In this document: positions 1-64,000 of the stretch, piece by piece
Numbering within the stretch: position 1 is the stretch's first letter
How the letters are laid out: each line of letters opens with the position of its first letter
Virus record (IMG/VR): IMGVR_UViG_2675903691_000001
Coordinates: 5,365-69,364 of that record
DNA: 64,000 nt
DNA from: a virus
Taxonomy: Duplodnaviria; Caudoviricetes
Reading direction: 5' to 3' (one strand)
The notes under the pieces: generated by a model
What the model was told of the DNA's origin: nothing
Databases searched by the model: none
What the model saw: only the letters and a program-made list of their open reading frames with translations
Position numbers and translations under genes: made by a program

Positions 1-2948
1 GCCGTCGACAGGATCCGCGAGATCGGGCTGTTCGCGAGGACTTCTTCGGTGAAGTTGTTGATGAACGGCTTGGCCTGACCGCGGCGCGGGGTTCCCCCCA
101 GGATCTCCCGGATGTTAGAGATCGTGCGCCCGACGGTCGGGTCCATGTCTTCCAGCGGCCGGCCACCCATGGGCCCTTTCTGGAAGAGTGATTGACCGGT
201 GGCGAGCTCCATGGGGAGCTTGAACAACGGATTCGTGCGTCCAAGTCCTTCAAAGATCGCTCCCGAGACGCCCCCGCCGAGGAACGACAGCGGATCTTCG
301 AACCCCAGGCCGAGGCCGGTCAGGTAGCGGTTGGTGCCGGCTTCCTTCGGCTTCCCGATCAGGGCTTCCAGCGGGGATCCTGCCAACGGGATCGAGGCGG
401 ATTCCGCAACGTAGTCCGGGGTCATCTCGTTCGGGTCGCGGGCGTTGTTGGTGGCGCGGATCGTCTGAGCCAGTGTTCCGCCCGGGTGCTGCATCAGCAT
501 GTCGGCGGTGAACGGAGCTTGACCGCGACTAAATTTGTAAAATGGCATTAGTCGTTGCATCACTTGTGTTTCGGTCGACGTGTAGTTCCGATTGGAGTAA
601 TCGACCTGTGCCGCGTTGACCTTCCGCGCCGCTTCCGCCGGATCAACCCCCTCGCGAAGCTGCTTGATGAACGGGGCCAATCGGTTCATGCCTTCAACGT
701 ATTGCCCAACGTCCTGCCCAACGGCCATTGGCGCGAACGTCGATTCCTGAGCCTGACCGACGCCACGGTATTGGGCCTTGATCGGATTCCATGTCACGCT
801 CGGATCTTGGCCGATCAGCTTAGCGCCCGTCCGCTTGGCGGAGACCTGTTTGCGACCCGGCCCGATCATCTCAGCGAGGATGGCGTCGATGCTCGAGCCC
901 TGTGCGGCGGCCGCTTTCCCGGCGACCGTGGCGGCTTCTCCTTGGAACTTCCCGAGGAGTCCGTGGGCATAGGCGAGTTCGCCGAGGATCTTCGTGGCGG
1001 ATTCGTCTGTCAGCGGGGAGATGCCGCGCTGCTTCGCAATCTCCTTGATGACCGGAATGTCCGCCGCCTTGATCGTCTCCCCGCGCATCAGCTTGTGGGC
1101 GTCGATCGCCGACGACTTCGAAAACAGCCCGGCGATGAAGTTCTGGAACTGACCGCTCGTCAGGTTGCGGGTGTGGAACGCTGGCCAGGGGCTGGTGAAC
1201 ATCCCCTTCATGAAGTTCGTCACGCTGTCGATCGCAGCGACCAGTTCGTTCGCCGGCTTAGGAGCGGCGTACGGCGCCATGAACCGCATCAGATCTTCCG
1301 CGACCGCCTTGTCGACGTACCCCAGGTCGACACTCCGGGCCGATTTGCCGAGTTTAGTGCCGAGAATGTGCTTGGCTTCTTCGACTGCGAACCCCAGTGT
1401 TTCGAGCAGTTTTCCCAGCGGAACAGCGTTGTCGTCAGGGCCGTTCTTCCGACGAACCACTCCCGGCTGTGTCAATCCCTCATAGACCGACTTGGCGGCG
1501 GCGATCGAATCCTCGCCGTGCATCATCGCCGCTTGCAGATCCTGAACGGGGTGATTCCCATAGACGCCCGCCTGACGGGTCGGCTTCGAAAGCTCATTGA
1601 GCCAGCCGCTAAAGTCGCTGATCTTGTCGTCTGGAATGGCTCCCGGATATTTGGTCTTCACCAGCTGCGCCACATCCGACTTCGGAACTCCGCTATCGAT
1701 CAGGTTGTTGATGTCCTGATCCTGAACGATCTGTTTGATCTGTTGTGTCCCGCCTGGAATGTCGCGCAGGAAGTCCTCACGCTTGACCTGAGACGGGTTG
1801 AACGAAGAGTAGACTTGAGTGTGGCTCCGGCCCTTGCCTTTCTTCACTGCGTCAGACAGGAAGCGTGGGAAGTAGTCGACCATTGCATCTGTCAGGCCCT
1901 TTGTGGGGAGCCCCAGGGCCGTAGACCGGGCCAGCAGGTCGTCCAGGCTGCTGCGGACCTGTCCCGCGACCTTTTGCACTTCCGGGGCTGCCGTCGCTCG
2001 TACAGCGGGGATTTCGAAGATCTTCCGCAGGTCGTCCCCCATGGCCGGCTTTGCCATCCCGGCGGCGTCCAGTTGGTTCGTGACGTCAGCGATCTGACCC
2101 CGAGCCCGAGCCCGCGATTCCTCCTGAGCCCGGAAGAGTCCCCGACCGAGTTCCCGACCGAGGGGCGTCACCGCCTCTTTCATGGTCGCGTCCATCGCCC
2201 GATACAGCGATCCGACAGGCTGAAAGTCCGTCCCCGGAATCTTCGCGTCGAGGATCTTCCGGCCGGGACTGAGGGGGTTGAACGAGTAATCGTCGAGGAA
2301 TTTCGCCACACCCTGTGCCCGCGGGCCAGTTCCCAGCATCCCGATCGGGTCACGGAACGGCAGACCGTAGCCGGCGAGACCGCGCACTGGCTGGTGCAGA
2401 ATGTCCGGCAGATTCGCTCCGAGGCCCCTGGCGGCGTTCTCCGCTGCCGTCTGCGCCGCAGGGCCTCCGTGTCGAACAAGGTCGTCGAGCGTCGTCGTGA
2501 GGCCAGCCAGGCGGGGTCCGATGTCCCCCAGCCGCTTCCCTGACTTCGCGGCGGCCACCTTAGTCACGTCCCCTGCCAACCCGGACCGCTTCAGAACCTG
2601 CGTAGCCTTGCCACCTGCAGACACCCCAAACGACAAATACGTCAGCGGGTCCAGCAGGATCTCGGTCCCGAGTCCGCCGGCGAAGTTCCCCCAGTTATCC
2701 CGGCGGCCAGAAGCCCCGGCCATCCGGTTCAGGTCGCGCCCGCTGGTTCGCCCCTCGCTGGATGTCCAGTTCCAGGGGAGCAACTGATCGAACGGGTTCC
2801 GACCAGAGACGGTGTCCCGCACCATCGAACCGGGGATATCGAGGAAGTTCCCGACGGCTCCGATTCCGCCGAGGACAGATCGACTGGCCTTCTGGGCGAG
2901 CGTCTGTTCGGCTTCCGGTTGCAGGGGCTGTTGTTTCGCTTTTGCCAT
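1..2948 (-). CDS. Large virion/ejection-type protein, partial (>980 aa, runs off the left edge)
   Basis: Not in the ORF track. ATG at 2948 with GGAGA RBS (MAKAKQQPLQPEAEQ...). Frame open in the stretches translated by hand, still open at position 3 (...FINNFTEEVLANSPISRILST). Position at end of tail operon. Confidence 0.75.
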   Translation of the reverse strand, partial: MAKAKQQPLQPEAEQTLAQKASRSVLGGIGAVGNFLDIPGSMVRDTVSGRNPFDQLLPWNWTSSEGRTSGRDLNRMAGASGRRDNWGNFAGGLGTEILLDPLTYLSFGVSAGGKATQVLKRSGLAGDVTKVAAAKSGKRLGDIGPRLAGLTTTLDDLVRHGGPAAQTAAENAARGLGANLPDILHQPVRGLAGYGLPFRDPIGMLGTGPRAQGVAKFLDDYSFNPLSPGRKILDAKIPGTDFQPVGSLYRAMDATMKEAVTPLGRELGRGLFRAQEESRARARGQIADVTNQLDAAGMAKPAMGDDLRKIFEIPAVRATAAPEVQKVAGQVRSSLDDLLARSTALGLPTKGLTDAMVDYFPRFLSDAVKKGKGRSHTQVYSSFNPSQVKREDFLRDIPGGTQQIKQIVQDQDINNLIDSGVPKSDVAQLVKTKYPGAIPDDKISDFSGWLNELSKPTRQAGVYGNHPVQDLQAAMMHGEDSIAAAKSVYEGLTQPGVVRRKNGPDDNAVPLGKLLETLGFAVEEAKHILGTKLGKSARSVDLGYVDKAVAEDLMRFMAPYAAPKPANELVAAIDSVTNFMKGMFTSPWPAFHTRNLTSGQFQNFIAGLFSKSSAIDAHKLMRGETIKAADIPVIKEIAKQRGISPLTDESATKILGELAYAHGLLGKFQGEAATVAGKAAAAQGSSIDAILAEMIGPGRKQVSAKRTGAKLIGQDPSVTWNPIKAQYRGVGQAQESTFAPMAVGQDVGQYVEGMNRLAPFIKQLREGVDPAEAARKVNAAQVDYSNRNYTSTETQVMQRLMPFYKFSRGQAPFTADMLMQHPGGTLAQTIRATNNARDPNEMTPDYVAESASIPLAGSPLEALIGKPKEAGTNRYLTGLGLGFEDPLSFLGGGVSGAIFEGLGRTNPLFKLPMELATGQSLFQKGPMGGRPLEDMDPTVGRTISNIREILGGTPRRGQAKPFINNFTEEVLANSPISRILST

Positions 2949-3019
2949 CGTCGAATCTCCCGTGTTGGATCACGGACGATTGTAGCAACGATGCTGCCTG
3001 ACTTTAGAGAGAGAAAAAG

Positions 3020-3143
3020 GACTGCGGGCCGGATTGGATACCGGCTCAGTGAACAACCTGCGAGAACGGTTCGCGTTGTTGGCAGCGGTGCCAGAAGAAG
3101 TTCTCAAGCAAGTCCCTTGGTTACGGCCAAGGCCCCCGCAGTC
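3020..3143 (-). ncRNA. Multibranched structured intergenic element
   Basis: 8-bp closing stem 3020-3027/3136-3143 enclosing four hairpins; U-rich tail on the minus strand. Confidence 0.5.
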
Positions 3144-3157
3144 ACTTTGTCTTCAGG

Positions 3158-4624
3158 CTAGAACGCTCCAGAATACGGCGAGTATTCATTCTTCATCCAG
3201 TCTTGACCCTTGCGAAACTGCTGCAGCACGCTGGCAACACTGGCTCCGTTCACGCCGATACCGCTTGCCATTCGCTGGCGGTCTTCGATTTCCGCCTGCC
3301 GCAAAGCGTCCTCCCATGTGCGTTGACCGGACACCACTTGCTGATGCAGGCTGGTTGCCACCGAATTGGCGTGCGACTGGCTGTCACGCACGTTCGTTAC
3401 GCCATCAGGAAACTGCTCCTTAACAGATGCCGCGATTTCTGAGTTGAGGAGATTTTGACGGTTCAGGAGTCCTTGTGTTCCCAGTTGCCGTGAATTGATT
3501 GAGGCCTGTGATCCTGTGTTTGCTGCTGGACCACGGCCATTCAACATCGCCGCCAATCGCCCCTCACGACGGTTCTGGAACGTATCCTGTCCGTTGCGCT
3601 CTGCGACCAGCGACGCCCGCTGTTCGGCCTTCTGTCCGCGGATGGCGTTCCGTTCGGCAACCGACTTGTTGGACCAGTTGGGAGACCAGCCCTCTGGCGG
3701 CAGCAGAGTCACGGTGCCATCGCCGTTGGAGCGCACATTCAGGTCGCGACCATGATTCCGCAGCATTCCCCCCAGCGTCGGAGCGGCGCCCACCTTGAAC
3801 GACTGGCCGGCAGGAACATTGGCTGGGTCGACATAGCTCGAGCCGCCATATGCCGTCGAGACGCCCTGCAGGATCGGATCACGCGGAGCCACCGGGATTT
3901 GTGGAGCCCCGGAAGCCGCCATCGGAGCCGAGTTCGCCGCCTGTCGCTCACGCAGCATTGACGCCAGTTGCGGGAGACGACCCATATCGCCCCCGCCCAT
4001 CGCCCCGTAGGAATCGAGCGGCTGATTTGCGCCAACGGGAATCGAGAACTGTGCCCCGTTGTTGAGCGTTCCCTTATCCTTCAGAGGCTGCTGATACCCG
4101 CCGGACATTCCCATTCCTTGGCCGGGGTAGTAGGGCATCTGTGGGGCTGGCGGTTGTGGAACAGCGGGTTGTTGCTGGGGTGGCTGACCAGCGCCGGGAC
4201 CGAATCGACCGGGTTGACCCGCCTGCAATGGCATCGAAGAGTGAGACAGCGGTGTCACATAACTTCGCCAATTCGGCCCAAAGTCTCTGGTGTTCATTTC
4301 ATCTTGCGTCATGAACCCTGGTGTTCCATCAATTGGATTCCGCCTGTTCTGCCATGGTGGAACTGGCGACTGTGGAGGAACCGGCGACCCTGCATTCCCG
4401 ACCGGCGGAGTCGGCCCCTGATTCCCCGCAGCCATCCACGACTGCTGCTGCCCGAGCCACTGGCTGGGAGCGCCGACCGTGTTGCCGCGGCGTTCCTGAG
4501 ACGACAGGGGCGGACGAATCACGCCGGGATTGCCATAGGCTGCCCGACCAAGGGCGGTGCTGGGAGCCCCGATCGTGCGGGGGCGTCGTTCCTGATCGGA
4601 CATCGGGCGGTACGGGAAAGCCAT
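3158..4624 (-). CDS. Q/G/P/N-rich low-complexity protein, putative internal virion/ejection protein
   Basis: 488-aa ORF with GGAG RBS, disordered composition, next to the giant virion gene. Confidence 0.65.
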   Translation of the reverse strand: MAFPYRPMSDQERRPRTIGAPSTALGRAAYGNPGVIRPPLSSQERRGNTVGAPSQWLGQQQSWMAAGNQGPTPPVGNAGSPVPPQSPVPPWQNRRNPIDGTPGFMTQDEMNTRDFGPNWRSYVTPLSHSSMPLQAGQPGRFGPGAGQPPQQQPAVPQPPAPQMPYYPGQGMGMSGGYQQPLKDKGTLNNGAQFSIPVGANQPLDSYGAMGGGDMGRLPQLASMLRERQAANSAPMAASGAPQIPVAPRDPILQGVSTAYGGSSYVDPANVPAGQSFKVGAAPTLGGMLRNHGRDLNVRSNGDGTVTLLPPEGWSPNWSNKSVAERNAIRGQKAEQRASLVAERNGQDTFQNRREGRLAAMLNGRGPAANTGSQASINSRQLGTQGLLNRQNLLNSEIAASVKEQFPDGVTNVRDSQSHANSVATSLHQQVVSGQRTWEDALRQAEIEDRQRMASGIGVNGASVASVLQQFRKGQDWMKNEYSPYSGAF

Positions 4625-4719
4625 TGGAGACCTCGCTGAAGAGTTTTCAGGAAGTCTAACGTGGCAATGGTGCTGCTTCCAGAAGAGATTGAGCGGGAGT
4701 CACATTCCCATGGCCCTGG

Positions 4720-4989
4720 CTATCCCTTTTTGAAGTTGCTCATGACGATCTGCTGCGGGCCTTCCACCGCCAATTCTTCGCACGATGTCACAGCCGGGTC
4801 CAGCCAGTCGTCGTCGCGGTCTTCCCCAAGCGGATCGCCATGCAGGTTTTGCTCTGTCGGCACGTCCTGTTTCGTGGCCGCCATCTGTCGAGCAAGCACT
4901 TCCGATTCAGCGCGGACCACATAGCCTAGGCTGATGTCCCATGTTTCCGGGTATTCACGTCGTTGCAGATGCCACAGCTTCATTGTCAC
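4720..4989 (-). CDS. Hypothetical protein
   Basis: 89 aa, tightly coupled to upstream gene, globular composition. Confidence 0.7.
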   Translation of the reverse strand: MTMKLWHLQRREYPETWDISLGYVVRAESEVLARQMAATKQDVPTEQNLHGDPLGEDRDDDWLDPAVTSCEELAVEGPQQIVMSNFKKG

Positions 4990-4990
4990 C

Positions 4991-5371
4991 TCACATTCCC
5001 ATGGCGCGCAGTTGGCGGATTTCTGAGTCGATTTGCTTCTGAGCTTCGCAGGGGACGCAGGGTTTTTTGGCGACCTGTTTGTCGCTGAGCGACTTCACTT
5101 TCACGGGCCCAATGACGACAGCAGTCCGGCACTGGCAGGTCTCGCAGGTCTCCAGTGTCACCCGCGCTGGGATCTCAGGCAGACGGCAATAACGAATCGG
5201 GCGAGGTTTCAGCTTCCTCCCGCCAGCACCGCATTCCGGCCAGACGATCAGACCGCCGTCACTTTGTTCTTCGGGTAGATGCACGGCGGTGCTTTCAATC
5301 TCGGCGCATTCCTGTGCTGCGAGTCCTGAATCAGTTCTTGGCGGTTCGTGCATCCCTCGTCTCCTTGCCAC
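4991..5371 (-). CDS. Cys-rich hypothetical protein (start uncertain)
   Basis: CxxC motifs (CETC, CVPC); overlaps end of the upstream gene. Confidence 0.5.
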   Translation of the reverse strand: MARRRGMHEPPRTDSGLAAQECAEIESTAVHLPEEQSDGGLIVWPECGAGGRKLKPRPIRYCRLPEIPARVTLETCETCQCRTAVVIGPVKVKSLSDKQVAKKPCVPCEAQKQIDSEIRQLRAMGM

Positions 5372-6483
5372 GGCTCAACATTGACGTACTTCCAGTGGAC
5401 CATGCAGCGGCTGTGCGGCGTTCCGGGGTCAACAATCTCTTCGTGCTCGTCGGTGTAGGCCACGGTGACTGAACCGCTGCCGGTGAAGTTGGAAGAACTC
5501 GTCGGTGAGTAGGTCTCTGGGTCGCCGCCGCCATTGTTCAGTTCGAGGTATTCGTTGGTGATTTCGAGATCGTCGCCGGGGGCATTGACTAAGGTCAGCG
5601 GGTCGGTCAGTCCTTCAACATCGTAGTCAGTTGTAGAGAATCCGTCGAAATAGGATGCTGTCGCCGTCACACCGCTGGCAACGACAGTTCCGTTCGATTC
5701 CCATGTTCCGCTTGCTGTTGACCACGTCGCGGAAAAGTTCCATTCCCCAGGAAAAGCCGTGGACAACGTCAATAACACACCGGGGATATACGAGATGGTC
5801 ATGCCGTACACTTCGAGAGACTGAACACCCTCAGAAATGCTCGGCGTGAAGATGAGATTATATGCCAACATATCTGAAAACTTTGTTCCCAGCGTAGAGC
5901 CATCAGGGTAGTCCAGAGCGGCCAACGCTGCGACCAGGGACTCCACATCAACACCGCTTGTCCCCGGCGCTGTCACCGTAATCCGCAACCCAGTCACCGC
6001 ACCGCCGATGCTGTCCGGGTCGCACAAATCGTCGCCCTCTTCGTAGGAGCCGACAATCGCCGTGACGTTCGCCGTGCAGCCATTTTCGCTGCCGCTTCCT
6101 TCGCCGCTCAGAGATTGACACCCATCCTCGCAGATCGTCCCATCGGCAGATGCGACCAGTTGATTGATAGCCGCAGTCACCGCTTCAGCCAGTGCCGTGT
6201 TCACGTCCGTCGCATATGCACCGAAGTACGCCTCGCCGGCAGAATTCAGAAGCACGCCAAGGCTGTTGTTTGTGCCGCTGCGAGTCCAGCAGGTTTTTGT
6301 CGTCGGAGCTACATACCCATCGACAGTCTCAATGATCGTCACGACGTCACCGGGTTCATTCCCCGTGCCGCTGACTGTCGTTGTCGCTCTCAGCAAACCC
6401 ATCGGTTCGCCCTCCGTTAAAAGCATGGTGGCCGCCAAAGCCACGCACACGATCATCAGTACGATTGCGCCAACAGTTCGCAT
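5248..6483 (-). CDS. Putative tail-tip/structural protein with two in-frame starts (6483, 6402)
   Basis: T/S/G-rich beta-type 411 aa in the tail operon; both ATGs have SD sequences. Confidence 0.7.
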   Translation of the reverse strand: MRTVGAIVLMIVCVALAATMLLTEGEPMGLLRATTTVSGTGNEPGDVVTIIETVDGYVAPTTKTCWTRSGTNNSLGVLLNSAGEAYFGAYATDVNTALAEAVTAAINQLVASADGTICEDGCQSLSGEGSGSENGCTANVTAIVGSYEEGDDLCDPDSIGGAVTGLRITVTAPGTSGVDVESLVAALAALDYPDGSTLGTKFSDMLAYNLIFTPSISEGVQSLEVYGMTISYIPGVLLTLSTAFPGEWNFSATWSTASGTWESNGTVVASGVTATASYFDGFSTTDYDVEGLTDPLTLVNAPGDDLEITNEYLELNNGGGDPETYSPTSSSNFTGSGSVTVAYTDEHEEIVDPGTPHSRCMVHWKYVNVEPWQGDEGCTNRQELIQDSQHRNAPRLKAPPCIYPKNKVTAV

Positions 6484-6544
6484 GTCAAACTCCCGCGTTG
6501 AAGGTAAAGGCCCAAACCTGCAACGGAAAATCTTACATGTCGGA

Positions 6545-7267
6545 TCACACAGTTGTCGCCTGTTCTCTCAAATACAGCACCGGCCCGTTCATCTCCGCCA
6601 CGTTCCGGCTGCTGAAAAACTTCACTTCCGCATCCGACTCGCTGGTGCTTTCGATCTTGATGACGAACACCACCGTCCCGACCGGGTCACCTTCCGGAAC
6701 GGAATCAATGGCATCTTTCACCGCAGGCGTCAGGTAGATCGTCAGTCGGTCATCCGCCTTGACTGAGCGGATTGCTGTCGGACTGGCGATTTCGGTTTCA
6801 TCCACGTCATCCGGACCAGTTGGAAACGTCGACTGACGGTAAACCGTGAACTCGTCATCTCCGATTGAACCGGACTCCAGTTCGAGAACCAGGCGAGCTT
6901 CGGCCAGTTTGAACCCACCCACCAGTGACGACAGGTCGAACCCCACTGCGATGTACTGCGCCACGCCGGCCGTGCGGAAATACGACAGTGAACCGAGCGT
7001 GACTTCAAACTCTTCGTCTTCCTCGCTGGCGTAGCCGTCGTCCTCCGCCAGCTTCCTAAACCCGCCCTTGACGCAGATCACAGGACCAAGGCAGAGATTG
7101 CTGGGAAGCGTGTAGTTGTTCTGGCGGAAGAACGAGTTCTGGGCCGCCTCGCCGTTGAAGTGATTGCACAGGTAGGTCGCATCGACGCAACCACCTTCTC
7201 CATCACTGAAGTTCAGCTCAGCTGTGCCTGCGACAAGATCAACAGTCGGGGTAATTGTGACCGGCAT
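6545..7267 (-). CDS. Putative minor tail protein
   Basis: 240 aa, acidic and beta-rich, coupled within the tail operon. Confidence 0.7.
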   Translation of the reverse strand: MPVTITPTVDLVAGTAELNFSDGEGGCVDATYLCNHFNGEAAQNSFFRQNNYTLPSNLCLGPVICVKGGFRKLAEDDGYASEEDEEFEVTLGSLSYFRTAGVAQYIAVGFDLSSLVGGFKLAEARLVLELESGSIGDDEFTVYRQSTFPTGPDDVDETEIASPTAIRSVKADDRLTIYLTPAVKDAIDSVPEGDPVGTVVFVIKIESTSESDAEVKFFSSRNVAEMNGPVLYLREQATTV

Positions 7268-7959
7268 CAGTCCACCCCAATCGCATAGATGAATTGGGGA
7301 AGCGAGTCTTCACAGAGAGGAATACTGGCATCGAATGATGCGGAGTCCAGTTCCAACACCACGCCTTCAGAAAAGTCGATCACGTCGGTTTCGATCAGGC
7401 GGTACTTCACTTCAGCGACAACGACGGTCGCCCCAAGAACTGTCTCGTAGGCAGCGTAAAGCACAAGACATTTGGCTTCACTGATAATCCCGAATTCACC
7501 CGGAAGCCCGTCGAGTGAACACAAGTTCCAGTAGGCCAGCACATCTTCCGACTCGGCATCTCCATAGCCAATCGTGCCGACATTCTTAATCTCTCCGCAC
7601 GCATCATTGATGATGAATTCATCGAACGAAAAGCAGGTGTCTTCAAAGCTGTCGAACCGCAAATTGACGGGCATCGGATTCACGAGGCCAGCAATGACTC
7701 CAGTACATTCGCAGGGGGAAACATTCTTCTTTCCGCACAACGGAATGCAGATCGGCAGCAAATCACGGTTCACGTCGTCACCGCGCTGCCGTTGTCGCAT
7801 CCAACCGCCGTAGTCCGGCTTGTACGTCCCAATGTTCTCATACAGCACATCGCACGGCGGACAGCTTCCGTCGCCAGTGCTGACGATGTGGAGCGTGACG
7901 GTCTTTGGAAGAAACGTCATATCGCCAAGATCGAGCGTGATTGCCAGAGAGCCAGCCAC
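7267..7959 (-). CDS. Cys-rich minor tail protein
   Basis: GTG start overlaps TAG of upstream gene (TAGTG); about 11 Cys in 230 aa. Confidence 0.7.
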   Translation of the reverse strand: MAGSLAITLDLGDMTFLPKTVTLHIVSTGDGSCPPCDVLYENIGTYKPDYGGWMRQRQRGDDVNRDLLPICIPLCGKKNVSPCECTGVIAGLVNPMPVNLRFDSFEDTCFSFDEFIINDACGEIKNVGTIGYGDAESEDVLAYWNLCSLDGLPGEFGIISEAKCLVLYAAYETVLGATVVVAEVKYRLIETDVIDFSEGVVLELDSASFDASIPLCEDSLPQFIYAIGVD

Positions 7960-8576
7960 TATGGTTCCTCTGGGCAGGTGAACGGAACGTCGTCGGGCGC
8001 GTAAATTCCGCCGCCGGTCCACGGCAGGTCGATGGGGTCGAGGCCGAAGAGTGACGTGATTTCAGAGCCGAGAACAATGGTTTCCGACAGTTTGACGACT
8101 CCATCGCCGGGGTCGTACTCGACAAGGCCAGAAGTGAGTTGCCCTGCGCAGGGGGAGCAAGCACTCGAACCGCCGCCATCACCGCCAGACGATCCCCCAC
8201 CCTTGGCAATCACGAGCGCCAGCCCGGCATCCTCATCCACCATCACGCAGTCGAACCCAGTCCCGTCGCTCGCCGCATCCCATTCACCAGCAGCCGGGCC
8301 CACTTCCTGAACAGGTTCAAGGGCTTCTACGTCCGCCGGCTTCACCCAAACTGGAAACGTCGGGTTCCAGGCCCGCTTCACCTTGTCGGCAGCGATCGGC
8401 ACCAAGTCGGTCACGAGAATCCGGGCATCCGTGTCATCGTTCGGCTTGTCGACCAGCAGGACGTGTACGCCGTTCGCCAGCTTTTCTCCGCCAGTCACCC
8501 GCACAAACGATCGGGCGGGAATTGTTTCCCCAGAAACATTCTTCACCAGCAATGGTTGGGCATTCGTCTCGCTCAT
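7959..8576 (-). CDS. Minor tail protein
   Basis: VKNVSGETIPA-type N-terminus recalled from planctomycete phage tail genes; Gly linker then CSPC. Confidence 0.7.
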   Translation of the reverse strand: MSETNAQPLLVKNVSGETIPARSFVRVTGGEKLANGVHVLLVDKPNDDTDARILVTDLVPIAADKVKRAWNPTFPVWVKPADVEALEPVQEVGPAAGEWDAASDGTGFDCVMVDEDAGLALVIAKGGGSSGGDGGGSSACSPCAGQLTSGLVEYDPGDGVVKLSETIVLGSEITSLFGLDPIDLPWTGGGIYAPDDVPFTCPEEP

Positions 8577-10222
8577 TTATCACCTCTCCGTCTCTTCATC
8601 AGGCGGTATCTCCGGTCTGCCACATCCCCGCGGAAGTCCTCATCCATGATCTGGATGATCCTGGCTCGCTCCCGGGCCTTCGGCATCCCCAGCGACGTCT
8701 CGCAGTTCTGGGAGATGCGGGTGTGGGCGCCAGCGTTGTCACCCTGCGTGCTGACCGTCCACGAGACCTGCCGATTCACGCCATCGGTATCGATGGGGAT
8801 GATCCCCCGGTAGACGGCATCCAGAGACTGCTGCGTCTGGTACTTCGCCTTGGCGGCTTCGATCACCACCTGACAGGCAGCGTCGATCTGATCCTGGTTG
8901 TCCTCAATCGAGTCGATCGCCGTCGGGTCGCCAGTCTCATACACCGCGCGAATCGTTCGCACCAATTCCGGCCGTGGAAGCGGGAAGATGCCGTAGCCCC
9001 CCATCGCGTAGTCGTAGACGTACCGGACGTATTGATTGTCGTCGGCGTTCCGCACATTGCAGGACGTGACCAGATACAGTTCGGGGTCTTCGTAGCCGGC
9101 CTCCGTTTGCCGATACAGCGACTTCGCTGTCAGCACCCGACCGGTCTCGGGAAACAGACTGAACTGGCCGGAGTACGGAATCACCGCATCGGTGTTCGCC
9201 AAGGCCTGCACGTCGCGCCAGTGGGGGAAGAACTTCCCTTCCAGATACGCCGACTTGGCATCCCGCTTCCCGCTGAGTCCGTTCGTGTACGACTCCAGCA
9301 GCGTCCTGTTCAGCGGGAAGCACTGTGAGATTTCCGGCAGCGTCAGTTCCGTTCCCGGCAGATCATTCGTCCCGTCCGCAAATGAGCCGACTTCGAACAG
9401 GTGATAAACGCTGGAGTTCGCCAGTTCCCGCACGTCCTCATCTTCTTCCGGTAGCAACTGATCGGGGATCTCGTCATCCCAGCCGCCAGCCGGGGCATAG
9501 TCCGCATCGGCCTTCTCGACGACCTGTCCATCAGGATCAATCGCCATCGCGTTCATCTTGAACTTGAGCTGCCACAGCGTCTCCGCCGTACAAACCCGCA
9601 GCACCGCCGGCACGTCCCCCAGATCAAACCCAAAGCTCACCGACTGCACGTCCGTACTTGGGATCGTCGCACCTTCTCCCAGCCGCACGATCCGCGTGCT
9701 GTTCGTCATCAGCGATAGGTCAGGTTCACAGCCGCGGTCCGCACACAGCCGGTACAACTCACCCGCCGCCCAGGCACAACTCCAGTCGACAAACGGTCGG
9801 TCGTCGGTATCGTTCGGCAGTGCAGAAATGTCGTAACCAAACTCCCCCATCTGATCCAACAGGTGCGCAGCCAGTTCCTGCGGCGTCTTCTCGGTCGCGG
9901 CGATGATCTCCCCGTTCGCGTCCCGGACGTTGTACTGACCATGCACGATCGTGTTGACCCACCAGAACCGCCGGTCATAAATCGTGGCGACGCACAGATG
10001 CCCGTTGGTCGTGAACCGGATCGAGCCCTTGTCGAGTCTCGCCTGTTGCCATGAGACGTAATCGGAACCGTGAGCAATCACCAGCGTTCCGTCAGACGAC
10101 GGCGATGTAGCCTGCGGCAGAAAGTAGACCTGCGCGACACCCGGCAACACCCCGTTCGACTTCGTGGCGACGATTCGCACGATCTGAGCAATACCGGGAA
10201 ATGTGCCAGCAACAACTGCCAT
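8573..10222 (-). CDS. Tail hub/baseplate-like protein
   Basis: 549 aa at the distal-tail position; ATGA coupling with downstream gene. Confidence 0.6.
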   Translation of the reverse strand: MAVVAGTFPGIAQIVRIVATKSNGVLPGVAQVYFLPQATSPSSDGTLVIAHGSDYVSWQQARLDKGSIRFTTNGHLCVATIYDRRFWWVNTIVHGQYNVRDANGEIIAATEKTPQELAAHLLDQMGEFGYDISALPNDTDDRPFVDWSCAWAAGELYRLCADRGCEPDLSLMTNSTRIVRLGEGATIPSTDVQSVSFGFDLGDVPAVLRVCTAETLWQLKFKMNAMAIDPDGQVVEKADADYAPAGGWDDEIPDQLLPEEDEDVRELANSSVYHLFEVGSFADGTNDLPGTELTLPEISQCFPLNRTLLESYTNGLSGKRDAKSAYLEGKFFPHWRDVQALANTDAVIPYSGQFSLFPETGRVLTAKSLYRQTEAGYEDPELYLVTSCNVRNADDNQYVRYVYDYAMGGYGIFPLPRPELVRTIRAVYETGDPTAIDSIEDNQDQIDAACQVVIEAAKAKYQTQQSLDAVYRGIIPIDTDGVNRQVSWTVSTQGDNAGAHTRISQNCETSLGMPKARERARIIQIMDEDFRGDVADRRYRLMKRRRGDK

Positions 10223-10225
10223 GAA

Positions 10226-10966
10226 CTACAGGCTCGGAATGGTCGGAGTACCCAGCACAAAGCCGCTGGAGGTTTCGAAGTGGTAACGCCAGGAACGCGG
10301 GAAGTGGGTGTTCGTGTAACGGCCGCGGTACAGCGGGTGATGGTTCCGGCGGTAGGACAGTTCGGACTTGTAGGCTCCGACGGAATAGAGGGCGGTCGGG
10401 AAGTTCACATAACTGCTGTAGCCAATCGAGAACCCCCGCTGCACATAAACCTGCTTCTGCGAGCCCGCCGTCGTCTGCACCTGCGGCAGTCCCGACAACG
10501 CCTGCTGAACCGTGAAGTCCAGTCCGCCGGGATTCAGTTCTTCCACGATCTCATCGAACTCGACGATGTTGGTTTCAGCAGCCGCCACTTCCCAGCCGAA
10601 CGTCACATAGACCGTGCGCTTGTTCAGATACTCGGTCCGCATCCCGCTCTCGGCGTCCATCGGGTATTCCCAAATGAGAGCCGAGATGCCGTTGATCGTC
10701 GTGTTCGTGCTGACCGCGTGAATCGTGTTGGAGTTCGAGTCGTCCTTGAACAGCAGATCCTTGTCGTTGGTCCCCAGTGCAGTTTCCAGCGTCCCCAGCG
10801 CTGTCGTCAGGGCTGATGCACCAGCAGCCTGAATCAACGCCCGCACCCGCATCTGGTAACTGTAGTGCGTCCGGCGCCGTACCTTAGGCGACAGGTTGGC
10901 GCGACGGCTCCATGCGAACTGGATGCCGGCGGAGGGAAAGTCGTAATCACCCCATGAGAGTTTCAT
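10226..10966 (-). CDS. Distal tail protein (putative)
   Basis: 246 aa beta-rich, between acidic protein and hub gene. Confidence 0.6.
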   Translation of the reverse strand: MKLSWGDYDFPSAGIQFAWSRRANLSPKVRRRTHYSYQMRVRALIQAAGASALTTALGTLETALGTNDKDLLFKDDSNSNTIHAVSTNTTINGISALIWEYPMDAESGMRTEYLNKRTVYVTFGWEVAAAETNIVEFDEIVEELNPGGLDFTVQQALSGLPQVQTTAGSQKQVYVQRGFSIGYSSYVNFPTALYSVGAYKSELSYRRNHHPLYRGRYTNTHFPRSWRYHFETSSGFVLGTPTIPSL

Positions 10967-11557
10967 TTAGAACGAATACCTTCCATCGAGCGTCAGACCC
11001 TGATCTTGAATCTCATCCCGCAGTCCGCCTTCCGATTCCCGCATCCGCATCTGCCCGACGAACTCCGCCTCAGATGCAGCGACGTCGCTCTGGAACTGCC
11101 GCATCGCTGCTTCGGTGACCTGACTCAGGGAGTCCGGCTCGGTCATCTCAACGGCGTCGGAGTCGCTTCCAGAGAACAGTCCGCCGATGTCGGTGTTCCA
11201 GCCGGGTCCGGCCCACTGATCGTCGGCGTCTCCGCTGGGCATCTCTTGGGCGGCAGCCGGTTCAACTGGCACTGCGTCAGCTTCGGGGGCTGACACCGTC
11301 TCCGGCGCTGGGATCGCAGCTTCTGGCGATTGCTCCCATTCCGCCTCCGCAGCGATCTCCGGTTCTCCGCCGCCGGTCCCTTCCGCATCGTCGGCATCCA
11401 CAGCATCGGCAGGCTCCTCAACAGGGGCGTCCTCGGTCTCAGCGGCAGGTGCAGAAGTCTCGGGCGCCGGGAACGACAGCGTCTCGTCCACGGTCTCGGA
11501 CGAGACCTCGCCCAGCATCTGTTCGATCAGGTTGTTGATGTCGTCGTTTTCCGGCAT
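10967..11557 (-). CDS. Short acidic low-complexity protein at the tape-measure position
   Basis: MPENDDINN start at 11557; E/D/A/P-rich; directly follows the chaperone. Confidence 0.65.
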   Translation of the reverse strand: MPENDDINNLIEQMLGEVSSETVDETLSFPAPETSAPAAETEDAPVEEPADAVDADDAEGTGGGEPEIAAEAEWEQSPEAAIPAPETVSAPEADAVPVEPAAAQEMPSGDADDQWAGPGWNTDIGGLFSGSDSDAVEMTEPDSLSQVTEAAMRQFQSDVAASEAEFVGQMRMRESEGGLRDEIQDQGLTLDGRYSF

Positions 11558-12174
11558 CGGTCTGCCTTTGCTCGTGCGATTGACCACTGGATCAACCGGG
11601 CGTGATGCCTGACCAACGGATCGTCTGGAAACTTTCCAACGGCGGCACATTCCAGGTAATGCCGCACCGCCTGCTGATTTCGCTCCGACAACCGTCGCTG
11701 CCGGGAGTAATGCCCTACCGGGCACGTCTGCGTCGGATTCTCACAGAGAGTCTTTCCCTCTCGCGGAAGCCGTTTCCCGTCATACGTCGCGATCTGTCCG
11801 GTGGTCGGGTCCAGCCACAGCGTCCGGCAGGTCTCACAACTGAACAGGGAGAACTGGGGATACAGGACCAGTAACCGCACACCGGCACGCAGGTTCCATT
11901 CATCGCTCTGCTCCCGCTCGGACATCGTCGCGCCAGTCACCAGGGCAAACGCCTGCATCTGGATCTCGCGCTGCATGGAGTCGATGGGACAGGTGTGAAG
12001 AATGCACTGGTGCAGGGTCTGGCGAACGATGACGTCCCGCTTCTCCCGGCTCAGCGGTTTCAGTCGGCGGGCCAGTGCGACGCGGGAGGGTTTCGGCAAC
12101 GGACGATATTCGAACGAGAACTCACCGATCTCGCCGCGTTCGTCATAGCCGTCACCGATCCACTGCGCTGCCAT
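11527..12174 (-). CDS. Tail assembly chaperone with C-terminal Cys cluster
   Basis: Follows tail tube; CETC...C...C and FPDDPLVRHHARLI resemble planctomycete phage chaperones as recalled. Confidence 0.6.
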   Translation of the reverse strand: MAAQWIGDGYDERGEIGEFSFEYRPLPKPSRVALARRLKPLSREKRDVIVRQTLHQCILHTCPIDSMQREIQMQAFALVTGATMSEREQSDEWNLRAGVRLLVLYPQFSLFSCETCRTLWLDPTTGQIATYDGKRLPREGKTLCENPTQTCPVGHYSRQRRLSERNQQAVRHYLECAAVGKFPDDPLVRHHARLIQWSIARAKADRCRKTTTSTT

Positions 12175-13097
12175 TACGCCTCCAGAGTGTTCGTGATCGT
12201 CAGCGAGGGAGACGGCGTGTCACCGCCGGTCCCGTAGACCTGATAGAAGAACTTGTTCCGCAGTTCGGCCCGGCCGGGAATACTCGGGGGGCTCGCGTCC
12301 GACTTCAGGTTGTGCATGGCAAACAGAGTCGAGACAGCCCCGCTGGTGAATGTCAGAGATCCGCCGTAACCCGCCTGAGAAGCCGCCGCCGTGTCGACGC
12401 CCGTGAACGCCGTCAGCAGCCCCAGTTCGCTCGACGTCGCCGGCAGGTCGGGACCGAAGTAATACTTCTGGTCGGTCGGCTTGATCGATGTCGGGACCAC
12501 GCTGTTGTTGTGCTGAATGAACACCTTGTGATCGCCGATCAGTACGAACGACTGCGGATAGTGCGTTCCTGAGTTCAGCGACAGCGCGGACTGCGTGAAG
12601 GCGTACGGAGCCGTGTTCCCTTCGATCAATTCCGGATCGAACGTGTCTCCACTGTTGATGAGCGGCTTCGAGGCGAACGCGATCTGCAGTTCCAGTTGCC
12701 AGGGACGAACGCCCTTCGCAGCAGACAGAATCCATTTGTCGACCACGCCATCGCCGTAGATGTCCACGGCAGCCACGCGGTTGATCACCACGTCCAGATC
12801 CGGCAGCGAGAACGGCAGGACGATCGGCGTCCACTCCTCAGCCTCATCCACCTGCTCAAACAGCATCAGCGGCAGCAGTTCGTTCAGTTCCTGCGGCGAC
12901 GGCATCATGCGAATCGTCAGCCGGGGAACGATGATCCCCGTGACGACTTCCTCTTCGAAGTGATCGAGGCGACCGCACAGCGACTCTTCCGAAGCGTCCG
13001 TTCGGCGATACGTCGTCCGGTCCTGAATGCTCAGGAAGCAGAACTTCTTGCCGTTGATCGCGAGTCCTGTTTCGACTCCCTGCGTTTGACCGGGCAT
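12174..13097 (-). CDS. Tail tube (major tail) protein
   Basis: 307 aa; PYAFTQSALSL, LTFTSG and LTITN patterns plus synteny. Confidence 0.7.
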   Translation of the reverse strand: MPGQTQGVETGLAINGKKFCFLSIQDRTTYRRTDASEESLCGRLDHFEEEVVTGIIVPRLTIRMMPSPQELNELLPLMLFEQVDEAEEWTPIVLPFSLPDLDVVINRVAAVDIYGDGVVDKWILSAAKGVRPWQLELQIAFASKPLINSGDTFDPELIEGNTAPYAFTQSALSLNSGTHYPQSFVLIGDHKVFIQHNNSVVPTSIKPTDQKYYFGPDLPATSSELGLLTAFTGVDTAAASQAGYGGSLTFTSGAVSTLFAMHNLKSDASPPSIPGRAELRNKFFYQVYGTGGDTPSPSLTITNTLEA

Positions 13098-13098
13098 C

Positions 13099-13626
13099 TC
13101 ACACTCTCCCCTGGGGGTCGCGGTCTTCGAGACTCTGCACTTCGAACGCCGTCGTCTGCACGCACAGCCGGTGAATCGAGAACAGCCGGTCGTCGAACGG
13201 GTCTTGCATGGGAACGATCGCCAGGCTCACAAACCCGGCCGGCTCCCACTGCTCTTTCCGCAGGTTGTTCTGGTTGAAAAACTTCCGCAGTTTCTCGGCC
13301 CACTTCAGCCAGGAGGCCATCTGGTCCCCCGGGATCCGCGAGTCCTCGGTATCAATCACCTGAATTGAGACGGGGTAATAAACCATGTCATGGCAGTTAT
13401 CCCCTTCGTCTGGCGGGATCCGCACAGACCGACCGGGAACGATCAGCACGCCGGGGGTCACTTCGTCTCGCAGGTGTTCTTCGTCGTCGCCTGCTTTGGG
13501 CTGCGGATAGCGGATGACAACGGACTCCGCCTTGATCTCTGGATACGAACCTTCCCCGGTCAGATCGACGTATTGCCGGATCTGTGATTCGATCTGCTCA
13601 AGGATGTTTCCGAAGACAGAAGCCAT
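13099..13626 (-). CDS. Tail completion/terminator-like protein
   Basis: TAATG-coupled start MASVFGN; between adaptor and tube. Confidence 0.55.
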   Translation of the reverse strand: MASVFGNILEQIESQIRQYVDLTGEGSYPEIKAESVVIRYPQPKAGDDEEHLRDEVTPGVLIVPGRSVRIPPDEGDNCHDMVYYPVSIQVIDTEDSRIPGDQMASWLKWAEKLRKFFNQNNLRKEQWEPAGFVSLAIVPMQDPFDDRLFSIHRLCVQTTAFEVQSLEDRDPQGRV

Positions 13627-14891
13627 TACGGGGTCACATTCACGTTGCCCAGGCCGGGCCAAGGGTAATAGAAGTCCGCGTTGCGGTTGTCCTTCCGGGC
13701 AAGGCCGCGGGTTCTTACGTCCGCCCACTTCGCCTCATCGAGGAGTTGATTGGCGATCTGACGCAACAGCGGGAAGTCCTTGCGCTGCGTCTTGCCGGCG
13801 TAATCGGCGACCGCCAGTTTCAGGAAGCACTGCCACGTCGCATCCGCTTCGATGTCGATGGGGTCGCCGATCGTGTACTTCTTCGAAGAGTAGGCCGACG
13901 GCGAAACGAGTTCGGCATCCAGCAGCAGTTCTGTCGCCGATGTCACGTCCATCACGATCCGCTGTTCGGCGTAGGGTGCGGCATCGAATTCCAGTTCGCC
14001 TTCCGGCAGGTCGGTCGCAGATGTCCCGAAGCGAATCACGCTCCCGATCATGCGGTCCGTCCAGGCAGTCCCTGTGCCGGTCACGACATTCCCGCTGACT
14101 CCGCTGATCGTTCCAGTGCTGTACTGCAGGGCCCCAGTGAAGTTGGAGATGGGACGAGGAGTCGCCGTATAACTGAAGTCGTAGGTTCGCGCCGTGTTCG
14201 GATAGGGATAGAACTCGACAGCCAGTGACCCGTACCGACCCGTGGCGCCGCGAATCGCATATCGCCGAGGTGAGCCGAAGCAGTAATCGCGACTCTCTGT
14301 CAGTTCATCCGGAGAGACTTGTTCCGGCCACTCGTCGTCCGCATCCAGTTCGCTCCCGCGTCGAAAGTCGATCGGCAACGGGTACTCGACACGGTAGAGG
14401 TTGTACGCGGTCCCCGATGCCACATCGGCGGTCGGGCACTTTCCCGGAACCAGCGTCACGACGGTGCTGGAGACCCGCGATTCAATGTCGTATTCGACGT
14501 TGGCGATCACGATCCGGTAGTCCCGCACGTCGGATGGCCAGGTCGCGCCGGTCAGCGTCAACTGCCGTTCATTAACTCCGCCGGTCAGATCGAACGCCAC
14601 GGTCCCGTCGTCCTGGTTGGCGACGGTCGAGATGCGGCCCCGACGGTTCAGGTACGACCATTCGTGCAGCGTTGGAAACAGGTCGTAGACATCAGACACC
14701 GCCCGTGCGGCCAGCTTCAGGCCTTTGCCGATGGTCTTCGCGTCGAAGTGATCGAGGACGGCGTTCACCGCATCCTGAAACGTGTAGATCCGAATCGGTC
14801 GACCGGCGTACGGTTTGACCGGACGGTAGTCCACGCCCGCGGTTTGCGAGGGCAACGGAGAGACTGCTGAACCGTCGTTTGATGTGGGCAT
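13626..14891 (-). CDS. Head-tail adaptor/connector protein with inserted beta domains
   Basis: HEWSYL, YPLPIDF, GSPRRYA, FYPYPNTARTY adaptor-like motifs; GTGTAWT beta segment. Confidence 0.65.
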   Translation of the reverse strand: MPTSNDGSAVSPLPSQTAGVDYRPVKPYAGRPIRIYTFQDAVNAVLDHFDAKTIGKGLKLAARAVSDVYDLFPTLHEWSYLNRRGRISTVANQDDGTVAFDLTGGVNERQLTLTGATWPSDVRDYRIVIANVEYDIESRVSSTVVTLVPGKCPTADVASGTAYNLYRVEYPLPIDFRRGSELDADDEWPEQVSPDELTESRDYCFGSPRRYAIRGATGRYGSLAVEFYPYPNTARTYDFSYTATPRPISNFTGALQYSTGTISGVSGNVVTGTGTAWTDRMIGSVIRFGTSATDLPEGELEFDAAPYAEQRIVMDVTSATELLLDAELVSPSAYSSKKYTIGDPIDIEADATWQCFLKLAVADYAGKTQRKDFPLLRQIANQLLDEAKWADVRTRGLARKDNRNADFYYPWPGLGNVNVTP

Positions 14892-14894
14892 GGG

Positions 14895-15197
14895 TTATTG
14901 CACCGTGCGAAGCGCCCGGCCGAGCCAGGTATTCAGTGAAGCCGCAGTTGATCCACTCAAGACACAGCGGACCTTGCAGGGAGGCAGTTCAAATCGCACC
15001 GTGCCGGCGGCGGTCATCGAGATCGACGTGACATCGACCCAGTTCGTGGGCGTGCCAGTCGGGTCATCAGGGCTCATCTGGAGCTTGACTGTGCCGCTGC
15101 CGAAGGTGCTATTGGCGATCATTACACCAACGCCGCCCGGCCAGTCGAACGCAGTAGAATTTCCATCCGCAGTCTGTGCAGCAAAAGGCTGAATCAT
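14895..15197 (-). CDS. Small structural protein
   Basis: 100 aa all-beta jelly-roll-like composition in virion operon. Confidence 0.65.
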   Translation of the reverse strand: MIQPFAAQTADGNSTAFDWPGGVGVMIANSTFGSGTVKLQMSPDDPTGTPTNWVDVTSISMTAAGTVRFELPPCKVRCVLSGSTAASLNTWLGRALRTVQ

Positions 15198-15776
15198 TTA
15201 CGTCCACTCCACATAGGCGCTGCCGTTCCAGATCTGCCACTGAGAGTCAGCGGTGCTGTACTGGAATCGAATTGGGTTCGGGAAATTGACGCTCGGGTGA
15301 TCGCGCCAGCCGTAGTACACGACGTTGTCGTCGAGGCCGAATGTGACTTCACCGTCGTCATCGGTGATCGATGTGCCAGCCCTTGTTCCGTCTTGGGTGT
15401 ACGGACTGTCGATCGAGACCCAGCACTTCACGCCGGCGACGGGTGTTCCAGAGACTTCGCTGGTCCAGACGAGTTGGCGGGAACCGGGGCCGGCTACGTT
15501 CGTCTGATTGGCGATGTATGCGCTGATCCAGTACGTCCCTGTTCCCGCCCCAGTGACCTGCACAGCATCATTACCCCGCCATTCGCCGCCCTCGAAAATA
15601 TCTGCTTGATAAAACCCTTCCGGGATCGTGTTAAACGGAGTCGCATACTGCCGAGTCGAACCACTCTCCACCGCCACGCCGGTTCCCGAAATCGACGATC
15701 CACCCGTGAGCGGCGTCAGGACCACCGTGTAGTTCAGGATGCCCGTTGTACGAGCGATGAAGTTGATGCTGGCCAT
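15198..15776 (-). CDS. Structural protein, beta-sandwich type
   Basis: 192 aa, coupled; TDDDGEVTFGLD resembles prealbumin/carboxypeptidase-regulatory folds. Confidence 0.6.
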   Translation of the reverse strand: MASINFIARTTGILNYTVVLTPLTGGSSISGTGVAVESGSTRQYATPFNTIPEGFYQADIFEGGEWRGNDAVQVTGAGTGTYWISAYIANQTNVAGPGSRQLVWTSEVSGTPVAGVKCWVSIDSPYTQDGTRAGTSITDDDGEVTFGLDDNVVYYGWRDHPSVNFPNPIRFQYSTADSQWQIWNGSAYVEWT

Positions 15777-16085
15777 TTACTCGGTCGTTTTCTCGTCAAG
15801 GAAATCGCACACCTGACCGTAAACCCATGGGTTCTGTTCGACTTGGCAGAATCGCGATTTGAGCATCGCGACTTCCGTTGCGGTCCACTCCTTTGCGTTC
15901 TCGTTCAGCTTGCCGATGGCCTTATAGAACTTGTAGCGTTCGTCTTCGCTGACTGGATGATTCGGCACATTCACTGCCAGCAGCGTCCCGATGATCCGCT
16001 GCCCGATGGTGAGCTTCTTGCCGTCCGGCAACTCGGCGTCTTTTCCGTCAAGCTCTTTCAGGCATTTGTTGAAATCGAGAGTCAT
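15777..16085 (-). CDS. Fibre-associated helical protein (putative chaperone)
   Basis: 102 aa directly after the fibre gene; family pattern commonly seen after fibres. Confidence 0.55.
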   Translation of the reverse strand: MTLDFNKCLKELDGKDAELPDGKKLTIGQRIIGTLLAVNVPNHPVSEDERYKFYKAIGKLNENAKEWTATEVAMLKSRFCQVEQNPWVYGQVCDFLDEKTTE

Positions 16086-16104
16086 CGTTTCTTTCTCAGG
16101 AAAA

Positions 16105-17676
16105 TTATGCGGAACCTTTAATGAGTCCTTGCAGGACTCCGGCGGCTTGGAGGGCGTTGGCGAGGGCGATTAGTCCGTCAGCCTGCGTCTGCGAGAAACC
16201 GTAGGGAGTGATGTTTGTGGCCGGGGTTGTTGCCACTGCGGCCTGAGCGGCACTCGCAACCTGGTAGAGCTTGATGATCTGGCCGGATTCCGTTTTGAAA
16301 GTCGGGCAGGCGTTGGCGGCGGCAGCATCCGAAGAGTACATCGAAAAGGTGTCGGCAGGCTGCGTGCCCGAGGGGGCCGTCCCGGTGAACATCGTCAACG
16401 TCATAGTCGCGGAAGTCGGATATGTCGTCGTGCCAATGTTCAGGTTAGCGTTGAAGTAGTTGTTGGCTGTGGAGACGTTGTAAATAGAGAATTGGCCGGT
16501 TGGAACAGTCAATGCTCCGATAACAATATTGGAGTTGTTGGTCGCAATGGTGGCTTGGGCTTCGATCATCAGGCCGCATTGGCCGGTGACTGTCGTGCCG
16601 GCGGTGTTGAATCCGTTGAGAATGCGGATTCCGACTGAACGGGTGACGGTGGAAGAAATTGCATGGCCGGAAGATGAGATCCCGCGAACCGAGAGAGCAG
16701 CGACGTCTGTGACTGTTCCTAGCGACGCCAAGGCACTCGTCAGGGAAAGACCTGTCAAGAACGCGGCATTACAGCCCGTGATCGTGCCGGCGTTGATCGG
16801 ACGACATTCACCAAAGATGGATGCTGTCCCGGCGTTGATCGCTCCCGTGTGATTGATGCCGGCTTGATCGTATGTCAGTGTCATCGAGAAGACACGAAAG
16901 TTCGCAGCCGTGTTGGCAACGGCTTTGATAGCAGCTTCGTTCCGCATCGCCAAAACCGTGCCTGACGTGTCGGTAAACTCACCGTAAACCGCCGTCACGT
17001 TCTGCGCTGTCATCGCCGAACCGCCGGCGATTCCGGTTCGTGATCGGAGACTCCGCATCATCCCGTCTGAGTACAGCCCTTCGTCTGCGAGACCGAGATT
17101 GATTCTCCCGGTGAGGTCCATATGAGTCGTTGTTGCGTAGCCGGGCAAATCAGAACTGGCAATAGTGTTCCAGGCGGGGGCAGCGGAAACTGAGCCATTT
17201 CCAGTCTGCGTTAGAAAAAGCTTCGTCGTTGTCGTGTTCCCGGCGAGTTCCGCGAGCATGTTCGCGCCCGAAGCGTACCGGATGCCGCCGAGCGTCGCTG
17301 TCGCCAGTCCATTTCCACCATTAACCACCGGCAGCGTTCCAGTGACTTTGGTTGTCAGGTCGATAGAACCGACAAGCATTGCGTTCGTGATCTTGCCTGC
17401 GCCAATCGAAACAGCACCGGTACTGGCAATCGTTGCATCACCAGACATCGCCACAGGTGCATAAGCAGTTCCGCCCGCGTTACCAATCAGCAGTTGGCCG
17501 GCACTAGGTGCAGTGTTCGGCACAACAGCAGACCGGGTTTGTACGTCGTTCGTGACATTCCCGAGTCCCACGTCACTCTTCGAAACCGTCACATCCGCAG
17601 ACAACGGATGCCCGTTGACTGTCCGCGTTTCCGGAACAGCCCCAATGTCTTCGGGCAGTGGAATCCAGTTGATCAT
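16105..17676 (-). CDS. Fibre protein
   Basis: ATGA-coupled start MINWIPL; TRTVNGHPLSADVTVSKSDVGLGNVTN fibre motif; T/G/A-rich. Confidence 0.75.
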   Translation of the reverse strand: MINWIPLPEDIGAVPETRTVNGHPLSADVTVSKSDVGLGNVTNDVQTRSAVVPNTAPSAGQLLIGNAGGTAYAPVAMSGDATIASTGAVSIGAGKITNAMLVGSIDLTTKVTGTLPVVNGGNGLATATLGGIRYASGANMLAELAGNTTTTKLFLTQTGNGSVSAAPAWNTIASSDLPGYATTTHMDLTGRINLGLADEGLYSDGMMRSLRSRTGIAGGSAMTAQNVTAVYGEFTDTSGTVLAMRNEAAIKAVANTAANFRVFSMTLTYDQAGINHTGAINAGTASIFGECRPINAGTITGCNAAFLTGLSLTSALASLGTVTDVAALSVRGISSSGHAISSTVTRSVGIRILNGFNTAGTTVTGQCGLMIEAQATIATNNSNIVIGALTVPTGQFSIYNVSTANNYFNANLNIGTTTYPTSATMTLTMFTGTAPSGTQPADTFSMYSSDAAAANACPTFKTESGQIIKLYQVASAAQAAVATTPATNITPYGFSQTQADGLIALANALQAAGVLQGLIKGSA

Positions 17677-18650
17677 GTTGCCGCCTTTGCCGCGTACACC
17701 GAATTCCCCATGCACCCGCTCATCCACGCTTCGCTGCCAAAGTCCACGCCAGAGCAGCCACGCATCGCGAGCGTATGGAGCGGAGTCACAGCAGGGCGGT
17801 CTGGATCATTGCCAGTTCGGGTCATGCCCGGATTGATCGTCACGTTCACGCAATCGATCAACAGAATGTGCGTGTTCCGCAGTGGGTTGCCACGGACGAT
17901 GCTGGCGGATCGCTGAAACTGGCAGGGACCGATCAGCAGGTTGTTGACGCCCCGTGCTTCGACAGCCGGGCCTTCGGTGCGATCAAAACGAATGCCGCTT
18001 AAGCTGTTGTCGTGCGCCGGTTCGTTCGCTTCCGGGTTGGTTTCAAACAGGAACCCGCCGCCGAACTCGACAGTCGAATTGCTGATCTGATTGTCACTCG
18101 ACCGGAAATGCACCGCCTGCTTCTTGCAGGTATTGAAGCAGCAGCCGCTCACTCGCGAGTCCGCGATATCCCGAATGCCGATTTGAAGCTGGTGAAACCG
18201 GCAGTTGGTGATCGTGCTTTCATGGCCGTGATACTGTCCGTCGATCCCGATGTTGTGTCGCAGGAACGTACAGGCATTGATGACGTTGTACCGACCGTGC
18301 GAATCTTCAGTCGCCGGCAGAAGAAGGCCGGTCTGTTCGTGTGCCCCGCCATCGAAGCAGATGCCGTCAATCCGGTTCACCCCGGAGCAAACCATCATGT
18401 GTGCCTTGAGTGTTCCTGACCGACGCAGGATTGTGCCGTCAACCGGAGTGTCCCAGTAACTCGTCACACCCCGACCGTAGATCCCCATGCTTTCCGGCAG
18501 CGTCAGCGTCTGTTTCAGCAGGTACGTTCCGGCCGGAATCCACACGTCGCACTTGGCCGCCTGCGCCGCAGTGATCGTGGCTTGAATTGCGGGCGCATCA
18601 TTCGCCACGCCATCGCCGACGGCTCCGAAGTCCAGCACTGACAGAAACAT
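17673..18650 (-). CDS. Right-handed beta-helix (pectate-lyase-like) tailspike/depolymerase
   Basis: SVLDFGAVGDGVANDAPAIQA N-terminal motif and parallel beta-helix repeats. Confidence 0.85.
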   Translation of the reverse strand: MFLSVLDFGAVGDGVANDAPAIQATITAAQAAKCDVWIPAGTYLLKQTLTLPESMGIYGRGVTSYWDTPVDGTILRRSGTLKAHMMVCSGVNRIDGICFDGGAHEQTGLLLPATEDSHGRYNVINACTFLRHNIGIDGQYHGHESTITNCRFHQLQIGIRDIADSRVSGCCFNTCKKQAVHFRSSDNQISNSTVEFGGGFLFETNPEANEPAHDNSLSGIRFDRTEGPAVEARGVNNLLIGPCQFQRSASIVRGNPLRNTHILLIDCVNVTINPGMTRTGNDPDRPAVTPLHTLAMRGCSGVDFGSEAWMSGCMGNSVYAAKAAT

Positions 18651-18661
18651 GCCGATCACAA

Positions 18662-19030
18662 TCAGTCCTCGTAGAAACGAAACTGCACCTTGCAGGCGGC
18701 GGTATTGGCCTGACCCCGCAGCGTGATCCCAGGCTTCAGGCGAAACGCATGGCATTCGCCGGGCTTGAGTCGCACCATCGGAACCATGGCGCCGCCGCTC
18801 TCAGGGCCGATGTCGACGTAGTTGGTGCCATCCAGGTTGATGATCTCGCAGCGACCGACGGTCCCCAGATCCCCGAAGCCGATGACTTCCTCGGAAGTGC
18901 CGATCGACTGCATGGGCTCGTGGAGACCGATGGCATTCTGGACGATCTCTTTGCGATTCTGATCCCAGCGGTCGTTCAGGTTGCCATGGCTGATCGTCGA
19001 CAGAATCGTGATGGAATAGGTTCCAGCCAT
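18662..19030 (-). CDS. Small conserved structural protein
   Basis: NLDGTNYVDIGP...RLKPGE motif; virion operon. Confidence 0.7.
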   Translation of the reverse strand: MAGTYSITILSTISHGNLNDRWDQNRKEIVQNAIGLHEPMQSIGTSEEVIGFGDLGTVGRCEIINLDGTNYVDIGPESGGAMVPMVRLKPGECHAFRLKPGITLRGQANTAACKVQFRFYED

Positions 19031-19069
19031 GATGCACCCCGCAGTAAACCATCAGATTCCGAGACAGAC

Positions 19070-19351
19070 TTACGACGCCAGAGCGGCGGCGATTTCACGG
19101 GCCACGCCCGCATCGCCGACCATGTTGCCGAGGTAACGCTGGGTGTAACCGTCAATCGCCGATCCGGCTTCAACGGCGGTCTCAAAGAGTGTGGCGGCCC
19201 GGTTGTCGGCCATTCCTTTTTGCAGGAACTCACGAGTCGCGGCGCTGAGGGTGCCAGTGCCGGCATCGATGATGTCTGCGATCTCTTCGCCGGCGGCGTT
19301 ATTCGCCAGTCCGGTTTTCAGCAGTCTGCGTGCAAAGTTCGACAGGGCCAT
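19070..19351 (-). CDS. Small Ala-rich helical protein
   Basis: 93 aa with GGAG RBS. Confidence 0.7.
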   Translation of the reverse strand: MALSNFARRLLKTGLANNAAGEEIADIIDAGTGTLSAATREFLQKGMADNRAATLFETAVEAGSAIDGYTQRYLGNMVGDAGVAREIAAALAS

Positions 19352-19428
19352 GATCTGTGTCTCCAGTGGGTAACAACGATGCTACTCTACAGATCCGACA
19401 CGATCAGTGCGAGAGATTTCCGCTTTCG

Positions 19429-20118
19429 CTACTTCTGGCGGCCGTGCTTCTCGGTCACCATCTGCCGAATCTCCCCCTTGGTCTTCCGCTTCAGTTCGGG
19501 GTTTTTCGTGATGATTTCTCCGGCTTTCTTCACGACCAGGTCTTCCGCCAGGGCGACTCCGTTCTCCGGGGCATGCGGATCTTTTTCCGGTTCCCGCCCC
19601 TTCACGTTCACCGCCCCTTCGCACGCCCAGCCACGTTTTTCGCAGACCTTGCGAATATGATCGCGGGCTCCTGAGAATGGGACGTAAGCCTCTGGGTCGC
19701 CACGATATCTGGCAATTTCCGGCATATATTCCCCCGCCATCATATTGACGCCCTGCGCCGCCAGCTTCTTCTTGATGTCGTTGGCGTAGGTCTCGCCGTA
19801 GACCTGAGAGAAATGCTTGCGTCCCGACCAGAATGTGTCGTTGGTGTTCACCCGGGCCGACTGCTGCATCGCCGCCATGGCAGCAAAGGTGTGACTGCTC
19901 CTCTTCCGCCGGCTGACCATGTACAGCGCCAGCACCGTCAGACCGTGCCCCTGTCCGTTGTGGCAGACGAGACGATTCGCCCGTTCCAGCAGGTCCGGTT
20001 CCCGCTCCAGTTGCGGGTACTTCGCCAAGGCCTCGGCAGCATCGGGCGGCACGGCCAGCAGGTCGACGTGAGCGCGGAGGTGTGGGTGAATCTTGAGAAA
20101 CGGTTCGAGCCAGTCCAT
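19429..20118 (-). CDS. Conserved protein downstream of portal
   Basis: 229 aa with GGAG RBS. Confidence 0.7.
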   Translation of the reverse strand: MDWLEPFLKIHPHLRAHVDLLAVPPDAAEALAKYPQLEREPDLLERANRLVCHNGQGHGLTVLALYMVSRRKRSSHTFAAMAAMQQSARVNTNDTFWSGRKHFSQVYGETYANDIKKKLAAQGVNMMAGEYMPEIARYRGDPEAYVPFSGARDHIRKVCEKRGWACEGAVNVKGREPEKDPHAPENGVALAEDLVVKKAGEIITKNPELKRKTKGEIRQMVTEKHGRQK

Positions 20119-20130
20119 GGGGTGTTCTCC

Positions 20131-22428
20131 TTACGCTTTCGATCCAGCGGGTTTCGGTTTCGCAGCGGCCTGAGCCTTAGTCGCCTGCACCTTGGCCTGA
20201 TTTATCTCTTCAGACTGCTTGAGTTGCAGCATTCCCTGGGCAGCCTGCTGGGCGAGCTGCAACTGGAACTCTTCTGCGGACTGCCGCATGTCCTGAACGT
20301 GGGCGTCCTGATCCTGCATCAGCTTCTGCTCGCCGCCGGCCTTGTTGAACAGCAACGAGAGTTGACCCTTCGCGGAGTCGGCGTCCAGCTTCTGGCGAGC
20401 CTGTTCGGCCTGCAGACCGGCCAACTGCAACTTGGCCTGCGACTCCTGCTGCTTCCCTTCGATCTCCAGTTGCTTGCCCTGCATCTCCAGTTGAGCCAGT
20501 TGCAGGTCCGCTTCGATCTTCGGATCGGGCTGAGGGGGCTGCGGAGGGGGGAACATGACGCCGCTGAGGTCGGTGTCGTGATAATCGCCCCACTTCTGCA
20601 TCAGTTCGTTGACCTGCGTGAAGTCCCCGGTCTGCGTGCCATACGCCTGCGCCACCGGCAGGAACAGCGACATGACCTGCTGGTAGTTCGCCACGTCCCG
20701 GTCACGGTTGGGCCGCCGGATCGAAGCCGCGGCAATCGAGTAGCCCATCTGCCGCATGACCGATTCGACGTCGCTGCTCATGACGTGCTGTTCCCACAGC
20801 ATCCGTCCCAACGGTCCCATCCGGGCCTCGACGTGTTCCCCAGTCACAAACTGCCGGGCCACCATCGCCTCGACCGCCGCCATCTCCGACTGCCAGGCGA
20901 CCACCTGATTCTGCATGAACTCCGGTCGAGCCCCGACAGCGCGAGACCGGGCGGCCGTTGCTTCTGCCGTGCGGTCCTGCGTGCCGTTCTCATTGCGACC
21001 GTACGCGCTCTCGGTCATACCCGTTCGTTTCTCGAACAACTCCTCAGCAAGTTCAACGATCCTCCATGCGTCCTCCCGAGTCTCAGGTTGCTGAAGGACC
21101 ATGACCTTTTCGCGGATATCAGTAATTCCCGCTGGAACCGGAATGACGACCTGATCTTTTCCTTCCTCAAGATATTTCTTGAAGTCATCCAAGTGCGGGC
21201 CTGCCACTGCCCAGAAGTCGCGGCAACTTGACCAGATGCGATTCGAAAGCCATGGCACCATGAAATTGATGAACTTCAATTCCCCCATTGCCGGTGCCAG
21301 AGGCGGAATCGGCCAGGCGGAGTCCGGGTCGGGGTAGAAGTCCAGCAGTTGCACCGGCCAGCGGTCATCCTGCCAGAGCGGGATCGGCCAACTGAACATC
21401 TCCTTGATCTCGGCATCCGTTGCACCCGGATTGTTCGGTCCGCTGGGTCGAAACGCCGCCGTCGGGCAGTTCAGCGGGTACGGCACATTCGCCGCGATCG
21501 CCAGATAGGCGTACTTCCCCACGACGTCGTCGAGGTGATTGCGGACGGAGTCGGGCATCCCGGTCATTCGCGCGCCGACGCCGCACTTGCTGAAGATTTC
21601 ATACCAGACGACCAGATCGTTCGTCTGGCCGTTCGCCCGGTGCATGTTGGCGGTGCCGTCCTGCGTCTGCACTTCCGCATAGTGCCAGCAGCTTTCGAGA
21701 CTCGCCCGACCCTTGAGTGACCCCGCCGGCAGTTCGAAGCGTTCTTCCAATGAGCGGTAATCGTCAACGTGCCGAATGGCGATGAACTTCGCCTGGCCGA
21801 TCTTCTTGAAGTCCGGGTCAATCAGCAGGTTCTCGGGTTCCTCGCGGAAGCAGCCGGTCAGGACGCGGCCAGAGCCTGGCATGATGTAAGGCCGGGTCGT
21901 CATCACTCCGCGGCCCTTGATGAGGGCGTCCAGGAGCGACATCCACGAGTGACCAGAGAGGCCGCCTTCGGGGAGTTCCCCAGGCGTGTAATTCAGCCAA
22001 TCCTGCAACAGCATCGCCACAATCTCATTATTGTTGTCTGCTTGCTGCTGTTGCTGCATCAGGGACTGCACATACATCTGCGACATCGGGTCTTGCGGCA
22101 GCATCTCGGGCGAGATCGCCAGCGGTCGCTTCGGCTCGACGGTTCTGTAGGGGACGTTCCAGAACAGGTTCGGCGCCATGATGGCGACGTACTCGAACGC
22201 CTTGTTGATCGAAATCCGGAACCGGGGGGCTTCGACACCCTTCCAGAACTTGCGGGAGTAGTCGGGGTTCCACATCGCGGCGGCCGACTTCGAGTAGAAC
22301 ATCATGCACTCGTCCGCCAGCTCCTTCCAGTGCTTGCGGGACTTGTGCGCGGCCTCGATCTTGGTCAGCCAGCTTGTCGTCAGCGGGCGAAGAAACTCGT
22401 AGTCCGAGTTGAAGAGATTGGAGTCCAT
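20131..22428 (-). CDS. Portal protein (P22/podovirus-like)
   Basis: 765 aa downstream of TerL; helical, with long Q/E-rich C-terminal coiled-coil barrel. Confidence 0.85.
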   Translation of the reverse strand: MDSNLFNSDYEFLRPLTTSWLTKIEAAHKSRKHWKELADECMMFYSKSAAAMWNPDYSRKFWKGVEAPRFRISINKAFEYVAIMAPNLFWNVPYRTVEPKRPLAISPEMLPQDPMSQMYVQSLMQQQQQADNNNEIVAMLLQDWLNYTPGELPEGGLSGHSWMSLLDALIKGRGVMTTRPYIMPGSGRVLTGCFREEPENLLIDPDFKKIGQAKFIAIRHVDDYRSLEERFELPAGSLKGRASLESCWHYAEVQTQDGTANMHRANGQTNDLVVWYEIFSKCGVGARMTGMPDSVRNHLDDVVGKYAYLAIAANVPYPLNCPTAAFRPSGPNNPGATDAEIKEMFSWPIPLWQDDRWPVQLLDFYPDPDSAWPIPPLAPAMGELKFINFMVPWLSNRIWSSCRDFWAVAGPHLDDFKKYLEEGKDQVVIPVPAGITDIREKVMVLQQPETREDAWRIVELAEELFEKRTGMTESAYGRNENGTQDRTAEATAARSRAVGARPEFMQNQVVAWQSEMAAVEAMVARQFVTGEHVEARMGPLGRMLWEQHVMSSDVESVMRQMGYSIAAASIRRPNRDRDVANYQQVMSLFLPVAQAYGTQTGDFTQVNELMQKWGDYHDTDLSGVMFPPPQPPQPDPKIEADLQLAQLEMQGKQLEIEGKQQESQAKLQLAGLQAEQARQKLDADSAKGQLSLLFNKAGGEQKLMQDQDAHVQDMRQSAEEFQLQLAQQAAQGMLQLKQSEEINQAKVQATKAQAAAKPKPAGSKA

Positions 22429-22473
22429 CGTCCGTCCTTGCTGGTCGCAGTGTTGCTACACGATGCTACAGAC

Positions 22474-22500
22474 AAAAAGCCGCCCCGGAAAGAGGCGGCT
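22474..22500 (-). terminator. Intrinsic terminator
   Basis: AGCCGCC/GGCGGCT stem plus U tract on minus strand. Confidence 0.7.
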
Positions 22501-22527
22501 GGCGGAAGGTGGGTGTGGCGGCGGACT

Positions 22528-22998
22528 TCAGGCGGTGGGCGGCGGGCTGCTGGGAGACTGCCCACCGGATTCGAGTTCCTTCCGCTTCTGAGCCGCTTCG
22601 GCTTGGCGCTGCTGTTCATCGAGCAGATCCTGGTGGCGACGTGCCAGCAGGCGTTCGTGATAAACGTAATGCGCTTTGGCGGGACTTTTGCCGTCCGGGT
22701 AGGCCCAGACTCCGCACTGCTGTTTGACGCTCAGCGGCGAAGTGCCCTGCATAATCGGGTCATCTTTGTAATACACGCCCTGTTTGTGAATCGGCATTCC
22801 CCGCGGAGGAAGGATCGTCAAAGTGACCCGGCCAGGGGCCTCGATCTTGGTCACAATAGCGGCCTGCTGGTTCTCAGACTCAACCTTCCCTTTGGCATAC
22901 CAGACGACGGACGTACTGATGGGCGGCGTTGGTAGTGGGCTGCCCATGTCATCTTTGACTTTCCTGATTTGCATGGGAATCGACGTGTTCATAAACAT
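22528..22998 (-). CDS. Hypothetical protein between TerL and portal
   Basis: AGGAG RBS before ATG 22998. Confidence 0.7.
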   Translation of the reverse strand: MFMNTSIPMQIRKVKDDMGSPLPTPPISTSVVWYAKGKVESENQQAAIVTKIEAPGRVTLTILPPRGMPIHKQGVYYKDDPIMQGTSPLSVKQQCGVWAYPDGKSPAKAHYVYHERLLARRHQDLLDEQQRQAEAAQKRKELESGGQSPSSPPPTA

Positions 22999-23055
22999 TG
23001 CTCCTGAACTGTGAGAGGGTTGTGGCAATCTTCAGACTGTAGCACCGTTGCATCC

Positions 23056-25368
23056 TCAGACGGAAGAGTTTCCCATTCCCCAGTGAACATATCCCGACTG
23101 GGTATTGGTCTGTTTCGCCAGAATCTCTCTCGCCTTAATGAGCGCCCGACTGGCCTGCCCGGCGTACTGCGCGGGGTCGACGTAGGCGTAGCCGCCCTGA
23201 AATGCGAGATCGATGTAAGCCGCGAAATACTCGAAACTTTGCATTAAATCGTGGATGCGGGGATTCGCCGGTTCGTCCAGCAACTGCATGTCCCCGTCGC
23301 GGTTGAGCGTCTTTTTGCGGTAGGTGTTGAACTCCCGCTGGGTCTCGTAGGTGGTGTGTTCGATGAACACGACTTGCGGCATTCCGGTGTCCTGCACCGT
23401 CATCAGTCGCCGTACCGCTCGCTGCCGCGTCACCGGCACTTTGCAACCGGGAACAAAGCCGTTGATCGTCTGCCGGCTCCGCAACCCCTTCGCACGAAAC
23501 TCGGCTTCGTAGGCTTCAAACACGGTGTCGTCGCGCGCCGTGTTCGTCTGTTTCCCGATCTGCTGGTCCATGATGAACGCCTCGTAATTGAGGCCAGACA
23601 TCCGCTCAGCCAGCTCCGGCGCCGTCGTCTTGGCGCTGGCCTGTCGCAGCACGAGTTCCCATTCGCAGATCGCCAGGTTTCCCATCGCGACCCCTTCCCA
23701 CTCGGGAGGCGGAATCACCCAACTGTGAATGCCGGATCGGGTGTGCGACGGGTCGATGCTCAAGTAGCGGGTCCACTCTCGAGGAAGCCGGCCCATCTTC
23801 GTCAGCATGGTTTGCAAGTGCTGCCGGACGGTGGAACCGATGTTTTCCTCTTTGTCTTTCGGTCGCTTGATGAGGTGAATCCGGGAGTTGAAGTCGTACA
23901 TGCTGAGCATGTCGAGCATCATTTCCCCACGGTCGCGGCGGGCGATTTCATCGTCCGACCCCATGCGCCCCAGCGACTGCTCTTTCCCCTTCGTCGTGAG
24001 GAACGGGTTCTGAGTCATCACGAGTTGATGCACCTGAATCTGCGGCTTCTCGTCGGTGACGCATTGCCCGGCCCGGTCGATCAGGTCGATCAACGCGTTG
24101 TTCTTCGTGTGCGGCCAGACCGACCACATGAACCAGCCTTCCATGTCGGTCAGGCGGTCCTGCCACTCCTTCAGGTGCGCGGCGAACTGAATATCTTCGT
24201 CGATCCAGATCCCGCTGACCGCTTCCCCCTGCTTCGGGCTCTTGGCGGAACTCGGCCAGTAGTACAGGATGAAACCGTTGTTCGACTCGAACGTCTTGAA
24301 CTGGTAGCTCTTTTTCTCTTCCCAGGAAAAACTCTCGTCCTCATCCCCCTTCCAGAACCGCTTCGGAATCAGGGGCTCGGTCAACTGGGACTCGGCGAAC
24401 CGCTCTGCATCCTCCGGGTCGGCTCGGTTCCAGATCCGCCACTCGCCGGTCTTCAGGTCGCGGATGCCACGCAGCGTCCCGCCCATGCCGCGTTGAAACA
24501 GCAGGCGGTGAATCGTGGCCGCGTGCGAAGAGTCCCAGCCGATGATCCAGAATTGGCGGGGGTTGCCCGTGGTGCTGACGGGATACTTGAGCGGGATTGG
24601 GTGCCCGTCTGCTGTCGTAATCGAGACGCCCAGCACTCGCGATGCGAACTCCATCGCTGCAGCGACCGATTTGCCGCTGTTTGCGTTGACGACCGCAGAG
24701 TAATAATTGTCGTAGCCGGGGACTTCGATGTCGTAAACGACGTCTCGCCGAAGGAATGTAACTCCAGTGATGTGCTTGGTTGCACTGCTCGCTGGGATGT
24801 GAAATCTGGCTGGGTGCTGTTCTGTAAAGTATCCCAGATCGAACACCGAAGGGGCCGACTCGGCAGATGTACCGCTCTCTGGCGACGGCACGTCTGGAGC
24901 GATCGATTTGCCAGTGGCGACCAGTTCGAGCGCTGGTGAGTGCAAACAAGCTCTATCAGCGAAAGCATCTCGAATTGAGATCCACTTGCCGTCGCTTCCT
25001 ACGACGCGGTGTTCCAGGGTCGTCACCAATGACGTGCCGTCGCTGAATTCGACCCTGTAAAGATCGTCCGTTCCTTTTGTGAACGGGCGCAATGCCCCTG
25101 CTTTATCAAGCAAGCCGGTGCTGGGATTCAGTGCGAACACCACGAAATCTGTGTCGATCTCACCAATTGGCCGCCATTCGTCGCGGTCGGCGTCGTAGAT
25201 CGGCTGCTCTGCGCCCAAGCACCGCTTTCCGCCCTTGAGGACCAGTTCAGGAGACAACGACTCATGAAATGGAAGCTGCAAAGCACTGGGTCGATAGAGG
25301 TTCAACGCTTCGAGCGCCAGTCGCTCTTTCGCCTTGCTCAGCTTCGCCCAGCGGTCTGCGCTAGTCAC
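23056..25368 (-). CDS. terL: Terminase large subunit, intein-containing
   Basis: Walker A GGKR|SGKS split by intein; Walker B GIWIDE; C-terminal RuvC-like nuclease YLSIDP. Confidence 0.92.
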   Translation of the reverse strand: MTSADRWAKLSKAKERLALEALNLYRPSALQLPFHESLSPELVLKGGKRCLGAEQPIYDADRDEWRPIGEIDTDFVVFALNPSTGLLDKAGALRPFTKGTDDLYRVEFSDGTSLVTTLEHRVVGSDGKWISIRDAFADRACLHSPALELVATGKSIAPDVPSPESGTSAESAPSVFDLGYFTEQHPARFHIPASSATKHITGVTFLRRDVVYDIEVPGYDNYYSAVVNANSGKSVAAAMEFASRVLGVSITTADGHPIPLKYPVSTTGNPRQFWIIGWDSSHAATIHRLLFQRGMGGTLRGIRDLKTGEWRIWNRADPEDAERFAESQLTEPLIPKRFWKGDEDESFSWEEKKSYQFKTFESNNGFILYYWPSSAKSPKQGEAVSGIWIDEDIQFAAHLKEWQDRLTDMEGWFMWSVWPHTKNNALIDLIDRAGQCVTDEKPQIQVHQLVMTQNPFLTTKGKEQSLGRMGSDDEIARRDRGEMMLDMLSMYDFNSRIHLIKRPKDKEENIGSTVRQHLQTMLTKMGRLPREWTRYLSIDPSHTRSGIHSWVIPPPEWEGVAMGNLAICEWELVLRQASAKTTAPELAERMSGLNYEAFIMDQQIGKQTNTARDDTVFEAYEAEFRAKGLRSRQTINGFVPGCKVPVTRQRAVRRLMTVQDTGMPQVVFIEHTTYETQREFNTYRKKTLNRDGDMQLLDEPANPRIHDLMQSFEYFAAYIDLAFQGGYAYVDPAQYAGQASRALIKAREILAKQTNTQSGYVHWGMGNSSV
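24679..25221 (-). mobile_element. Mini-intein (181 aa, no homing endonuclease) in TerL Walker A
   Basis: Starts CLGAE; block B TTLEHRV; block F VYDIEVPGYDNY; ends VNAN followed by Ser+1. Confidence 0.9.
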
Positions 25369-26035
25369 GTTTCTTCGCCTCCCGGATCGGGAAGTCGACG
25401 GCGTCGATCTGATCGATGATCGTGTCGCCTGGCGGTGGCAGCATCGCGTCTTTCTTCAGCAGGCCAGCATCACGCAGCACCTGCTCGAACATATCCTGAC
25501 CGATCGAATCTTTGAGCAATTGGATCGCCGCCAGCTTCTGCTCGCGCTCGATCTGCTCCAGGCTCATCTTGTCGACGTCTTCCTGGTGCTTGTTCTGATT
25601 GGCGATCGCGATCAGCTTGAAGATGCCGCCGATGTGATTCAGAACGCCGACCGACCAGCCCTTCTTCTCGACGACGGCGTCCAGTCCGACCTTCCAGTAA
25701 TTCACGAACAGCGGCATGGAGCCGAAACTAGAGACGATCTGCGCGACCAGTTCTTCAGTCTTTGGGAGTTTGTTGATCCCGCCCGTGCGAGACTCGATCA
25801 CCAGCAGATCCATGAACTCGGCAGCCTTCTCCTCCGCCTTCGCTCGGGAGACCTTCAGGCTCTGAGTCTCGGCGCAATTGGCGCACATGCCGTCCCGCCG
25901 ATCACCAAACGCGGCAATCGGCAGGACTTGCTTGCAGCCGTAGCACATGATCTTGCCGAAAGCGTCCGGAACGAGATCCGGTCGGCTCTTGATCTCGTCA
26001 AACGGACTCGGCGGTTTTGCTTTCTTGCGCGGCAT
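25361..26035 (-). CDS. Putative terminase small subunit with N-terminal CxxC-CxxC zinc motif
   Basis: Immediately upstream of and overlapping TerL; CYGC...CANC then helical domain. Confidence 0.55.
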   Translation of the reverse strand: MPRKKAKPPSPFDEIKSRPDLVPDAFGKIMCYGCKQVLPIAAFGDRRDGMCANCAETQSLKVSRAKAEEKAAEFMDLLVIESRTGGINKLPKTEELVAQIVSSFGSMPLFVNYWKVGLDAVVEKKGWSVGVLNHIGGIFKLIAIANQNKHQEDVDKMSLEQIEREQKLAAIQLLKDSIGQDMFEQVLRDAGLLKKDAMLPPPGDTIIDQIDAVDFPIREAKKRD

Positions 26036-27614
26036 CGGCTGCGCCTCCTTCCATGAATCGCAGATAATCGGCCATTGAGAAAGCTGAAAACATTTCTCCT
26101 ACGGTCGTCTTCAGGTCGTTTGGATACGAATTCCACTCGGGGCCTTTTGCCTTCAGCCACGACAAAATCAGATGTCCGCGCGGAGACAAATGCCTGCTCC
26201 ATGAGTGAATCGCGTCGATTGCGTCCGAGAACGCAGCGATTCCCAGTAACAGGATCAGGTCAACATCTTGCCGATCAGGGAAAGTGTTGGCCGTATTGAG
26301 CGTGTCGCCATCAATCACTCTCACGCTGGTATCGACCAGTTCACCGATATTTCCAACGAATCGCTGCAACGAGGCATCATCCCACTCGTCAATGCAGAAG
26401 ATATTACCGCCATCTGGTCCCATCTTTTCGGCAAGAGCCCAGACCACATCACCATCGCCGGCTCCCACGACTATGACTCGATACAACTGCTGAGTGTTGC
26501 GACTAACATGCTGGCGTATCGCTTCGAGCGATTCTTCCGGAAACACAGTCCCAATGGTTGTTATCTTCCGCCCGTACAGCATTCGACTCTGCAAATTCCA
26601 CGGGCGTTCGCGACCCTCCGGTGGCTCCTCGACCAGAGGTTCCGGTCGCACCTGTCGCTCCGGCTTGACGTCGGCGAAGTTCAGCTCCCGCAGTTCATCG
26701 CCGCCGCCCAGGTTGTTGTGAACCGCCTCGATGTAGGTCTCGCTGATCTGCGTCATCGAGATCGGCTCTGGCATCCCGACGCACTTCGGCTTCAGGTGTC
26801 CGGCCCAGGCGTCCCAGTTACAGAAGACGACGGGCTCACCGAACTTCTTAATCCCCGCCATCTGGATCTCGCGGGTGTTCGTCACGTCCTCCGTGCTGGC
26901 CTTCTGCGTCTGATACTGGTCGGTGAACTCGTAGAAGAACCAGCTTTTCATCCGCAGCAGACGCAGCGCCCGTTCCTGCGAGATCTCCCCTTTCGCGTAG
27001 CCATCCAGCACCTGACCATCCGACATCTCGCCAATCGGCATCAGGCGGAAGGCGTCCGTCGAGTAGAGAATGACGCCTGTCGGGCCGGCCGCGATCTCCT
27101 GAATCCCCCGCATCTGAGAAGCGGTCAGGCGGTCATAAGCCTTGAAGTGAAAGGCATTCTCCAGTCGCCCGGTCTCGTAGTCGGCGGCGTAGAACACATA
27201 GACGTTCTCTTCGCCCCCGCCTGTCGGATGCGGTGGAGGACCGCAGTAGGGGGAGCAAACGACAGTCGGCAGTCCCCGGCACGCCCGTTCGTAGAGGAAG
27301 TCGAACGACGTCTTCCAGAACGGCTTCGCCCAGTCCTTCTTGCCGTCGTACAGGTCCGGCTGGTTGTCCGAGTCCAGCATCAAGATCACGTCAAAGCCGT
27401 TGTCCATCGCCTTCTTGACGACCTCGTTCCGAGCCATCGTCAGCGGGATATCTCCAGCTTTCGTCACTGCGACGCGGTCGATCCGGGGGTCTTCCGCCAG
27501 CTCTTTGTTGAGTTTCGCCAGCCAGAAGGCGATCTCGGGAATGACAGTCGCCACTCCGCCGTTGCCCGCAAAGCAGTACATCGCCACCAGAACATTCAGC
27601 TTCATCGGGACCAT
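25998..27614 (-). CDS. GT-A glycosyltransferase fused to class I SAM methyltransferase
   Basis: LTMARNEVV...ILMLDSD (DxD) N-terminal; VVGAGDG and CIDEW C-terminal. Confidence 0.75.
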   Translation of the reverse strand: MVPMKLNVLVAMYCFAGNGGVATVIPEIAFWLAKLNKELAEDPRIDRVAVTKAGDIPLTMARNEVVKKAMDNGFDVILMLDSDNQPDLYDGKKDWAKPFWKTSFDFLYERACRGLPTVVCSPYCGPPPHPTGGGEENVYVFYAADYETGRLENAFHFKAYDRLTASQMRGIQEIAAGPTGVILYSTDAFRLMPIGEMSDGQVLDGYAKGEISQERALRLLRMKSWFFYEFTDQYQTQKASTEDVTNTREIQMAGIKKFGEPVVFCNWDAWAGHLKPKCVGMPEPISMTQISETYIEAVHNNLGGGDELRELNFADVKPERQVRPEPLVEEPPEGRERPWNLQSRMLYGRKITTIGTVFPEESLEAIRQHVSRNTQQLYRVIVVGAGDGDVVWALAEKMGPDGGNIFCIDEWDDASLQRFVGNIGELVDTSVRVIDGDTLNTANTFPDRQDVDLILLLGIAAFSDAIDAIHSWSRHLSPRGHLILSWLKAKGPEWNSYPNDLKTTVGEMFSAFSMADYLRFMEGGAADAAQESKTAESV

Positions 27615-27692
27615 CAGGGTGTTCCTTGCAACATGAGGGAGGGTGTGGTGTTGCGTTCGAGAGTAGCAACGATATTTCCTTCAATCCAGCGC

Positions 27693-27734
27693 AATAAAGA
27701 ACCCCCGACGCCAGAGGGTTAGCGACGAGGGTTC
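27693..27734 (-). terminator. Intrinsic terminator (putative)
   Basis: GAACCC/GGGTTC stem followed by UUUAUU on minus strand. Confidence 0.5.
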
Positions 27735-27772
27735 CAGTCCGACCTGCATGGGACGGTCGCAGCAATGTCGAA

Positions 27773-27871
27773 TTACTTCTTCTTTTCGGGGGCTTTCGCC
27801 TTTGTTTTCGAGGCCTGAGACTTCGTTCCGGACTTCGCCGGAGCCGTCTTGCTTCCTGGTTTCGCAGCCAT
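27773..27871 (-). CDS. 32-aa Lys/Ala-rich basic peptide
   Basis: MAAKPGSKTAPAKSGTKSQASKTKAKAPEKKK with AGGA RBS. Confidence 0.6.
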   Translation of the reverse strand: MAAKPGSKTAPAKSGTKSQASKTKAKAPEKKK

Positions 27872-28014
27872 GTTCGTCGTTCCTTTTGAAGGGAGAGTTG
27901 TGAATACCGTTGCCACAGAATGTCGCAACAATGCTTCTCTATCAATACAAAAACGGCCTTCAGAAGAAAACTCTCCTGAAGGCCGCCACACCCTCCCCCC
28001 GCGGGAAGACTCAC

Positions 28015-28650
28015 TTATTTCAGAATCGCCAGATCGACCAGGATGTCCTGATTGGTCTGGGCGGTCGTCTTGGCGCTCATGGCCCGACCGAGATAGTTCA
28101 GCAGGTACTTCGCCTGCGTCCCATCGGTCGTGCCAGCGGCAGCGGAAGTCAGACCGGTCCAGGGAGCAACCCGGCCGGAAGTCGTCGCCTGGCTCGTGGC
28201 AGCCGTGAGAGCGGCCAGCACGTCCCCTTCCGCGATCGAGTTGTTCGCACCACCGGCGAGGTCGGTCTTCGTCAATGACGGGCCTTTGACGGCGATCCAG
28301 AATAGATCGTTGTTCGGAACGCCGGCAGCTGGCAGATGCTCGTCCACGACGCCCGCACATTCTTCGGCGGTCACGCTGCAGTAACCATCCACCCGCTTGC
28401 CGCGATAACCGGCCGCCCACTTCACCGTCCGCTTTGGCAGCAGGGCGATCCCCGAGACGTTGCGAACCAGGATACAGGTCACCCGGCGGTTGGACCGGCG
28501 AACCTTGGCCCCCGGCGCCTGACCGGGAGCGATGTCGTCGAAGTCGGCTCGGGCCCCTTCGACAAAGGCAGCGTCCGTTGACGCGATGGTACGGCCATCG
28601 CCGGACAGAAGCGTCTTGCCCCGCTTCGGCAGTGTCGTTGCATTTTCCAT
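28015..28650 (-). CDS. Capsid decoration/cement protein
   Basis: Follows MCP; CILVRNVSG...GVVDEHLP...DLFWIAVKGP pattern. Confidence 0.7.
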   Translation of the reverse strand: MENATTLPKRGKTLLSGDGRTIASTDAAFVEGARADFDDIAPGQAPGAKVRRSNRRVTCILVRNVSGIALLPKRTVKWAAGYRGKRVDGYCSVTAEECAGVVDEHLPAAGVPNNDLFWIAVKGPSLTKTDLAGGANNSIAEGDVLAALTAATSQATTSGRVAPWTGLTSAAAGTTDGTQAKYLLNYLGRAMSAKTTAQTNQDILVDLAILK

Positions 28651-28714
28651 GGCGTTTTCTCTCTCGTAACGGACGACGGGGTTTCTGGTCTATGAACAGC
28701 CTGAGCAACAGGGC

Positions 28715-29836
28715 TTAGGCGTACTTGAAGAGCTTGCCCACATGCTTGGGCCGATAACAGACGTTCCCCCAGAAACCAACTCCCCACAGGAAGCTCCAGG
28801 CGGTGCGGGCGTCTTCGTCTGGACCTTTCATCCAGAACAGTTCCGGCATCAGGCTTCGCAGCGTGATCTGGCTGACGTTCAGCAGATACCCGGTATTGGC
28901 CGGGCAGTCGAAGTCAGCGGAGATCGCACAACCGTCCTGATTCAGCACGTTGCCGGCGAAGCCGAGGTCGGAAGCGGCCTTGTGCGGAATACTGATCCGG
29001 CGAATCGCCTCTTCGTGGTTCTTGTAACCCTGGAAGAGATTGCTGCCGAGCAGGCAGATGTCCGGCATCCCGTCCGGGCCGCCGGTGGTGGTCAGCCAGG
29101 TGATCGCCTGGGAGATGACGCGCCAGCAATTGTCTTCCCACAGCGTGGAGCCGGTGCCCCAGCTATTGGCCGACCAGTTGATGAGCTTCGGCATCATGAA
29201 GTCGTATTCAGGATCGCCCTGCCCATCCGGCCAGTCGGTCGCCAGCGAGGCGTTCGGCGACGTGGTCAGTCCGTTGGACCAGCCCCCACCGTAGTTGCCG
29301 GCGACAGTCGAAAGCTGCGACAAACCGTAGGTGTCGCTGGGAGCGGCAATGCGGTCTGCGGCAGTCACGGTGCCAGCGCCGAGGAAGGTTTCGAGACCGT
29401 GCACTGCGTTTTCGCGACCGGTCGCCTCACCATCCTTGAAGAGTTCCGCGGAGAAGTTCTCCTGCACGGATTCCTTCAGGTTGTTGGTCTTGGACTGAAA
29501 CAGGTTGATGAGCTGTTCGTCGCCAGCGTTCATCGCATTCTGCTTCATACTGAGCGCGTCAGTCGCGACGTAGCCGCGCCAGTCATGCTCCAGTCGGCGG
29601 TAAGCGTCGTGGTTCGCGAAGTCCAGGACTCCGCCGTCGCCATAGGCTTCGACGGGCGGCTTCGAGTATTTCACCTGCCACTTGCAGGTTTCACCAGAGC
29701 AGTTCATTTCGATGCGGCCTTTGGCGCGAAGCATCGAGAGCAACAGGCGGCTGCGGATCGTTTCATCGACAAAGCCCTTGATGAACCGGGGCCGGGTCGT
29801 GTTGATAACGCCAATCCATTCCTGGGACATGGTCAT
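28715..29836 (-). CDS. Major capsid protein
   Basis: 373 aa after scaffold; N-terminal arm and HK97-like organisation. Confidence 0.85.
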   Translation of the reverse strand: MTMSQEWIGVINTTRPRFIKGFVDETIRSRLLLSMLRAKGRIEMNCSGETCKWQVKYSKPPVEAYGDGGVLDFANHDAYRRLEHDWRGYVATDALSMKQNAMNAGDEQLINLFQSKTNNLKESVQENFSAELFKDGEATGRENAVHGLETFLGAGTVTAADRIAAPSDTYGLSQLSTVAGNYGGGWSNGLTTSPNASLATDWPDGQGDPEYDFMMPKLINWSANSWGTGSTLWEDNCWRVISQAITWLTTTGGPDGMPDICLLGSNLFQGYKNHEEAIRRISIPHKAASDLGFAGNVLNQDGCAISADFDCPANTGYLLNVSQITLRSLMPELFWMKGPDEDARTAWSFLWGVGFWGNVCYRPKHVGKLFKYA

Positions 29837-29841
29837 TCACC

Positions 29842-31023
29842 TTAAACTGCGGGTTGCCCCTGGGTTGCGCGGAAGCCGCTGACGAACATGGAGTTCAGTT
29901 CCCCAGACGTGGCGACAACCGGGCTGTCGTACGACTGGACGTGATTCGCTCCGCCTTGCGGCTGGTGAGCAGCACGCTGCAGGGCGTTATTGAGAAAGCT
30001 GTTTGGTTGCGGTGCGGGCGCTGGTGCCGGCTGGGGAGCGGGAACCTGCGGAGTCGGTACGGGGGCAGCGACAGGTGCCGGTGCGGCCGGAGCCTGGCCG
30101 GTGATGCCCGCGTACTTCTTGCCCATCGCAATGAGCTTTTGCGGATCAGTGATCCCCGACTGCTGCAGTTCTTCGACGACGTTGTAAAACTGCTCGCCCT
30201 GCGGACTCAGCGACTTGCCGTCCTGGCCGTAGAGCCATGACGCGTTTTCGCGTTCGAACGACTGCACCGTGTTTTGCTGTTCGCGCTCCTGGAACCGCTT
30301 TTCGATGGCGGCTTCGAGATCTTGCGTCCAGGCCCGCTGCATCGGCTCCCGCAGCTTCTCGTAGAAGTCCTGATAGGGATTGCTCCGCATCAGTTGCTGC
30401 CACTGAGTCGTCTGCTGATCCATCGCCTGGTTCAGGCCGGGCAGGATCGGAGCGACGGCGGCTTCGTATCCCGGCGCAGCAACGTACAGGCCCGTGGTCT
30501 CATCAGCCCGGACCATGCCGCGCTGCAACACCTGCGTGTACTGATCCTGCCACTGGGGAGCCTTCCACTGTTCGCGGAAGTAACTTTCCGGGGTCCACTC
30601 TGGCGGGGTCGCTGGAGCAGGTTGCTGCTGAGGAGCGTTCCGCTGTTGCAGGTACGACTGGAATTCCTGAGCGAAGGGCATCAGGCCCTGGCCGTACTGC
30701 GCCAGCGGTTGAAGCCGCTGGTATTCCTGCATGACCTGCTGGGCGATTTCTTCCGCGGTCGCCTGTTCGTTGACGGTCAGCCCGAGGGCCACCGCCTGGG
30801 AATACAACTGGCTGGGAACCTGCGGCGCCGGAGTCGGGGCGACTGGCTCAACCGGGGCGACTGATTGACTGCGAAAGGTGTCGGAAAAGGCGGAGGAGAG
30901 ATCGCCTTCGGGTTCCGGAGTCGAGGGGGCGGCCACAATCGGTGCGGGCGCATTGGCGACAACGGGAGCGAGTTCCGGGGCCGGAGCAGCGGGAGCGGTC
31001 GGGGTGGCAGTTGCAAGGCTCAT
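29842..31023 (-). CDS. Capsid scaffolding protein
   Basis: P/A/Q-rich termini with coiled-coil core, directly upstream of MCP. Confidence 0.75.
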   Translation of the reverse strand: MSLATATPTAPAAPAPELAPVVANAPAPIVAAPSTPEPEGDLSSAFSDTFRSQSVAPVEPVAPTPAPQVPSQLYSQAVALGLTVNEQATAEEIAQQVMQEYQRLQPLAQYGQGLMPFAQEFQSYLQQRNAPQQQPAPATPPEWTPESYFREQWKAPQWQDQYTQVLQRGMVRADETTGLYVAAPGYEAAVAPILPGLNQAMDQQTTQWQQLMRSNPYQDFYEKLREPMQRAWTQDLEAAIEKRFQEREQQNTVQSFERENASWLYGQDGKSLSPQGEQFYNVVEELQQSGITDPQKLIAMGKKYAGITGQAPAAPAPVAAPVPTPQVPAPQPAPAPAPQPNSFLNNALQRAAHQPQGGANHVQSYDSPVVATSGELNSMFVSGFRATQGQPAV

Positions 31024-31161
31024 GGTTCAACTCGGATCTGGGTGGGTGTGTGGTCCGTGTGTGACGCAAGGATTTACCAAAAACTCTGGTCGCAACATTG
31101 CTGCATCGGTACACTTGCGCAACAACGCGCACGATCGCACAGGTTTTCTAGGAGTCCACCC

Positions 31162-31395
31162 ATGCCCATCGCAGAGATCACGACAGGACTGGAGATGCTC
31201 AGTGACTTTGCGCGTCGCCTGAAAAGAGACCACTCGACAGTCCGGCGTTGGGCAACAAAAGGGGTCTGGAACGTCTCTCGCACCCGTAAGGTGTTTCTGA
31301 AAACGACGTTGACGCCGCAGGGGAAAGCCACCTGTGAAGAGTTCTACGCCCAGTTCATCCGCGACCTGAATAAGGTCTCGCGGCGCAGGCGGTAA
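31162..31395 (+). CDS. DUF1580-like/excisionase-type HTH protein
   Basis: HSTVRRWATKG motif, 77 aa, GGAG RBS. Confidence 0.7.
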   Translation: MPIAEITTGLEMLSDFARRLKRDHSTVRRWATKGVWNVSRTRKVFLKTTLTPQGKATCEEFYAQFIRDLNKVSRRRR

Positions 31396-31418
31396 GTAGC
31401 AATCTTGCAGCCAGCCAG

Positions 31419-31447
31419 TTGACAGCGACGGCAGCGTTGCAAAGAAT
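31419..31447 (+). promoter_or_regulatory. Sigma70-type promoter
   Basis: TTGACA-17 nt-AAGAAT. Confidence 0.65.
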
Positions 31448-31462
31448 GCCGGGTGTCAGAAA

Positions 31463-31566
31463 TCGCCGGCCAGCGAACAACCCGTTCTCAGGATGTTTCT
31501 CCCCCGGGAGAAGTGGTGACCCTTGGCCGGCGACCCACAGCGCATCTTGAGAACGGGTTGTTTTTG
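31463..31566 (+). ncRNA. Structured leader/attenuator or sRNA
   Basis: 20-bp stem 31476-95/31543-62 (one G.U) plus U tract; crossing 10-bp pairing 31463-72/31524-33. Confidence 0.6.
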
Positions 31567-31585
31567 TTTATGGGGAAGGGCTGCA

Positions 31586-31834
31586 ATGCAGACTCAGTCG
31601 TTGTCATTCATTCTCGTCCATCACAACATTGGGCGTGGAATTCCTCTTCCGACGTATCTCGACCCTTCTCAGATTGAGTCGATTTGCGCTCAGCGAGACG
31701 GGTCTTTAATACGCACAAAGACTGGTCAGACGCTCGCGGTGATTCAGGACATCACGTTGGTCATGGAACTAATTCAGCGGACATCAGACACAAAACTGGG
31801 ACAGCAAATAGATCTCAATGAGGACACGCCATGA
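31586..31834 (+). CDS. Hypothetical protein
   Basis: 82 aa with GGGGAAGG RBS; ATGA coupling to next gene. Confidence 0.6.
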   Translation: MQTQSLSFILVHHNIGRGIPLPTYLDPSQIESICAQRDGSLIRTKTGQTLAVIQDITLVMELIQRTSDTKLGQQIDLNEDTP

Positions 31835-32259
31835 ACACCGACTACCCCCAGCCCGGCCCGGAACTCGACCGACTCGTCGCGGAGGCGATTGGGATTGATT
31901 CCGATTTTCACAACTGGCGACCAGAAAACGCTTCTGCCTACAACAGTGAGCGTCACAACTGGGACTGCCTTCGTTGCAACATGGAAATTGACACTGACAT
32001 GCCTTCTAAATCAGAGCAGGCAGAGATTGATGATGGAAAGTGCGTACCTGCCTATTCCACCGACTGGAACGACGCGATGCTCGCCGCGGAGAAGGCGGGG
32101 CTGTTTGATATTCCTCATGGAATTGCAATTAGCCGCTGGAAGGACAGAGATCCCGGCGTTGACGCATGGTATTGCGTAGGCGATTTGCAGTCTTCTGGAA
32201 CAACGACCACGGGACCGCACGCAATCAGCATCGCCATCCTCAGACTGAAAGGGAAGTAA
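31831..32259 (+). CDS. Phage ABA-sandwich-like protein
   Basis: ELDRLVAEAIG...PAYSTDWNDA...AISIAILR. Confidence 0.65.
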   Translation: MNTDYPQPGPELDRLVAEAIGIDSDFHNWRPENASAYNSERHNWDCLRCNMEIDTDMPSKSEQAEIDDGKCVPAYSTDWNDAMLAAEKAGLFDIPHGIAISRWKDRDPGVDAWYCVGDLQSSGTTTTGPHAISIAILRLKGK

Positions 32260-32567
32260 TGAAACTTCGCAAGTCGCTGCCAGTGAAGCTTGAGTTTCAT
32301 GAACTGTTTCACCTCTACACACATGAGCCTAAAGATCAGCGTGATTGGATGGCCCACACCTGCATTGGACGAATTCGCGTCCACTACGACAAAAGGGATT
32401 CAACACCAACTGATCAGCGATGGTCCTTCATGTTCGATTCCCCTTTATCAATTGAAGTAAGGGGTGATAAAGGACCATTTTCATCTCGTGACGTAGCGAT
32501 TCAGGCTGCGATTGATTTTTACAATGACTTTCTCGAAAGCCTGATTGTTCTTTTGAAAGGGAAGTAA
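32259..32567 (+). CDS. Hypothetical protein
   Basis: TAATG-coupled, 102 aa, AT-richer than neighbours. Confidence 0.7.
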   Translation: MKLRKSLPVKLEFHELFHLYTHEPKDQRDWMAHTCIGRIRVHYDKRDSTPTDQRWSFMFDSPLSIEVRGDKGPFSSRDVAIQAAIDFYNDFLESLIVLLKGK

Positions 32568-33628
32568 TGGCCAGCAACCATCTCCTTCGTAGCCAATCCC
32601 TGCAGGAACGCCACCGCCGGGAGCGACTTGCCGCCGGCCGCGCAAGAGCGGCCCGCATCGCAGCACTGGTGGCTCCTTCGGCGCCGCACGTCCCGACAGC
32701 CTACGCCTACGGTCGGATCAGCCACGATGAGCAGGCCAAGACGGGGGAATCGATCGAGGCGCAGCAGCAGCGCACGCAGGACTTCTACAAACTGCAACTG
32801 GCACACACCAATGTCGTCTGGGGCGGCTTCTACTCAGAGCCCGGTCACATCTCCGCGTACAAGAAGAACTTCTTCAACCGCCCGACGGCGAAACTGGTTG
32901 TCGGACAGATGAAACCCGGCGATCACTTCATCATCGACAAGATCGACCGGCTCTGGCGCTCGATTCGGGACTTCTCCGAAGTGCTGACCTGGATGCGGAA
33001 TCAGCAGATTAACCTGCACATCGTGAACCTCATGGGCGCTCAGGTCAGTCTCGGGACGCCGATGGGCGACTTCATGGTGACGATGATGGTCGCCACGGCC
33101 CAGCTCGAGTCCGCCCAGAAGTCCGACCGCGTCAAGGCGGCGCTCCGGCACGGCATGTCGCAGGGATACTGGAAGTCCAGTTGCACTCCGCTCGGCTGCC
33201 TGGTCACCGGAAAAAGGCCGAAGCGGCGGATTCACTGGGACTGGCCGACGCGGTCGATCATGGCTCAGATCGTCTATCTCCATGAGGAATGCGGGATCGG
33301 ATTTTTCAGGATGCCCACGAGGCTCCGCGCACACATGGAAGCGATGTTTCCCGACAAGGAGTTCGACTGGCGATTCTGGACGGATCGCCGGTGTTCGCTC
33401 GGGTACATCTACGAGAAGCACTACCGGCTCGTCGATCACCCGATGAAGGTCGACTTCCAGAACATCCAACGCGGTAAGACCAAGGCCGCGCGTCACATCG
33501 GAAACGAAACAGGGACGGCAAATGCCGCCCCTGTGGGTGCCTCTTCGGATTCTGCGGCCGAGGTTCACTCGACTGGCCATGGTCCAGACGACGGAACCGC
33601 GATGTCAGCCACGTCCCCGATCAGTTGA
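32567..33628 (+). CDS. Serine recombinase (resolvase/integrase family)
   Basis: YGRISHDEQ catalytic motif, SIEAQ, DKIDRLWRS. Confidence 0.9.
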   Translation: MASNHLLRSQSLQERHRRERLAAGRARAARIAALVAPSAPHVPTAYAYGRISHDEQAKTGESIEAQQQRTQDFYKLQLAHTNVVWGGFYSEPGHISAYKKNFFNRPTAKLVVGQMKPGDHFIIDKIDRLWRSIRDFSEVLTWMRNQQINLHIVNLMGAQVSLGTPMGDFMVTMMVATAQLESAQKSDRVKAALRHGMSQGYWKSSCTPLGCLVTGKRPKRRIHWDWPTRSIMAQIVYLHEECGIGFFRMPTRLRAHMEAMFPDKEFDWRFWTDRRCSLGYIYEKHYRLVDHPMKVDFQNIQRGKTKAARHIGNETGTANAAPVGASSDSAAEVHSTGHGPDDGTAMSATSPIS

Positions 33629-33930
33629 TCGAGTTGGCTGGCGTCCATTGCAGATCCCTTGGCGGCCAGTGATCTCGCCATCTTCCAGTCATCGCCCTTG
33701 TACCCGGAGTCCTTCAGCGCACGTCTGATTTGGTGTTTGGCGATCAGACCGCCTTTCTTGATCTGGGCTCTGGCCGACGCCTGGCTTTGGCACCCGCGAA
33801 TCAGATTCAGCAGTGCCGTGATGATTGCGAGGATCGTGAGCGGGTCGATCGTCGCCGGGGCGTTTGGATTCGCTTCCGCATTGGCGTCCGTGATAGCACT
33901 CGTCAGCAGCGTCTCTGTGTCTTCATTCAT
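33565..33930 (-). CDS. Membrane-associated protein of the lysis cassette
   Basis: IDPLTILAIITALLNLIRGC hydrophobic segment. Confidence 0.65.
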   Translation of the reverse strand: MNEDTETLLTSAITDANAEANPNAPATIDPLTILAIITALLNLIRGCQSQASARAQIKKGGLIAKHQIRRALKDSGYKGDDWKMARSLAAKGSAMDASQLDQLIGDVADIAVPSSGPWPVE

Positions 33931-33990
33931 TAGTTCTGTCCTGCGGGTGGTGGTGCTTTAAGGATGCTGTGCTGAGGGCAACAAAGCAGA

Positions 33991-34389
33991 TCAGTCTGGA
34001 ACCCAGACCTGCTTGCAGTAGCCGCCAAAGCACCGCGTCTCGTAGTGACCGCTTGGGGATTTAGGCGACCGTGCCGATTGCTCGAACTTGGCACCCAACT
34101 CCTTTTCATGAATCGCGGAGTGCAACTTCTCCTGGTCCGAAGGCGATAGCGATTCGATCACCGTCGCCGAGACACCATGCTCCAGCAGGTGCTGGCGGAT
34201 CGGCCTGCCTGGATGCGACCACGTCCGGTTGCGATACCAGAGCGTGATAAACGCCTCGACCGGAATTCCTTGGACTTCCAGTTGCGGACTTCGAGACTGA
34301 ACTGGGACAGGATCAGCAGCCCAGAGGGACCATGCGGTTTCGCCGTATGCGGTTCCGCACAACAACAACAGAATGAGGATCGATTTCAC
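33991..34389 (-). CDS. Secreted small protein with His-rich motif
   Basis: Signal peptide; WSHPG...HLLEHG...KLHSAIHE; CFGGYC tail. Confidence 0.7.
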   Translation of the reverse strand: MKSILILLLLCGTAYGETAWSLWAADPVPVQSRSPQLEVQGIPVEAFITLWYRNRTWSHPGRPIRQHLLEHGVSATVIESLSPSDQEKLHSAIHEKELGAKFEQSARSPKSPSGHYETRCFGGYCKQVWVPD

Positions 34390-35324
34390 CAGATGCTCCA
34401 GTCGATGTTCCGTTTCGGGAAGCCTTTGAATCCCGACACGGCGAACGAATCGTTCTGCCGCAACATCTTGTTGCAGGTGTCGGCATCCACCCAGAATGTC
34501 CCGTCCGGCTGCTCGTGCCGCTTGGGGCCGCTGAAGTAGGTCGCGCCCCAGGACGAGTTGTCACACAGCAGGCCGGGCCGGCCGAAGCTGTCATCGGCCG
34601 CAATGAAGCACATACAGTGGCTCCAGCTTCCCGACGGACGGCAGAACCCGTCGTTGTCGCGTTTCGCCGTGAAACCCTGATTCGAACAGACCGGGACCGG
34701 ATAGCCATTGAAGATCGCGTCGCGGGCCTGTTCGTAGGTGTTGACGAGCGCCGTCTGCTGGATCGGATGTTCGTCGGCGATCTGCTCCAAGGCGTCGGCA
34801 TTCGATGGGCCGCGGTATCCCCAATCCTTCGCTCGGTCGCCCGAGTAACTGGTCAGATCAACCCCATCGTAGGGTTGGCGGAACAGGATGCCGTGATCCT
34901 TCACCGCCTGCGCGGCCCAGGCTCCAACAGATCCGTCGCCTCGCCCCAGCCGGCCCTTGCCGACCAGCACGCGGGACGTGAAGTAAATCCACTCGGTCGC
35001 CGGCATCTTTTCTGGGAACTCTTCAGCATCCCCTTTTAGGAAGATGTCCACCGCCATTGTCAGTGCGACGCCCTTCATCCAGCCGAACGACACGCAATCG
35101 CCGATCAGTTGCCGCAGGATCGGGTAAGCCTTCTCGCCATAGGCCTTTTCGAGCATTTTGTAGAGTAGGGCAATTTGCCCGGCTCCGGTTCCTGCGATGT
35201 CAGTGCCGGCCGCGCTGAGTAGCGGCATATCCTGCATGACACGCTCAACTTCCTTGTTGACCGTATACGTCCGCTCGTCCGGGGGAACCCATCCAAACGG
35301 TGGCTGTTGAATCGCGTCGCTCAT
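34386..35324 (-). CDS. Papain-like (C1) cysteine peptidase, candidate lysin
   Basis: QLIGDCVSFG (Gln/Cys), WSHCM (His), DNSSWG (Asn). Confidence 0.85.
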   Translation of the reverse strand: MSDAIQQPPFGWVPPDERTYTVNKEVERVMQDMPLLSAAGTDIAGTGAGQIALLYKMLEKAYGEKAYPILRQLIGDCVSFGWMKGVALTMAVDIFLKGDAEEFPEKMPATEWIYFTSRVLVGKGRLGRGDGSVGAWAAQAVKDHGILFRQPYDGVDLTSYSGDRAKDWGYRGPSNADALEQIADEHPIQQTALVNTYEQARDAIFNGYPVPVCSNQGFTAKRDNDGFCRPSGSWSHCMCFIAADDSFGRPGLLCDNSSWGATYFSGPKRHEQPDGTFWVDADTCNKMLRQNDSFAVSGFKGFPKRNIDWSIW

Positions 35325-35384
35325 GAGACTTCTCGGTGTGTTGGAACTTTTGTGGTGTGAAACGAACTCAGCAGAGACGGCGGA

Positions 35385-36185
35385 TCAGTTTCCGATGAAG
35401 CCCTTGATTCCATTGAGCTCCTGTTGAATCCCCTGAATCGTCCCCTTCAGCGTCTCGTTCGAAGCGTCCGTAGCCGCTGGCACAGAAGCCGCCTTGGCAT
35501 CCACCGCTCGAAGCCCGATCGCAATATCATCGAACGCTCCAACGGCCTTCGAGATGTCCGTAACGGGACTCATCGTCGCGACAAAAAACTGCTGAAAACT
35601 TGTCCAGCGGGACTTCGCGTCGTCGTCAATGATCACGGTCGCGCGACTTGCTGTTGCAAATTCCGACTTCAACTTGTCGAGCGTCCAACCCAGCGCGGCA
35701 GCCTGACTCGCTGAGTTTTGAAGGGCATCCGCGAGTTTTGTCGCCTCGCCCGATTTCCGATTCACGAGTTTTGCGGCGTTGTAGGCGCTCAATTGCAGGC
35801 CAGTCAGCGTTGGACCTGGGGTCGGAGGAGGCGGAACGGGCCCAGGTCCGGGACCGGGAGTCGGAGTTCCAACCTGCACTGTGTGCTTACTGACGGCAAT
35901 GCTCGATTTTCCATCCACCGTCTTCGCCGTCGCGAGCAGGAACGTGTACGGCGCCGATTCCCCGGATGCAAAAACGCACTTCTGATTGCTCTCGACCGGC
36001 AGGAACGCCTTGTCGGAGTTCGCCAGGATCCAGACGAGCGAATCACAGTCAGAGCTCGAGCCATCCAAAATGATCAGGTCGCCCGGGGAAGCCTTTTCGG
36101 GGCCCTTGATGACGGAAGTCGCCTGCGCGAACGCCATGCAGGGAAGCAGAAACAGCACCGTCGCGAACGTCAGAAATTGTCGCAT
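35385..36185 (-). CDS. Secreted protein: PKD/Ig-like domain, Pro-Gly linker, helical domain
   Basis: Signal peptide MRQFLTFATVLFLLPCMAFA; PGPGPGPVPPPP linker. Confidence 0.75.
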   Translation of the reverse strand: MRQFLTFATVLFLLPCMAFAQATSVIKGPEKASPGDLIILDGSSSDCDSLVWILANSDKAFLPVESNQKCVFASGESAPYTFLLATAKTVDGKSSIAVSKHTVQVGTPTPGPGPGPVPPPPTPGPTLTGLQLSAYNAAKLVNRKSGEATKLADALQNSASQAAALGWTLDKLKSEFATASRATVIIDDDAKSRWTSFQQFFVATMSPVTDISKAVGAFDDIAIGLRAVDAKAASVPAATDASNETLKGTIQGIQQELNGIKGFIGN

Positions 36186-36248
36186 CGAAAAGCACCTCGC
36201 AAGGGGAAGGGTGAAGCAGCACTAACAGCAAATCAGCACGACAGTCCG

Positions 36249-36596
36249 TTACCAGACAGACCAGTCGACCTGCTTGAAGGACTCGACGGCTCGGTCGATC
36301 AGCGTCGAAGCCAGCGAGAGCAAAGACTTCTTGATCGCACCGTCGACCGCGGGCTCAATGAAGTTCGGGACATAAGGCAGGTCGTAAGGGACGATGACCG
36401 CGTCGATGAACTGCTCCAGAGCCAACAGCACGATCTGCTTTTTCTCGGGACCGGTGTGCGGCAACTTCTGGGCAACCCCGACGAGCTCGATCACGGCCGC
36501 CTGGACGAGGCCGACAATCTCCCACAGTGAAACGGAGCCATCCGACAGCGCGTCCTTGTACTTCGCGATCAGCCGGTCGAGTGCTTCCTGGAACAT
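36249..36596 (-). CDS. Holin-like/amphipathic helical protein
   Basis: First gene of cassette; hydrophobic helices; GGAG RBS. Confidence 0.5.
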   Translation of the reverse strand: MFQEALDRLIAKYKDALSDGSVSLWEIVGLVQAAVIELVGVAQKLPHTGPEKKQIVLLALEQFIDAVIVPYDLPYVPNFIEPAVDGAIKKSLLSLASTLIDRAVESFKQVDWSVW

Positions 36597-36746
36597 ATTC
36601 GTCGCTCCCTGAGTGTGAAAAAGTGTTTTAACAGGAAGCAATCTTGCTACCACGACGCAACTTTGTCGAGAGATTTCAAGATTTTTAACCTGCTTGCGTG
36701 GAAAACACTTGCGACTCAGACAGGACGCATCAGAGCTACCCGCCTG

Positions 36747-36775
36747 TTGACGGCAACCGCCGGCGTCAGTAATTT
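36747..36775 (+). promoter_or_regulatory. Sigma70-type promoter
   Basis: TTGACG-17 nt-TAATTT. Confidence 0.6.
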
Positions 36776-36780
36776 CGAGA

Positions 36781-36883
36781 CGTCACCCATAAGGATTCCT
36801 ACCGCAAACGCCTCTCTTTCCGGGGGTCGTCCGCGGTGGGAATCACTGTGGGTGACGCGGCCTCCGGAAAGCGGGGCTTTTTT
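36781..36883 (+). ncRNA. Putative ~100-nt hairpin sRNA with intrinsic terminator
   Basis: 11-bp plus 12-bp stems whose non-Watson-Crick pairs are G.U on +; terminator 36860-36883; starts at the predicted TSS. Confidence 0.65.
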
Positions 36884-36946
36884 GTTGCGCAGATGGGAAA
36901 GACGACGTTTACGCTTTAAAGCATAAACTCGAAGCGGGACGCAGAA

Positions 36947-37207
36947 ATGGCCTACGATCCAGAAGAAGACTTCGAAGAATCATGCCGTGGCGTCGAGCAT
37001 TTCGAGGCAGATCTGGAACGACTTCTCGAACGAATGGCCGACGAATACGTCATCTCCCGCGCAGAACTGGTCGGAGTCCTTCACATAACCGCCGCCCGCA
37101 TCTGCCTTTCGCAGATCGACGAGGATGATGAAGACGACGATGACGACTCAGAAAATGGCCCGGACGAACCGGAACCGGCCCCAGCCGTAAGTCAGGAGTC
37201 CACCTGA
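36947..37207 (+). CDS. Highly acidic small protein
   Basis: 86 aa, D/E-rich, coupled to next gene. Confidence 0.7.
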   Translation: MAYDPEEDFEESCRGVEHFEADLERLLERMADEYVISRAELVGVLHITAARICLSQIDEDDEDDDDDSENGPDEPEPAPAVSQEST

Positions 37208-37497
37208 TGCCACGGCCAAGCATCCTGAAACGCCTGTATTCTTGGTTGCAGTCTCGCAGAATTGGCGAGATCCGCTACGTCTGGGCAAGCCCTAAAATGA
37301 GCGGTCCACTTGAGATGCTGCTGCCTCCAGCCTTGTGGGAAGGAGTTGTCGATTTCGACAACAAGGTCCGCCTCCACATGTACCAGGAGGAATGGACCGG
37401 CTTCGACTGGGCAACCAAAGGGCGGGTCACCGTTCGCTTCAAAGACGCCGCCGATGTCATTTCAGGCAAAGTGCAACCTGAACTGGAGCGGTTCTGA
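37207..37497 (+). CDS. Hypothetical protein
   Basis: TGATG coupling on both sides. Confidence 0.7.
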   Translation: MPRPSILKRLYSWLQSRRIGEIRYVWASPKMSGPLEMLLPPALWEGVVDFDNKVRLHMYQEEWTGFDWATKGRVTVRFKDAADVISGKVQPELERF

Positions 37498-37838
37498 TGC
37501 GGGCTGAAGACTGGTCAGGTTCTGGCTCTCAGCGAAAGAACGCAGGAAATCCCTGCCTCTACCCACACGCTTCTCGCCATAAATCACTTCCCCAGAACTA
37601 CTTCGTTCCCGCCGGCACGCCCGCCCTCTTCAAAAAGGTCGGCGACTCTTCCTGGCGACCCATCACCACCAAACGGGAAAACATCTTCGATGATACCTAC
37701 AGGTCCACCCAGGCCACCTACGTCTTCTTCTCCGCAGGGAATCTCCTCTGCGTCAAAAAGAACCTCGTTCAGCGACAGCCGCAAGTATCCGACCAGCGGC
37801 AAAACCTTGGCACCAATAGCCATGAGTCGGATCGGTAA
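37497..37838 (+). CDS. Hypothetical protein
   Basis: TGATG-coupled, 113 aa. Confidence 0.55.
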   Translation: MRAEDWSGSGSQRKNAGNPCLYPHASRHKSLPQNYFVPAGTPALFKKVGDSSWRPITTKRENIFDDTYRSTQATYVFFSAGNLLCVKKNLVQRQPQVSDQRQNLGTNSHESDR

Positions 37839-38705
37839 AGCAGCCCAGAACCGACCGGGAGGCCGAACGGCACCCGACAATCGATGGGGACCAAAAGGAG
37901 AGACATCCGCCTCGCGCTAAAGATCACCAGCGCCCTTGACGCGAGGACCGGCCCTACATTCCAGGGCCGCGCCGGTAAAACACCGGGGATCGATCCTTGC
38001 CAGCCATCATGGCCGGCAAACACAGGGACCAGACGCGAGTAGCATCCGCCTGGCCTAGCCCGACAGACTGCAGTCGTGCGCCACCTCCAAGCGCCAGCAC
38101 ACTCGCTGGCCGACAGCCATTGACGATGGCAATGACGGTTTTGGCCTCCACGATTCCTTCCGGGTCGTCTCTCAAGGTGCTGGTACGTCATCACTTAACC
38201 CATTCTGGATTAAGTGTATCCCACCCATCTTACCACCCCGATTTTGAACTCGCGTTCTCGGGAGGGAATATGAAGTCAAACGCCGACTCGAATGGGGGCC
38301 TCCCCCGGGTGGTCGGAAAACGCGTCCGCCAGCAAAAACACAGGGTTCCAGAGAGGTTCCCGGTCTCTCCGCGCCGAACGGAAGCTGCAAAGCGTTGTGA
38401 GATATAGACTTACGACGAACTGAATACGCCTCTCCACCTCTCAATGGGGCCTATGCGTATCACAACGCTTCATATCCTGAGTCATCATCACTCAGTGTCA
38501 TAAGCGTAGTGTAGGATGCAGGTTGCAGCAGCAGTGGAGCTGTAACTGCTGACTGCGGGTCACCGCCCAGGAAAGAGACCTGAATGCTTGTCATCACATA
38601 GCGGACCAGTTGCCAGGATGAGGTCTGATCTCGACACTGACCTCGTCTCAATGCTCTGCCGTAACGTCATTGTGTCATAGGCTCTTGCGGCGAACATGAG
38701 CGCAT

Positions 38706-38745
38706 AAAAAAACCCCTGCGAGACCATTCAAGGCCTTGCAGGGGT
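38706..38745 (-). terminator. Intrinsic terminator
   Basis: ACCCCTGC/GCAGGGGT stem plus U7 on minus strand. Confidence 0.8.
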
Positions 38746-38764
38746 GAGAGTGTGATTCAGATCA

Positions 38765-39145
38765 CTACTTGCCGGTTGCAGTGTCCAGAAAGGCGCGTCC
38801 GGCTGCGGCAACGTCTTCCCGGACCAGACTGCGGAAGATGTTGATACTGATCATCTTTGGACGACTGACCCCGTTGCTGATCTCGACACAATCGGGAACG
38901 CCTGCGTCGGAGCTGCGACAGAGTCCGAAAGTGATCGGCTTGCCAGGGGCGCTGGATTGCAGGGCCGCGATTGCCGCCGCTTTGACGGACGCCGGAAGGT
39001 TTGTGCCTTTCAATGCATCGATCTGAGTCTGCAGAGCGGTGTCGACACTGGACGGGACAGCGCGAACGCTGGTCGGGTCGAGATTCCATTTCCCCCGGCT
39101 ATTGGGGTCGCTCTTGCTGGTCTTGTTGGTGGTTGCAGTAGCCAT
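38765..39145 (-). CDS. Hypothetical protein
   Basis: GGAG RBS, followed by terminator. Confidence 0.75.
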   Translation of the reverse strand: MATATTNKTSKSDPNSRGKWNLDPTSVRAVPSSVDTALQTQIDALKGTNLPASVKAAAIAALQSSAPGKPITFGLCRSSDAGVPDCVEISNGVSRPKMISINIFRSLVREDVAAAGRAFLDTATGK

Positions 39146-39238
39146 AGGTCTGAACTCCGGTTTGGGTGTGATTCGCCCTGTCTCGTCAGTGTCAGGCGGG
39201 CAATCCTGACAGACCGGCCAGCGCGGCCGGTTTCGACT

Positions 39239-39607
39239 CTATTCCTGTCCGCCGAATGTCCCCTGCTGTGAGGCCCGGCGGGTCGCCTGAGACATTCCCA
39301 GCAGTGCGACGTACATTTCGTCGACTTGCTGTTCCCAGCGTTCCCGGTTGGCGGGTTGATAGGTCAGGGTGTGACCCCGTTTGACACGGCTGACAGCGCG
39401 GAAGATTGCCAGACCGGGATCGGTTCCGGCATCCATATCGACGATTGCGAAACCGCACGCGTCCTGACAGGCATCGTCGAGGTCTTGCGGCGGGATCGCG
39501 TGTTTGAGGCGTTTGCGGATGGCATTGCGGAATCGCGGCCAGTTGATGATCTGACTGGTTGAGTCGACCCCGTCCAGACTGTCGGGTTCAGCGTTCTGGT
39601 GTTTCAT
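39239..39607 (-). CDS. Protein resembling sigma-factor region 2 only
   Basis: PQDLDDACQDA resembles the ECF DAEDLxQE motif; no region-4 HTH evident. Confidence 0.45.
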   Translation of the reverse strand: MKHQNAEPDSLDGVDSTSQIINWPRFRNAIRKRLKHAIPPQDLDDACQDACGFAIVDMDAGTDPGLAIFRAVSRVKRGHTLTYQPANRERWEQQVDEMYVALLGMSQATRRASQQGTFGGQE

Positions 39608-40076
39608 GTTCTTCTCTCCGGTTTGGGTGTGGCTGATGCGGTTGGCAGCGTCGATGTTACCTATCTAAACGCCTGAAACCCCATGATTCTCTCACTCAAT
39701 TTGACACGAATTCTTACTGCGCCGGTACTTGCGGCGACGGTCCTGAGTCTCAAGGGAATAGATAAAACTGGCAGCGGCAACGGTTTGCGGAACCATATCG
39801 CTTGCGAACCATCGCCAGAACAATTTTTCGGCGCTGAATCCATTACCGCCATTGAAGTTATGTCCGATTGGCGGCGCTGCTGTACTACTCCGATTGCCGC
39901 CAGAGGCTGCATCCTGGTGAAGTCATCCAGTGCCGCCAGAGGGCTTATGTGGGCAGAGTCTCAGGGGAATGAGATAGGCTGGTCGGCCGGCTCGAAAATC
40001 TTTCGAGATTGGTAGCGTCGGTGCTGCACAAAAAGTGGTTTAGATAGGGCATCACACTCAAACTGTGGAGGGTTGA

Positions 40077-40421
40077 ATGAGCGAAGCGAAGCACACACCC
40101 GGGCCGTGGAAATTTGAAGAAGGTGACAGGACACGTGGAATGATGAGCGAGGTCTTCAAGGAAGCAGACCCGCAATTTCGGATTGGTTTCGTCACCTGCG
40201 AATCTCACAACTCCCTGCAGCGGGCGGAAGATATCTGCAACGCCTGTTTGATTGCCGCCGCCCCGGAGTTGCTGGAGGCCCTTGTGTCTGCTGCGCAGTT
40301 TTGCAGGGCCTGCGAAGAGTCTGGCAGGAGGCCGTTTAATTTGACTCCGCTGAAGCAAATTGAAGCTGCCATCGCCAAGGCCACCGGCGTCCCTCTCGGC
40401 TGGACCAGCGTCGAAACCTGA
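40077..40421 (+). CDS. HTPGPW-family early phage protein
   Basis: HTPGPW...NACLIAAAPELLEAL. Confidence 0.8.
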   Translation: MSEAKHTPGPWKFEEGDRTRGMMSEVFKEADPQFRIGFVTCESHNSLQRAEDICNACLIAAAPELLEALVSAAQFCRACEESGRRPFNLTPLKQIEAAIAKATGVPLGWTSVET

Positions 40422-40463
40422 TCCCTGCATTCCCTTCCCCTGCCCCTTAACCGGAGACCCCGA

Positions 40464-40694
40464 ATGGACCCGAATGCAACGTGGAGCCTGCTGTCTCACC
40501 TGCTGGACAGGGAGATGAGCGGCGATGAGGCGGTGGACGCGATTGGCCTGTGTGAGGGGCTGATCGGCTGGCTGGAGATGGACGGCTTCATGCCGGCGGA
40601 GATCTCGCTTGTGATGGGCCGCAGGGCGTTCCTGCGGATGCTGAGGGCCACGCTGGAGTGGCTGCACTGTACCGCGGACGTTTTGGGAGTCTGA
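40464..40694 (+). CDS. Small early protein
   Basis: MDPNAT start, GGAG RBS. Confidence 0.7.
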   Translation: MDPNATWSLLSHLLDREMSGDEAVDAIGLCEGLIGWLEMDGFMPAEISLVMGRRAFLRMLRATLEWLHCTADVLGV

Positions 40695-40697
40695 CGC

Positions 40698-40901
40698 ATG
40701 TTTCAGTGGTTCACGGTGGTTGGATATTTCAACGACACTGGTCTGGCTTATGTCGGCCATCACCATTGCCTCGAAAAGGACGCTGCGGCGAGACAGGCGT
40801 TCGAGATCAGTGACCAGATGGTCATTGTGGCGATCTTTGAGGGTGAGCAGTGCGATGTCAGCCTCAATGAACACTGCATGACCGGCCCAGAAGACCTCTG
40901 A
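40698..40901 (+). CDS. Small early protein
   Basis: 67 aa, tightly spaced. Confidence 0.65.
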   Translation: MFQWFTVVGYFNDTGLAYVGHHHCLEKDAAARQAFEISDQMVIVAIFEGEQCDVSLNEHCMTGPEDL

Positions 40902-40975
40902 TCGAGATGCGGGGCCCTTGTGATCAGGGGCCTCGATTCCCGCTCAGTCCCGTTCCCTTTCGAAGGAGTTTCCCG

Positions 40976-41185
40976 ATGTCGAGTTCCCGCAAATGTTCGT
41001 GGTGCGATCGCCAGGCTGTTTACCGCCTGAGTTCGAAGCACCGGGTCGATTACGCCTGCGAGGACCACAACCGCAGTTGGGGCTCGAGCTACGGCGTCGT
41101 GACGGCGCTGCACACTCCCCCGGCGCCGGCTGAAGCTGCGTGCGAAGTGGGGGATCAGTTTGGGTATGGGGTGTTTGAGGAATAG
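40976..41185 (+). CDS. Small Zn-binding early protein
   Basis: AAGGAG RBS; CSWC...CEDH. Confidence 0.65.
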   Translation: MSSSRKCSWCDRQAVYRLSSKHRVDYACEDHNRSWGSSYGVVTALHTPPAPAEAACEVGDQFGYGVFEE

Positions 41186-41233
41186 ACTCCTGCAGTCTCA
41201 TCGTCACACCCATCCCCCCAGAGGATCGAAGCC

Positions 41234-41491
41234 GTGCCAAAGAAGATTTGGGAACCGCAGGCGATCTCGGTCGCCGTAAAGCTACATGAAGTTCTTGCAA
41301 CGATCGAACTGTTGGAACCGAAAGCCAGGCAACACATGGTCGCCTTGCTCGACAAGATCAGCGATGCCGCTCCGCCAGTTTACATTCATGAGAAATACGA
41401 CCCGCCGTTGGGTATTCGGTGGTCTAAGCAGGAACGGCTGATCTGCAAGGCAATGTCTGAGATTGTCAAAGATCCGCGTAGCCGGACCTGA
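41234..41491 (+). CDS. Hypothetical protein
   Basis: GAGG RBS, followed by terminator. Confidence 0.6.
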   Translation: MPKKIWEPQAISVAVKLHEVLATIELLEPKARQHMVALLDKISDAAPPVYIHEKYDPPLGIRWSKQERLICKAMSEIVKDPRSRT

Positions 41492-41531
41492 GTCTCAGGC
41501 CAATAAGTAATCGTTGTTGAGCGGCGGCCGT

Positions 41532-41575
41532 GGTGGTCGCCGTTTTCTGCCCGGTTTCCGGTGACCGCCTTTTTT
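41532..41575 (+). terminator. Intrinsic terminator
   Basis: 11-bp stem with G.U pairs plus T6. Confidence 0.8.
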
Positions 41576-41601
41576 GATTCACTTCTTTCAGGAGAACTGC
41601 C

Positions 41602-41913
41602 TTGGAGATCAATGGCAGAGAACTGCACATCCGCACGAGATTGAACCGCGACACACGGGTCAGGCTGGCGCTGCGATACCTGCAACTCTTGTGGCCTGAC
41701 AGCGTCGTGGAACCGTCCGTCAGCGATGACGAGGCGTTCATTTACCAGAGCAAGGAGTCGCAGGAAAGCTGGGATAGACTCGGCCGCACCGACCAGAACG
41801 CCCCGCAGATGGTGCAGTTGATCGTCACCCCGGACGGCTTGACGTTCGTCCATGATGGACTGGATGAGGCCGAGATCAGAAACACCTTCGCCAGTAATGC
41901 GATTTTCTCCTAA
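41602..41913 (+). CDS. Hypothetical protein
   Basis: AGGAG RBS, TTG start, globular composition. Confidence 0.65.
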   Translation: MEINGRELHIRTRLNRDTRVRLALRYLQLLWPDSVVEPSVSDDEAFIYQSKESQESWDRLGRTDQNAPQMVQLIVTPDGLTFVHDGLDEAEIRNTFASNAIFS

Positions 41914-41952
41914 ACTCACAGGGCGCTCGACGCCATCAAGGAAGCCGCTCCC

Positions 41953-42408
41953 ATGTTGAAAGCCCTGTCCGTCTTCGAACGCTCGTCCTGCGCGTGTTCC
42001 CAGTGCCGCCAGACGTGCCGATCCGGAAAGCCGGGTTGCCTGGCCCCCTCGGACGTCGACCACATTGCGGAATACATCGGCCTCGACGAGGCAAGCGACG
42101 AATTCATCCGCAAGAGCTTCCAGGCGTGCGTTGACGGGCCTCGGACCGCTGTGGCAGACTTTCCAGACGGGGAGACGCCAGCTATTCGCCCTCGCGTGCG
42201 TAAGGACGGCTCGTGCATCTTCCTGGGGCCGGACGATGAATGCCTGATCCATCCGGTCGCGCCGTTCGAGTGCGGTCGGGTCGATGCCTGTGATCCTGCC
42301 AGCGGAGCCGCGGCAATGAAGCGGCTGGGGTCAGAGATTGCCGGGTCGCGGGATTACGTCATGCTGTGGAAGTGGTTGTTGGATCAACAGAATGGAATCA
42401 CAGCCTGA
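41953..42408 (+). CDS. YkgJ-like cysteine-cluster (Fe-S/Zn) protein
   Basis: CACSQCRQTC...CIFL...CLIHPVAPFEC. Confidence 0.75.
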   Translation: MLKALSVFERSSCACSQCRQTCRSGKPGCLAPSDVDHIAEYIGLDEASDEFIRKSFQACVDGPRTAVADFPDGETPAIRPRVRKDGSCIFLGPDDECLIHPVAPFECGRVDACDPASGAAAMKRLGSEIAGSRDYVMLWKWLLDQQNGITA

Positions 42409-42423
42409 CTGCCGCCAGAAAAC

Positions 42424-42465
42424 AAAAAGAGCCCCGTGCGCCGGACCGCGTATCGGGGCTTTTTT
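42424..42465. terminator. Bidirectional terminator between convergent arms
   Basis: A5-GAGCCCCG...CGGGGC-T6. Confidence 0.85.
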
Positions 42466-42477
42466 CATGCGCTGCGT

Positions 42478-42756
42478 TTAGTGAGTTTTATGTCTCGACT
42501 TTTTCGTCTCCTCTGGCGGATCTTCCGGAGCAGGCTCATCAGGCTCGGGAGCCACCCGCAGATCTTCGTTGATGTCGATGATCGCGTGCGGATCGTCCAG
42601 GGCCTTTGCAGCGTCATTCAGTCGATACTGCTGGGCCATGTTTCGCAGCGCCGTCCGCACGATATTGGCCGGCGAGTCGCCGACCTGCTTGGAGAGTTCG
42701 TCGATCGCCACGCTTCCCGCGGAGGAGACGTCGAACTTGGGTTTGTATTCGGGCAC
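42478..42756 (-). CDS. Ribbon-helix-helix-like regulator
   Basis: Beta strand then two helices (IDELSKQVGDSPANIVRTAL). Confidence 0.55.
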   Translation of the reverse strand: MPEYKPKFDVSSAGSVAIDELSKQVGDSPANIVRTALRNMAQQYRLNDAAKALDDPHAIIDINEDLRVAPEPDEPAPEDPPEETKKSRHKTH

Positions 42757-42835
42757 GATTGCACGTCCTTTTGGTCAAAGTGAAAAAACGGGTCTGAAAC
42801 TTCAATCTGTCAGTCAGTGATTGAACCGGAGCGGA

Positions 42836-43165
42836 TCAGTCGTCGTCGTCATCGCCGCCGGCATAGGCGGGGCTCTTGATCTTCTCGGTCTTGAGCTTCG
42901 GTTCGTCCTCGACCTTGAGCCACTTGGCCCCTTCGTCGATGCGCACCTGCTTGATGCCGTGTTCCTTCATGATCGAGATGCAGTTCTCCTTGGCGGAGTT
43001 CACCAGTTCGGTTGCCCTGTGCTTCGCTCGCAGTCTCTTCATGTATTCGTCCACGGCATCCTGCACGGGGGCGGGAACGTCCTCGACCCAGTCTTCGTCG
43101 AGCGGAGGCTGACGGACCACTTCCGCCGCATCTTCCTCCTGGTTGCTTGCTCGCTTCTTCGCCAT
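42836..43165 (-). CDS. Hypothetical protein
   Basis: AGAGG RBS, 109 aa. Confidence 0.7.
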   Translation of the reverse strand: MAKKRASNQEEDAAEVVRQPPLDEDWVEDVPAPVQDAVDEYMKRLRAKHRATELVNSAKENCISIMKEHGIKQVRIDEGAKWLKVEDEPKLKTEKIKSPAYAGGDDDDD

Positions 43166-43180
43166 TCTGGTGTTCCTCTT

Positions 43181-43759
43181 TCAAAACATGGGTGTGGAGG
43201 CCGCCGCAGTAGCAGCCCCAAAGTGAAATTGCGTCTCCTTGACGACGGTCGCCACGGCTTCGCGCTGCTTCTGATTGGTCATTTCAACGGTTCCGACGGC
43301 TGCAAGCCCCATTGCAAAGAGCGCCCAGGCGTCGACCTCGTCGTTGCTATCGAAGATGCGTCCGGCCTGCTGCGTGACATGCGCGATCATCATGTCTTTC
43401 TGGCCCTTGCCGGCGCTGGTGGTGAACTTCTTGAGCGTCGAAGGGGGGACTTCCAGGATGTACTGGCAGTGATCGACAATGTGCCATCGCAGCACGCCTC
43501 CCAGTTCCGCCAACTGTTCCCGGCCGAACTTGGCGCCCATCGCGTAGCCCTCGATCAGAATCAGGTCCGGCTTAATTGAGGCGACGTGCTGATCGATTTC
43601 CCCAATCATCCTCTCGATCCGAGTAATCCGACCCCTCACGTCCTTTCCGATGGCGGGGGCAGAGAACCTCCGCATCTGGAACTTGCCGTGCGCGCGACCG
43701 CTGCAGATGGCGGTGTTGCTCAAACTCGGGTCGATGCCCATGACGAGGGGATGCGTCAC
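43181..43759 (-). CDS. ruvC: RuvC-like Holliday junction resolvase
   Basis: GIDPSL, LIEGY, LAELGGV, PSTLKK, NDEVDA. Confidence 0.88.
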   Translation of the reverse strand: MTHPLVMGIDPSLSNTAICSGRAHGKFQMRRFSAPAIGKDVRGRITRIERMIGEIDQHVASIKPDLILIEGYAMGAKFGREQLAELGGVLRWHIVDHCQYILEVPPSTLKKFTTSAGKGQKDMMIAHVTQQAGRIFDSNDEVDAWALFAMGLAAVGTVEMTNQKQREAVATVVKETQFHFGAATAAASTPMF

Positions 43760-44007
43760 TCGGTTTCTCCTACAGTCTTCACTGGCACACAGTCATGCAC
43801 AATACCAATCCACCCGCAGTCTAAGCACTTGCTACTGTTGCGGTCCTCGTCGCCGATGCACCCCATGCAGGTTCGCTCATGTCGCGTTCCCACGCATTGA
43901 GGGCAGGCCGCGTGAGCAACGTGATATTCAGCCGTCTGCGTCGGTGCTCGGTACGGTTCTGGTTTCGGCTTCGGTAGCCAGATTCCGTTTTGGTTGTTGT
44001 AGGTCAT
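43756..44007 (-). CDS. Zn-ribbon protein
   Basis: CPQC, CMGC, CLDC; coupled. Confidence 0.65.
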   Translation of the reverse strand: MTYNNQNGIWLPKPKPEPYRAPTQTAEYHVAHAACPQCVGTRHERTCMGCIGDEDRNSSKCLDCGWIGIVHDCVPVKTVGETE

Positions 44008-44261
44008 TGGTCGCCTTTCAGTGCCTTGTCTGCGATGTGCCAGGTTGCGGAGAACGCCGCCACATTCGGACCGGCAACAGCCACCTGATGTGCGCGGATG
44101 TGTTCGAGGGCCAGCTTGTACCGGTCGCGCTCCCCGGTCAGCGCCGCGATGTGTGCCAGCAATGTGCTCACGGCCTTACTGCCATTCCGTCCCATCGGGA
44201 ATCGCTCGGCAATGGCCTTCAGTTCGTCGTCGGTCAACGCGGAGGGTGGGGTTTCGCTCAT
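44004..44261 (-). CDS. Hypothetical protein
   Basis: ATGA-coupled chain. Confidence 0.7.
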   Translation of the reverse strand: MSETPPSALTDDELKAIAERFPMGRNGSKAVSTLLAHIAALTGERDRYKLALEHIRAHQVAVAGPNVAAFSATWHIADKALKGDQ

Positions 44262-44470
44262 TGTTTCAGTGCCTCTCCTCCGGCAGGGGTGATTGCAATT
44301 TCATCGTCGGGGTGGTTCTGATTGAAAGGCCGCTCGCGACTTACCCATCCTTTTTCGATGAGCGAGTCAATCGTGCTTCCGCGACAGACCTGCAACTGCT
44401 TCCACACTTCCCACGGACCAAAAACTGACAACGCCTCCAGCGCTCGTCTCTGCTCAGGTGTCGGTTTCAT
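44258..44470 (-). CDS. Small winged-helix-like protein
   Basis: TIDSLIEKGWV...ITPAGGEAL; coupled. Confidence 0.6.
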   Translation of the reverse strand: MKPTPEQRRALEALSVFGPWEVWKQLQVCRGSTIDSLIEKGWVSRERPFNQNHPDDEIAITPAGGEALKQ

Positions 44471-44679
44471 CTCTCGCTCTCCGGGGCCGGCTGGTTCTGT
44501 TCCTCAATTGCCTCGTCCACGCTCTCATCGAAAGACTCGGGTGCCGCAACGTCGCGGCTGAATTTGCCGTCAGGCCCAGTGAAGTTGGTGCCGTCGATGA
44601 TTTCCATTAGTACCGAGTAGGTCATCTTCCGCAGCGCCCGATACCGCCGCGCGTCCTCTTTGTCGCTGCGTTTGCTCAC
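44467..44679 (-). CDS. Hypothetical protein
   Basis: DARRYRAL motif; coupled. Confidence 0.65.
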   Translation of the reverse strand: MSKRSDKEDARRYRALRKMTYSVLMEIIDGTNFTGPDGKFSRDVAAPESFDESVDEAIEEQNQPAPESER

Positions 44680-45776
44680 GTCCCCTCCCCCCGCTGGGCA
44701 GCGATTGCGGCGTCTGCGTTCATTGCTGCGTCGATGGCTTCAATCGGACTGTCGCACCACTCAGTCTGAAACAGCGACTCAGACCCGTTGAGGCACTGAA
44801 CGGCGTACCCGCAATGAAAGTCGATACCGCGTGAACGGCGTAGTCGAAACTCGTTGGCATACATCCATTCGAATCGTTTCTCCGCAGCCGCCAGCTTCTC
44901 CCTAATGAACGACGTTGGTGACTCGGAACTGACAGGCAACATCCCACACTCTTCGGCGATATCGAACAGAGCCTTCGAGAATGCTGCCTGCGTGCCGGGT
45001 TCAATGCAGGCCCTCAGCCCCTTCTCCCGTTCTGCGGCGGCGGCGAGTTGCTGCTCAAGACCTTCGATCTTCAGTTCAAGGTCGCATCTGGCAATTCCGA
45101 AGTTGATGATATCGTCCTGGATTTCGCGTTCCTTTTCCGCAAGCTGCTGCTTGAGCTTGTTGAGCTTGGCGTCCAGCACAACGCAGATATCACCCCAGTG
45201 CGAATCAGGGGACTGCATTCCTGCGATGGCGACGAACTCTTTGCGGTACTTTTCTGCGAAATCGTTGACCTTGTTCAACCGCTCAATCTCCGCCCTCGCC
45301 TCGGAAAGTTGCTTGTCAATCTGCCCCTCTCGTTCGATGGCCCGTGGCGTCACACTCAAGTCGAGCAGCTTGACATAGCCAGGCACTTGAATATTGACCG
45401 CAAATCGCCCATGCGGTTTATGCGACGAAACGCCGATAACTTGACCTTTCAACGCCTCGCAAATCGCGTCGATCAGCGTTTGGCAATCCGCTGCTTCATC
45501 GGTCCACGGCACTGCAATCAGGTCGCAGTCCCGCTTCATTGAGCCGTGCAGCCCGACAGCGTAACCGAGCTTTCTTGCGGCCGACCATATGGCTTGGAAG
45601 TCTGGCAGACGTGGGTCGATCCACCCTTCCGCCGGATTGTCGTACATCGGTGGCGCGGTGAAGTTCGGCCATGCGGTTGCCGCAAGCTGCCCCTCCAACT
45701 CCGCGAGGCGGGCGGACTGGCCTTGCATTGCCTTGGCTACTGCGCGAGTGGTCGGGTTAATTCGTTCGCTGCTCAC
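44676..45776 (-). CDS. Mosaic protein: nucleotidyltransferase-like domain plus coiled coil
   Basis: GYAVGLHGSMKRDCDLIAVPW (GS...DxD); GTGA-coupled start. Confidence 0.55.
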   Translation of the reverse strand: MSSERINPTTRAVAKAMQGQSARLAELEGQLAATAWPNFTAPPMYDNPAEGWIDPRLPDFQAIWSAARKLGYAVGLHGSMKRDCDLIAVPWTDEAADCQTLIDAICEALKGQVIGVSSHKPHGRFAVNIQVPGYVKLLDLSVTPRAIEREGQIDKQLSEARAEIERLNKVNDFAEKYRKEFVAIAGMQSPDSHWGDICVVLDAKLNKLKQQLAEKEREIQDDIINFGIARCDLELKIEGLEQQLAAAAEREKGLRACIEPGTQAAFSKALFDIAEECGMLPVSSESPTSFIREKLAAAEKRFEWMYANEFRLRRSRGIDFHCGYAVQCLNGSESLFQTEWCDSPIEAIDAAMNADAAIAAQRGEGT

Positions 45777-46309
45777 GTCGCGCCTCCGCTGGGGGTCTTC
45801 AGTTGTTGAATCCATTCAATCCGACTGCGAATCTCGGATTCCAGTTTCGTGTCGGCATATCCAATCGCATCAACCAGCAGCGACGACTCCTTGCAGTAGA
45901 GCGTTGCGAACTTATCTGCCGGGTCGATTTCCCACAGGTTGTCGAGCCTGTCGATGAGCTTCATCACCTGCGCGTAGTGCGGTGCCTCAGTGGCATGCCT
46001 ACGGTCCCACTCCTTGCGTTCTGCTCTGGGCAGGTGGGAACCCTTCGAGGGGTTGGTGAGCCAGCCAACTGCACTGGCGACTTGCGGTCCAAATGCGTCG
46101 TGAATGTTGCCGAGAGAGACGTTGCAATCTTCGACGACATCATGGAGCCAAGCGGCGGCAATCAGTTCGTCGGTCGCAATCTTGTGAAGCGTGACCTGAC
46201 CTGCCACTCGCATTGGGTGTGTGATGTAAGGTCTGCCTGTGTACTTGCGGACCTGACCGTCGTGCATCGTCTTTGCGAATAAAGCTGCTGCCTGTACGAG
46301 AACACTCAC
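45773..46309 (-). CDS. HD-domain (p)ppGpp hydrolase-like protein (SpoT/Mesh1-type small alarmone hydrolase)
   Basis: HDGQVRK..PYITHP, LHDVVED, KLIDRLDNL. Confidence 0.85.
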   Translation of the reverse strand: MSVLVQAAALFAKTMHDGQVRKYTGRPYITHPMRVAGQVTLHKIATDELIAAAWLHDVVEDCNVSLGNIHDAFGPQVASAVGWLTNPSKGSHLPRAERKEWDRRHATEAPHYAQVMKLIDRLDNLWEIDPADKFATLYCKESSLLVDAIGYADTKLESEIRSRIEWIQQLKTPSGGAT

Positions 46310-46686
46310 GCCCCACCCCCTTTCGCGTGCCTGGCGAGAACTGCATCACATCGGTCGTGAATTGCCTGAATCCACTCACATACCTGCTTGAGTCCCTGTT
46401 CGTTTCCGTTCTCGCGGTGATGTGCCTTTTGGCTCCCGAGAGCGGCCAAATCGTTGCGAGCCTCAGTCAGCACCTCGACAAGCTCCCGATCCGCCTGCTG
46501 CTGGCCTTGGGTGAATCCGTGGCGGACTGATTTCTCAACGGCATCGGCAACTGAAGAGAGCACTGCATAAGAATGCGAGTCTTGATTCCAGCAGACGAAA
46601 TGAGCAGCGCGAACTGCTCGCTCAACTCCCTTGGCATCACCCCACGGCATCTGCACATTCTCGCTCGCGGTCGGGTCGGTCATCAT
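46306..46686 (-). CDS. Hypothetical protein
   Basis: Coupled chain. Confidence 0.65.
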   Translation of the reverse strand: MMTDPTASENVQMPWGDAKGVERAVRAAHFVCWNQDSHSYAVLSSVADAVEKSVRHGFTQGQQQADRELVEVLTEARNDLAALGSQKAHHRENGNEQGLKQVCEWIQAIHDRCDAVLARHAKGGGA

Positions 46687-46997
46687 TTCTTTGCTACCTC
46701 CCTCATTAGTTCCTGAATCGATTGCCAGTGCCCGTTTATTAGCCCTGTCACACTGCTTTGAAATTGCGATGCGGCGTCCACTTTCGCCAAAGTACGGCGG
46801 GCATCTTGCATGTCTTTGTCGTGTCGGTCGGTTCCGTAAGATCGCACCGCACGGATGGCGTCGTCCTGCGCGACATGGTCCCAGAACGATGCCTGCTTTT
46901 GGATGCCTTCAAAGAGTGATAGGCGAATCTTCCACAGGCGGTCGATTGGCGATTCTGGCTTCTCGTTCTTTTCTGGCGGGGCGGTCGGGTCGGTCAC
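46683..46997 (-). CDS. Hypothetical protein
   Basis: Coupled chain. Confidence 0.65.
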   Translation of the reverse strand: MTDPTAPPEKNEKPESPIDRLWKIRLSLFEGIQKQASFWDHVAQDDAIRAVRSYGTDRHDKDMQDARRTLAKVDAASQFQSSVTGLINGHWQSIQELMREVAKK

Positions 46998-47272
46998 TTT
47001 GCTTCTCCAATGTTACGCAGGTAAGACGATTCGAGGTTCAGCCAGATTTGAACGCTTGTTCCGAGTCCCTTTGCGATGACTTCGGCGAGGTCTCCAAGCC
47101 TGATTCCATATCGATGCTCACAGCCAGGCTCAGCGCAGGCGACGTACATTTCAATCGCCAGTGTGTTCACCGGGTCGCCTTCTGCGAGGTCCGCAGCAGT
47201 GATGCCGCGAGCCTCCATTTCGTCCTTCAGGTACTCACCGGGGTGGAAGGCGAATGCTGGGTTGGGTGTCAC
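46994..47272 (-). CDS. HigA-like XRE HTH protein
   Basis: HPGEYLKDEMEARGITAADLA...LGTSVQIWLNLESSY. Confidence 0.8.
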   Translation of the reverse strand: MTPNPAFAFHPGEYLKDEMEARGITAADLAEGDPVNTLAIEMYVACAEPGCEHRYGIRLGDLAEVIAKGLGTSVQIWLNLESSYLRNIGEAK

Positions 47273-47309
47273 GTTTCACTCCCCTCGAAAGTCGGTATGC
47301 GGGACGGGT

Positions 47310-47546
47310 CTATTCAAGTCGCCACACTCGAATCACGCCTTCACTCTCAATGTGTCGCGTGGCATACTTTCTCTTCGTCGCGGCCTTTTCGACGCGAAGG
47401 CGAGACATGAGGCGATTGCGTATCTTGCTCAGCGGCAAGTCGCCACCACAGGGAACGTCAAAGCAGTCCCCGGCTTCCATCTCTGAGAACGGAAACTCGG
47501 ACTTCTTTGCTTTGGAATATGGGATGTCTTTTTTGATTTCGTACAT
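47310..47546 (-). CDS. Small phage DNA-binding-like protein
   Basis: FPFSEMEAGDCFDVP motif. Confidence 0.65.
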   Translation of the reverse strand: MYEIKKDIPYSKAKKSEFPFSEMEAGDCFDVPCGGDLPLSKIRNRLMSRLRVEKAATKRKYATRHIESEGVIRVWRLE

Positions 47547-47601
47547 TGTCGTGATGCCAGTTGGTTGTCAGTTTCAGTGAATCGGAGGTCTGCGGGACGG
47601 G

Positions 47602-47805
47602 TCAGGCGTTGTCTTTGGACTGACCTGTTATTGCTTCTCGGATGTGCCTGAGTGTTTCACTAATGAACACGAAATACAGCCAACCGATTGCCAGGCACTT
47701 GAATCCGAGGTCAAGCTGCGTGTAGGCCAGCATTGAGGAATATAGTTCCCAGCACACTATCGCGAGGCCGCCCCATGCCAGTAGGTGAAAAGTCACTCGC
47801 TTCAC
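47602..47805 (-). CDS. Small two-helix membrane protein
   Basis: Two hydrophobic segments. Confidence 0.55.
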   Translation of the reverse strand: MKRVTFHLLAWGGLAIVCWELYSSMLAYTQLDLGFKCLAIGWLYFVFISETLRHIREAITGQSKDNA

Positions 47806-47869
47806 TTCGACACCGTTCCTTCCAGTTCCCGTTCCAACACCTCAACCCCCGCTCGCTTCACGTTCTCGG

Positions 47870-48379
47870 TCAGGTCGCCTTCAACGCTTCCAGTGCCTCG
47901 ACAGCAGCGAGCTTCGCCTGCTCACCAAACTCTTCGTAGCTGCATTCGTGCCACTTGCGGTCGGGTGCTTCCGTCAACCGCCACTCGACGTGATCGGTGT
48001 TGAACTCCACTTCCAGCCAGCAGCCGGTGTGCGGTCGATGCTCTTGGATTTTGCGGCCGGTCTGCTGGATGAGTTCCATTGTTTCCAGGGACGCGGCTGG
48101 CTCGCGGTAGGATGCGACGTGGGATTCGAGCGGTTCTTTAACGAAGTGCCGTTCCCGCAAGTTCCACATCGCCAGTCCGATTTTCTTCGCCGCCTGCCAA
48201 GCATTTGTGAGCGCGACGTTGTCGAACAGTTCAGCAGGTCCGCCGTTCAGGTTGGCGTATTCGCATACGGCCTCATTGAGTCGGTCTGCGTTGTCCCCAA
48301 CACTCCCGTCATCCCCCGTGAGCAGAAACCTCACCCGGTCGTCTAACGCCTGCCCGGTCAGTTGCGTGGTGGTTGTCAT
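47870..48379 (-). CDS. Hypothetical protein
   Basis: AAGGA RBS, 169 aa. Confidence 0.7.
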   Translation of the reverse strand: MTTTTQLTGQALDDRVRFLLTGDDGSVGDNADRLNEAVCEYANLNGGPAELFDNVALTNAWQAAKKIGLAMWNLRERHFVKEPLESHVASYREPAASLETMELIQQTGRKIQEHRPHTGCWLEVEFNTDHVEWRLTEAPDRKWHECSYEEFGEQAKLAAVEALEALKAT

Positions 48380-48404
48380 GTCGCTTTGTCCTTCTTGTCA
48401 GGTG

Positions 48405-48911
48405 TCAAGCAACAGTCGCTGGATCTGCTCGCCTTAGCCACCCCTCACGACTGTCGCCGAGCCGACCGTCAAGTTCGCTCTCGGATTCGGGGTGAAGATG
48501 CATGTCATTCACAAGTCGAACGTAGAGCTTGTGCCACCACCGTTTAATACGTTCGTCTGGGTGCTTGTAACCAAGGATTTCTACGGCATGAAGCAGATGA
48601 AGTTGAAAGTGGTGCGGGATGCCATCAAGAGATCGCAAGTATTCATCGCAATGGGTGTCCATCAAATACTCCCACTGATCGTCGATAATGAGTCCGACAG
48701 AGGGACCCGTGAACGATCCGCCGTTGCTGTCGTATGGGTTTTCCAGAACCTTGCCATCGGTCGCGGAGACGAGCACACATCTCCGGAACCAACGAAGCAG
48801 CATCTTCACGGAACCGTATTTCGGCACACCATCGGGGCCACGGATGGCCGTCAGTAAAACCGTCTGCTGCATCATTGGAATCGTCTCGGTCCACGCTTGC
48901 ATTACTCTCAT
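48405..48911 (-). CDS. Conserved phage protein
   Basis: QQTVLLTAIRGPDG...HHFQLHLLHAVEILGYKHP. Confidence 0.75.
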   Translation of the reverse strand: MRVMQAWTETIPMMQQTVLLTAIRGPDGVPKYGSVKMLLRWFRRCVLVSATDGKVLENPYDSNGGSFTGPSVGLIIDDQWEYLMDTHCDEYLRSLDGIPHHFQLHLLHAVEILGYKHPDERIKRWWHKLYVRLVNDMHLHPESESELDGRLGDSREGWLRRADPATVA

Positions 48912-48959
48912 TTCACGGTTCCTTTATTGGTTACAGTCTTTACTTCTCGTGTTCAGCAT

Positions 48960-49602
48960 TCACGCTGTCTGGCGCACTCTCGCAACGCCCTGGTTTGCCT
49001 CAAAAACCGCTCTCGCAAACCCCATCGGAGTCGCGCTTCTCAGGTTCGCCCTGTCATTCGTTGGCGGCATCAGGTGCATCAAGCTCCCCTGTGCCGGCGG
49101 AACTGCTCGCGGCTCTGGCATAACGAACCCCCCCCCCCGTCCAAAGGCACGTTGACTTCGTGTACTCGTCGCCGGGCGGGTCCAGGTATCCACCGTAGTC
49201 GCAAGGGTCGAAGATGCTGTTTGGCTTCCCGTGAATCCCGCTAATGCGTCCGACAGGGTTTTCAATCATGAACGGACAGCCCGCCCAGTTCGCCGCGGTG
49301 TACGCAGCGTGAAAGCAGTCCATGCCGTCCCGTAACATCGGCCACGATTTCTTCGCGAAGTCCCTGGCGCCGGACACTGCCAGATGAGTGCATGGAGGGA
49401 ACGCAAACAGAATCAGCGGCCTGTCAGGTGGCAACCACGAGCGGGCGTCACCCCAGACGAAATGAATGTTTCCGTCAGATCGGTCCCGCCGGATGCTGTG
49501 CTGAATGTCGACGCAATAGCACTGGAAGCCGGCGTCGGCCCACGGTCGCACCATGTTTCCTGTGTAGTCGAACAAGCTCACAATGATTCCGTTCACGCTC
49601 AC
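48960..49602 (-). pseudogene. DNA cytosine methyltransferase frameshifted at a G11 tract
   Basis: SLFDYTG, FPPCTHL, IENPVG, YTKSTCLWTGGG in one frame; FVMP...RSATPMGFARA in another; C11 at 49128-49138 on +. Confidence 0.8.
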
Positions 49603-49709
49603 TCCAGTATCAGTTTCTTGTAAATGCACAGCACCACGGTGATCGCAGTGATGACGATGGTCCAGGCGTTGAGAGCGTTGATTCTTGGCGGTTGTTTCAT
49701 TTGTTTCAT
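49599..49709 (-). CDS. 36-aa single-pass membrane peptide
   Basis: WTIVITAITVVLCIY; stop overlaps MTase start. Confidence 0.5.
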   Translation of the reverse strand: MKQMKQPPRINALNAWTIVITAITVVLCIYKKLILE

Positions 49710-49744
49710 TCCCACAATTCCCCCGCAAAATCCGGCCGGGGCTG

Positions 49745-50017
49745 TCAGGGCTGGCGGTTGTCTTTGCTCGGTTGTGGCTCGAAGCACTTCCCTGACCACG
49801 CCATGTTTTTGATGCGGTTCAGACCGGCGCTCGACCACCGCTGAACAATCATTGCGTTCACTTTGGCCCAATCAGTCGGCCAGCTCGATCTCAACGCCAA
49901 AGCATAGGTCTGTGCAATTTGACGCTGATTGCAACCTTGTTTGATTTCGTTCTCAATGACCATTTCAACGGCCATTAGTTCGCTCACAAAACCACTCGTT
50001 TCAGTTCCCATCTTCAT
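49745..50017 (-). CDS. Hypothetical protein
   Basis: Coupled, 90 aa. Confidence 0.65.
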   Translation of the reverse strand: MKMGTETSGFVSELMAVEMVIENEIKQGCNQRQIAQTYALALRSSWPTDWAKVNAMIVQRWSSAGLNRIKNMAWSGKCFEPQPSKDNRQP

Positions 50018-50169
50018 CGCTCCAGGTTGGCCGGGGGGCTAGGCTTCTTTTCCTTTTCTCCGAGTCCGATTGCCAAGTTGCAGTGGCACCGGAACTCCCA
50101 GTTTTTGAGGATGCCGTCACATCGCGGGCACCTCCACTCCCACGGTTTCGGTTCGCGATGCTCAGCCAT
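50014..50169 (-). CDS. Small Zn-ribbon protein
   Basis: CPRC...CHC. Confidence 0.5.
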   Translation of the reverse strand: MAEHREPKPWEWRCPRCDGILKNWEFRCHCNLAIGLGEKEKKPSPPANLER

Positions 50170-50512
50170 TGGGGTTATCCTTCCCGCCCCGACCGGCAGC
50201 GGCGAGGGCTTTACGCAGGTCTGCTGCTGCCACGTCGTCACCATGCCAGTCCAGTTCATCCGCAGCCTTCAGTGCAGCCTCGACCAGCCCGTCCATCTGC
50301 CGCCGCAGGTCCGTGGGGGAGTCGATGCCTGCTTCCTCGATCGCACGGTCGAGGTCTTCATTGAACGCGCCGTCTTCCGATGCGACAAGTGCGACTTCGG
50401 CAAGCGCGTCCCAGTGCTGATCTGTTGCACTGCGTCGAAAGTGGGAAACAAACTTCCGTCGCCATTCGTCGGTTGTCAGCGACTTTCTATCGTTCTTAGT
50501 TGCCTGGCTCAT
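50162..50512 (-). CDS. Hypothetical protein
   Basis: GGAGG RBS, coupled. Confidence 0.65.
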   Translation of the reverse strand: MSQATKNDRKSLTTDEWRRKFVSHFRRSATDQHWDALAEVALVASEDGAFNEDLDRAIEEAGIDSPTDLRRQMDGLVEAALKAADELDWHGDDVAAADLRKALAAAGRGGKDNPNG

Positions 50513-50925
50513 GTGGCCTCCTTCAGTGTTTTCAGTGTCTGTGTCATGCAGAACGCGAACGTGCCCGTCGCGAGCTTCTGCGGTGATGTCGTCGGAGTCA
50601 GTGACGTTGGCAGGTGCAATCTCGGAAATGGTCCGTTCGTCGCTTTGATGGTGTACACCGATTCCGCGAGACCGCCACGGGTTTCATTGCATACAAACTT
50701 CAGGTTCGTAATCGGCAGTCCGTCCCTGCAGATAAGTTCCATCGGGTCCGTGATCGGTCGAGGCCGGTATCGAGACCTGCCTTTGCCTCGCTCTTGCGAC
50801 GGAACTCGAAAGGTGTTGTCCCCAGACTCTTCGATGAAGATGCGCCAGTCCGCAGCGACAATCACGTCGATGTTGTAGAAGTGGCCGTCGTCGCAGCAGA
50901 CGTAGATATATCCAAGGCTCATCAC
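50509..50925 (-). CDS. Hypothetical protein
   Basis: 138 aa, coupled. Confidence 0.6.
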   Translation of the reverse strand: MMSLGYIYVCCDDGHFYNIDVIVAADWRIFIEESGDNTFRVPSQERGKGRSRYRPRPITDPMELICRDGLPITNLKFVCNETRGGLAESVYTIKATNGPFPRLHLPTSLTPTTSPQKLATGTFAFCMTQTLKTLKEAT

Positions 50926-50960
50926 TCAACTCCCATCTCGGGGTCAGGGGCGTGATACGG

Positions 50961-51179
50961 TCAGGGTTCGGGCAGTGCGTCGACTTCCGCGTCGGTCATG
51001 TTGCGAACATGGAAAGTCACCGTCACTGGACCTCCGAGCGGGTCTCGCTGGATGTCTTTGAGAACCTCCCCCATCAGATGGGCCAGCGATTCACCGCAGT
51101 CGCCTTTCTCGTGAAGCCTCCCGACGTACGTTTGGCAGTCGAAAACATCGGCCTCAATAAACAGTCGTTGTGCCATCAT
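50961..51179 (-). CDS. Hypothetical protein
   Basis: GAGG RBS, 72 aa. Confidence 0.65.
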   Translation of the reverse strand: MMAQRLFIEADVFDCQTYVGRLHEKGDCGESLAHLMGEVLKDIQRDPLGGPVTVTFHVRNMTDAEVDALPEP

Positions 51180-51415
51180 CGCCTCGTGTTGTTTGGCAGG
51201 TTTGAACTATCCGGAAATTCCGGACAGTTGCTGTCAGTGGTTGAAACTATGCCCGTCGAGATGTGTGAAAGGTGCCCGTCTCTCCGGGCTGTCACCGCGT
51301 CCGTGCTACGTTTGCGGTTTGCTGCGGCGGCCTCCAACCTCAGAACTCACCTTCCAGTTGGAATCCCCGTCTTCAACTGATAACAGTGGAGGTGAGGGGG
51401 AACATTTCATCGAAG

Positions 51416-51659
51416 TGGTCGCGTCTGGGTTCGAACCAGAAACTACTCTCGCCTTGCAAAGCGATTTCATGCACAAGGATGGACTTTTGGCGTCGTGGGC
51501 CTGAATGCTCCACGGATCGTGGATAGCAGCCACATGCAGCCGCAGTCTCGTTTTCCGTGTTACAGTTTCGGCGACCTCCGTTCTCCACGAACGGCGCTCT
51601 GTCGTCTGAGCTACCACGCTTCCCGCCCTCATGGTGTCTGCCAATTCCACCACGCGACC
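51416..51659 (-). ncRNA. 244-nt tRNA-framed RNA with a large insert in place of the anticodon loop and a nested tRNA-like domain
   Basis: Acceptor GGTCGCG/CGCGACC plus A73; Leu-type D arm GTG-GAATTGGCAGA-CAC; T arm TCTGG-TTCGAAC-CCAGA; inner GCTC/GAGC arm and CCGTT-CGTGGAG-AACGG arm. Confidence 0.75.
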
Positions 51660-51950
51660 ATGTTGCCGCAGTTAGGGTCGCGGCTCACCCGAGTGCTGGT
51701 TAGTTCTTCATGGCTGTTCTCCTGTTGCTGTTGAATCGAAATACTGTCCTCATCCACTGCCTCAAGCCCGCGTGAACGGGCTGTCTCGGCTCAACTTGTT
51801 TCAATAAACCGCGTGATCCCTATGGGGTTGTAGAGCACTCAGACTCGCGGCATTAGGTGCTCGGCCAGCTTTCATTCCACTCGCATCTGGCCCCTGCTTT
51901 TGGTGTGGAGTGACTCAACTTGTCGCGGGCGGAAGGGCGGGGCGGCGGCG

Positions 51951-52931
51951 TTACCACGACCATTCGCTGACGATTTCACATCGCTGCACTTTCACAATCT
52001 CGCCGTCTTTCACTGAAACATCCGCCGATTTCATAAGTGCCACCTTGTCTCCGAACCGGCAGCAAAGGACGGCACCTGGTCGAACTCGCCATGCGAACCG
52101 CTCTGAAGTCACGCACGCGAGACCCGTGGCAGAGACCTCAATTGTCGAACACTCACCAGTGATGACCGCAGCACCCCTGTCCCCGGAAGCCGTCGCAGCA
52201 CCCCTGTACCCGGAAGCCGTCGCAGCACCGCTGTCCCCGGAAGCCGTCGCAGCACCGCTGTACCCGGAAGCCGTCGCAGCACCGCTGTCCCCGGAAGCCG
52301 TCGCAGCACCCCTGTCCCCGGAAGCCGTCGCAGCACCGCTGGCCCCGGAAGCCGTCGCAGCACCGCTGTCCCCGGAAGCCGTCGCAGCACCCCTGTCCCC
52401 GGAAGCCGTCGCAGCACCCCTGTCCCCGGAAGCCGTCGCAGCACCCCTGTCCCCGGAAGCCGTCGCAGCACCGCTGGCCCCGGAAGCCGTCGCAGCACCG
52501 CTGGCAGCCATCTTCACCCACGCAACGTGGCCGGGAATCGTCAGCTTCAGTGCTTCTGAATATGCGCCACAAAAGACCACTTCAGGGCATCGACAGGCTT
52601 CGTCGTTGGGAACCGCTTTCACTTTGTCGCCGAGATCGATCACGTCGTCAGGATGCGCGGCAAAGACAATCCATGTCGCCCCAAAGTCTGGGAACTTTCC
52701 TTCCCCGAGACCGAATCCCCATGCCCATCCGAACAATCCGCCACTGCTGCAATCAGGTTCTCGGCTGAACTTCGCGGGACGGACAGGACCGCTCTTCGGC
52801 CACACGAAACCACCGTGCGAAGTCAGGTCGTTGTTCACGACTTTTAGAATCAGGACTTTGTCGCCTCCGTTGGTCCATTGGTGGCGCGGCGTGATGACTT
52901 GTTCGGTTTCTTGTGGCATCGTGAAATCCAT
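51951..52931 (-). CDS. Phage protein with (xxGAATASG)n repeat
   Basis: Globular N-domain, 12 nine-residue repeats, beta-rich C-terminus. Confidence 0.85.
   Translation of the reverse strand: MDFTMPQETEQVITPRHQWTNGGDKVLILKVVNNDLTSHGGFVWPKSGPVRPAKFSREPDCSSGGLFGWAWGFGLGEGKFPDFGATWIVFAAHPDDVIDLGDKVKAVPNDEACRCPEVVFCGAYSEALKLTIPGHVAWVKMAASGAATASGASGAATASGDRGAATASGDRGAATASGDRGAATASGDSGAATASGASGAATASGDRGAATASGDSGAATASGYSGAATASGDSGAATASGYRGAATASGDRGAAVITGECSTIEVSATGLACVTSERFAWRVRPGAVLCCRFGDKVALMKSADVSVKDGEIVKVQRCEIVSEWSW
52168..52503. repeat. 27-nt coding tandem repeat, about 12 copies
   Basis: GCAGCACC(C/G)CTG(T/G)(C/A)CCCGGAAGCCGTC units. Confidence 0.95.
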
Positions 52932-52980
52932 GTAGGTAAGTGAAAGTCGCTATTCAAAGTTCCCCCAGCTCGCCGGCTGG

Positions 52981-53166
52981 TTACTGTTTCAATTCAGCGG
53001 CGACAGCATCTTCCGACAACTCCTCGCGCAACTTGGCGATCAGAAGTTCCTGCCGCTTAATCTTCGCCTTCGCCTGGCACAGCACTCGCGTGGTACTGGG
53101 GCGCGGACTCCTGTACCTGCGAAGGTGGTCGATCTCGTCTTGAATGCGTTTCCTGAGTTGGGACAT
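52981..53166 (-). CDS. Small basic coiled-coil protein
   Basis: GAGGA RBS. Confidence 0.6.
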   Translation of the reverse strand: MSQLRKRIQDEIDHLRRYRSPRPSTTRVLCQAKAKIKRQELLIAKLREELSEDAVAAELKQ

Positions 53167-53181
53167 TCCTCACTCTCCTGG

Positions 53182-53451
53182 TTACTTGCGAAGTTCCGCG
53201 AGCAGGGCGTCTGCTGCTTTCTTGTATCCGTGAAACATCGCCTCCTCGCAGGCGACCATGAAGAACGAAAGTGTTCCTGCGTTTACTTCCCGCACAAGGT
53301 CTGCATATCCCTTCATGTCGTCATCCTCAAACAGAGCGATGACCCACCGTCGAAACCGCACAAGGGGAATGTCCCCACTGCCATCGTCCCACGGTCGCGC
53401 TGGAATTGGAGGCATCTCTATTGCAGGTCCGCCATCGTCGATTGCTGCCAT
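53182..53451 (-). CDS. Hypothetical protein
   Basis: IDDGGPA start motif; coupled. Confidence 0.65.
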   Translation of the reverse strand: MAAIDDGGPAIEMPPIPARPWDDGSGDIPLVRFRRWVIALFEDDDMKGYADLVREVNAGTLSFFMVACEEAMFHGYKKAADALLAELRK

Positions 53452-53453
53452 TT

Positions 53454-54245
53454 CTAGACTCCCGCCAATTGCAGTGCTGTTCCGCGAATCGTCGACACGA
53501 GCAACAACGCCTCGTCAACCCATTGCAGTGTGATTTTTGCGACCTCGCTGGTTTCCGGAGTGTCGCCAGGCTTCAGGTTCGTGAACCATAATTCGCGCGG
53601 CGATGAGGCATTGATTGGCATCTTTTTCAGCGACTCAAATTCATCCCACGGCAGATGGCATGCGTGCGCCATTGTGCCAGCGAGACACGCACATTCACCG
53701 CTGTAAGTCGAGCCGTCGATTTTGCCGTCAACGATGGCCTGCCTGAGAAATGGAATCTCATCGGGCAATTGCAGGATTGCCAGTATCAGGTCTTGGCGAA
53801 TGTGATCGAGGTTGGCTCCGTCGAGGTTGGCTCCGTAGAGGTTGGCTCCGTCGAGGTTGGCTCCGTAGAGGTTGGCTCCGTAGAGGTTGGCTCCGTAGAG
53901 GTTGGCTCGCGTGAGGTTGGCTCCGTAGAGGTTGGCTCCGTCGAGGTTGGCTCCGTAGAGGTTGGCTCCGTAGAGGTTGGCTCCGTAGAGGTTGGCTCCG
54001 TCGAGGTTGGCTCCGTAGAGGTTGGCTCCGTAGAGGTTGGCTCGCGTGAGGTTGGCTCGCGTGAGGTTGGCTCGCGTGAGGTTGGCTCGCGTGAGGTTGG
54101 CTCGCGTGAGGTTGGCTCCGTAGAGGTTGGCTCGCGTGAGGTTGGCTCCGTCCTTCACTGCCTTTTGCACCGCAGCAGAAACGTCGGTCAGATCAGATCG
54201 ATAGAGGACTGCATTGGTCCAGCGATTGAGAATCTCGATGCTCAT
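53454..54245 (-). CDS. Pentapeptide-repeat protein
   Basis: 23 ANL(TR/YG/DG/DH) repeats plus C-terminal GSTYSGECACLAGT domain. Confidence 0.92.
   Translation of the reverse strand: MSIEILNRWTNAVLYRSDLTDVSAAVQKAVKDGANLTRANLYGANLTRANLTRANLTRANLTRANLTRANLYGANLYGANLDGANLYGANLYGANLYGANLDGANLYGANLTRANLYGANLYGANLYGANLDGANLYGANLDGANLDHIRQDLILAILQLPDEIPFLRQAIVDGKIDGSTYSGECACLAGTMAHACHLPWDEFESLKKMPINASSPRELWFTNLKPGDTPETSEVAKITLQWVDEALLLVSTIRGTALQLAGV
53802..54146. repeat. 15-nt coding tandem repeat, 23 copies
   Basis: GAGGTTGGCTC-core units. Confidence 0.95.
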
Positions 54246-54303
54246 GTTTCGTCTCCTTGTTGATTGATAATTGCTGCCATTTCGGCTCCGGGGTTGGGGT
54301 TGG

Positions 54304-54582
54304 TCATTCGTCCCGCCACATTCGTTCGCGCCGGGCTCGTTTCTCTTCCCATGTCGGATTCTTCGTTTTGACGCTGGGAACGGCCCAGATCAGGCACTTG
54401 TCCGGTGCAAAATCAAACTCGAACATGATCGCTTCGAAGCCGTATTTCGCGCCGATACTAACCATCAATTGCATCGCCTCTTCTCGACTGGCCTCGCCCT
54501 TCTTGAGTCGCTTTTGGATGTCGTCCAGGGCGTTGTTGTCGGCGAGACTGATCTCGAACCGCTTCTTCTTTAGCGACCTCAT
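54304..54582 (-). CDS. Hypothetical protein
   Basis: 92 aa; overlaps tail of upstream ORF. Confidence 0.55.
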   Translation of the reverse strand: MRSLKKKRFEISLADNNALDDIQKRLKKGEASREEAMQLMVSIGAKYGFEAIMFEFDFAPDKCLIWAVPSVKTKNPTWEEKRARRERMWRDE

Positions 54583-55261
54583 CTGATACGTCCTTTGGCA
54601 CCGAGAATTCGGGAATCAGTCCGGCGGTCTTTGGCTTGTATTCGATGGCCTGCGGCGCCTGCTTGTTGTTCAACGGGACGTACTCAAGGTGCTTCGCAAT
54701 CGGGTGTTCAGGCAGTCCCGAGTGAATCTCGACCGTCTCCGGGGACGGGAGGCCGCGGCTGCGGTTCTCACGCTCCGCGATACCCGGCAATGGCGAGGCA
54801 TCCCCTTGACCTGTCTTGGCGATCACCAGATACGCCTGAATGAAATGCTTCTCCGCCCACACCATCTCTTCCGAGGACAAGCCGCACAGCTTTTCCCATG
54901 TCCAGCGAGTTCTGATCGCCGCATTGATGATCCGATCCTGAAAGTTGATCGTCCGCATCGACCCGAAACAGCGGATCTGTTTCCGCACACTCGTCCAGGC
55001 TTTCGCTGCTCGCTCGGCGTCGTTCAAGACCGGTGCGAATTTGCGAAGTGCTGCTGGTGATGGGTAGTCCGTGCATTCCCGATTGAAGCGGTCTACGGCG
55101 ACCTGGACGTCGCTCACCTTCAGGTCGATCAGGGCATCGATCCAGCTTTTCAGTTGGTCTGCGGTCAACTTAATGTTGCGCAGGCCGAAGAACGATTCCA
55201 GTATTTTTCGCAGATCCGCTTTGCGCTGCGTAATCGAGTCAGAACGGGACATCTGATTCAT
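54458..55261 (-). CDS. Replication-associated protein (helicase loader/DUF6475-like)
   Basis: YPSPAALR, AAKAW..V...I, FQDRIINAAI, EKHFIQAY; follows initiator. Confidence 0.6.
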   Translation of the reverse strand: MNQMSRSDSITQRKADLRKILESFFGLRNIKLTADQLKSWIDALIDLKVSDVQVAVDRFNRECTDYPSPAALRKFAPVLNDAERAAKAWTSVRKQIRCFGSMRTINFQDRIINAAIRTRWTWEKLCGLSSEEMVWAEKHFIQAYLVIAKTGQGDASPLPGIAERENRSRGLPSPETVEIHSGLPEHPIAKHLEYVPLNNKQAPQAIEYKPKTAGLIPEFSVPKDVSDEVAKEEAVRDQSRRQQRPGRHPKATQEGRGQSRRGDAIDG

Positions 55262-56327
55262 CGATCACCTCCCTGGGCGGATCTTCCGGCCCGAACACCG
55301 CGTCGAAGGCGGCCTTGTTGTGTTCCGTCACGGTCGGCTTCTGGTACGCACCTCGGGAGACCGGCGTCCGGCGTTCCTTGGCGGACTTCTCCCAGGTGAT
55401 GACCGCGGCCTTCCAGTCCTTCATCGGGTTCTTGCCGACCTTCCAGCCGTTGGACTGGTAGTGGCTGACGAACGCCTCGGCATCGACTTCGTTGTTCCGC
55501 TCGGCACAGTACCGGGCGACTTCTTCGACCGTGGGGGGCGTGAACTTCTTCTGCGGCGTCGTGACTGTTTTCGGCGGCCGAATCTTCCAGAGCCAGCTTT
55601 GCAGTTGATCGGCGATCAGTTCCTGTTCGTCGGGCTCCGCGTTGCGAAAGCACTCTTTTTCGAGTGTGAACAGATCGTTGATGAGTCGTGAGCAGTTCCA
55701 GACGGGCCTAGGCGGGGGTGACTCACCGGAGTTGCGTGATTCAGCCGGCTCGTCCTCTCCCCCGCTCCCTTCCCGATGTTCCTGCTTAGCACGCACAGGC
55801 GATCGATCGGTCTGGGACTCAACACCACCGGGAATAGTTTCTGTCGGGGCGACGGCTCGTTTTTTGGTCGTCACCACCGGGTTATTTTCTGGGGCCTGAG
55901 ACTCTGTCGATTGCGTCTCATCGGCCGGCTCGGACAGGTCTTCGCCGTGCTGGGCGCGACGCCAGGCCTTCATTTCGGCGACCGTGGCGTCGTTCTCACT
56001 AGCCCAATCGAGACACGCAACAGCGTCATCCCAATGGAGTGCTGTGCTGAAGTGGAACCATTTGAGGTTATAAAAATTTCTATAACGCTCTCCAAACTTT
56101 TCGTAGATGCGACGTGCGATGTTGACTTCGGGTTGACTGAATCCAACCAGAGTTCCGAAATCTGCATCGGTTCGACCTTTGGCATATTTCTGGGTCCATC
56201 GAAACGCACATTCTCCGATTGTCCAATTACATGACGACAGTGATGCCTGCGCCCGCTCAATGAGCTGTTCTTCGGTCTCTTCGGCCTGCTGGACGATGGC
56301 GGGCGGGTTGGCGTTAAATAGTTTCAC
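55239..56327 (-). CDS. Replication initiator (replisome-organiser-type C-domain) with extra N-domain
   Basis: FTPPTVEEV...FVSHYQSNGWKVGKNPMKDWKAAVITWEK. Confidence 0.75.
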   Translation of the reverse strand: MKLFNANPPAIVQQAEETEEQLIERAQASLSSCNWTIGECAFRWTQKYAKGRTDADFGTLVGFSQPEVNIARRIYEKFGERYRNFYNLKWFHFSTALHWDDAVACLDWASENDATVAEMKAWRRAQHGEDLSEPADETQSTESQAPENNPVVTTKKRAVAPTETIPGGVESQTDRSPVRAKQEHREGSGGEDEPAESRNSGESPPPRPVWNCSRLINDLFTLEKECFRNAEPDEQELIADQLQSWLWKIRPPKTVTTPQKKFTPPTVEEVARYCAERNNEVDAEAFVSHYQSNGWKVGKNPMKDWKAAVITWEKSAKERRTPVSRGAYQKPTVTEHNKAAFDAVFGPEDPPREVIDESDVPF

Positions 56328-57244
56328 TGTGGCAGCGCTCCGTTGCTCGGTCCGTTGACGATCAGGATTTCAGGGGCCTGCTTCGGCCTGGCTCCCCTTC
56401 CGTTCTGGGCGTGAAGGTGTTTCTGGCGGTAGCACTCAACGAACGTCCAGCCGTCGTAGAGTTCGCGGATCCGCTGGCAGTCGTAGTAGCTGACGACAAC
56501 TCTGGCTTTCCGGTACCCGCGAAGGACTTCTGCTAAGCGGGTGTGATCGTCGCCAAACATGCCGTCGCTGTGATCGAACTCGTGCAGGTACTTTCCGCCG
56601 CGCCCGTTCTTAATTGCGCCTTTTGATCTCGTGATCGCGTGGTACGGCGGATCCGCGTAGATTGCGGTCCCTGTACAGTCCTCGAAGCGGTCAATGATCT
56701 TGAACGCATCCCGTTGCAGGATGACGACATTCTTCAGGCGATTGTGCCAAGCGGGAAGAGATTCAAGAGCGTTGCGAAATCGGACGGTTGGGGATCCGCC
56801 GTTCTTTGTCCAACGCACCGCAATCTGATAATCGAGACGAGCGGTACCCGCTGTTCCATTGCGACCCATCCACGACGCGAGGAAGTACCAGTAGGCCCGT
56901 TCGCGGTTGTTTCCGCAGTTGTCCACTTCGGGTGGCTGTTCATCAAAGTACGCTCGAGCATCATTCAGCAGTCCCTCACTAAAGAGAGTTCGCTGACATC
57001 GGTCATAGAGCCAGACCGCATCATGTTCGTTCTGCAGACATCCGGCCAGATTCACAAGATCGCCGTGCAGGTCGTTGACGGTCTCTTTCTGGCTGGGCTC
57101 CTTCGCGAACAGCACGGCCATTGATCCGCAGAACGGCTCGAAATACTGGGTATGCTTTCCCAGTTCGTGGACAACCAGCGGAGCCATCGTCCGTTTACCT
57201 CCAAACCAGGGTGCGATGGCTTTAATCTTCATGTCCTTTGTCAC
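56324..57244 (-). CDS. dam: DNA adenine methyltransferase (Dam/D12 class)
   Basis: PWFGGK, YFEPFCGS, VNDL, YADPPY. Confidence 0.92.
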   Translation of the reverse strand: MTKDMKIKAIAPWFGGKRTMAPLVVHELGKHTQYFEPFCGSMAVLFAKEPSQKETVNDLHGDLVNLAGCLQNEHDAVWLYDRCQRTLFSEGLLNDARAYFDEQPPEVDNCGNNRERAYWYFLASWMGRNGTAGTARLDYQIAVRWTKNGGSPTVRFRNALESLPAWHNRLKNVVILQRDAFKIIDRFEDCTGTAIYADPPYHAITRSKGAIKNGRGGKYLHEFDHSDGMFGDDHTRLAEVLRGYRKARVVVSYYDCQRIRELYDGWTFVECYRQKHLHAQNGRGARPKQAPEILIVNGPSNGALPQ

Positions 57245-57555
57245 CGGAACCGCCTCCGCTGCGACTGATGTTTCTGCTGTCGTTCCCGCTTCTCCAGGCT
57301 GCGGTCAGACCGGTTATCGAGTGCGGTTTCCCGGTCGAGTTCAAACACCGCCGAGCAGTTGTTGCAGCTATAAGTGTTCGGCTCAATCTCCTTCGTGGAG
57401 ACGCGTCCGCAACGCGGGCAGTACGGCTTCAGGTCGACCGTTTTGTTGCGGTTTTTCGCGTTCTCCAGCGGGGCTCCGCAACCCAGGCAGTGCGTCCCGT
57501 TGTGCGGTCGCTTCCCGTTGCAGAACCGGCAGTTGAAGGTCTTGTCTTCCGTCAT
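57241..57555 (-). CDS. Multi-zinc-ribbon protein
   Basis: CRFC, CLGC, CPRC, CNNC. Confidence 0.7.
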   Translation of the reverse strand: MTEDKTFNCRFCNGKRPHNGTHCLGCGAPLENAKNRNKTVDLKPYCPRCGRVSTKEIEPNTYSCNNCSAVFELDRETALDNRSDRSLEKRERQQKHQSQRRRFR

Positions 57556-57785
57556 GAGTGAACTGCTTCCTTTCTGTTCAGCAAGCCTTCCGCAACGTCA
57601 CAGAGCGAGGCCACCAACTCCAGGTAGGCTGCGTCTGTATCGAGGACTCGACGCTTCACCAGTGCGAAACCGCCGAGATCTTCAATGAGTTGTTTCAAGG
57701 CGAAGACCAGTCGATCCCAGTCTTCGGGCTCGCCCCCTTCGACGTTGCGCGCGCTGGCAATGAATTGGGCCGGGTTACGAATCAT
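57552..57785 (-). CDS. Hypothetical protein
   Basis: ATGA-coupled on both sides. Confidence 0.65.
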   Translation of the reverse strand: MIRNPAQFIASARNVEGGEPEDWDRLVFALKQLIEDLGGFALVKRRVLDTDAAYLELVASLCDVAEGLLNRKEAVHS

Positions 57786-57988
57786 GTTTTCTTTGGCCCT
57801 TCTCCTCGCTGAATGTTGTCCCATAGTTCCTGTCGCCAGAACTTAATCTCGGGGTCGCTAGCAAAGCCCAGCAGGGCTCTGTTCAGGCCGTGTTCTGATC
57901 GCACATCAACGAGCATTACGCTGCCGATTTCCTTGCCGTTCTGAACGATCACAACCTTTTCATCCATAAATCTCGAAAGAATTAACAC
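57782..57988 (-). CDS. Divergent CsrA-like protein
   Basis: MLILSR..DEKVVI...LGFASDPEIKFWRQEL. Confidence 0.7.
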   Translation of the reverse strand: MLILSRFMDEKVVIVQNGKEIGSVMLVDVRSEHGLNRALLGFASDPEIKFWRQELWDNIQRGEGPKKT

Positions 57989-58026
57989 GCTTAAGTCCTT
58001 CCAATTACAAACACTGCACCTTCTGT

Positions 58027-59538
58027 TTACTCGACCCCGCGGACTTCGAACTTGGCATCCTCTTCCTGGGACGCTTCCGCCGTCAGAATGGCGACATTCC
58101 GTTCGACCGCCTTCGCCTCGATCTTCATGCGGTTGTCGTGGTCCAACCCTTCGAAGACTTCCTGGCTGATGACCAGAATCCCGTGTTCGCCGACGTGGTC
58201 CGCCGCGATGTCGATGGCGATGGCGCCGCGTTCGCCGGCCGAGAGTTCGTGATACGGCGTCGACTTGCCTCGGTCGGTTTCAGTCACCAGCCGGGCTGAT
58301 TTCCCGTCGGACTCGATCCGCAGCAGATTGCTGTGAATGGCGTTGCTGAGAACTTCGTCCGTCGCTCGACCGGCGTCCCGGAGTCGACCAGCGCGGTCCC
58401 GTGCCTTCGAAGCCAGCGTGCGGTGTTCTGCCGCTTTCTCCGAAGTCTTGATCGCCTGGCGGATGACGGCCCCCTGCTCGACCTGTTGGCGGGCGGTATC
58501 GACGACTGCTTGGGCCTCGACGATCGCTTGATCTTCGACGGGCGACAGAGCCTTGAAGTCATCGACCAGCTTCGTCGAGAGATCAATCGCCGACTGACGG
58601 GTGCCCTGCGACCGAATTCGTTCATGCAGCACGTCAATTCGGGAGACCACCTCGCCCCGCTTCTTCTTCCATTCCGCGAGTCGACTTTCTGTCTTTTTGA
58701 TCGCCTCATCGACGGAATCGCGGGCAGCCAGCGCCGCCTCATATTCCTTCGTTGCCTCTTCCAGAGGCTGCGTTTCTTCACTCAGCAGTTTGTCGAGCTG
58801 CTGCTGGGCGGTGTCAGCGGTCAGCTTTGCTCGCTGGTATTCCTGCTGTGACGAATGCAGCCGCGTGAGAATGTCTCGGGCCGAGTCGTATTCCTTCGCA
58901 AGTTCTGCCGCGTCGCTGGGGGCGCTGAGATCCAGATCCTCGGGAACACCCATCCCGTTGGCGTGCCCTTCCTCACGCTCCGCTTCCGCTTCCGCCTGAC
59001 GAGCCGCGGAGTCGTAATCCGCCTTGATCCGCCGGGCCATTTCGACCAGGTCTTCCGTCTTGACCGACTCGGGGTCGACGATCTTGTTCCAGTCTTCGAA
59101 CGCCTGATGCTTCTGAAACAACGTGGCGTCGGCCTTCACTCCGGTCAGGTAGACCAGGGCCTTGATGCGGGCTGCGTCGGCCGCCGCCGGCGACTTCAGG
59201 CGGGGATCGATCAGGGCTCCGATATCCAGTCGCCCTTCGAGGTGTTCGACCTGCACTTCCCCGGTGTGTCGACAGGTTCCCCCGAGAGTGATCTTCGCTC
59301 CGAAGGCATCGACGACACCCCGTTTTGTCTGATCCCGCAGGGGGACTTTGCCGGAGCCTTTGAGGGCGGTCGAAACCGCTTCCAGGGCCAGAGACTTACC
59401 GCTTCCGTTGGGGGCGACCAGTCGGGTGATGCCGCTGGGCCGGACATTGATCTCCATGCGGGGAATGGGACCGACGTTTTCGAGAATCACCGTGCGTGGG
59501 GCCGCCGCCTTCGTTGTCTTCGCTGCTTTCGTAGCCAT
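58027..59538 (-). CDS. SMC/SbcC-like ABC ATPase with coiled coil
   Basis: APNGSGKS; LSAGE signature; ILVISQE in place of Walker B DE. Confidence 0.75.
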   Translation of the reverse strand: MATKAAKTTKAAAPRTVILENVGPIPRMEINVRPSGITRLVAPNGSGKSLALEAVSTALKGSGKVPLRDQTKRGVVDAFGAKITLGGTCRHTGEVQVEHLEGRLDIGALIDPRLKSPAAADAARIKALVYLTGVKADATLFQKHQAFEDWNKIVDPESVKTEDLVEMARRIKADYDSAARQAEAEAEREEGHANGMGVPEDLDLSAPSDAAELAKEYDSARDILTRLHSSQQEYQRAKLTADTAQQQLDKLLSEETQPLEEATKEYEAALAARDSVDEAIKKTESRLAEWKKKRGEVVSRIDVLHERIRSQGTRQSAIDLSTKLVDDFKALSPVEDQAIVEAQAVVDTARQQVEQGAVIRQAIKTSEKAAEHRTLASKARDRAGRLRDAGRATDEVLSNAIHSNLLRIESDGKSARLVTETDRGKSTPYHELSAGERGAIAIDIAADHVGEHGILVISQEVFEGLDHDNRMKIEAKAVERNVAILTAEASQEEDAKFEVRGVE

Positions 59539-59600
59539 CGTTACGTTCCGAGAAAAAAGGGAGAGGGTGCGTGTCGTCAGGGAGAAATGGCGAGGCCGGT

Positions 59601-60680
59601 TTACTGGCCGTCTGCCTCGAACTGGTCGAAGGCCGCTTCGATCTTCTCGGCCAGGGCCGCTTTCTGGGCGTCGTTCAGATCGGAGGCGTCGATTTTCCGC
59701 TGCAGGGTGAGGATCTGTGTCTTGTTCGTGAGGTTCATGACCTCCTCTTCGAGAGCCGGGAAATCGGTCCCGAGCGTCTGCTGCTTGCCGGGCTTTTTCG
59801 TCGTGGTCTTCTGGGTTTCCGGCTGGACCGCCGGTTCCTGTTCGGCGGTCTTCGCCCCCTTCTTTGAGGCAGACTCCGTGGCCTTGTCCGTGCGGGACTT
59901 TCCAGCTGCAGCTTCGGCGGCAATGGCCTTTTGGCTGGGATACAGGTTCTCGATGGTGTCGATCCCTTCGTGCAGCGCGAGGGCATCGCTTCGCATGACG
60001 ACCAGGTCTTCGATGGTCAGAGCAGCAATGGTTGGGCGACCGAACTTCCCCAGCACCAAGTCGACCGGAACACCGTTCTGCGCGAGGCGTTCAACAGAGA
60101 GCCGTGCGATCTCCGCATGCCCCTTCTTCTCGATCGCCTTCTTGATGAGTTCGATCACGTTCTCTTTCGCGGCGTCGATCCCTTTGTCGGCGAGCCACTT
60201 CGGCAGCGCGTTCAGCACGACGTTACGGATGGCTTTCGACTGGCCGATTTGGAAGCGGATGTCGGCCTTGCGGAACTCGTCATGCTTGCCGTAGACGATG
60301 GAGTTCTTCGACTGGCGAAACTGCCGCATCAGCGTGAAACCGGTTTCGAGATCGACGAAAGCGGCGGTGAAGATCCAGGCGTCTGACACTTCTTGGACCG
60401 GCTGCATTTCGACGGCACAGTTCCCCCATGTGCGCACCAGAGCCATTGCGAGGTCGATGCTGGCCCCTTCGATCTTTTCTTTCCCGGCTCCCCAGCCGTA
60501 GAAGAACCGCTCGCCCGCCATGCCCGCCTCGGTAAGGAAGGTTTTTTCGATGCTGGGCAGGACACGGGGGCGCTGCACCGTCATCGCCGTCGCGTAGGAC
60601 GTCTTGATCTGCTGCATCGGGACTCCAGCCGCCGCCGGCAGTCCGCCTTCGTAAACCTTCAGTTCGCTGTCAGTCGTCAT
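59601..60680 (-). CDS. Putative recombination/single-strand annealing protein
   Basis: FFYGW...IEGASIDLAMALVRTWGNC family motif; near YqaJ. Confidence 0.5.
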   Translation of the reverse strand: MTTDSELKVYEGGLPAAAGVPMQQIKTSYATAMTVQRPRVLPSIEKTFLTEAGMAGERFFYGWGAGKEKIEGASIDLAMALVRTWGNCAVEMQPVQEVSDAWIFTAAFVDLETGFTLMRQFRQSKNSIVYGKHDEFRKADIRFQIGQSKAIRNVVLNALPKWLADKGIDAAKENVIELIKKAIEKKGHAEIARLSVERLAQNGVPVDLVLGKFGRPTIAALTIEDLVVMRSDALALHEGIDTIENLYPSQKAIAAEAAAGKSRTDKATESASKKGAKTAEQEPAVQPETQKTTTKKPGKQQTLGTDFPALEEEVMNLTNKTQILTLQRKIDASDLNDAQKAALAEKIEAAFDQFEADGQ

Positions 60681-60867
60681 CGTGTCATTCCTAAAAGGGT
60701 GGGTACTTGAAAAATCCCGTCCGTTCACAGTGGCTGATAAAACTCGAACGAACGGGGAGGAAAACATGCGTCCTTCAGTTCAAGTCGTGACCTTTCAGCG
60801 AGTGGCCTGGGTGTTGAGTCGCGGACGCAGGTCTTCGCATCCGGCACTGCCCGATGGGGCGAGTGAT

Positions 60868-61284
60868 TCAGGGGTGTGGAGCGATTGCTTTCTCAGGGTT
60901 CATTGCGAAATACGCTTGGTCGTATTCGCGGTAGTTGTCCCAATTGATGCAGCACAGGCGACTCCATGCGGCGTCGAAGCATTTGAATCGACACTCGCTC
61001 AGAAATCGGCCTGCGTAACCCATCGGGTGGATATCCGCGTCGGGATACTTGAACACCGATTCGTTCGGGTAGGCTTGCCGAATGAGTACGAGCATCGCGG
61101 ACTTAGCCGACTGGCACGCTGTCTTGTCTCGCTGAATCCAGCAGCCGTGCGTAATGCTGGGTTTCTCTCCCAGTGGAGCCATTGCATTGAATACGCTGAC
61201 ATCGAGTTTGTCGTAGGTGCGACACTCTTCTTCAGTCGAGAACCGGCTGCCGTCGGCTGCTTCATAGAGGGTGATCGTCTTCAT
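60868..61284 (-). CDS. Hypothetical protein
   Basis: YEAADGSRFSTEEEC start motif. Confidence 0.7.
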   Translation of the reverse strand: MKTITLYEAADGSRFSTEEECRTYDKLDVSVFNAMAPLGEKPSITHGCWIQRDKTACQSAKSAMLVLIRQAYPNESVFKYPDADIHPMGYAGRFLSECRFKCFDAAWSRLCCINWDNYREYDQAYFAMNPEKAIAPHP

Positions 61285-61312
61285 ACTGTCGCTCGGTTAG
61301 TGTGTGTGTTTC

Positions 61313-61355
61313 AAAAAGCCGCCGGGCTGTGCGGGCCAGCTTTGCCCGGCGGCTT
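61313..61355 (-). terminator. Intrinsic terminator, preceded by an 11-bp hairpin (61354-61381)
   Basis: 12-bp AAGCCGCCGGGC/GCCCGGCGGCTT plus U tract. Confidence 0.75.
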
Positions 61356-61384
61356 CACCAACGGTGTCCGGACCGCTGGTGACT

Positions 61385-61702
61385 TCAGCAACCCAGATGA
61401 GCCGGGTCGTAATATTCGGGGTGTTGCAGATGCACAGACTGCGACAGCCGTTCGAGCATGCAGTCAGCCAACAGGATCGCGCGACGGCAGATGAAATCGG
61501 GCCAGTGGACATCGGAGACGAACTGCTCCTCAATGATCCCCAATTCCCGAGCGACCGTGGACCTTGCCACGTTGTTGTTCGGGCAACAGTAGGGCACCAG
61601 ATGCACAGCCAGATACTCCCGCTTCGTCAGGCCATCGGCACCATTTGTTTGTCCGTAGAGAGCGGGAAACGCTGGCATCTCACTGTTCATCTTCGCGTCC
61701 AA
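61385..61702 (-). CDS. Hypothetical protein
   Basis: PAFP...GLTKREY...ADCML pattern; AGGAG RBS. Confidence 0.7.
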   Translation of the reverse strand: MDAKMNSEMPAFPALYGQTNGADGLTKREYLAVHLVPYCCPNNNVARSTVARELGIIEEQFVSDVHWPDFICRRAILLADCMLERLSQSVHLQHPEYYDPAHLGC

Positions 61703-61733
61703 GGCATTCTCCTGTTGAAGTAAAACGACCCTT

Positions 61734-61856
61734 CGCTCCGTTCACGTTTGCCAGCAGGTCCGGGATGGGTCCACCCGCACCTGGGAAAGTTCGTCGCGCT
61801 GGCGTTACTCAGCAGCGACTACCGCTTTGATCTCCGGACGGAACAGCCTTCGAGAT
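61734..61856 (-). ncRNA. Structured leader with AGUA/GAA loop-E motif
   Basis: CGCT-G-CTG-AGTA-ACG-CCAGC paired with GCTGG-CAAA-CGT-GAA-CGG-AGCG. Confidence 0.5.
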
Positions 61857-61871
61857 CCGAGCGGGACCTAC

Positions 61872-62924
61872 CTACTTCCCTTTGACTCGCAGCAGTCGCA
61901 CACTGCCCTTGCGGCCGACCTGACCGATGCGTGCGGCCAATTCGTCGACCTGCTTTTGAGTGACGAGCGAGTCTTTGACGGTGATCCGATTCACCCGAAT
62001 GTCCGACTCACTGAAAGTCGCCAGTTCGTGCATGCCGATCGCGTCGAGTAATGCGTTGGTGATCTCGTCCTTGCGATCTTCCAGGGCCTTCAATTGCAGG
62101 CTGATCTCTTCCCGCTCCAGCCAGGCATTCTTCAGGTCGAGGCCCAGTTCGATCTTCGAACCCACAACACAGCCGTACATCGACGTCAGCAGCTTGCGCG
62201 TCCCAGCGTGCGTGTAGTCCGGCGGCGGGGGATCACCGTTGACGATCCGTTCAGCCAGTTCCTTCTCGGCCTCGATGATCGTCGCGATCAGTTCGTCGCT
62301 GCGGGGGACCGTGTAGATCCGCAGTCGGTTATCCGTGAAGACTGGCACATCCGCCCGTTCGGTTCCCATCACGGCCATCTGGTGCTGGCACTGATACAGC
62401 ACCGTCAACGGCACCTGATCGGTCCCATCCTCGCCGTACTTCGAATCGTCGGTCCCCGTCTTGTCGAACATCCGGTAGCCGGCGTTCTTTGACTCGACCG
62501 TCCACTCTTCCGGTTCCGGTTCAGTGCGGTAGCCGCGTCCGTCCTGGGTCGCCCCCATCCACCAGTGGTTCGGGTGGAAATACATCGTCGAGTTCGGCTC
62601 GACCTGACACTTCATCTTCTTGGAGTACAGCCGCAGCACATACGGCTCGATCTCCAGCCCGTTTGACATCCGCTCCTTCTGTTCCTCGCTCGGCTCGAAC
62701 GGCGGCAGTTCACCGCGGGCTTCCATGTAGCCCTGCAGGGTGGAGCAGTGCGGGTCGACGCCGCAGGCCATTGCTGACCGACTGGCACCGATGATCACCG
62801 GGCGCGGGCTGCGGTTCTGATTGAAGAATCGCAGGCTATTCCACTCCTCGCTGTGAGCTTCCGGGCCTTTGATCGGAGCCGGACCGGAGGGCCTTCTCAC
62901 GCGTGACTGTTGGGATGCTCCCAT
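61872..62924 (-). CDS. YqaJ/lambda-exonuclease family recombination nuclease
   Basis: IGAS, GLEIEP, GATQDG, VESKN, YQCQHQM. Confidence 0.88.
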   Translation of the reverse strand: MGASQQSRVRRPSGPAPIKGPEAHSEEWNSLRFFNQNRSPRPVIIGASRSAMACGVDPHCSTLQGYMEARGELPPFEPSEEQKERMSNGLEIEPYVLRLYSKKMKCQVEPNSTMYFHPNHWWMGATQDGRGYRTEPEPEEWTVESKNAGYRMFDKTGTDDSKYGEDGTDQVPLTVLYQCQHQMAVMGTERADVPVFTDNRLRIYTVPRSDELIATIIEAEKELAERIVNGDPPPPDYTHAGTRKLLTSMYGCVVGSKIELGLDLKNAWLEREEISLQLKALEDRKDEITNALLDAIGMHELATFSESDIRVNRITVKDSLVTQKQVDELAARIGQVGRKGSVRLLRVKGK

Positions 62925-63099
62925 AATTCTTTCCGTGGGTTGGTGAGTGTGAATCGAGTTCCATGCGGCGAATCGCAAGGTCTCCAGGGGCGTCGAATCC
63001 GAGCCGGACTCGGTTGCGTCCGACCTGAATGACCGTGATGACGATCCCCTCGCCGATGAGGATGCTTTCGCCCGCTTTGCGTGTGAGAACCAGCATCAT
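62836..63099 (-). CDS. csrA: CsrA-like carbon storage regulator
   Basis: MLVLTRKAGESILIG...VRLGFDAP...IRRMEL. Confidence 0.9.
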   Translation of the reverse strand: MMLVLTRKAGESILIGEGIVITVIQVGRNRVRLGFDAPGDLAIRRMELDSHSPTHGKNYGSIPTVTREKALRSGSDQRPGSSQRGVE

Positions 63100-63193
63100 G
63101 CGTCTCCTGTAAAAACCATCCTTGGGGCCCTCTATGGCCCGGCCGGAAGCCGTTCCGACCGCATCCCTTGCTCGCCCGAATTGGGCGTCCTGT

Positions 63194-63421
63194 TCACTCC
63201 GTCAAGTCATCAATGACGTGCGTCGGTGGATTCAATGCAACCTGCAGGTCATACGTCGCCCGCAACAGGTCGATTGCGGCATCGAGGTCCATATGAACCA
63301 TTCGCAACAGATGGGCCGCACGCATGAGATCGAGGGTGTTGAACTGGGCCGCGATGTCATGCAGCACCGGAGCCCCGTTAGTGTGCCGGTCGATCTTGGA
63401 TTCCGTGGATGTGACTGGCAT
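63194..63421 (-). CDS. Hypothetical protein
   Basis: GAAGG RBS, 75 aa. Confidence 0.6.
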   Translation of the reverse strand: MPVTSTESKIDRHTNGAPVLHDIAAQFNTLDLMRAAHLLRMVHMDLDAAIDLLRATYDLQVALNPPTHVIDDLTE

Positions 63422-63479
63422 CGGCGCGTACCTTCATCGCAGAAAAAGTGGTGTGTGGAAAAATGCCCGCTTAAGAAAT

Positions 63480-63590
63480 TGGTGCTTTCGCGACAGGCTT
63501 CACTGAGAAGCCAACCCTGACGTCAGGGCCGCTGATTGTGGCTGGCCGTGTCACAGCCCTTTGGACTCAATCAGCTTGTCGCTACTCGCA
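63480..63590 (-). ncRNA. Four-way-junction RNA with loop-E motif ending in ACCA
   Basis: TGC-GAGTA-GCGACA / TGTCGC-GAAA-GCA-CCA closing three arms (8+5, 5 and 6 bp). Confidence 0.6.
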
Positions 63591-63592
63591 AG

Positions 63593-63664
63593 TGGGGGAT
63601 GCCGGCTCCGCCCCGGCTTCTTCGAGCGTATGAAGCTCGTGAGATTCTCAACCTCCCATCCCCG
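63593..63664 (-). tRNA. Non-canonical tRNA-like cloverleaf, anticodon CAT
   Basis: 72-nt canonical geometry; CGAGC-TTCATAC-GCTCG; C1:C72 mismatch; T loop GGCGGAG; lacks U8 and D-loop GG. Confidence 0.6.
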
Positions 63665-63760
63665 CTGTTGTTTCTGTTGACCTGTTGAGTGTTTTTGGAT
63701 TACGAATCCCGCCATCTGCAAAGACTCTGAAACTGTCGATCTTTCTCAAGGGCCCCATTC

Positions 63761-64000
63761 ATGTCTGCCGACCTCGCTGAATTCACGAGTGACCAACTCA
63801 TCGAGGAACTCATCAACCGAGAGGGTTTCATTGGAATCGTCATCTTCCACAGGGCTCAGTTTCGCAATGTCACGCAACGCCCGCTGGCCTTTGATTCCAA
63901 TGAGGTCGTGCTGACTAAATCTCCGCCATTGACCCGCGAGGGAGTCGAAGCGTTGCTTGCGACAGGACAGGAGCTTCTCCAATCAATGTTCGGCGGATGA
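63761..64000 (+). CDS. Hypothetical protein
   Basis: 79 aa with natural composition (LAEFTSDQLIEEL). Confidence 0.55.
   Translation: MSADLAEFTSDQLIEELINREGFIGIVIFHRAQFRNVTQRPLAFDSNEVVLTKSPPLTREGVEALLATGQELLQSMFGG

Follow-up and report, generated by a model that had tools for sequence, protein, structure and literature searches.

What is a prophage gene that has the body of a leucine tRNA and, where the anticodon loop should be, a domain large enough to hold a second tRNA-like fold? The question is raised by an element on the minus strand of the window, the whole 64-kb stretch of DNA analysed here. The element is a tRNA-shaped prophage RNA gene of 244 nt with a leucine-type frame, and its parts are the following.

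51416–51659, minus strand: whole tRNA-shaped RNA gene, 244 nt, with discriminator A at 51416 and CCA not encoded (sequence and ARAGORN -i)
51653–51659, minus strand: acceptor stem 5′ strand, GGUCGCG, 7/7 Watson–Crick pairs with 51417–51423
51417–51423, minus strand: acceptor stem 3′ strand, CGCGACC, read from the sequence and followed by the discriminator A at 51416
51634–51650, minus strand: Leu-type (class II) D arm, GUG-GAAUUGGCAGA-CAC, with U8 G9 before it and with A14, A15 and G18G19
51627–51633, minus strand: anticodon-position stem 5′ strand, CAUGAGG, paired with 51472–51478, two G·U pairs included
51472–51478, minus strand: anticodon-position stem 3′ strand, CCUUGUG (sequence and folding)
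51449–51464, minus strand: variable-arm hairpin, UCGCUU-UGCA-AGGCGA, with linkers GAAA (51468–51465) and GAGUA (51448–51444)
51424–51440, minus strand: T arm, UCUGG-UUCGAAC-CCAGA (sequence; match of 11.1 bits to the covariance model R2)
51479–51626, minus strand: insert in place of the anticodon loop, about 148–151 nt; 920 excisions tested, none canonical
51494–51618, minus strand: inner cloverleaf with a 5-bp closing stem, CGUGG/CCACG; its minimum-energy fold is also the centroid
51611–51596, minus strand: inner D-like hairpin, GCUC-AGACGACA-GAGC, with UA before it and G after it
51594–51578, minus strand: inner anticodon-like hairpin, CCGUU-CGUGGAG-AACGG, then AGGUC
51572–51499, minus strand: long arm at the T-arm position of the inner cloverleaf
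51676–51682, minus strand: second, upstream copy of CGCGACC, seen in sequence only, which could pair with the acceptor 5′ strand in an alternative hairpin with a 16-nt loop

The outer frame is intact, with 15 of 15 base pairs and the conserved tertiary nucleotides all in place. Its D arm, a 3-bp stem after U8 G9 that encloses a loop of the GAAUUGGYAGA type, matches exactly the D arm that is standard for tRNA-Leu in the host's bacterial family and related genera, and the same loop is found in phage T5 RNA1 and in every member of the class collected below. The acceptor sequence GGUCGCG is also that of the host tRNA-Val(UAC). The T arm, of the GGUUCRANNCC type, directly adjoins the acceptor 3′ strand CGCGACC, and the discriminator is followed by C. 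Everything that the earlier note had picked out on this strand (acceptor, discriminator A, UG, D arm, T arm and insert) is present, and its reading of a phage tRNA-shaped RNA gene with a Leu-type frame is borne out. Two of its measurements need adjustment. The variable arm, given as about 29 nt, does exist but spans 31 nt, a 6-bp hairpin with linkers of 7 and 8 nt that exceed those of ordinary class II tRNAs; the resemblance of this hairpin to the anticodon arm of Ala(UGC) falls short of significance (17/300 shuffles). The upstream CGCGACC is likewise present, at 51682–51676, one base off the estimate of about 51677–83.

ARAGORN makes no tRNA call at the element in its default mode and, with introns allowed, calls the frame at 51415–51659 with a 151-nt intron. 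That call alone is weak proof, because the intron mode gives 21 calls over the genome, most of them spurious; it is the 7/7 acceptor stem lying exactly beside canonical D and T arms that, unlike the ARAGORN call, proves the frame. The folding energy of the whole element is modestly better than that of shuffles (z = −1.86). By codon-position GC the region is non-protein-coding, and a protein-coding reading was rejected: in the 115-aa open reading frame that overlies the element, GC by codon position is not that of a gene, and Pfam gives no match.

Within this frame, the anticodon stem CAUGAGG/CCUUGUG closes about 148 nt and not a 7-nt loop, as originally described. The continuation of this stem into the insert also stands, but the stalk given as GGCG/CGCC shares one G with the anticodon-position stem and so has in effect 3 bp. 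Beyond the stalk, the inner domain (127 nt) folds as a cloverleaf whose minimum-energy and centroid structures coincide (z = −2.3). Against the host tRNAs, its 5′ half scores 33, a value reached by 0/300 dinucleotide shuffles (19.9 ± 2.4), and on this comparison it resembles class I tRNAs well beyond chance. The inner cloverleaf is without G18G19, without U33 (G33 stands instead) and without a T loop; it is not itself a tRNA, because the D-loop GG, U33 and T loop have been lost. It offers a clear example of a domain of tRNA origin that has been taken on as cargo.

The overall plan is not confined to this prophage. We defined a class operationally, for this analysis, by a Leu-type frame and a foreign domain closed by the anticodon-position stem, with no 7-nt loop. 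tRNA arrays overwhelmed an initial frame scan with a 180–210-nt gap, and a single locus came out of it, L090 (236 nt), which is the sole member comparable in size to the element and carries its large insert at the variable-arm position. Scanning IMG/VR for nothing more than a Leu D loop and a T loop separated by 55–85 nt, a distance produced neither by ordinary tRNAs nor by tRNA arrays, returned at least 115 matches of 102–131 nt. Among the 115 matches listed, 109 have acceptor strands complementary at 6–7 of 7 positions at tRNA-correct offsets, only one receives an ordinary tRNA call (a chance tRNA-Glu), and 73, like the element here, are solitary in that the locus retrieved around them contains no tRNA. 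Widening the spacing to 86–111 nt added at least about 64 further members of 132–157 nt; tRNA-like words occur in 7 of 70 middles from that set, and at least five of these seven are ordinary tRNA pairs. Together, the two scans give at least about 170 leucine-type frames of 102–157 nt whose acceptor strands are complementary and whose middles are hypervariable, a collection that, having been gathered by a pattern fixing the Leu D loop and T loop, may be polyphyletic.

An alignment of 61 members shows 99–100% pairing, with compensatory changes, in the D and T stems, neither of which had served to select them, whereas the middles do not align, even among 20 members that have the acceptor AGUCAGG in common. 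What members keep is an acceptor stem of 7 bp, a Leu-type D arm, a variable-arm hairpin and a T arm; the discriminator is A in 77% of members and, as in the element, is followed by C in nearly all. That the same frame recurs with unrelated middles at more than 170 phage loci shows that the design is maintained by selection. The class is also heterogeneous, since, of the 56 members that ARAGORN calls with introns allowed, 13 could be read as tRNA-Leu genes with small inserts. R2, a covariance model of the frame built from the 61 members, matches the 64-kb window only twice, at 51659–51543 (24.7 bits, E = 1.7 × 10⁻⁴) and at 51442–51424 (11.1 bits), the two being left unjoined across the 198-nt middle, and it does not separate class members from true tRNA-Leu genes, whose scores are just as high. 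Class membership rests on architecture for this reason. On that footing the element is an unusually large member of a widespread phage RNA class, and the idea that it is one of a kind falls: a Leu tRNA body with a foreign domain is common in phages and has a precedent in T5 RNA1. The class is missing from Rfam, a literature search found no paper on it, and it is easy to miss because tRNA finders reject its members.

The insert, on the other hand, is peculiar to this locus in all searches made. Neither the insert nor the element has a homologue among INPHARED phages in distant or near mode, or in exact-pattern scans of IMG/VR, JGI metagenomes and GTDB genomes, and in its own genome each matches only itself. 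An exact 24-mer of the 5′ frame has 0 matches in IMG/VR, and 398 genomes of the host family match the element only in ordinary tRNA-Leu D arms. Scanning for the inner D arm with the CGUGGAG loop brought up only rare, otherwise ordinary phage tRNAs that have this odd loop, and a Leu D arm followed within 10–40 nt by a class I D arm occurs in GTDB genomes and IMG/VR only as chance juxtapositions. The element stands alone in the early-gene region of the prophage, where about 600–770 nt of non-coding DNA is kept around it in a compact stretch. The downstream gene at 50509–50925 is an orphan, and single-protein IMG/VR searches with it and with 54458–55261 found no relatives. The upstream protein gene at 51951–52931 has relatives at 44–65% identity, and downstream of these relatives, on three contigs, there is neither an intergenic gap nor a tRNA-like element. 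In a search for expression, no RNA dataset containing the stretch was found, and the sole matching run is probably the source DNA.

Several readings compete for this anatomy, and those that would return the RNA to translation fare worst. A decoding tRNA, with a 7-nt loop, U33 and purine 37, was rejected: the RF00005 tRNA model has no match at the element at E ≤ 10, default ARAGORN makes no call, and 0/920 excision variants restore a 7-nt loop of canonical form that has both U33 and an anticodon for leucine, in agreement with the initial claim that the element cannot decode. The same result bears on an intron-containing tRNA, from which self-splicing, or an endonuclease together with the host RtcB ligase, would remove the insert to leave a working tRNA. 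The ARAGORN call with its 151-nt intron, a host that encodes RtcB, and the weak P7-like words GAGACU...AGUCC in the insert all point that way, but the junctions do not have bulge-helix-bulge geometry, the solution that ARAGORN itself offers puts the loop CCUUGUG, with C33, on a stem of 4 bp, and group I introns as short as 151 nt are not known; we regard this origin as extremely improbable. A group I intron in a tRNA gene, which the earlier note had kept as its alternative, was rejected on two counts: a 700-nt search has no RF00028 match at E ≤ 10 and no excision restores a normal tRNA. The Rfam search gave no score of a standard group I intron-containing tRNA, and nothing among the remaining Rfam families matched at the element. 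A leucylated tmRNA analogue that rescues or hijacks ribosomes would share the logic of a tRNA frame plus insert, and the leucine identity elements are intact, yet pair 3–70 is U3–A70 and not G3·U70, ARAGORN -m and the Rfam tmRNA models (RF00023 and relatives) give no match, the D arm is full, unlike that of the tRNA-like domain of tmRNA, and no plausible resume codon or credible tag frame exists, the frames that run to stops in or next to the insert ending in ...SPKL and ...HPCA. The statement that the element is not tmRNA is upheld, and the proposal of a tmRNA analogue is scarcely credible.

Histories in which the gene has no function have to be taken more seriously. It is unlikely, although not negligibly so, that we are looking at a dead gene, a phage tRNA-Leu broken by tRNA-derived DNA through insertion or recombination and now decaying. 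The anticodon loop is not recoverable, the inner tRNA-like part has no G18G19, U33 or T loop, the element is a singleton in the searches made, arrays of degenerate tRNAs are known in the host's bacterial family, and recurring words (CGUGG three times, and CCACG, ACUGCGGC and CGCGACC twice each) are compatible with a messy duplication. What weighs against decay is that all 15 frame pairs and the tertiary nucleotides persist while the insert is far diverged from any tRNA; a pristine outer frame around a heavily remodelled inner part would be the opposite of what neutral decay predicts. A continuous helix neatly replaces the anticodon loop, with no simple interruption, non-coding DNA is retained in a compact phage region, and the frame is kept with unrelated middles at the many phage loci described above. 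A related history, in which a resident tRNA gene received a small tRNA-carrying cassette in its anticodon loop and now shows the relic, would account for an insert of about 148 nt that combines a tRNA-derived unit with a long hairpin and is placed exactly where the anticodon loop should be. This history is very improbable given that the inner unit is incomplete and of class I within a class II Leu frame, that the outer frame is the intact part and that the genome holds no second copy of the insert. A tRNA cassette nested in a cognate tRNA gene was rejected, the inner unit having G33, no D-loop GG and no T loop and belonging to class I, unlike the class II Leu frame. Finally, the RNA could be a Y-RNA-like partner or competitor for the host Ro60 (Rsr)/Rtc RNA-repair system, which we consider quite improbable for the element itself. 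The host chromosome carries rtcR, rsr, a YrlA-like RNA array, rtcB and rtcA in that order, and the element and its surroundings contain words that resemble the Ro-binding module of the family (GACUGCGG and AGUCCAU, with ACUUCGAUG immediately on the 3′ side). A YrlA or other bacterial Y RNA was nonetheless rejected as its identity: the Rfam YrlA model (RF02553) has no match at E ≤ 10, R1, a YrlA model made from 17 YrlA RNAs of the host's own family, gives nothing at the element and finds only the chromosomal YrlA locus in the genome, and the prophage ORFs scanned include no Ro60 gene.

The chromosomal locus itself provides a functional lead. Inside the rsr–Y RNA–rtcB array lies, at C18:138050–138160, a 111-nt Leu-tRNA-shaped RNA with an expanded anticodon arm (48.2 bits with R2), a second class member in the host genome, within its Ro60 (rsr)–Y RNA–rtcB operon. 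Such an RNA is present at 0/29 other Y-RNA loci, which counts against the Y-RNA-like reading, but its presence in the same genome as the prophage makes for a concrete, testable hypothesis.

The explanation that we favour, and hold to be probable, is a non-decoding, Leu-tRNA-shaped prophage RNA, an oversized member of a class in which a lineage-specific, interchangeable domain replaces the anticodon loop. From the parts retained we infer how such an RNA could be made. RNase P would cut it from the minus-strand early transcript at G1, and host 3′-end and CCA-adding enzymes would complete the 3′ end; maturation by this route is suggested because exactly the features that these enzymes read are kept, and the acceptor, T-arm and elbow geometry is, in keeping with the earlier note, what RNase P and the 3′-end enzymes recognise. 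The tRNA frame would then probably serve as a stable scaffold that displays the lineage-specific inserted domain, in this case a 125-nt cloverleaf whose ancestor seems to have been a class I tRNA. The set of bacterial leucine identity elements (A73, A14, A15–U48 and the D-loop geometry) is retained in the frame, and the anticodon plays no part in recognition by LeuRS, so the RNA might be leucylated. Gating of processing by the upstream CGCGACC and a decoy role against tRNA-targeting defences, both raised in the earlier note, are speculative.

The usual explanations for tRNA genes in phages are codon usage and evasion of defences that cut tRNAs. In this prophage, as in well over 100 other viral contigs, the tRNA body is kept and the decoding part is swapped out, which implies a job other than translation. 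One proposal, to our minds distinctly unlikely but worth stating, is a modular phage device: a frame accepted by RNase P, the CCA-adding enzyme and perhaps LeuRS and EF-Tu could carry exchangeable 'warhead' domains in a conflict over tRNA damage and repair. The crippled cloverleaf of this prophage would be bait for a tRNA-binding or tRNA-cutting host factor, and the chromosomal member in the Ro60–Y RNA–RtcB operon would be the cellular counterpart.

Among known RNAs, the closest is phage T5 RNA1 (AY543070 30501–30644), the one annotated example of the class that we found, entered as a misc_RNA, 'tRNA-like stable RNA with unknown functions'; its stable accumulation is taken from the annotation of that record only, and it has been without known function for decades. 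Its acceptor stem, UG and D arm CCG-GAAUUGGUAGA-CGG lead into a 5-bp stem that closes about 45 nt of inserted sequence, and the variable-arm hairpin and T arm complete the layout. Like the element, it is phage-encoded, with a Leu-type D arm whose loop is GAAUUGGYAGA, an anticodon-position stem that closes an insert, a separate variable-arm hairpin and a canonical T arm. It differs in being 144 nt long and lying inside the T5 tRNA cluster, whereas the element has 244 nt, a 148-nt cloverleaf insert and a solitary position, and the two have no sequence similarity outside the frame. The class members from IMG/VR have the same frame, no anticodon loop and mostly solitary positions; they typically measure 102–157 nt, and the element, at 244 nt, shows the upper size range of the class. 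A canonical tRNA-Leu (RF00005) shares the acceptor stem, D arm, T arm, A73 and class II layout and has the anticodon loop that the element is without.

YrlA (RF02553) is similarly a tRNA mimic that keeps D and T arms and is an expected substrate of tRNA enzymes, and it occurs in phages too, the host itself having a YrlA array. It is circularly permuted, however, ending in a Ro60-binding helix with its acceptor closed by a loop (Chen et al. 2014, PMC4201824). The element has tRNA polarity and no Ro-binding module. With tmRNA it has in common a tRNA-like top into which a large structured domain is inserted, and it too could be a substrate for a synthetase that ignores the anticodon, but G3·U70, a tag frame and a pseudoknot series are absent from it and its D arm is full. 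In the 'tRNA scaffold' that Ponchon and Dardel are said to have devised in 2007, a chosen RNA takes the place of the tRNA anticodon arm and is reportedly processed and stabilised by cellular tRNA enzymes; those designs are an engineered tool, whereas the element is a natural arrangement of this kind, distinctive for the size of its insert and its tRNA-derived cloverleaf and not for its overall plan.

The element, a 244-nt leucine-tRNA-shaped RNA gene at window positions 51416–51659 (−), is a new variant, and a very large one, of a class of phage RNAs that is real but has hardly been characterised, in which the upper body of tRNA-Leu is combined with a foreign domain at the anticodon position; its chief value is as an entry point to that class. 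Reading the window sequence recovered, each in its place, all of the features listed in an earlier note, which had described a ‘tRNA within a tRNA’.

Parts of the element
Outer frame, minus strand: acceptor stem with 7/7 Watson–Crick pairs
Outer frame, minus strand: D arm, with U8 G9 and then a 3-bp D stem with loop GAAUUGGCAGA
Outer frame, minus strand, 3′ side: canonical T arm and discriminator A
Insert, minus strand: inner cloverleaf closed by a 5-bp stem, with D-like and anticodon-like hairpins and, at the T-arm position, a long arm
51444–51468, minus strand: linkers around the variable hairpin, 7–8 nt, reading GAAA and GAGUA

The D arm is letter-for-letter the tRNA-Leu D arm of many genera in the host’s family. 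At the anticodon position, the stem CAUGAGG/CCUUGUG encloses 148 nt, as opposed to the 7-nt loop of a tRNA. Within this insert, an inner stretch of 127 nt folds into a cloverleaf, with identical minimum-energy and centroid structures (z = −2.3). Its 5′ half aligns with host class I tRNAs (Thr, Pro and Arg) at a score of 33, compared with 19.9 ± 2.4 for dinucleotide shuffles, none of which (0/300) attain 33, bearing out the nested tRNA-like domain of the earlier note. Judged on its sequence, the inner unit is tRNA-derived; it is nevertheless not a tRNA, because its D loop lacks GG, its CGUGGAG loop carries G33 and a T loop is absent. The innermost 61 nt of the insert show no tRNA likeness, and the variable hairpin does not significantly resemble an Ala anticodon arm in a shuffle test. 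The GAAA and GAGUA linkers may form a putative loop E/sarcin–ricin motif, which would explain the linker length. The heptamer CGUGGAG, with G33, also serves as the anticodon loop in a rare set of phage tRNAs or tRNA-like genes whose stems covary (L158:5953–5995; L159:3085–3159, the same as L161; L160/L162).

A decoding tRNA is rejected, as default ARAGORN leaves the element uncalled and, at E ≤ 10, the Rfam tRNA model does not detect it. With introns allowed, a mode in which its 21 calls in this genome are mostly spurious, ARAGORN reports a ‘tRNA-Gln’ interrupted by an intron of 151 nt, its solution having CCUUGUG as the loop and a stem of 4 bp. The reading as a tRNA whose intron is removed is likewise rejected, as 0/920 generated excision variants yield a canonical anticodon arm. 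Rfam 15 matches no family at the element at E ≤ 10, including group I intron, tmRNA, Y RNA and self-cleaving ribozyme families. This result speaks against the group I intron once raised as an alternative and, with a negative ARAGORN tmRNA search, agrees with the earlier statement that the RNA is not tmRNA.

The class emerges from a scan of IMG/VR for a Leu D-loop word and a T-loop word 55–85 nt apart, a spacing that normal genes leave unfilled because it is about 40 nt in an ordinary tRNA-Leu and at least 112 nt in a tRNA array. At least 115 loci have this spacing, and in 109 of the 115 listed the seven bases at the tRNA-correct upstream offset pair at 6–7 of 7 positions with the seven after the T arm. 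Lengths are 102–131 nt, and an ordinary tRNA is called in only one of the loci listed, a tRNA-Glu that arises by chance. A spacing of 86–111 nt adds at least about 64 loci of 132–157 nt. In a 61-member alignment, the D and T stems, which were not used in choosing the members, are 99–100% paired with compensatory changes, and the middles are unalignable: unrelated middles sit on the same frame, as in the 20 members among the matches listed that share the acceptor AGUCAGG. No tRNA lies in the fetched locus of 73 of the at least 115 members listed; among the matches listed, the discriminator is A in 77% and the next base is C in nearly all. The element is likewise solitary, with discriminator A followed by C, and has every structural feature of the class.

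R2, a covariance model of the class frame built from the 61 members, has its sole match within the 64-kb window at this locus, in two pieces (acceptor and D arm, 24.7 bits; T arm, 11.1 bits), because the model cannot span the 198-nt middle. The sole other very long member found among the matches listed is split in the same way. Because true tRNA-Leu genes score as high as class members, R2 is not discriminating, and the element is assigned on anatomical grounds as an oversized variant of the class, with which it may also share common descent.

The other long member (L090:3503–3738 (+), IMGVR_UViG_3300032263_000035) spans 236 nt and is built on a leucine-type frame whose 7-bp acceptor stem pairs perfectly. 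Its anticodon position is taken by a small hairpin rich in purines, and about 150 nt are inserted at the variable arm; Rfam gives no match for it, and INPHARED no relatives. In another member (L434:1361–1474 (+)), the T arm and acceptor 3′ strand (25 nt) are identical to the 3′ end of the host’s tRNA-Val(UAC), with which the window element has its 7-bp acceptor stem and A73 in common; this sharing could reflect coincidence, shared descent of the frame or a tRNA-Val attachment-site link. A third leucine-like frame in the host genome (C11:3039–3130 (−), 92 nt, R2 33.8 bits) lacks a recognisable anticodon stem and is mislabelled tRNA-Gln by default ARAGORN.

The window corresponds to C22:190123–254122 of a 6.3-Mb bacterial genome. 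PHROG and Pfam matches (major head, portal and tail-fibre-like proteins, DNA methyltransferases, a RecE-like exonuclease and a serine recombinase) show it, at the level of sequence, to be prophage DNA, in which the minus strand carries the majority of called genes. The non-coding stretch that holds the element is flanked by a collagen-repeat protein gene (51951–52931) and by small downstream genes, of which 50509–50925 is an orphan. Two ORFs here, one of 115 aa over the element and one of 53 aa at 51176–51337, look non-coding by codon-position GC (GC1/2/3 of 0.53/0.55/0.60 in the 115-aa ORF versus a prophage gene mean of 0.62/0.45/0.69). Downstream, the strongly structured spacer 51180–51320 (−) (z = −4.4), with an 11-bp near-perfect hairpin and no U tract, may act in processing or termination. 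Upstream, 40 nt from the element, there is a mini-ORF of three codons (AUG AAG AAC UAA) with a good Shine–Dalgarno sequence (51700–51725 (−)). Elsewhere in the window, a type II hammerhead ribozyme at 39172–39238 (−) (45.1 bits, gathering score 37; E = 5e-6) falls within about 36.2–39.9 kb, where no ORF reaches 150 aa, and an ARAGORN tRNA-Met call at 63592–63664 (−), which has no Rfam tRNA match at E ≤ 1, is either false or another aberrant tRNA-like element.

A reading of the element as a Y RNA, tested because the host chromosome holds an rsr–Y RNA array–rtcB–rtcA operon beside a divergent rtcR, is unlikely, and a link to this Ro60 operon is a lead, not an established result.

Host RNA-repair operon
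C18:132000–145000 (L289): rtcR (+) adjoining the Ro60 gene rsr (−)
After rsr: tandem tRNA-like RNA array, IS200 transposase, rtcB, a DUF6714 gene and rtcA
Array contents: YrlA-like units of 55, 54 and 29 bits, one YrlB-like unit and one Acido-Lenti-1 match
C18:138050–138160, in the array: 111-nt leucine-tRNA-shaped RNA, Rfam tRNA 41.9 bits, R2 48.2 bits

The 111-nt RNA has an expanded anticodon arm, with a CUU/CAA internal loop and a hairpin in place of the anticodon loop, and favours the link; against it, 0/29 other Y-RNA loci hold a leucine-shaped RNA of this kind, and the prophage element is matched neither by Rfam YrlA nor by a model from 17 host-family YrlA RNAs. Immediately 3′ of its discriminator, ACUUCGAUG at 51407–51415 (−) resembles the 3′ Ro-module word of host-family Y RNAs. 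Tandem YrlA arrays occur in 38 of 151 sampled family genomes, about a quarter (host-family Y-RNA loci L310–L339), several next to clusters of odd tRNAs. One YrlA subtype, with CGACUGCCGG...GGAGUMCAU on the 5′ side and ACUUCGUCG on the 3′ side, falls mostly under the Rfam gathering score and has 16 covarying pairs in a 17-sequence alignment.

The main alternative, a decaying pseudogene, would suit a singleton whose insert looks like a patchwork of short repeated words. No alignable relatives were found in INPHARED phages, the rest of its own genome or 398 host-family genomes; pattern scans on the frame junction or inner unit yielded nothing related in IMG/VR, JGI metagenomes and GTDB genomes; and relatives of the upstream gene (44–65% identity) lack a comparable spacer in the three contigs compared. 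Yet a pristine frame surrounds a strongly diverged insert, and members of the class keep to one design, so we regard decay as unlikely. A relic of a tRNA-carrying cassette inserted in a tRNA gene fails on polarity, as the intact part is the outer frame.

For an anticodon-less member of the class, we infer any mechanism from anatomy. The parts kept, namely the 12-bp acceptor/T-arm stack, the D-loop/T-loop elbow, A73, A14 and A15–U48, appear across the class to be those read by RNase P, 3′-end and CCA-adding enzymes and LeuRS, and the part discarded that read by the ribosome. Most simply, the element RNA would be excised from an early transcript and then stabilised like a tRNA, its frame acting as carrier of a lineage-specific domain; to some binding partner, the inserted, remodelled cloverleaf could look like a tRNA body. 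Leucine charging may be possible, since the anticodon is not read by bacterial LeuRS.

The earlier interpretation stands in part, but not as a one-of-a-kind ‘tRNA within a tRNA’ machine, since a class of the same plan exists: in addition to at least 109 IMG/VR loci, sequence comparison finds it in phage T5 RNA1 (misc_RNA rna1, 30501–30644 of the T5 record, annotated ‘tRNA-like stable RNA with unknown functions’). T5 RNA1 combines an acceptor stem with UG and a D arm reading CCG-GAAUUGGUAGA-CGG, followed by a 5-bp stem enclosing about 45 nt and then a separate variable-arm hairpin and T arm, a plan shared with the window element.

What the first reader, a model, noticed from the sequence alone, without database searches (positions are those of the whole stretch)
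63480..63664. Tandem non-canonical tRNA(CAU)-like cloverleaf and CCA-ending four-way-junction RNA
Seen: 63664-63593 folds with exact tRNA geometry (7/4/5/5-bp stems, 72 nt). It has anticodon CAU and an initiator-like 1:72 mismatch. All stems are intact, but the universal U8, D-loop GG and TTCRA T loop are replaced (T loop GGCGGAG). Intact stems with altered loops suggest selection on shape rather than decay. Two nt downstream starts a 111-nt four-way junction whose last hairpin stacks directly on the closing helix like a T arm on an acceptor, and it ends GCACCA. Inference: a processed array of tRNA mimics.
Basis: partly seen in the sequence, partly recalled or inferred. Interest (0 to 1): 0.78.

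Follow-up and report, generated by a model that had tools for sequence, protein, structure and literature searches.

The report
Phage initiator tRNA with remodelled elbow
A prophage in a planctomycete-type genome carries a copy of the host's start-codon (initiator) tRNA that has kept every stem and its anticodon but lost the usual corner-forming loops; next to it lies a very stable 111-base RNA fold with no relatives, so this is an unusual variant of an ordinary phage tRNA gene rather than a new kind of RNA.

Summary
They lie on the minus strand, about 1 kb inside the attR end of a ~70-kb prophage integrated in tRNA-Ala(GGC).

**Cloverleaf (63664-63592).** It is real and homologous to tRNA.
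- A syntenic metagenomic phage contig (L008) has the same gene at the same place. That copy has canonical D and T loops and passes Rfam tRNA at 41 bits.
- The two copies share 50 of 73 bases. All 20 stem pairs are kept, 4 of them through double compensatory changes, and none is broken.
- A model built from our copy finds only the single chromosomal initiator tRNA in 100 of 151 related genomes. It shares their C1xC72 mismatch, A11:U24, A73 and CAU.
- Our copy is therefore a derived initiator-type tRNA. Its stems and anticodon are under selection, its elbow is not, and it scores below 15 bits with Rfam tRNA.

**111-nt junction RNA (63590-63480).** It folds robustly (z -4.25) and favours the minus strand. 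No homologue was found in any search and it shows no tRNA signal. In L008 the same slot holds two other odd tRNA-like genes.

Expression, processing and charging could not be tested. "Array of tRNA mimics" is supported for the first element only.

The parts
63592..63664 (-). Derived initiator-type tRNA gene (tRNA-like cloverleaf, anticodon CAU, C1xC72, A73)
   Evidence: ARAGORN. The cloverleaf is the minimum-energy fold. Homologue at L008:4003-4075 scores 59 bits with model R2 and passes Rfam tRNA at 41.1 bits. Four compensatory pairs, none broken. R2 finds only chromosomal initiator tRNAs in relatives.
63630..63632 (-). Anticodon CAU inside loop UUCAUAC (U33 and A37 kept; positions 32 and 38 changed relative to host and L008)
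   Evidence: Alignment A6 printed.
63606..63612 (-). Non-canonical T loop GGCGGAG (UUCGAAU in the host-family initiator tRNAs, UUCGAGU in L008)
63645..63651 (-). Non-canonical D loop UUGAGAA (no GG; U instead of A14)
63480..63590 (-). 111-nt four-way-junction RNA domain: P1 63590-88/63485-83; GAGUA/GAAA loop 63587-83/63489-86; P2 63582-77/63495-90; long arm P3 63575-63531; P4 63530-63513 (contains the perfect palindrome CCCTGACGTCAGGG); P5 63512-63496; tail CCA 63482-80
   Evidence: Minimum-energy fold equals centroid, -49 kcal/mol, z -4.25. The same fold appears within longer contexts. Ranks 46 of 12,778 windows. No homologue found. The palindrome is unique in the window.
63194..63421 (-). 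75-aa ORF of unknown function, first gene after the RNAs. Its ribosome-binding and start region GAAGGTACGCGCCGATG is conserved in L008 although the two ORFs differ.
   Evidence: No family hit and no relatives.
62836..63099 (-). Phage csrA
   Evidence: Pfam CsrA, 2.2e-19. The csrA-yqaJ pairing is conserved in related phage contigs.
61872..62978 (-). YqaJ-type exonuclease, probably starting internally (the database form is 299 aa). First gene of the recombination module; used to find related phages.
   Evidence: Pfam YqaJ, 2.6e-20. Homologues. Synteny with L008 by tblastx.

Best explanation
**What the first element is.** It is a phage-borne initiator-type tRNA gene. It was inherited within a group of planctomycete phages that carry tRNA-shaped genes beside their csrA-yqaJ early recombination module.

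**What changed in this phage.** The gene kept the acceptor stem with the host-style C1xC72 mismatch, A73, A11:U24, all four stems and U33-CAU-A37. The nucleotides that build the tRNA elbow (D-loop GG, T-loop U54-U55 and A58) have been replaced.

**How it probably works (inferred).**
- It is transcribed as part of the leftward early operon that starts near attR.
- RNase P cuts it out at the 5' end. An RNase Z-type cut follows the discriminator, and CCA is then added, as for the host's CCA-less tRNA genes.
- It still acts through its anticodon and acceptor end as a Met/fMet-type tRNA. Its altered anticodon-loop flank (C38-G39 instead of A38-C39) and altered elbow may make it a poor substrate for host factors that attack or inspect normal initiator tRNA.

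**The 111-nt junction.** It is a lineage-specific, independently folding RNA domain. It fills the slot where the nearest relative has two more tRNA-like genes. The same 3' cut of the tRNA would create its 5' end. It then either survives as a small stable RNA or forms the protective 5' end of the ORF75-csrA-yqaJ mRNA.

**Shown versus inferred.** Shown: homology, initiator type, stem covariation, loss of the elbow consensus, and the robust fold. Inferred: transcription, processing, charging, and any evasion role.
For: **Prophage context.** 44-bp direct repeats lie at the 3' end of tRNA-Ala(GGC) and 70 kb away. The neighbours are phage early genes: CsrA, YqaJ, an AAA_23 ATPase and a Dam methylase.

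**Homology.**
- The syntenic homologue L008:4003-4075 scores 59.4 bits with the model built from our element and 41.1 bits with Rfam tRNA.
- Gene order tRNA-csrA-yqaJ-SSAP-AAA_23 is shared.
- 50 of 73 columns are identical.
- All 20 stem pairs are paired in both copies: 3 double changes in the anticodon stem, 1 in the T stem, 0 broken. Structures slid by 1-3 columns give 40-50% pairing.

**Initiator identity.**
- The model hits one 75-nt locus per genome in 100 of 151 genomes of the host's order at 41-47 bits. One of these is the host initiator at C14:217113-217187.
- It does not hit the other two host CAU tRNAs.
- Alignment A6 shows shared C1xC72, A11:U24 and A73 followed by C.

**Uneven constraint.** 5 of 7 anticodon-loop bases are kept, against 2 of 7 in the T loop and 3 of 7 in the D loop.

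**3' context.** The trailer A-CUU matches that of the host initiator, and host tRNA genes encode no CCA.

**Junction RNA.** z -4.25; the fold is unchanged within 198- and 211-nt contexts; the minus strand is favoured.

**Related phages.** They carry 1-3 tRNA-shaped genes beside csrA: L008, L010, L064 and L065.

**Literature.**
- Enteric VapC cuts tRNAfMet between A38 and C39 (PMC4105405, introduction).
- Phage tRNAs carry anticodon-loop changes that evade anticodon nucleases (PMC10264068).
- The host genome has at least 8 PIN-domain ORFs.
Against: - Only two phage copies are known, so the direction and timing of the changes are uncertain. The compensatory changes may predate the loss of the loops.
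- The T loop lacks U54, U55 and A58, and position 8 is G. In bacteria these are near-universal for a tRNA used on the ribosome. Rfam tRNA scores the element below 15 bits, and ARAGORN keeps it only at its default threshold.
- No promoter-like or terminator-like site was found nearby.
- The junction RNA has no homologue, so there is no covariation evidence for it. About ten other loci in the window fold as well or better after GC correction.
- The link to VapC-type nucleases is an analogy only. The targets of the host's PIN proteins are unknown.
Confidence: 0.55

Rival explanations
1. Decoy or mimic. The cloverleaf is no longer used in translation. It is kept as a look-alike of initiator tRNA that soaks up or misleads a protein recognising the acceptor end or anticodon of tRNAfMet, such as a defence nuclease or toxin, the formyltransferase, or MetRS. 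Loss of the elbow keeps it off the ribosome.
For: - The acceptor stem, the 1:72 mismatch, A73 and the CAU anticodon are conserved while the elbow nucleotides are replaced.
- The element fails the tRNA covariance model.
- Phage tRNAs are known counter-defence tools (PMC10264068, PMC11555353).
- The host encodes at least 8 PIN-domain proteins.
Against: - No partner protein is identified.
- The nearest relative has a canonical tRNA at the same site, so ordinary tRNA function is the ancestral state.
- Nothing shows that the RNA is abundant.
Confidence: 0.17
2. Processing punctuation. The cloverleaf is kept only as an RNase P / RNase Z cleavage signal that splits the long early transcript. The junction is the stabilising 5' cap of the downstream ORF75-csrA-yqaJ message.
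For: - The element sits inside an operon with no promoter-like or terminator-like site nearby.
- The acceptor and T stems are intact.
- The junction starts 2-3 nt after the tRNA end and folds autonomously, followed by an unstructured ~60-nt linker and a conserved ribosome-binding site.
Against: A cleavage signal needs only the acceptor-T minihelix. Yet the anticodon stem is maintained by compensatory changes and U33-CAU-A37 is conserved. Initiator-specific features (1:72 mismatch, A11:U24) are also kept.
Confidence: 0.15
3. Dying gene plus chance fold. The cloverleaf is a recently inactivated tRNA pseudogene, and the 111-nt structure is a fortuitous fold, or a set of DNA palindromes such as a protein operator, in a spacer.
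For: - Only a marginal ARAGORN call, and no Rfam tRNA hit.
- The junction has no homologue, and other loci fold as well.
- P4 contains a perfect 14-bp DNA palindrome.
Against: - Nine of 14 D- and T-loop bases differ from the homologue, yet none of the 40 stem bases is unpaired. Neutral decay would have broken stems.
- The palindrome has no second copy in the window.
- G.U pairs and energies favour the minus-strand RNA over a strand-symmetric DNA feature.
Confidence: 0.1

Closest known systems
Phage-encoded tRNAs that replace or outlast host tRNAs attacked by anticodon nucleases (van den Berg et al. 2023, PMC10264068; Azam et al. 2024, PMC11555353)
   Same: - A tRNA gene carried by a phage, closely modelled on a host tRNA.
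- It differs from the host copy at anticodon-loop flank positions (32, 38, 39).
- It sits in an early region.
   Different: - It is an initiator-type tRNA, which that survey says phages generally avoid encoding.
- The main change is in the D and T loops (the elbow), not only the anticodon loop.
- It fails the general tRNA covariance model.
- No experiment exists for it.
Bacterial initiator tRNA (tRNAfMet) of the host family
   Same: C1xC72 mismatch, A73 followed by C-U-U, A11:U24, CAU anticodon, anticodon stem starting CGAG, and 5-nt variable region.
   Different: - G8/U14 instead of U8/A14.
- No D-loop GG.
- T loop GGCGGAG instead of UUCGAAU.
- Anticodon loop UUCAUAC instead of CUCAUAA.
- C31:G39 instead of G31:C39.
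- 73 nt instead of 75 nt.
tRNAs with degenerate elbows that still function: animal mitochondrial tRNAs, and the non-ribosomal tRNA-Gly of staphylococcal cell-wall synthesis, which lacks the T-psi-C sequence (from my own knowledge, not checked here)
   Same: An intact cloverleaf and anticodon with the conserved D/T-loop interaction nucleotides missing.
   Different: Those occur in organelles or in dedicated cellular pathways with known partner enzymes. Here the setting is a bacterial prophage and the partner is unknown.
Stable small RNAs co-transcribed and co-processed with tRNAs: phage T4 species 1 and 2 RNAs in its tRNA cluster, and tRNA 3'-trailer sRNAs such as 3'ETS-leuZ (from my own knowledge)
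   Same: A structured non-tRNA RNA lying directly 3' of a tRNA, whose 5' end would be made by the tRNA 3'-processing cut.
   Different: - There is no sequence or model similarity.
- Existence as a discrete RNA is not shown.
- It has a four-way junction with a bulged-G-type internal loop.

Membership tests
tRNA (Rfam RF00005) | Cloverleaf with 7/4/5/5-bp stems and a 7-nt anticodon loop with U33 and a purine at 37 | tested here: met
   ARAGORN drawing and minimum-energy fold. Loop is UUCAUAC. Acceptor has 6 pairs plus the C1xC72 mismatch.
tRNA (Rfam RF00005) | Score at or above the family gathering threshold (29 bits) | tested here: not met
   No hit at E<=10 in a 551-nt local search, the whole window or the own genome (lowest listed 15.1 bits). 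The L008 homologue scores 41.1 bits.
tRNA (Rfam RF00005) | Conserved tertiary-interaction nucleotides: U8, A14, G18-G19, U54-U55-C56, A58 | tested here: not met
   G8, U14, D loop UUGAGAA, T loop GGCGGAG. Only C56, R57 and the G53:C61 pair are kept.
tRNA (Rfam RF00005) | Common descent with bona fide tRNA genes | tested here: met
   Syntenic homologue that passes Rfam tRNA. The model built from the element hits chromosomal initiator tRNAs at 41-47 bits.
Bacterial initiator tRNA | Unpaired 1:72 | tested here: met
   C1xC72, the same as in the nine host-family and phage sequences aligned.
Bacterial initiator tRNA | A11:U24 in the D stem, CAU anticodon, A73 | tested here: met
   Alignment A6.
Bacterial initiator tRNA | Run of G:C pairs (29:41, 30:40, 31:39) at the bottom of the anticodon stem | tested here: not met
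   Ours has A29:U41, G30:C40, C31:G39. The host family itself has only two such pairs (A:U, G:C, G:C).
Bacterial initiator tRNA | Aminoacylation by MetRS, formylation, and use in the P site | not testable with these tools
   Needs biochemistry. No RNA data exist for this organism.
tRNA-like mimic (for the 111-nt junction RNA) | Acceptor/T-arm coaxial stack of about 12 bp ending in a single-stranded NCCA | tested here: inconclusive
   P2 (6 bp) and P5 (6 bp) abut without a linker. However, the strand after P2 is GAAAGCACCA: CCA follows a further 3-bp helix, not the 12-bp stack. Host and phage tRNA genes do not encode CCA.
tRNA-like mimic (for the 111-nt junction RNA) | Detectable similarity to tRNA models, or T-loop / anticodon-loop motifs | tested here: not met
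   No Rfam hit at E<=10. No ARAGORN call even at 90% threshold or with introns allowed. Terminal loops are 3, 4 and 5 nt.
Any described RNA family (riboswitch, ribozyme, sRNA) for the junction RNA | Match to an Rfam 15 covariance model | tested here: not met
   The only hit in the window is a type II hammerhead at 39172-39238.
Bulged-G (loop E / sarcin-ricin type) module | AGUA opposite GAA between two helices | tested here: met
   Read directly from the sequence: 5' G-AGUA (63587-83) faces GAA-A (63489-86) between P1 and P2. The three-dimensional fold is not testable here.

The most novel reading that the evidence does not exclude
The elbow-less initiator tRNA is a purpose-built decoy or nuclease-proof spare. 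Either it is charged and used to start phage protein synthesis when a host toxin (for example a VapC-type PIN nuclease cutting at A38/C39) destroys the normal initiator tRNA, or it sequesters that toxin. The adjoining junction RNA would be a second, co-processed small RNA of the same counter-defence cassette. Together with the odd tRNA-shaped genes next to csrA in related phages (8-nt anticodon loop, long inserts), this would define a phage toolkit of deliberately non-canonical tRNAs.
Probability: 0.15. Interest if true: 0.78.

Novelty: new variant of a known kind. Interest (0 to 1): 0.5.

Why it matters
Phage tRNAs are now seen as weapons against tRNA-cutting host defences. The published survey cited here says phages generally avoid encoding initiator tRNA (PMC10264068). 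This element is a natural initiator-tRNA gene in a phage. Its stems, acceptor identity and anticodon are held by selection while the normally invariant elbow has been rewritten.

If it is expressed and charged, a bacterial translation system would be tolerating, or a phage exploiting, a tRNA without the T-loop/D-loop lock. If it is not charged, it is a natural tRNA decoy.

It also shows that covariance-model annotation misses such genes. In addition, one group of planctomycete phages repeatedly places non-canonical tRNA-shaped genes beside a csrA-recombination module.

Tried and rejected
**DNA searches with the 281-nt region.** No match in the phage collection. A single copy in the own genome. 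Only two short chance matches in 60 relatives.

**Junction model R1.**
- In 150 genomes of the host family, the single hit (G099, 28.6 bits) lies inside a 691-aa membrane-protein gene and is taken as chance.
- No hit in 12 related phage loci.
- With filters off it gave a weak 20.6-bit hit at window 51561-51689, but the minimum-energy fold there does not reproduce the junction.

**Pattern scans.**
- The anticodon-arm pattern found nothing in viral contigs.
- The acceptor/D-stem pattern found 17 loci in metagenome and genome contigs. All were unrelated tRNAs or chance matches; the best was a tRNA-Gln.
- The loop-E clamp pattern found 15 viral contigs, none with the interior structure.

**Protein searches.**
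- The 75-aa ORF has no relatives in three collections.
- YqaJ found nothing in viral contigs and only one distant hit in 400 genomes of the phylum.

**Other checks that led nowhere.**
- Smith-Waterman comparison of the junction with the intergenic regions of relatives was not significant. The one L012 match lies inside an ORF.
- Sequencing runs: no RNA holder is listed; the only holder is the probable source DNA run.
- Promoter and terminator consensus scans found nothing in the window region or in L008.
- CsrA-sponge idea for the junction RNA: it contains no GGA motif at all, so this was dropped.
- Operator idea for the 14-bp palindrome: there is no second copy in the window.
- A phage CCA-adding enzyme was suspected in the HD plus nucleotidyltransferase-like gene pair at 44676-46309. 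Pfam finds only an HD_4 (SpoT-type) domain.

Full report
**Setting.** The window is G000:C22:190123-254122.
- A 44-bp direct repeat equal to the 3' end of tRNA-Ala(GGC) lies at C22:184668-184711. It recurs at C22:254810-254853, about 700 nt beyond the window end.
- The window therefore lies inside a ~70-kb prophage, and the finding sits about 1 kb from its attR end.
- Genes here run on the minus strand. An HTH_17-like small ORF and two small ORFs lie upstream. The two RNA elements follow, then a 75-aa ORF, csrA, a YqaJ exonuclease, a conserved 360-aa protein, an AAA_23 ATPase and a Dam methylase.
- Base composition by codon position favours the minus-strand reading of the small ORFs.

**The cloverleaf is there.**
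- ARAGORN calls tRNA-Met(CAU) at 63592-63664, and the minimum-energy fold is a cloverleaf.
- For tRNA detectors it is borderline or negative. ARAGORN drops it at 103% of its threshold, whereas the homologue survives to 110%.
- The Rfam tRNA model gives nothing at E<=10. Host tRNAs score 38-81 bits.
- Chance is nonetheless excluded. ARAGORN made only 4 calls in 18.9 Mb of dinucleotide-shuffled genome, all 82-97 nt long. A homologue also exists.

**Homologue and covariation.**
- YqaJ relatives led to a Logan contig (L008) with the same order: integrase, HTH_17, ORF, gap, small ORF, csrA, ORF, yqaJ, 357-aa protein, AAA_23.
- In the gap, L008:4003-4075 matches the model built from our element at 59.4 bits. 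It is a bona fide tRNA by Rfam (41.1 bits), with T loop UUCGAGU and GG in the D loop.
- The two sequences share 50 of 73 positions.
- All 20 stem pairs are standard pairs in both. Three pairs of the anticodon stem and one of the T stem differ on both sides, and none is broken. Structures slid by 1-3 columns give 40-50% pairing and no double changes.
- In contrast, 5 of 7 T-loop and 4 of 7 D-loop positions differ, while U33-CAU-A37 is identical.
- Neutral decay strong enough to replace 9 of 14 elbow-loop bases would have disrupted stems. The stems, and probably the anticodon, are therefore under purifying selection, and the elbow is not.
- Protein similarity between the two phages begins at the tRNA. 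The upstream ORFs are unrelated.

**It is an initiator-type tRNA.**
- The same model, searched in 150 genomes of the host's order, hits exactly one 75-nt locus per genome in 100 of 151 genomes at 41-47 bits.
- In the own genome that locus is C14:217113-217187, one of three chromosomal CAU tRNAs. The other two are not hit.
- The alignment shows what all these chromosomal genes share with both phage copies: C1xC72, A11:U24, CAU, and A73 followed by C.
- The trailer A-CUU is the same as in the host initiator. No host tRNA gene encodes CCA. Maturation must therefore involve an endonucleolytic 3' cut and CCA addition (inference from general knowledge of CCA-less tRNA genes).
- Both phage copies have G8/U14 in place of U8/A14.
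- Only ours has also lost the D-loop GG and the T-loop consensus. Only ours has changed positions 32, 38 and 39 (UUCAUAC-G against CUCAUAA-C).
- A38/C39 is the bond cut in tRNAfMet by enteric VapC toxins (PMC4105405, introduction). Phage tRNAs are reported to carry anticodon-loop changes that defeat such nucleases (PMC10264068). The host has at least 8 PIN-domain ORFs. This link is an analogy, not a result.

**The junction RNA.**
- Positions 63590-63480 fold, with minimum-energy fold equal to centroid, into this order of elements: a 3-bp helix, a GAGUA/GAAA internal loop, a 6-bp helix, and three hairpins with 1, 0, 0 and 0 linker bases.
- The fold scores z -4.25. It is unchanged when flanks are added.
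- Three G.U pairs and a 5 kcal/mol advantage favour the minus strand.
- The internal loop fits the AGUA/GAA bulged-G module at sequence level.
- After GC correction the window ranks 46th of 12,778 in the 64 kb, behind about ten other loci. Stability alone is suggestive, not decisive.
- No homologue was found by DNA search, by covariance model in 150 genomes and 12 related phage loci, or by pattern scans.
- It matches no Rfam family and has no tRNA signal.
- In L008 the equivalent space holds two other tRNA-shaped elements. One has a canonical T arm and a long anticodon-like arm. The other scores 39.4 bits with Rfam tRNA but has a 45-nt insert. A hairpin with a U-rich tail follows, then the same ribosome-binding/start region GAAGGTACGCGCYGATG as in ours.
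- The junction is not alignable to either L008 element.

**A recurring theme in this phage group.** Twelve distinct related contigs were examined.
- L008, L010, L064 and L065 carry tRNA-shaped genes within 1 kb of csrA, and most are non-canonical in one arm.
- L010 has an 80-nt element with a 9-bp D-like hairpin.
- L064 has a 58-bit tRNA with an 8-nt anticodon loop.
- L065 has a 53-bit tRNA with a 26-nt insert.
- L035 has another tRNA with a four-base anticodon call, further from csrA.
- Our prophage also has a tRNA-framed 244-nt RNA at 51415-51659.

**Reading.**
- The first element is best described as a derived phage initiator tRNA with a remodelled elbow. Whether it still works in translation, acts as a decoy, or only marks a processing site cannot be settled from sequence.
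- Conservation of the anticodon loop core and of initiator identity elements argues for an anticodon- and acceptor-dependent role. It argues against a pure cleavage signal or a pseudogene.
- The second element is a robust, strand-specific, orphan RNA fold. Its tRNA-mimic label is not supported.
- Its position immediately after the tRNA 3' end makes co-processing the simplest way to give it a defined 5' end.
- No RNA data exist for this organism, so transcription and processing remain untested.

Noticed in passing
window 39172-39238 (-): Type II hammerhead ribozyme, Rfam RF02276, 45.1 bits (gathering score 37), full length. It is the only Rfam family hit in the window.
   Followed up: no
window 51415-51659 (-): With introns allowed, ARAGORN calls a tRNA frame with a 151-nt insert here. 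It has a canonical T arm (GGTTCGAACC at 51428-51437). The junction model R1 gives a weak 20.6-bit hit at 51561-51689, sharing a 6-bp/5-nt-loop hairpin followed by GGUCGC-CGAAA, but the minimum-energy fold does not reproduce a junction.
   Followed up: partly
C22:184668-184711 and C22:254810-254853 (the second lies ~700 nt beyond the window end): 44-bp direct repeats at the 3' end of tRNA-Ala(GGC) delimit a ~70-kb prophage. The remnant at attR is followed by an intrinsic-terminator-like hairpin.
   Followed up: yes
L008:4076-4262: The closest related phage has two further tRNA-shaped genes after its initiator tRNA. One (about 4076-4160) has a canonical T arm and a long anticodon-like arm and is missed by ARAGORN and Rfam. 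The other (4164-4262) has a Leu-type D arm and a 45-nt insert and scores 39.4 bits with Rfam tRNA.
   Followed up: partly
L064:4054-4126; L065:4130-4223; L035:480-562; L010:4431-4510: Related phage contigs carry odd tRNAs, mostly beside csrA: a 58-bit tRNA with an 8-nt anticodon loop (ARAGORN four-base anticodon ggcc); a 94-nt tRNA with a 26-nt insert in the anticodon arm; another four-base-anticodon call; and an 80-nt tRNA-like with a 9-bp D-type hairpin.
   Followed up: partly
window 62836-63099 and relatives: A csrA gene immediately upstream of, or close to, yqaJ is conserved across most related phage contigs (L008, L009, L013, L015, L016, L034, L035, L064, L065). In L010 an uncalled csrA-like ORF starts at about 4857.
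   Followed up: no
G000 C18:137839-138492; C11:70746-70814; C28:64112-64186; C36:234831-234905: Elsewhere in the host genome there are low-scoring or odd tRNA hits: a cluster of weak tRNA matches including a 111-nt hit at 41.9 bits; a four-base-anticodon call (gtga) at 38.7 bits; a 74-nt 'Leu(CAG)' at 38.3 bits; and an Arg(GCG) at 44.4 bits. These may be further mobile-element tRNAs.
   Followed up: no
window 45773-46309 (-): 178-aa HD_4 (SpoT/RelA-type hydrolase) protein overlapping a 379-aa ORF with no Pfam hit. This could be a small alarmone hydrolase of the kind phages use against alarmone-based toxins.
   Followed up: no
window 27880-28060 (-), 36750-36920 (both strands), 54031-54151 (+), 61300-61420 (-): The most stable 111-nt windows of the prophage after GC correction (-3.8 to -5.6 sd), all stronger than the junction RNA.
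   Followed up: no
window 63515-63528: A perfect 14-bp palindrome CCCTGACGTCAGGG forms the core of hairpin P4. It is unique in the window.
   Followed up: yes
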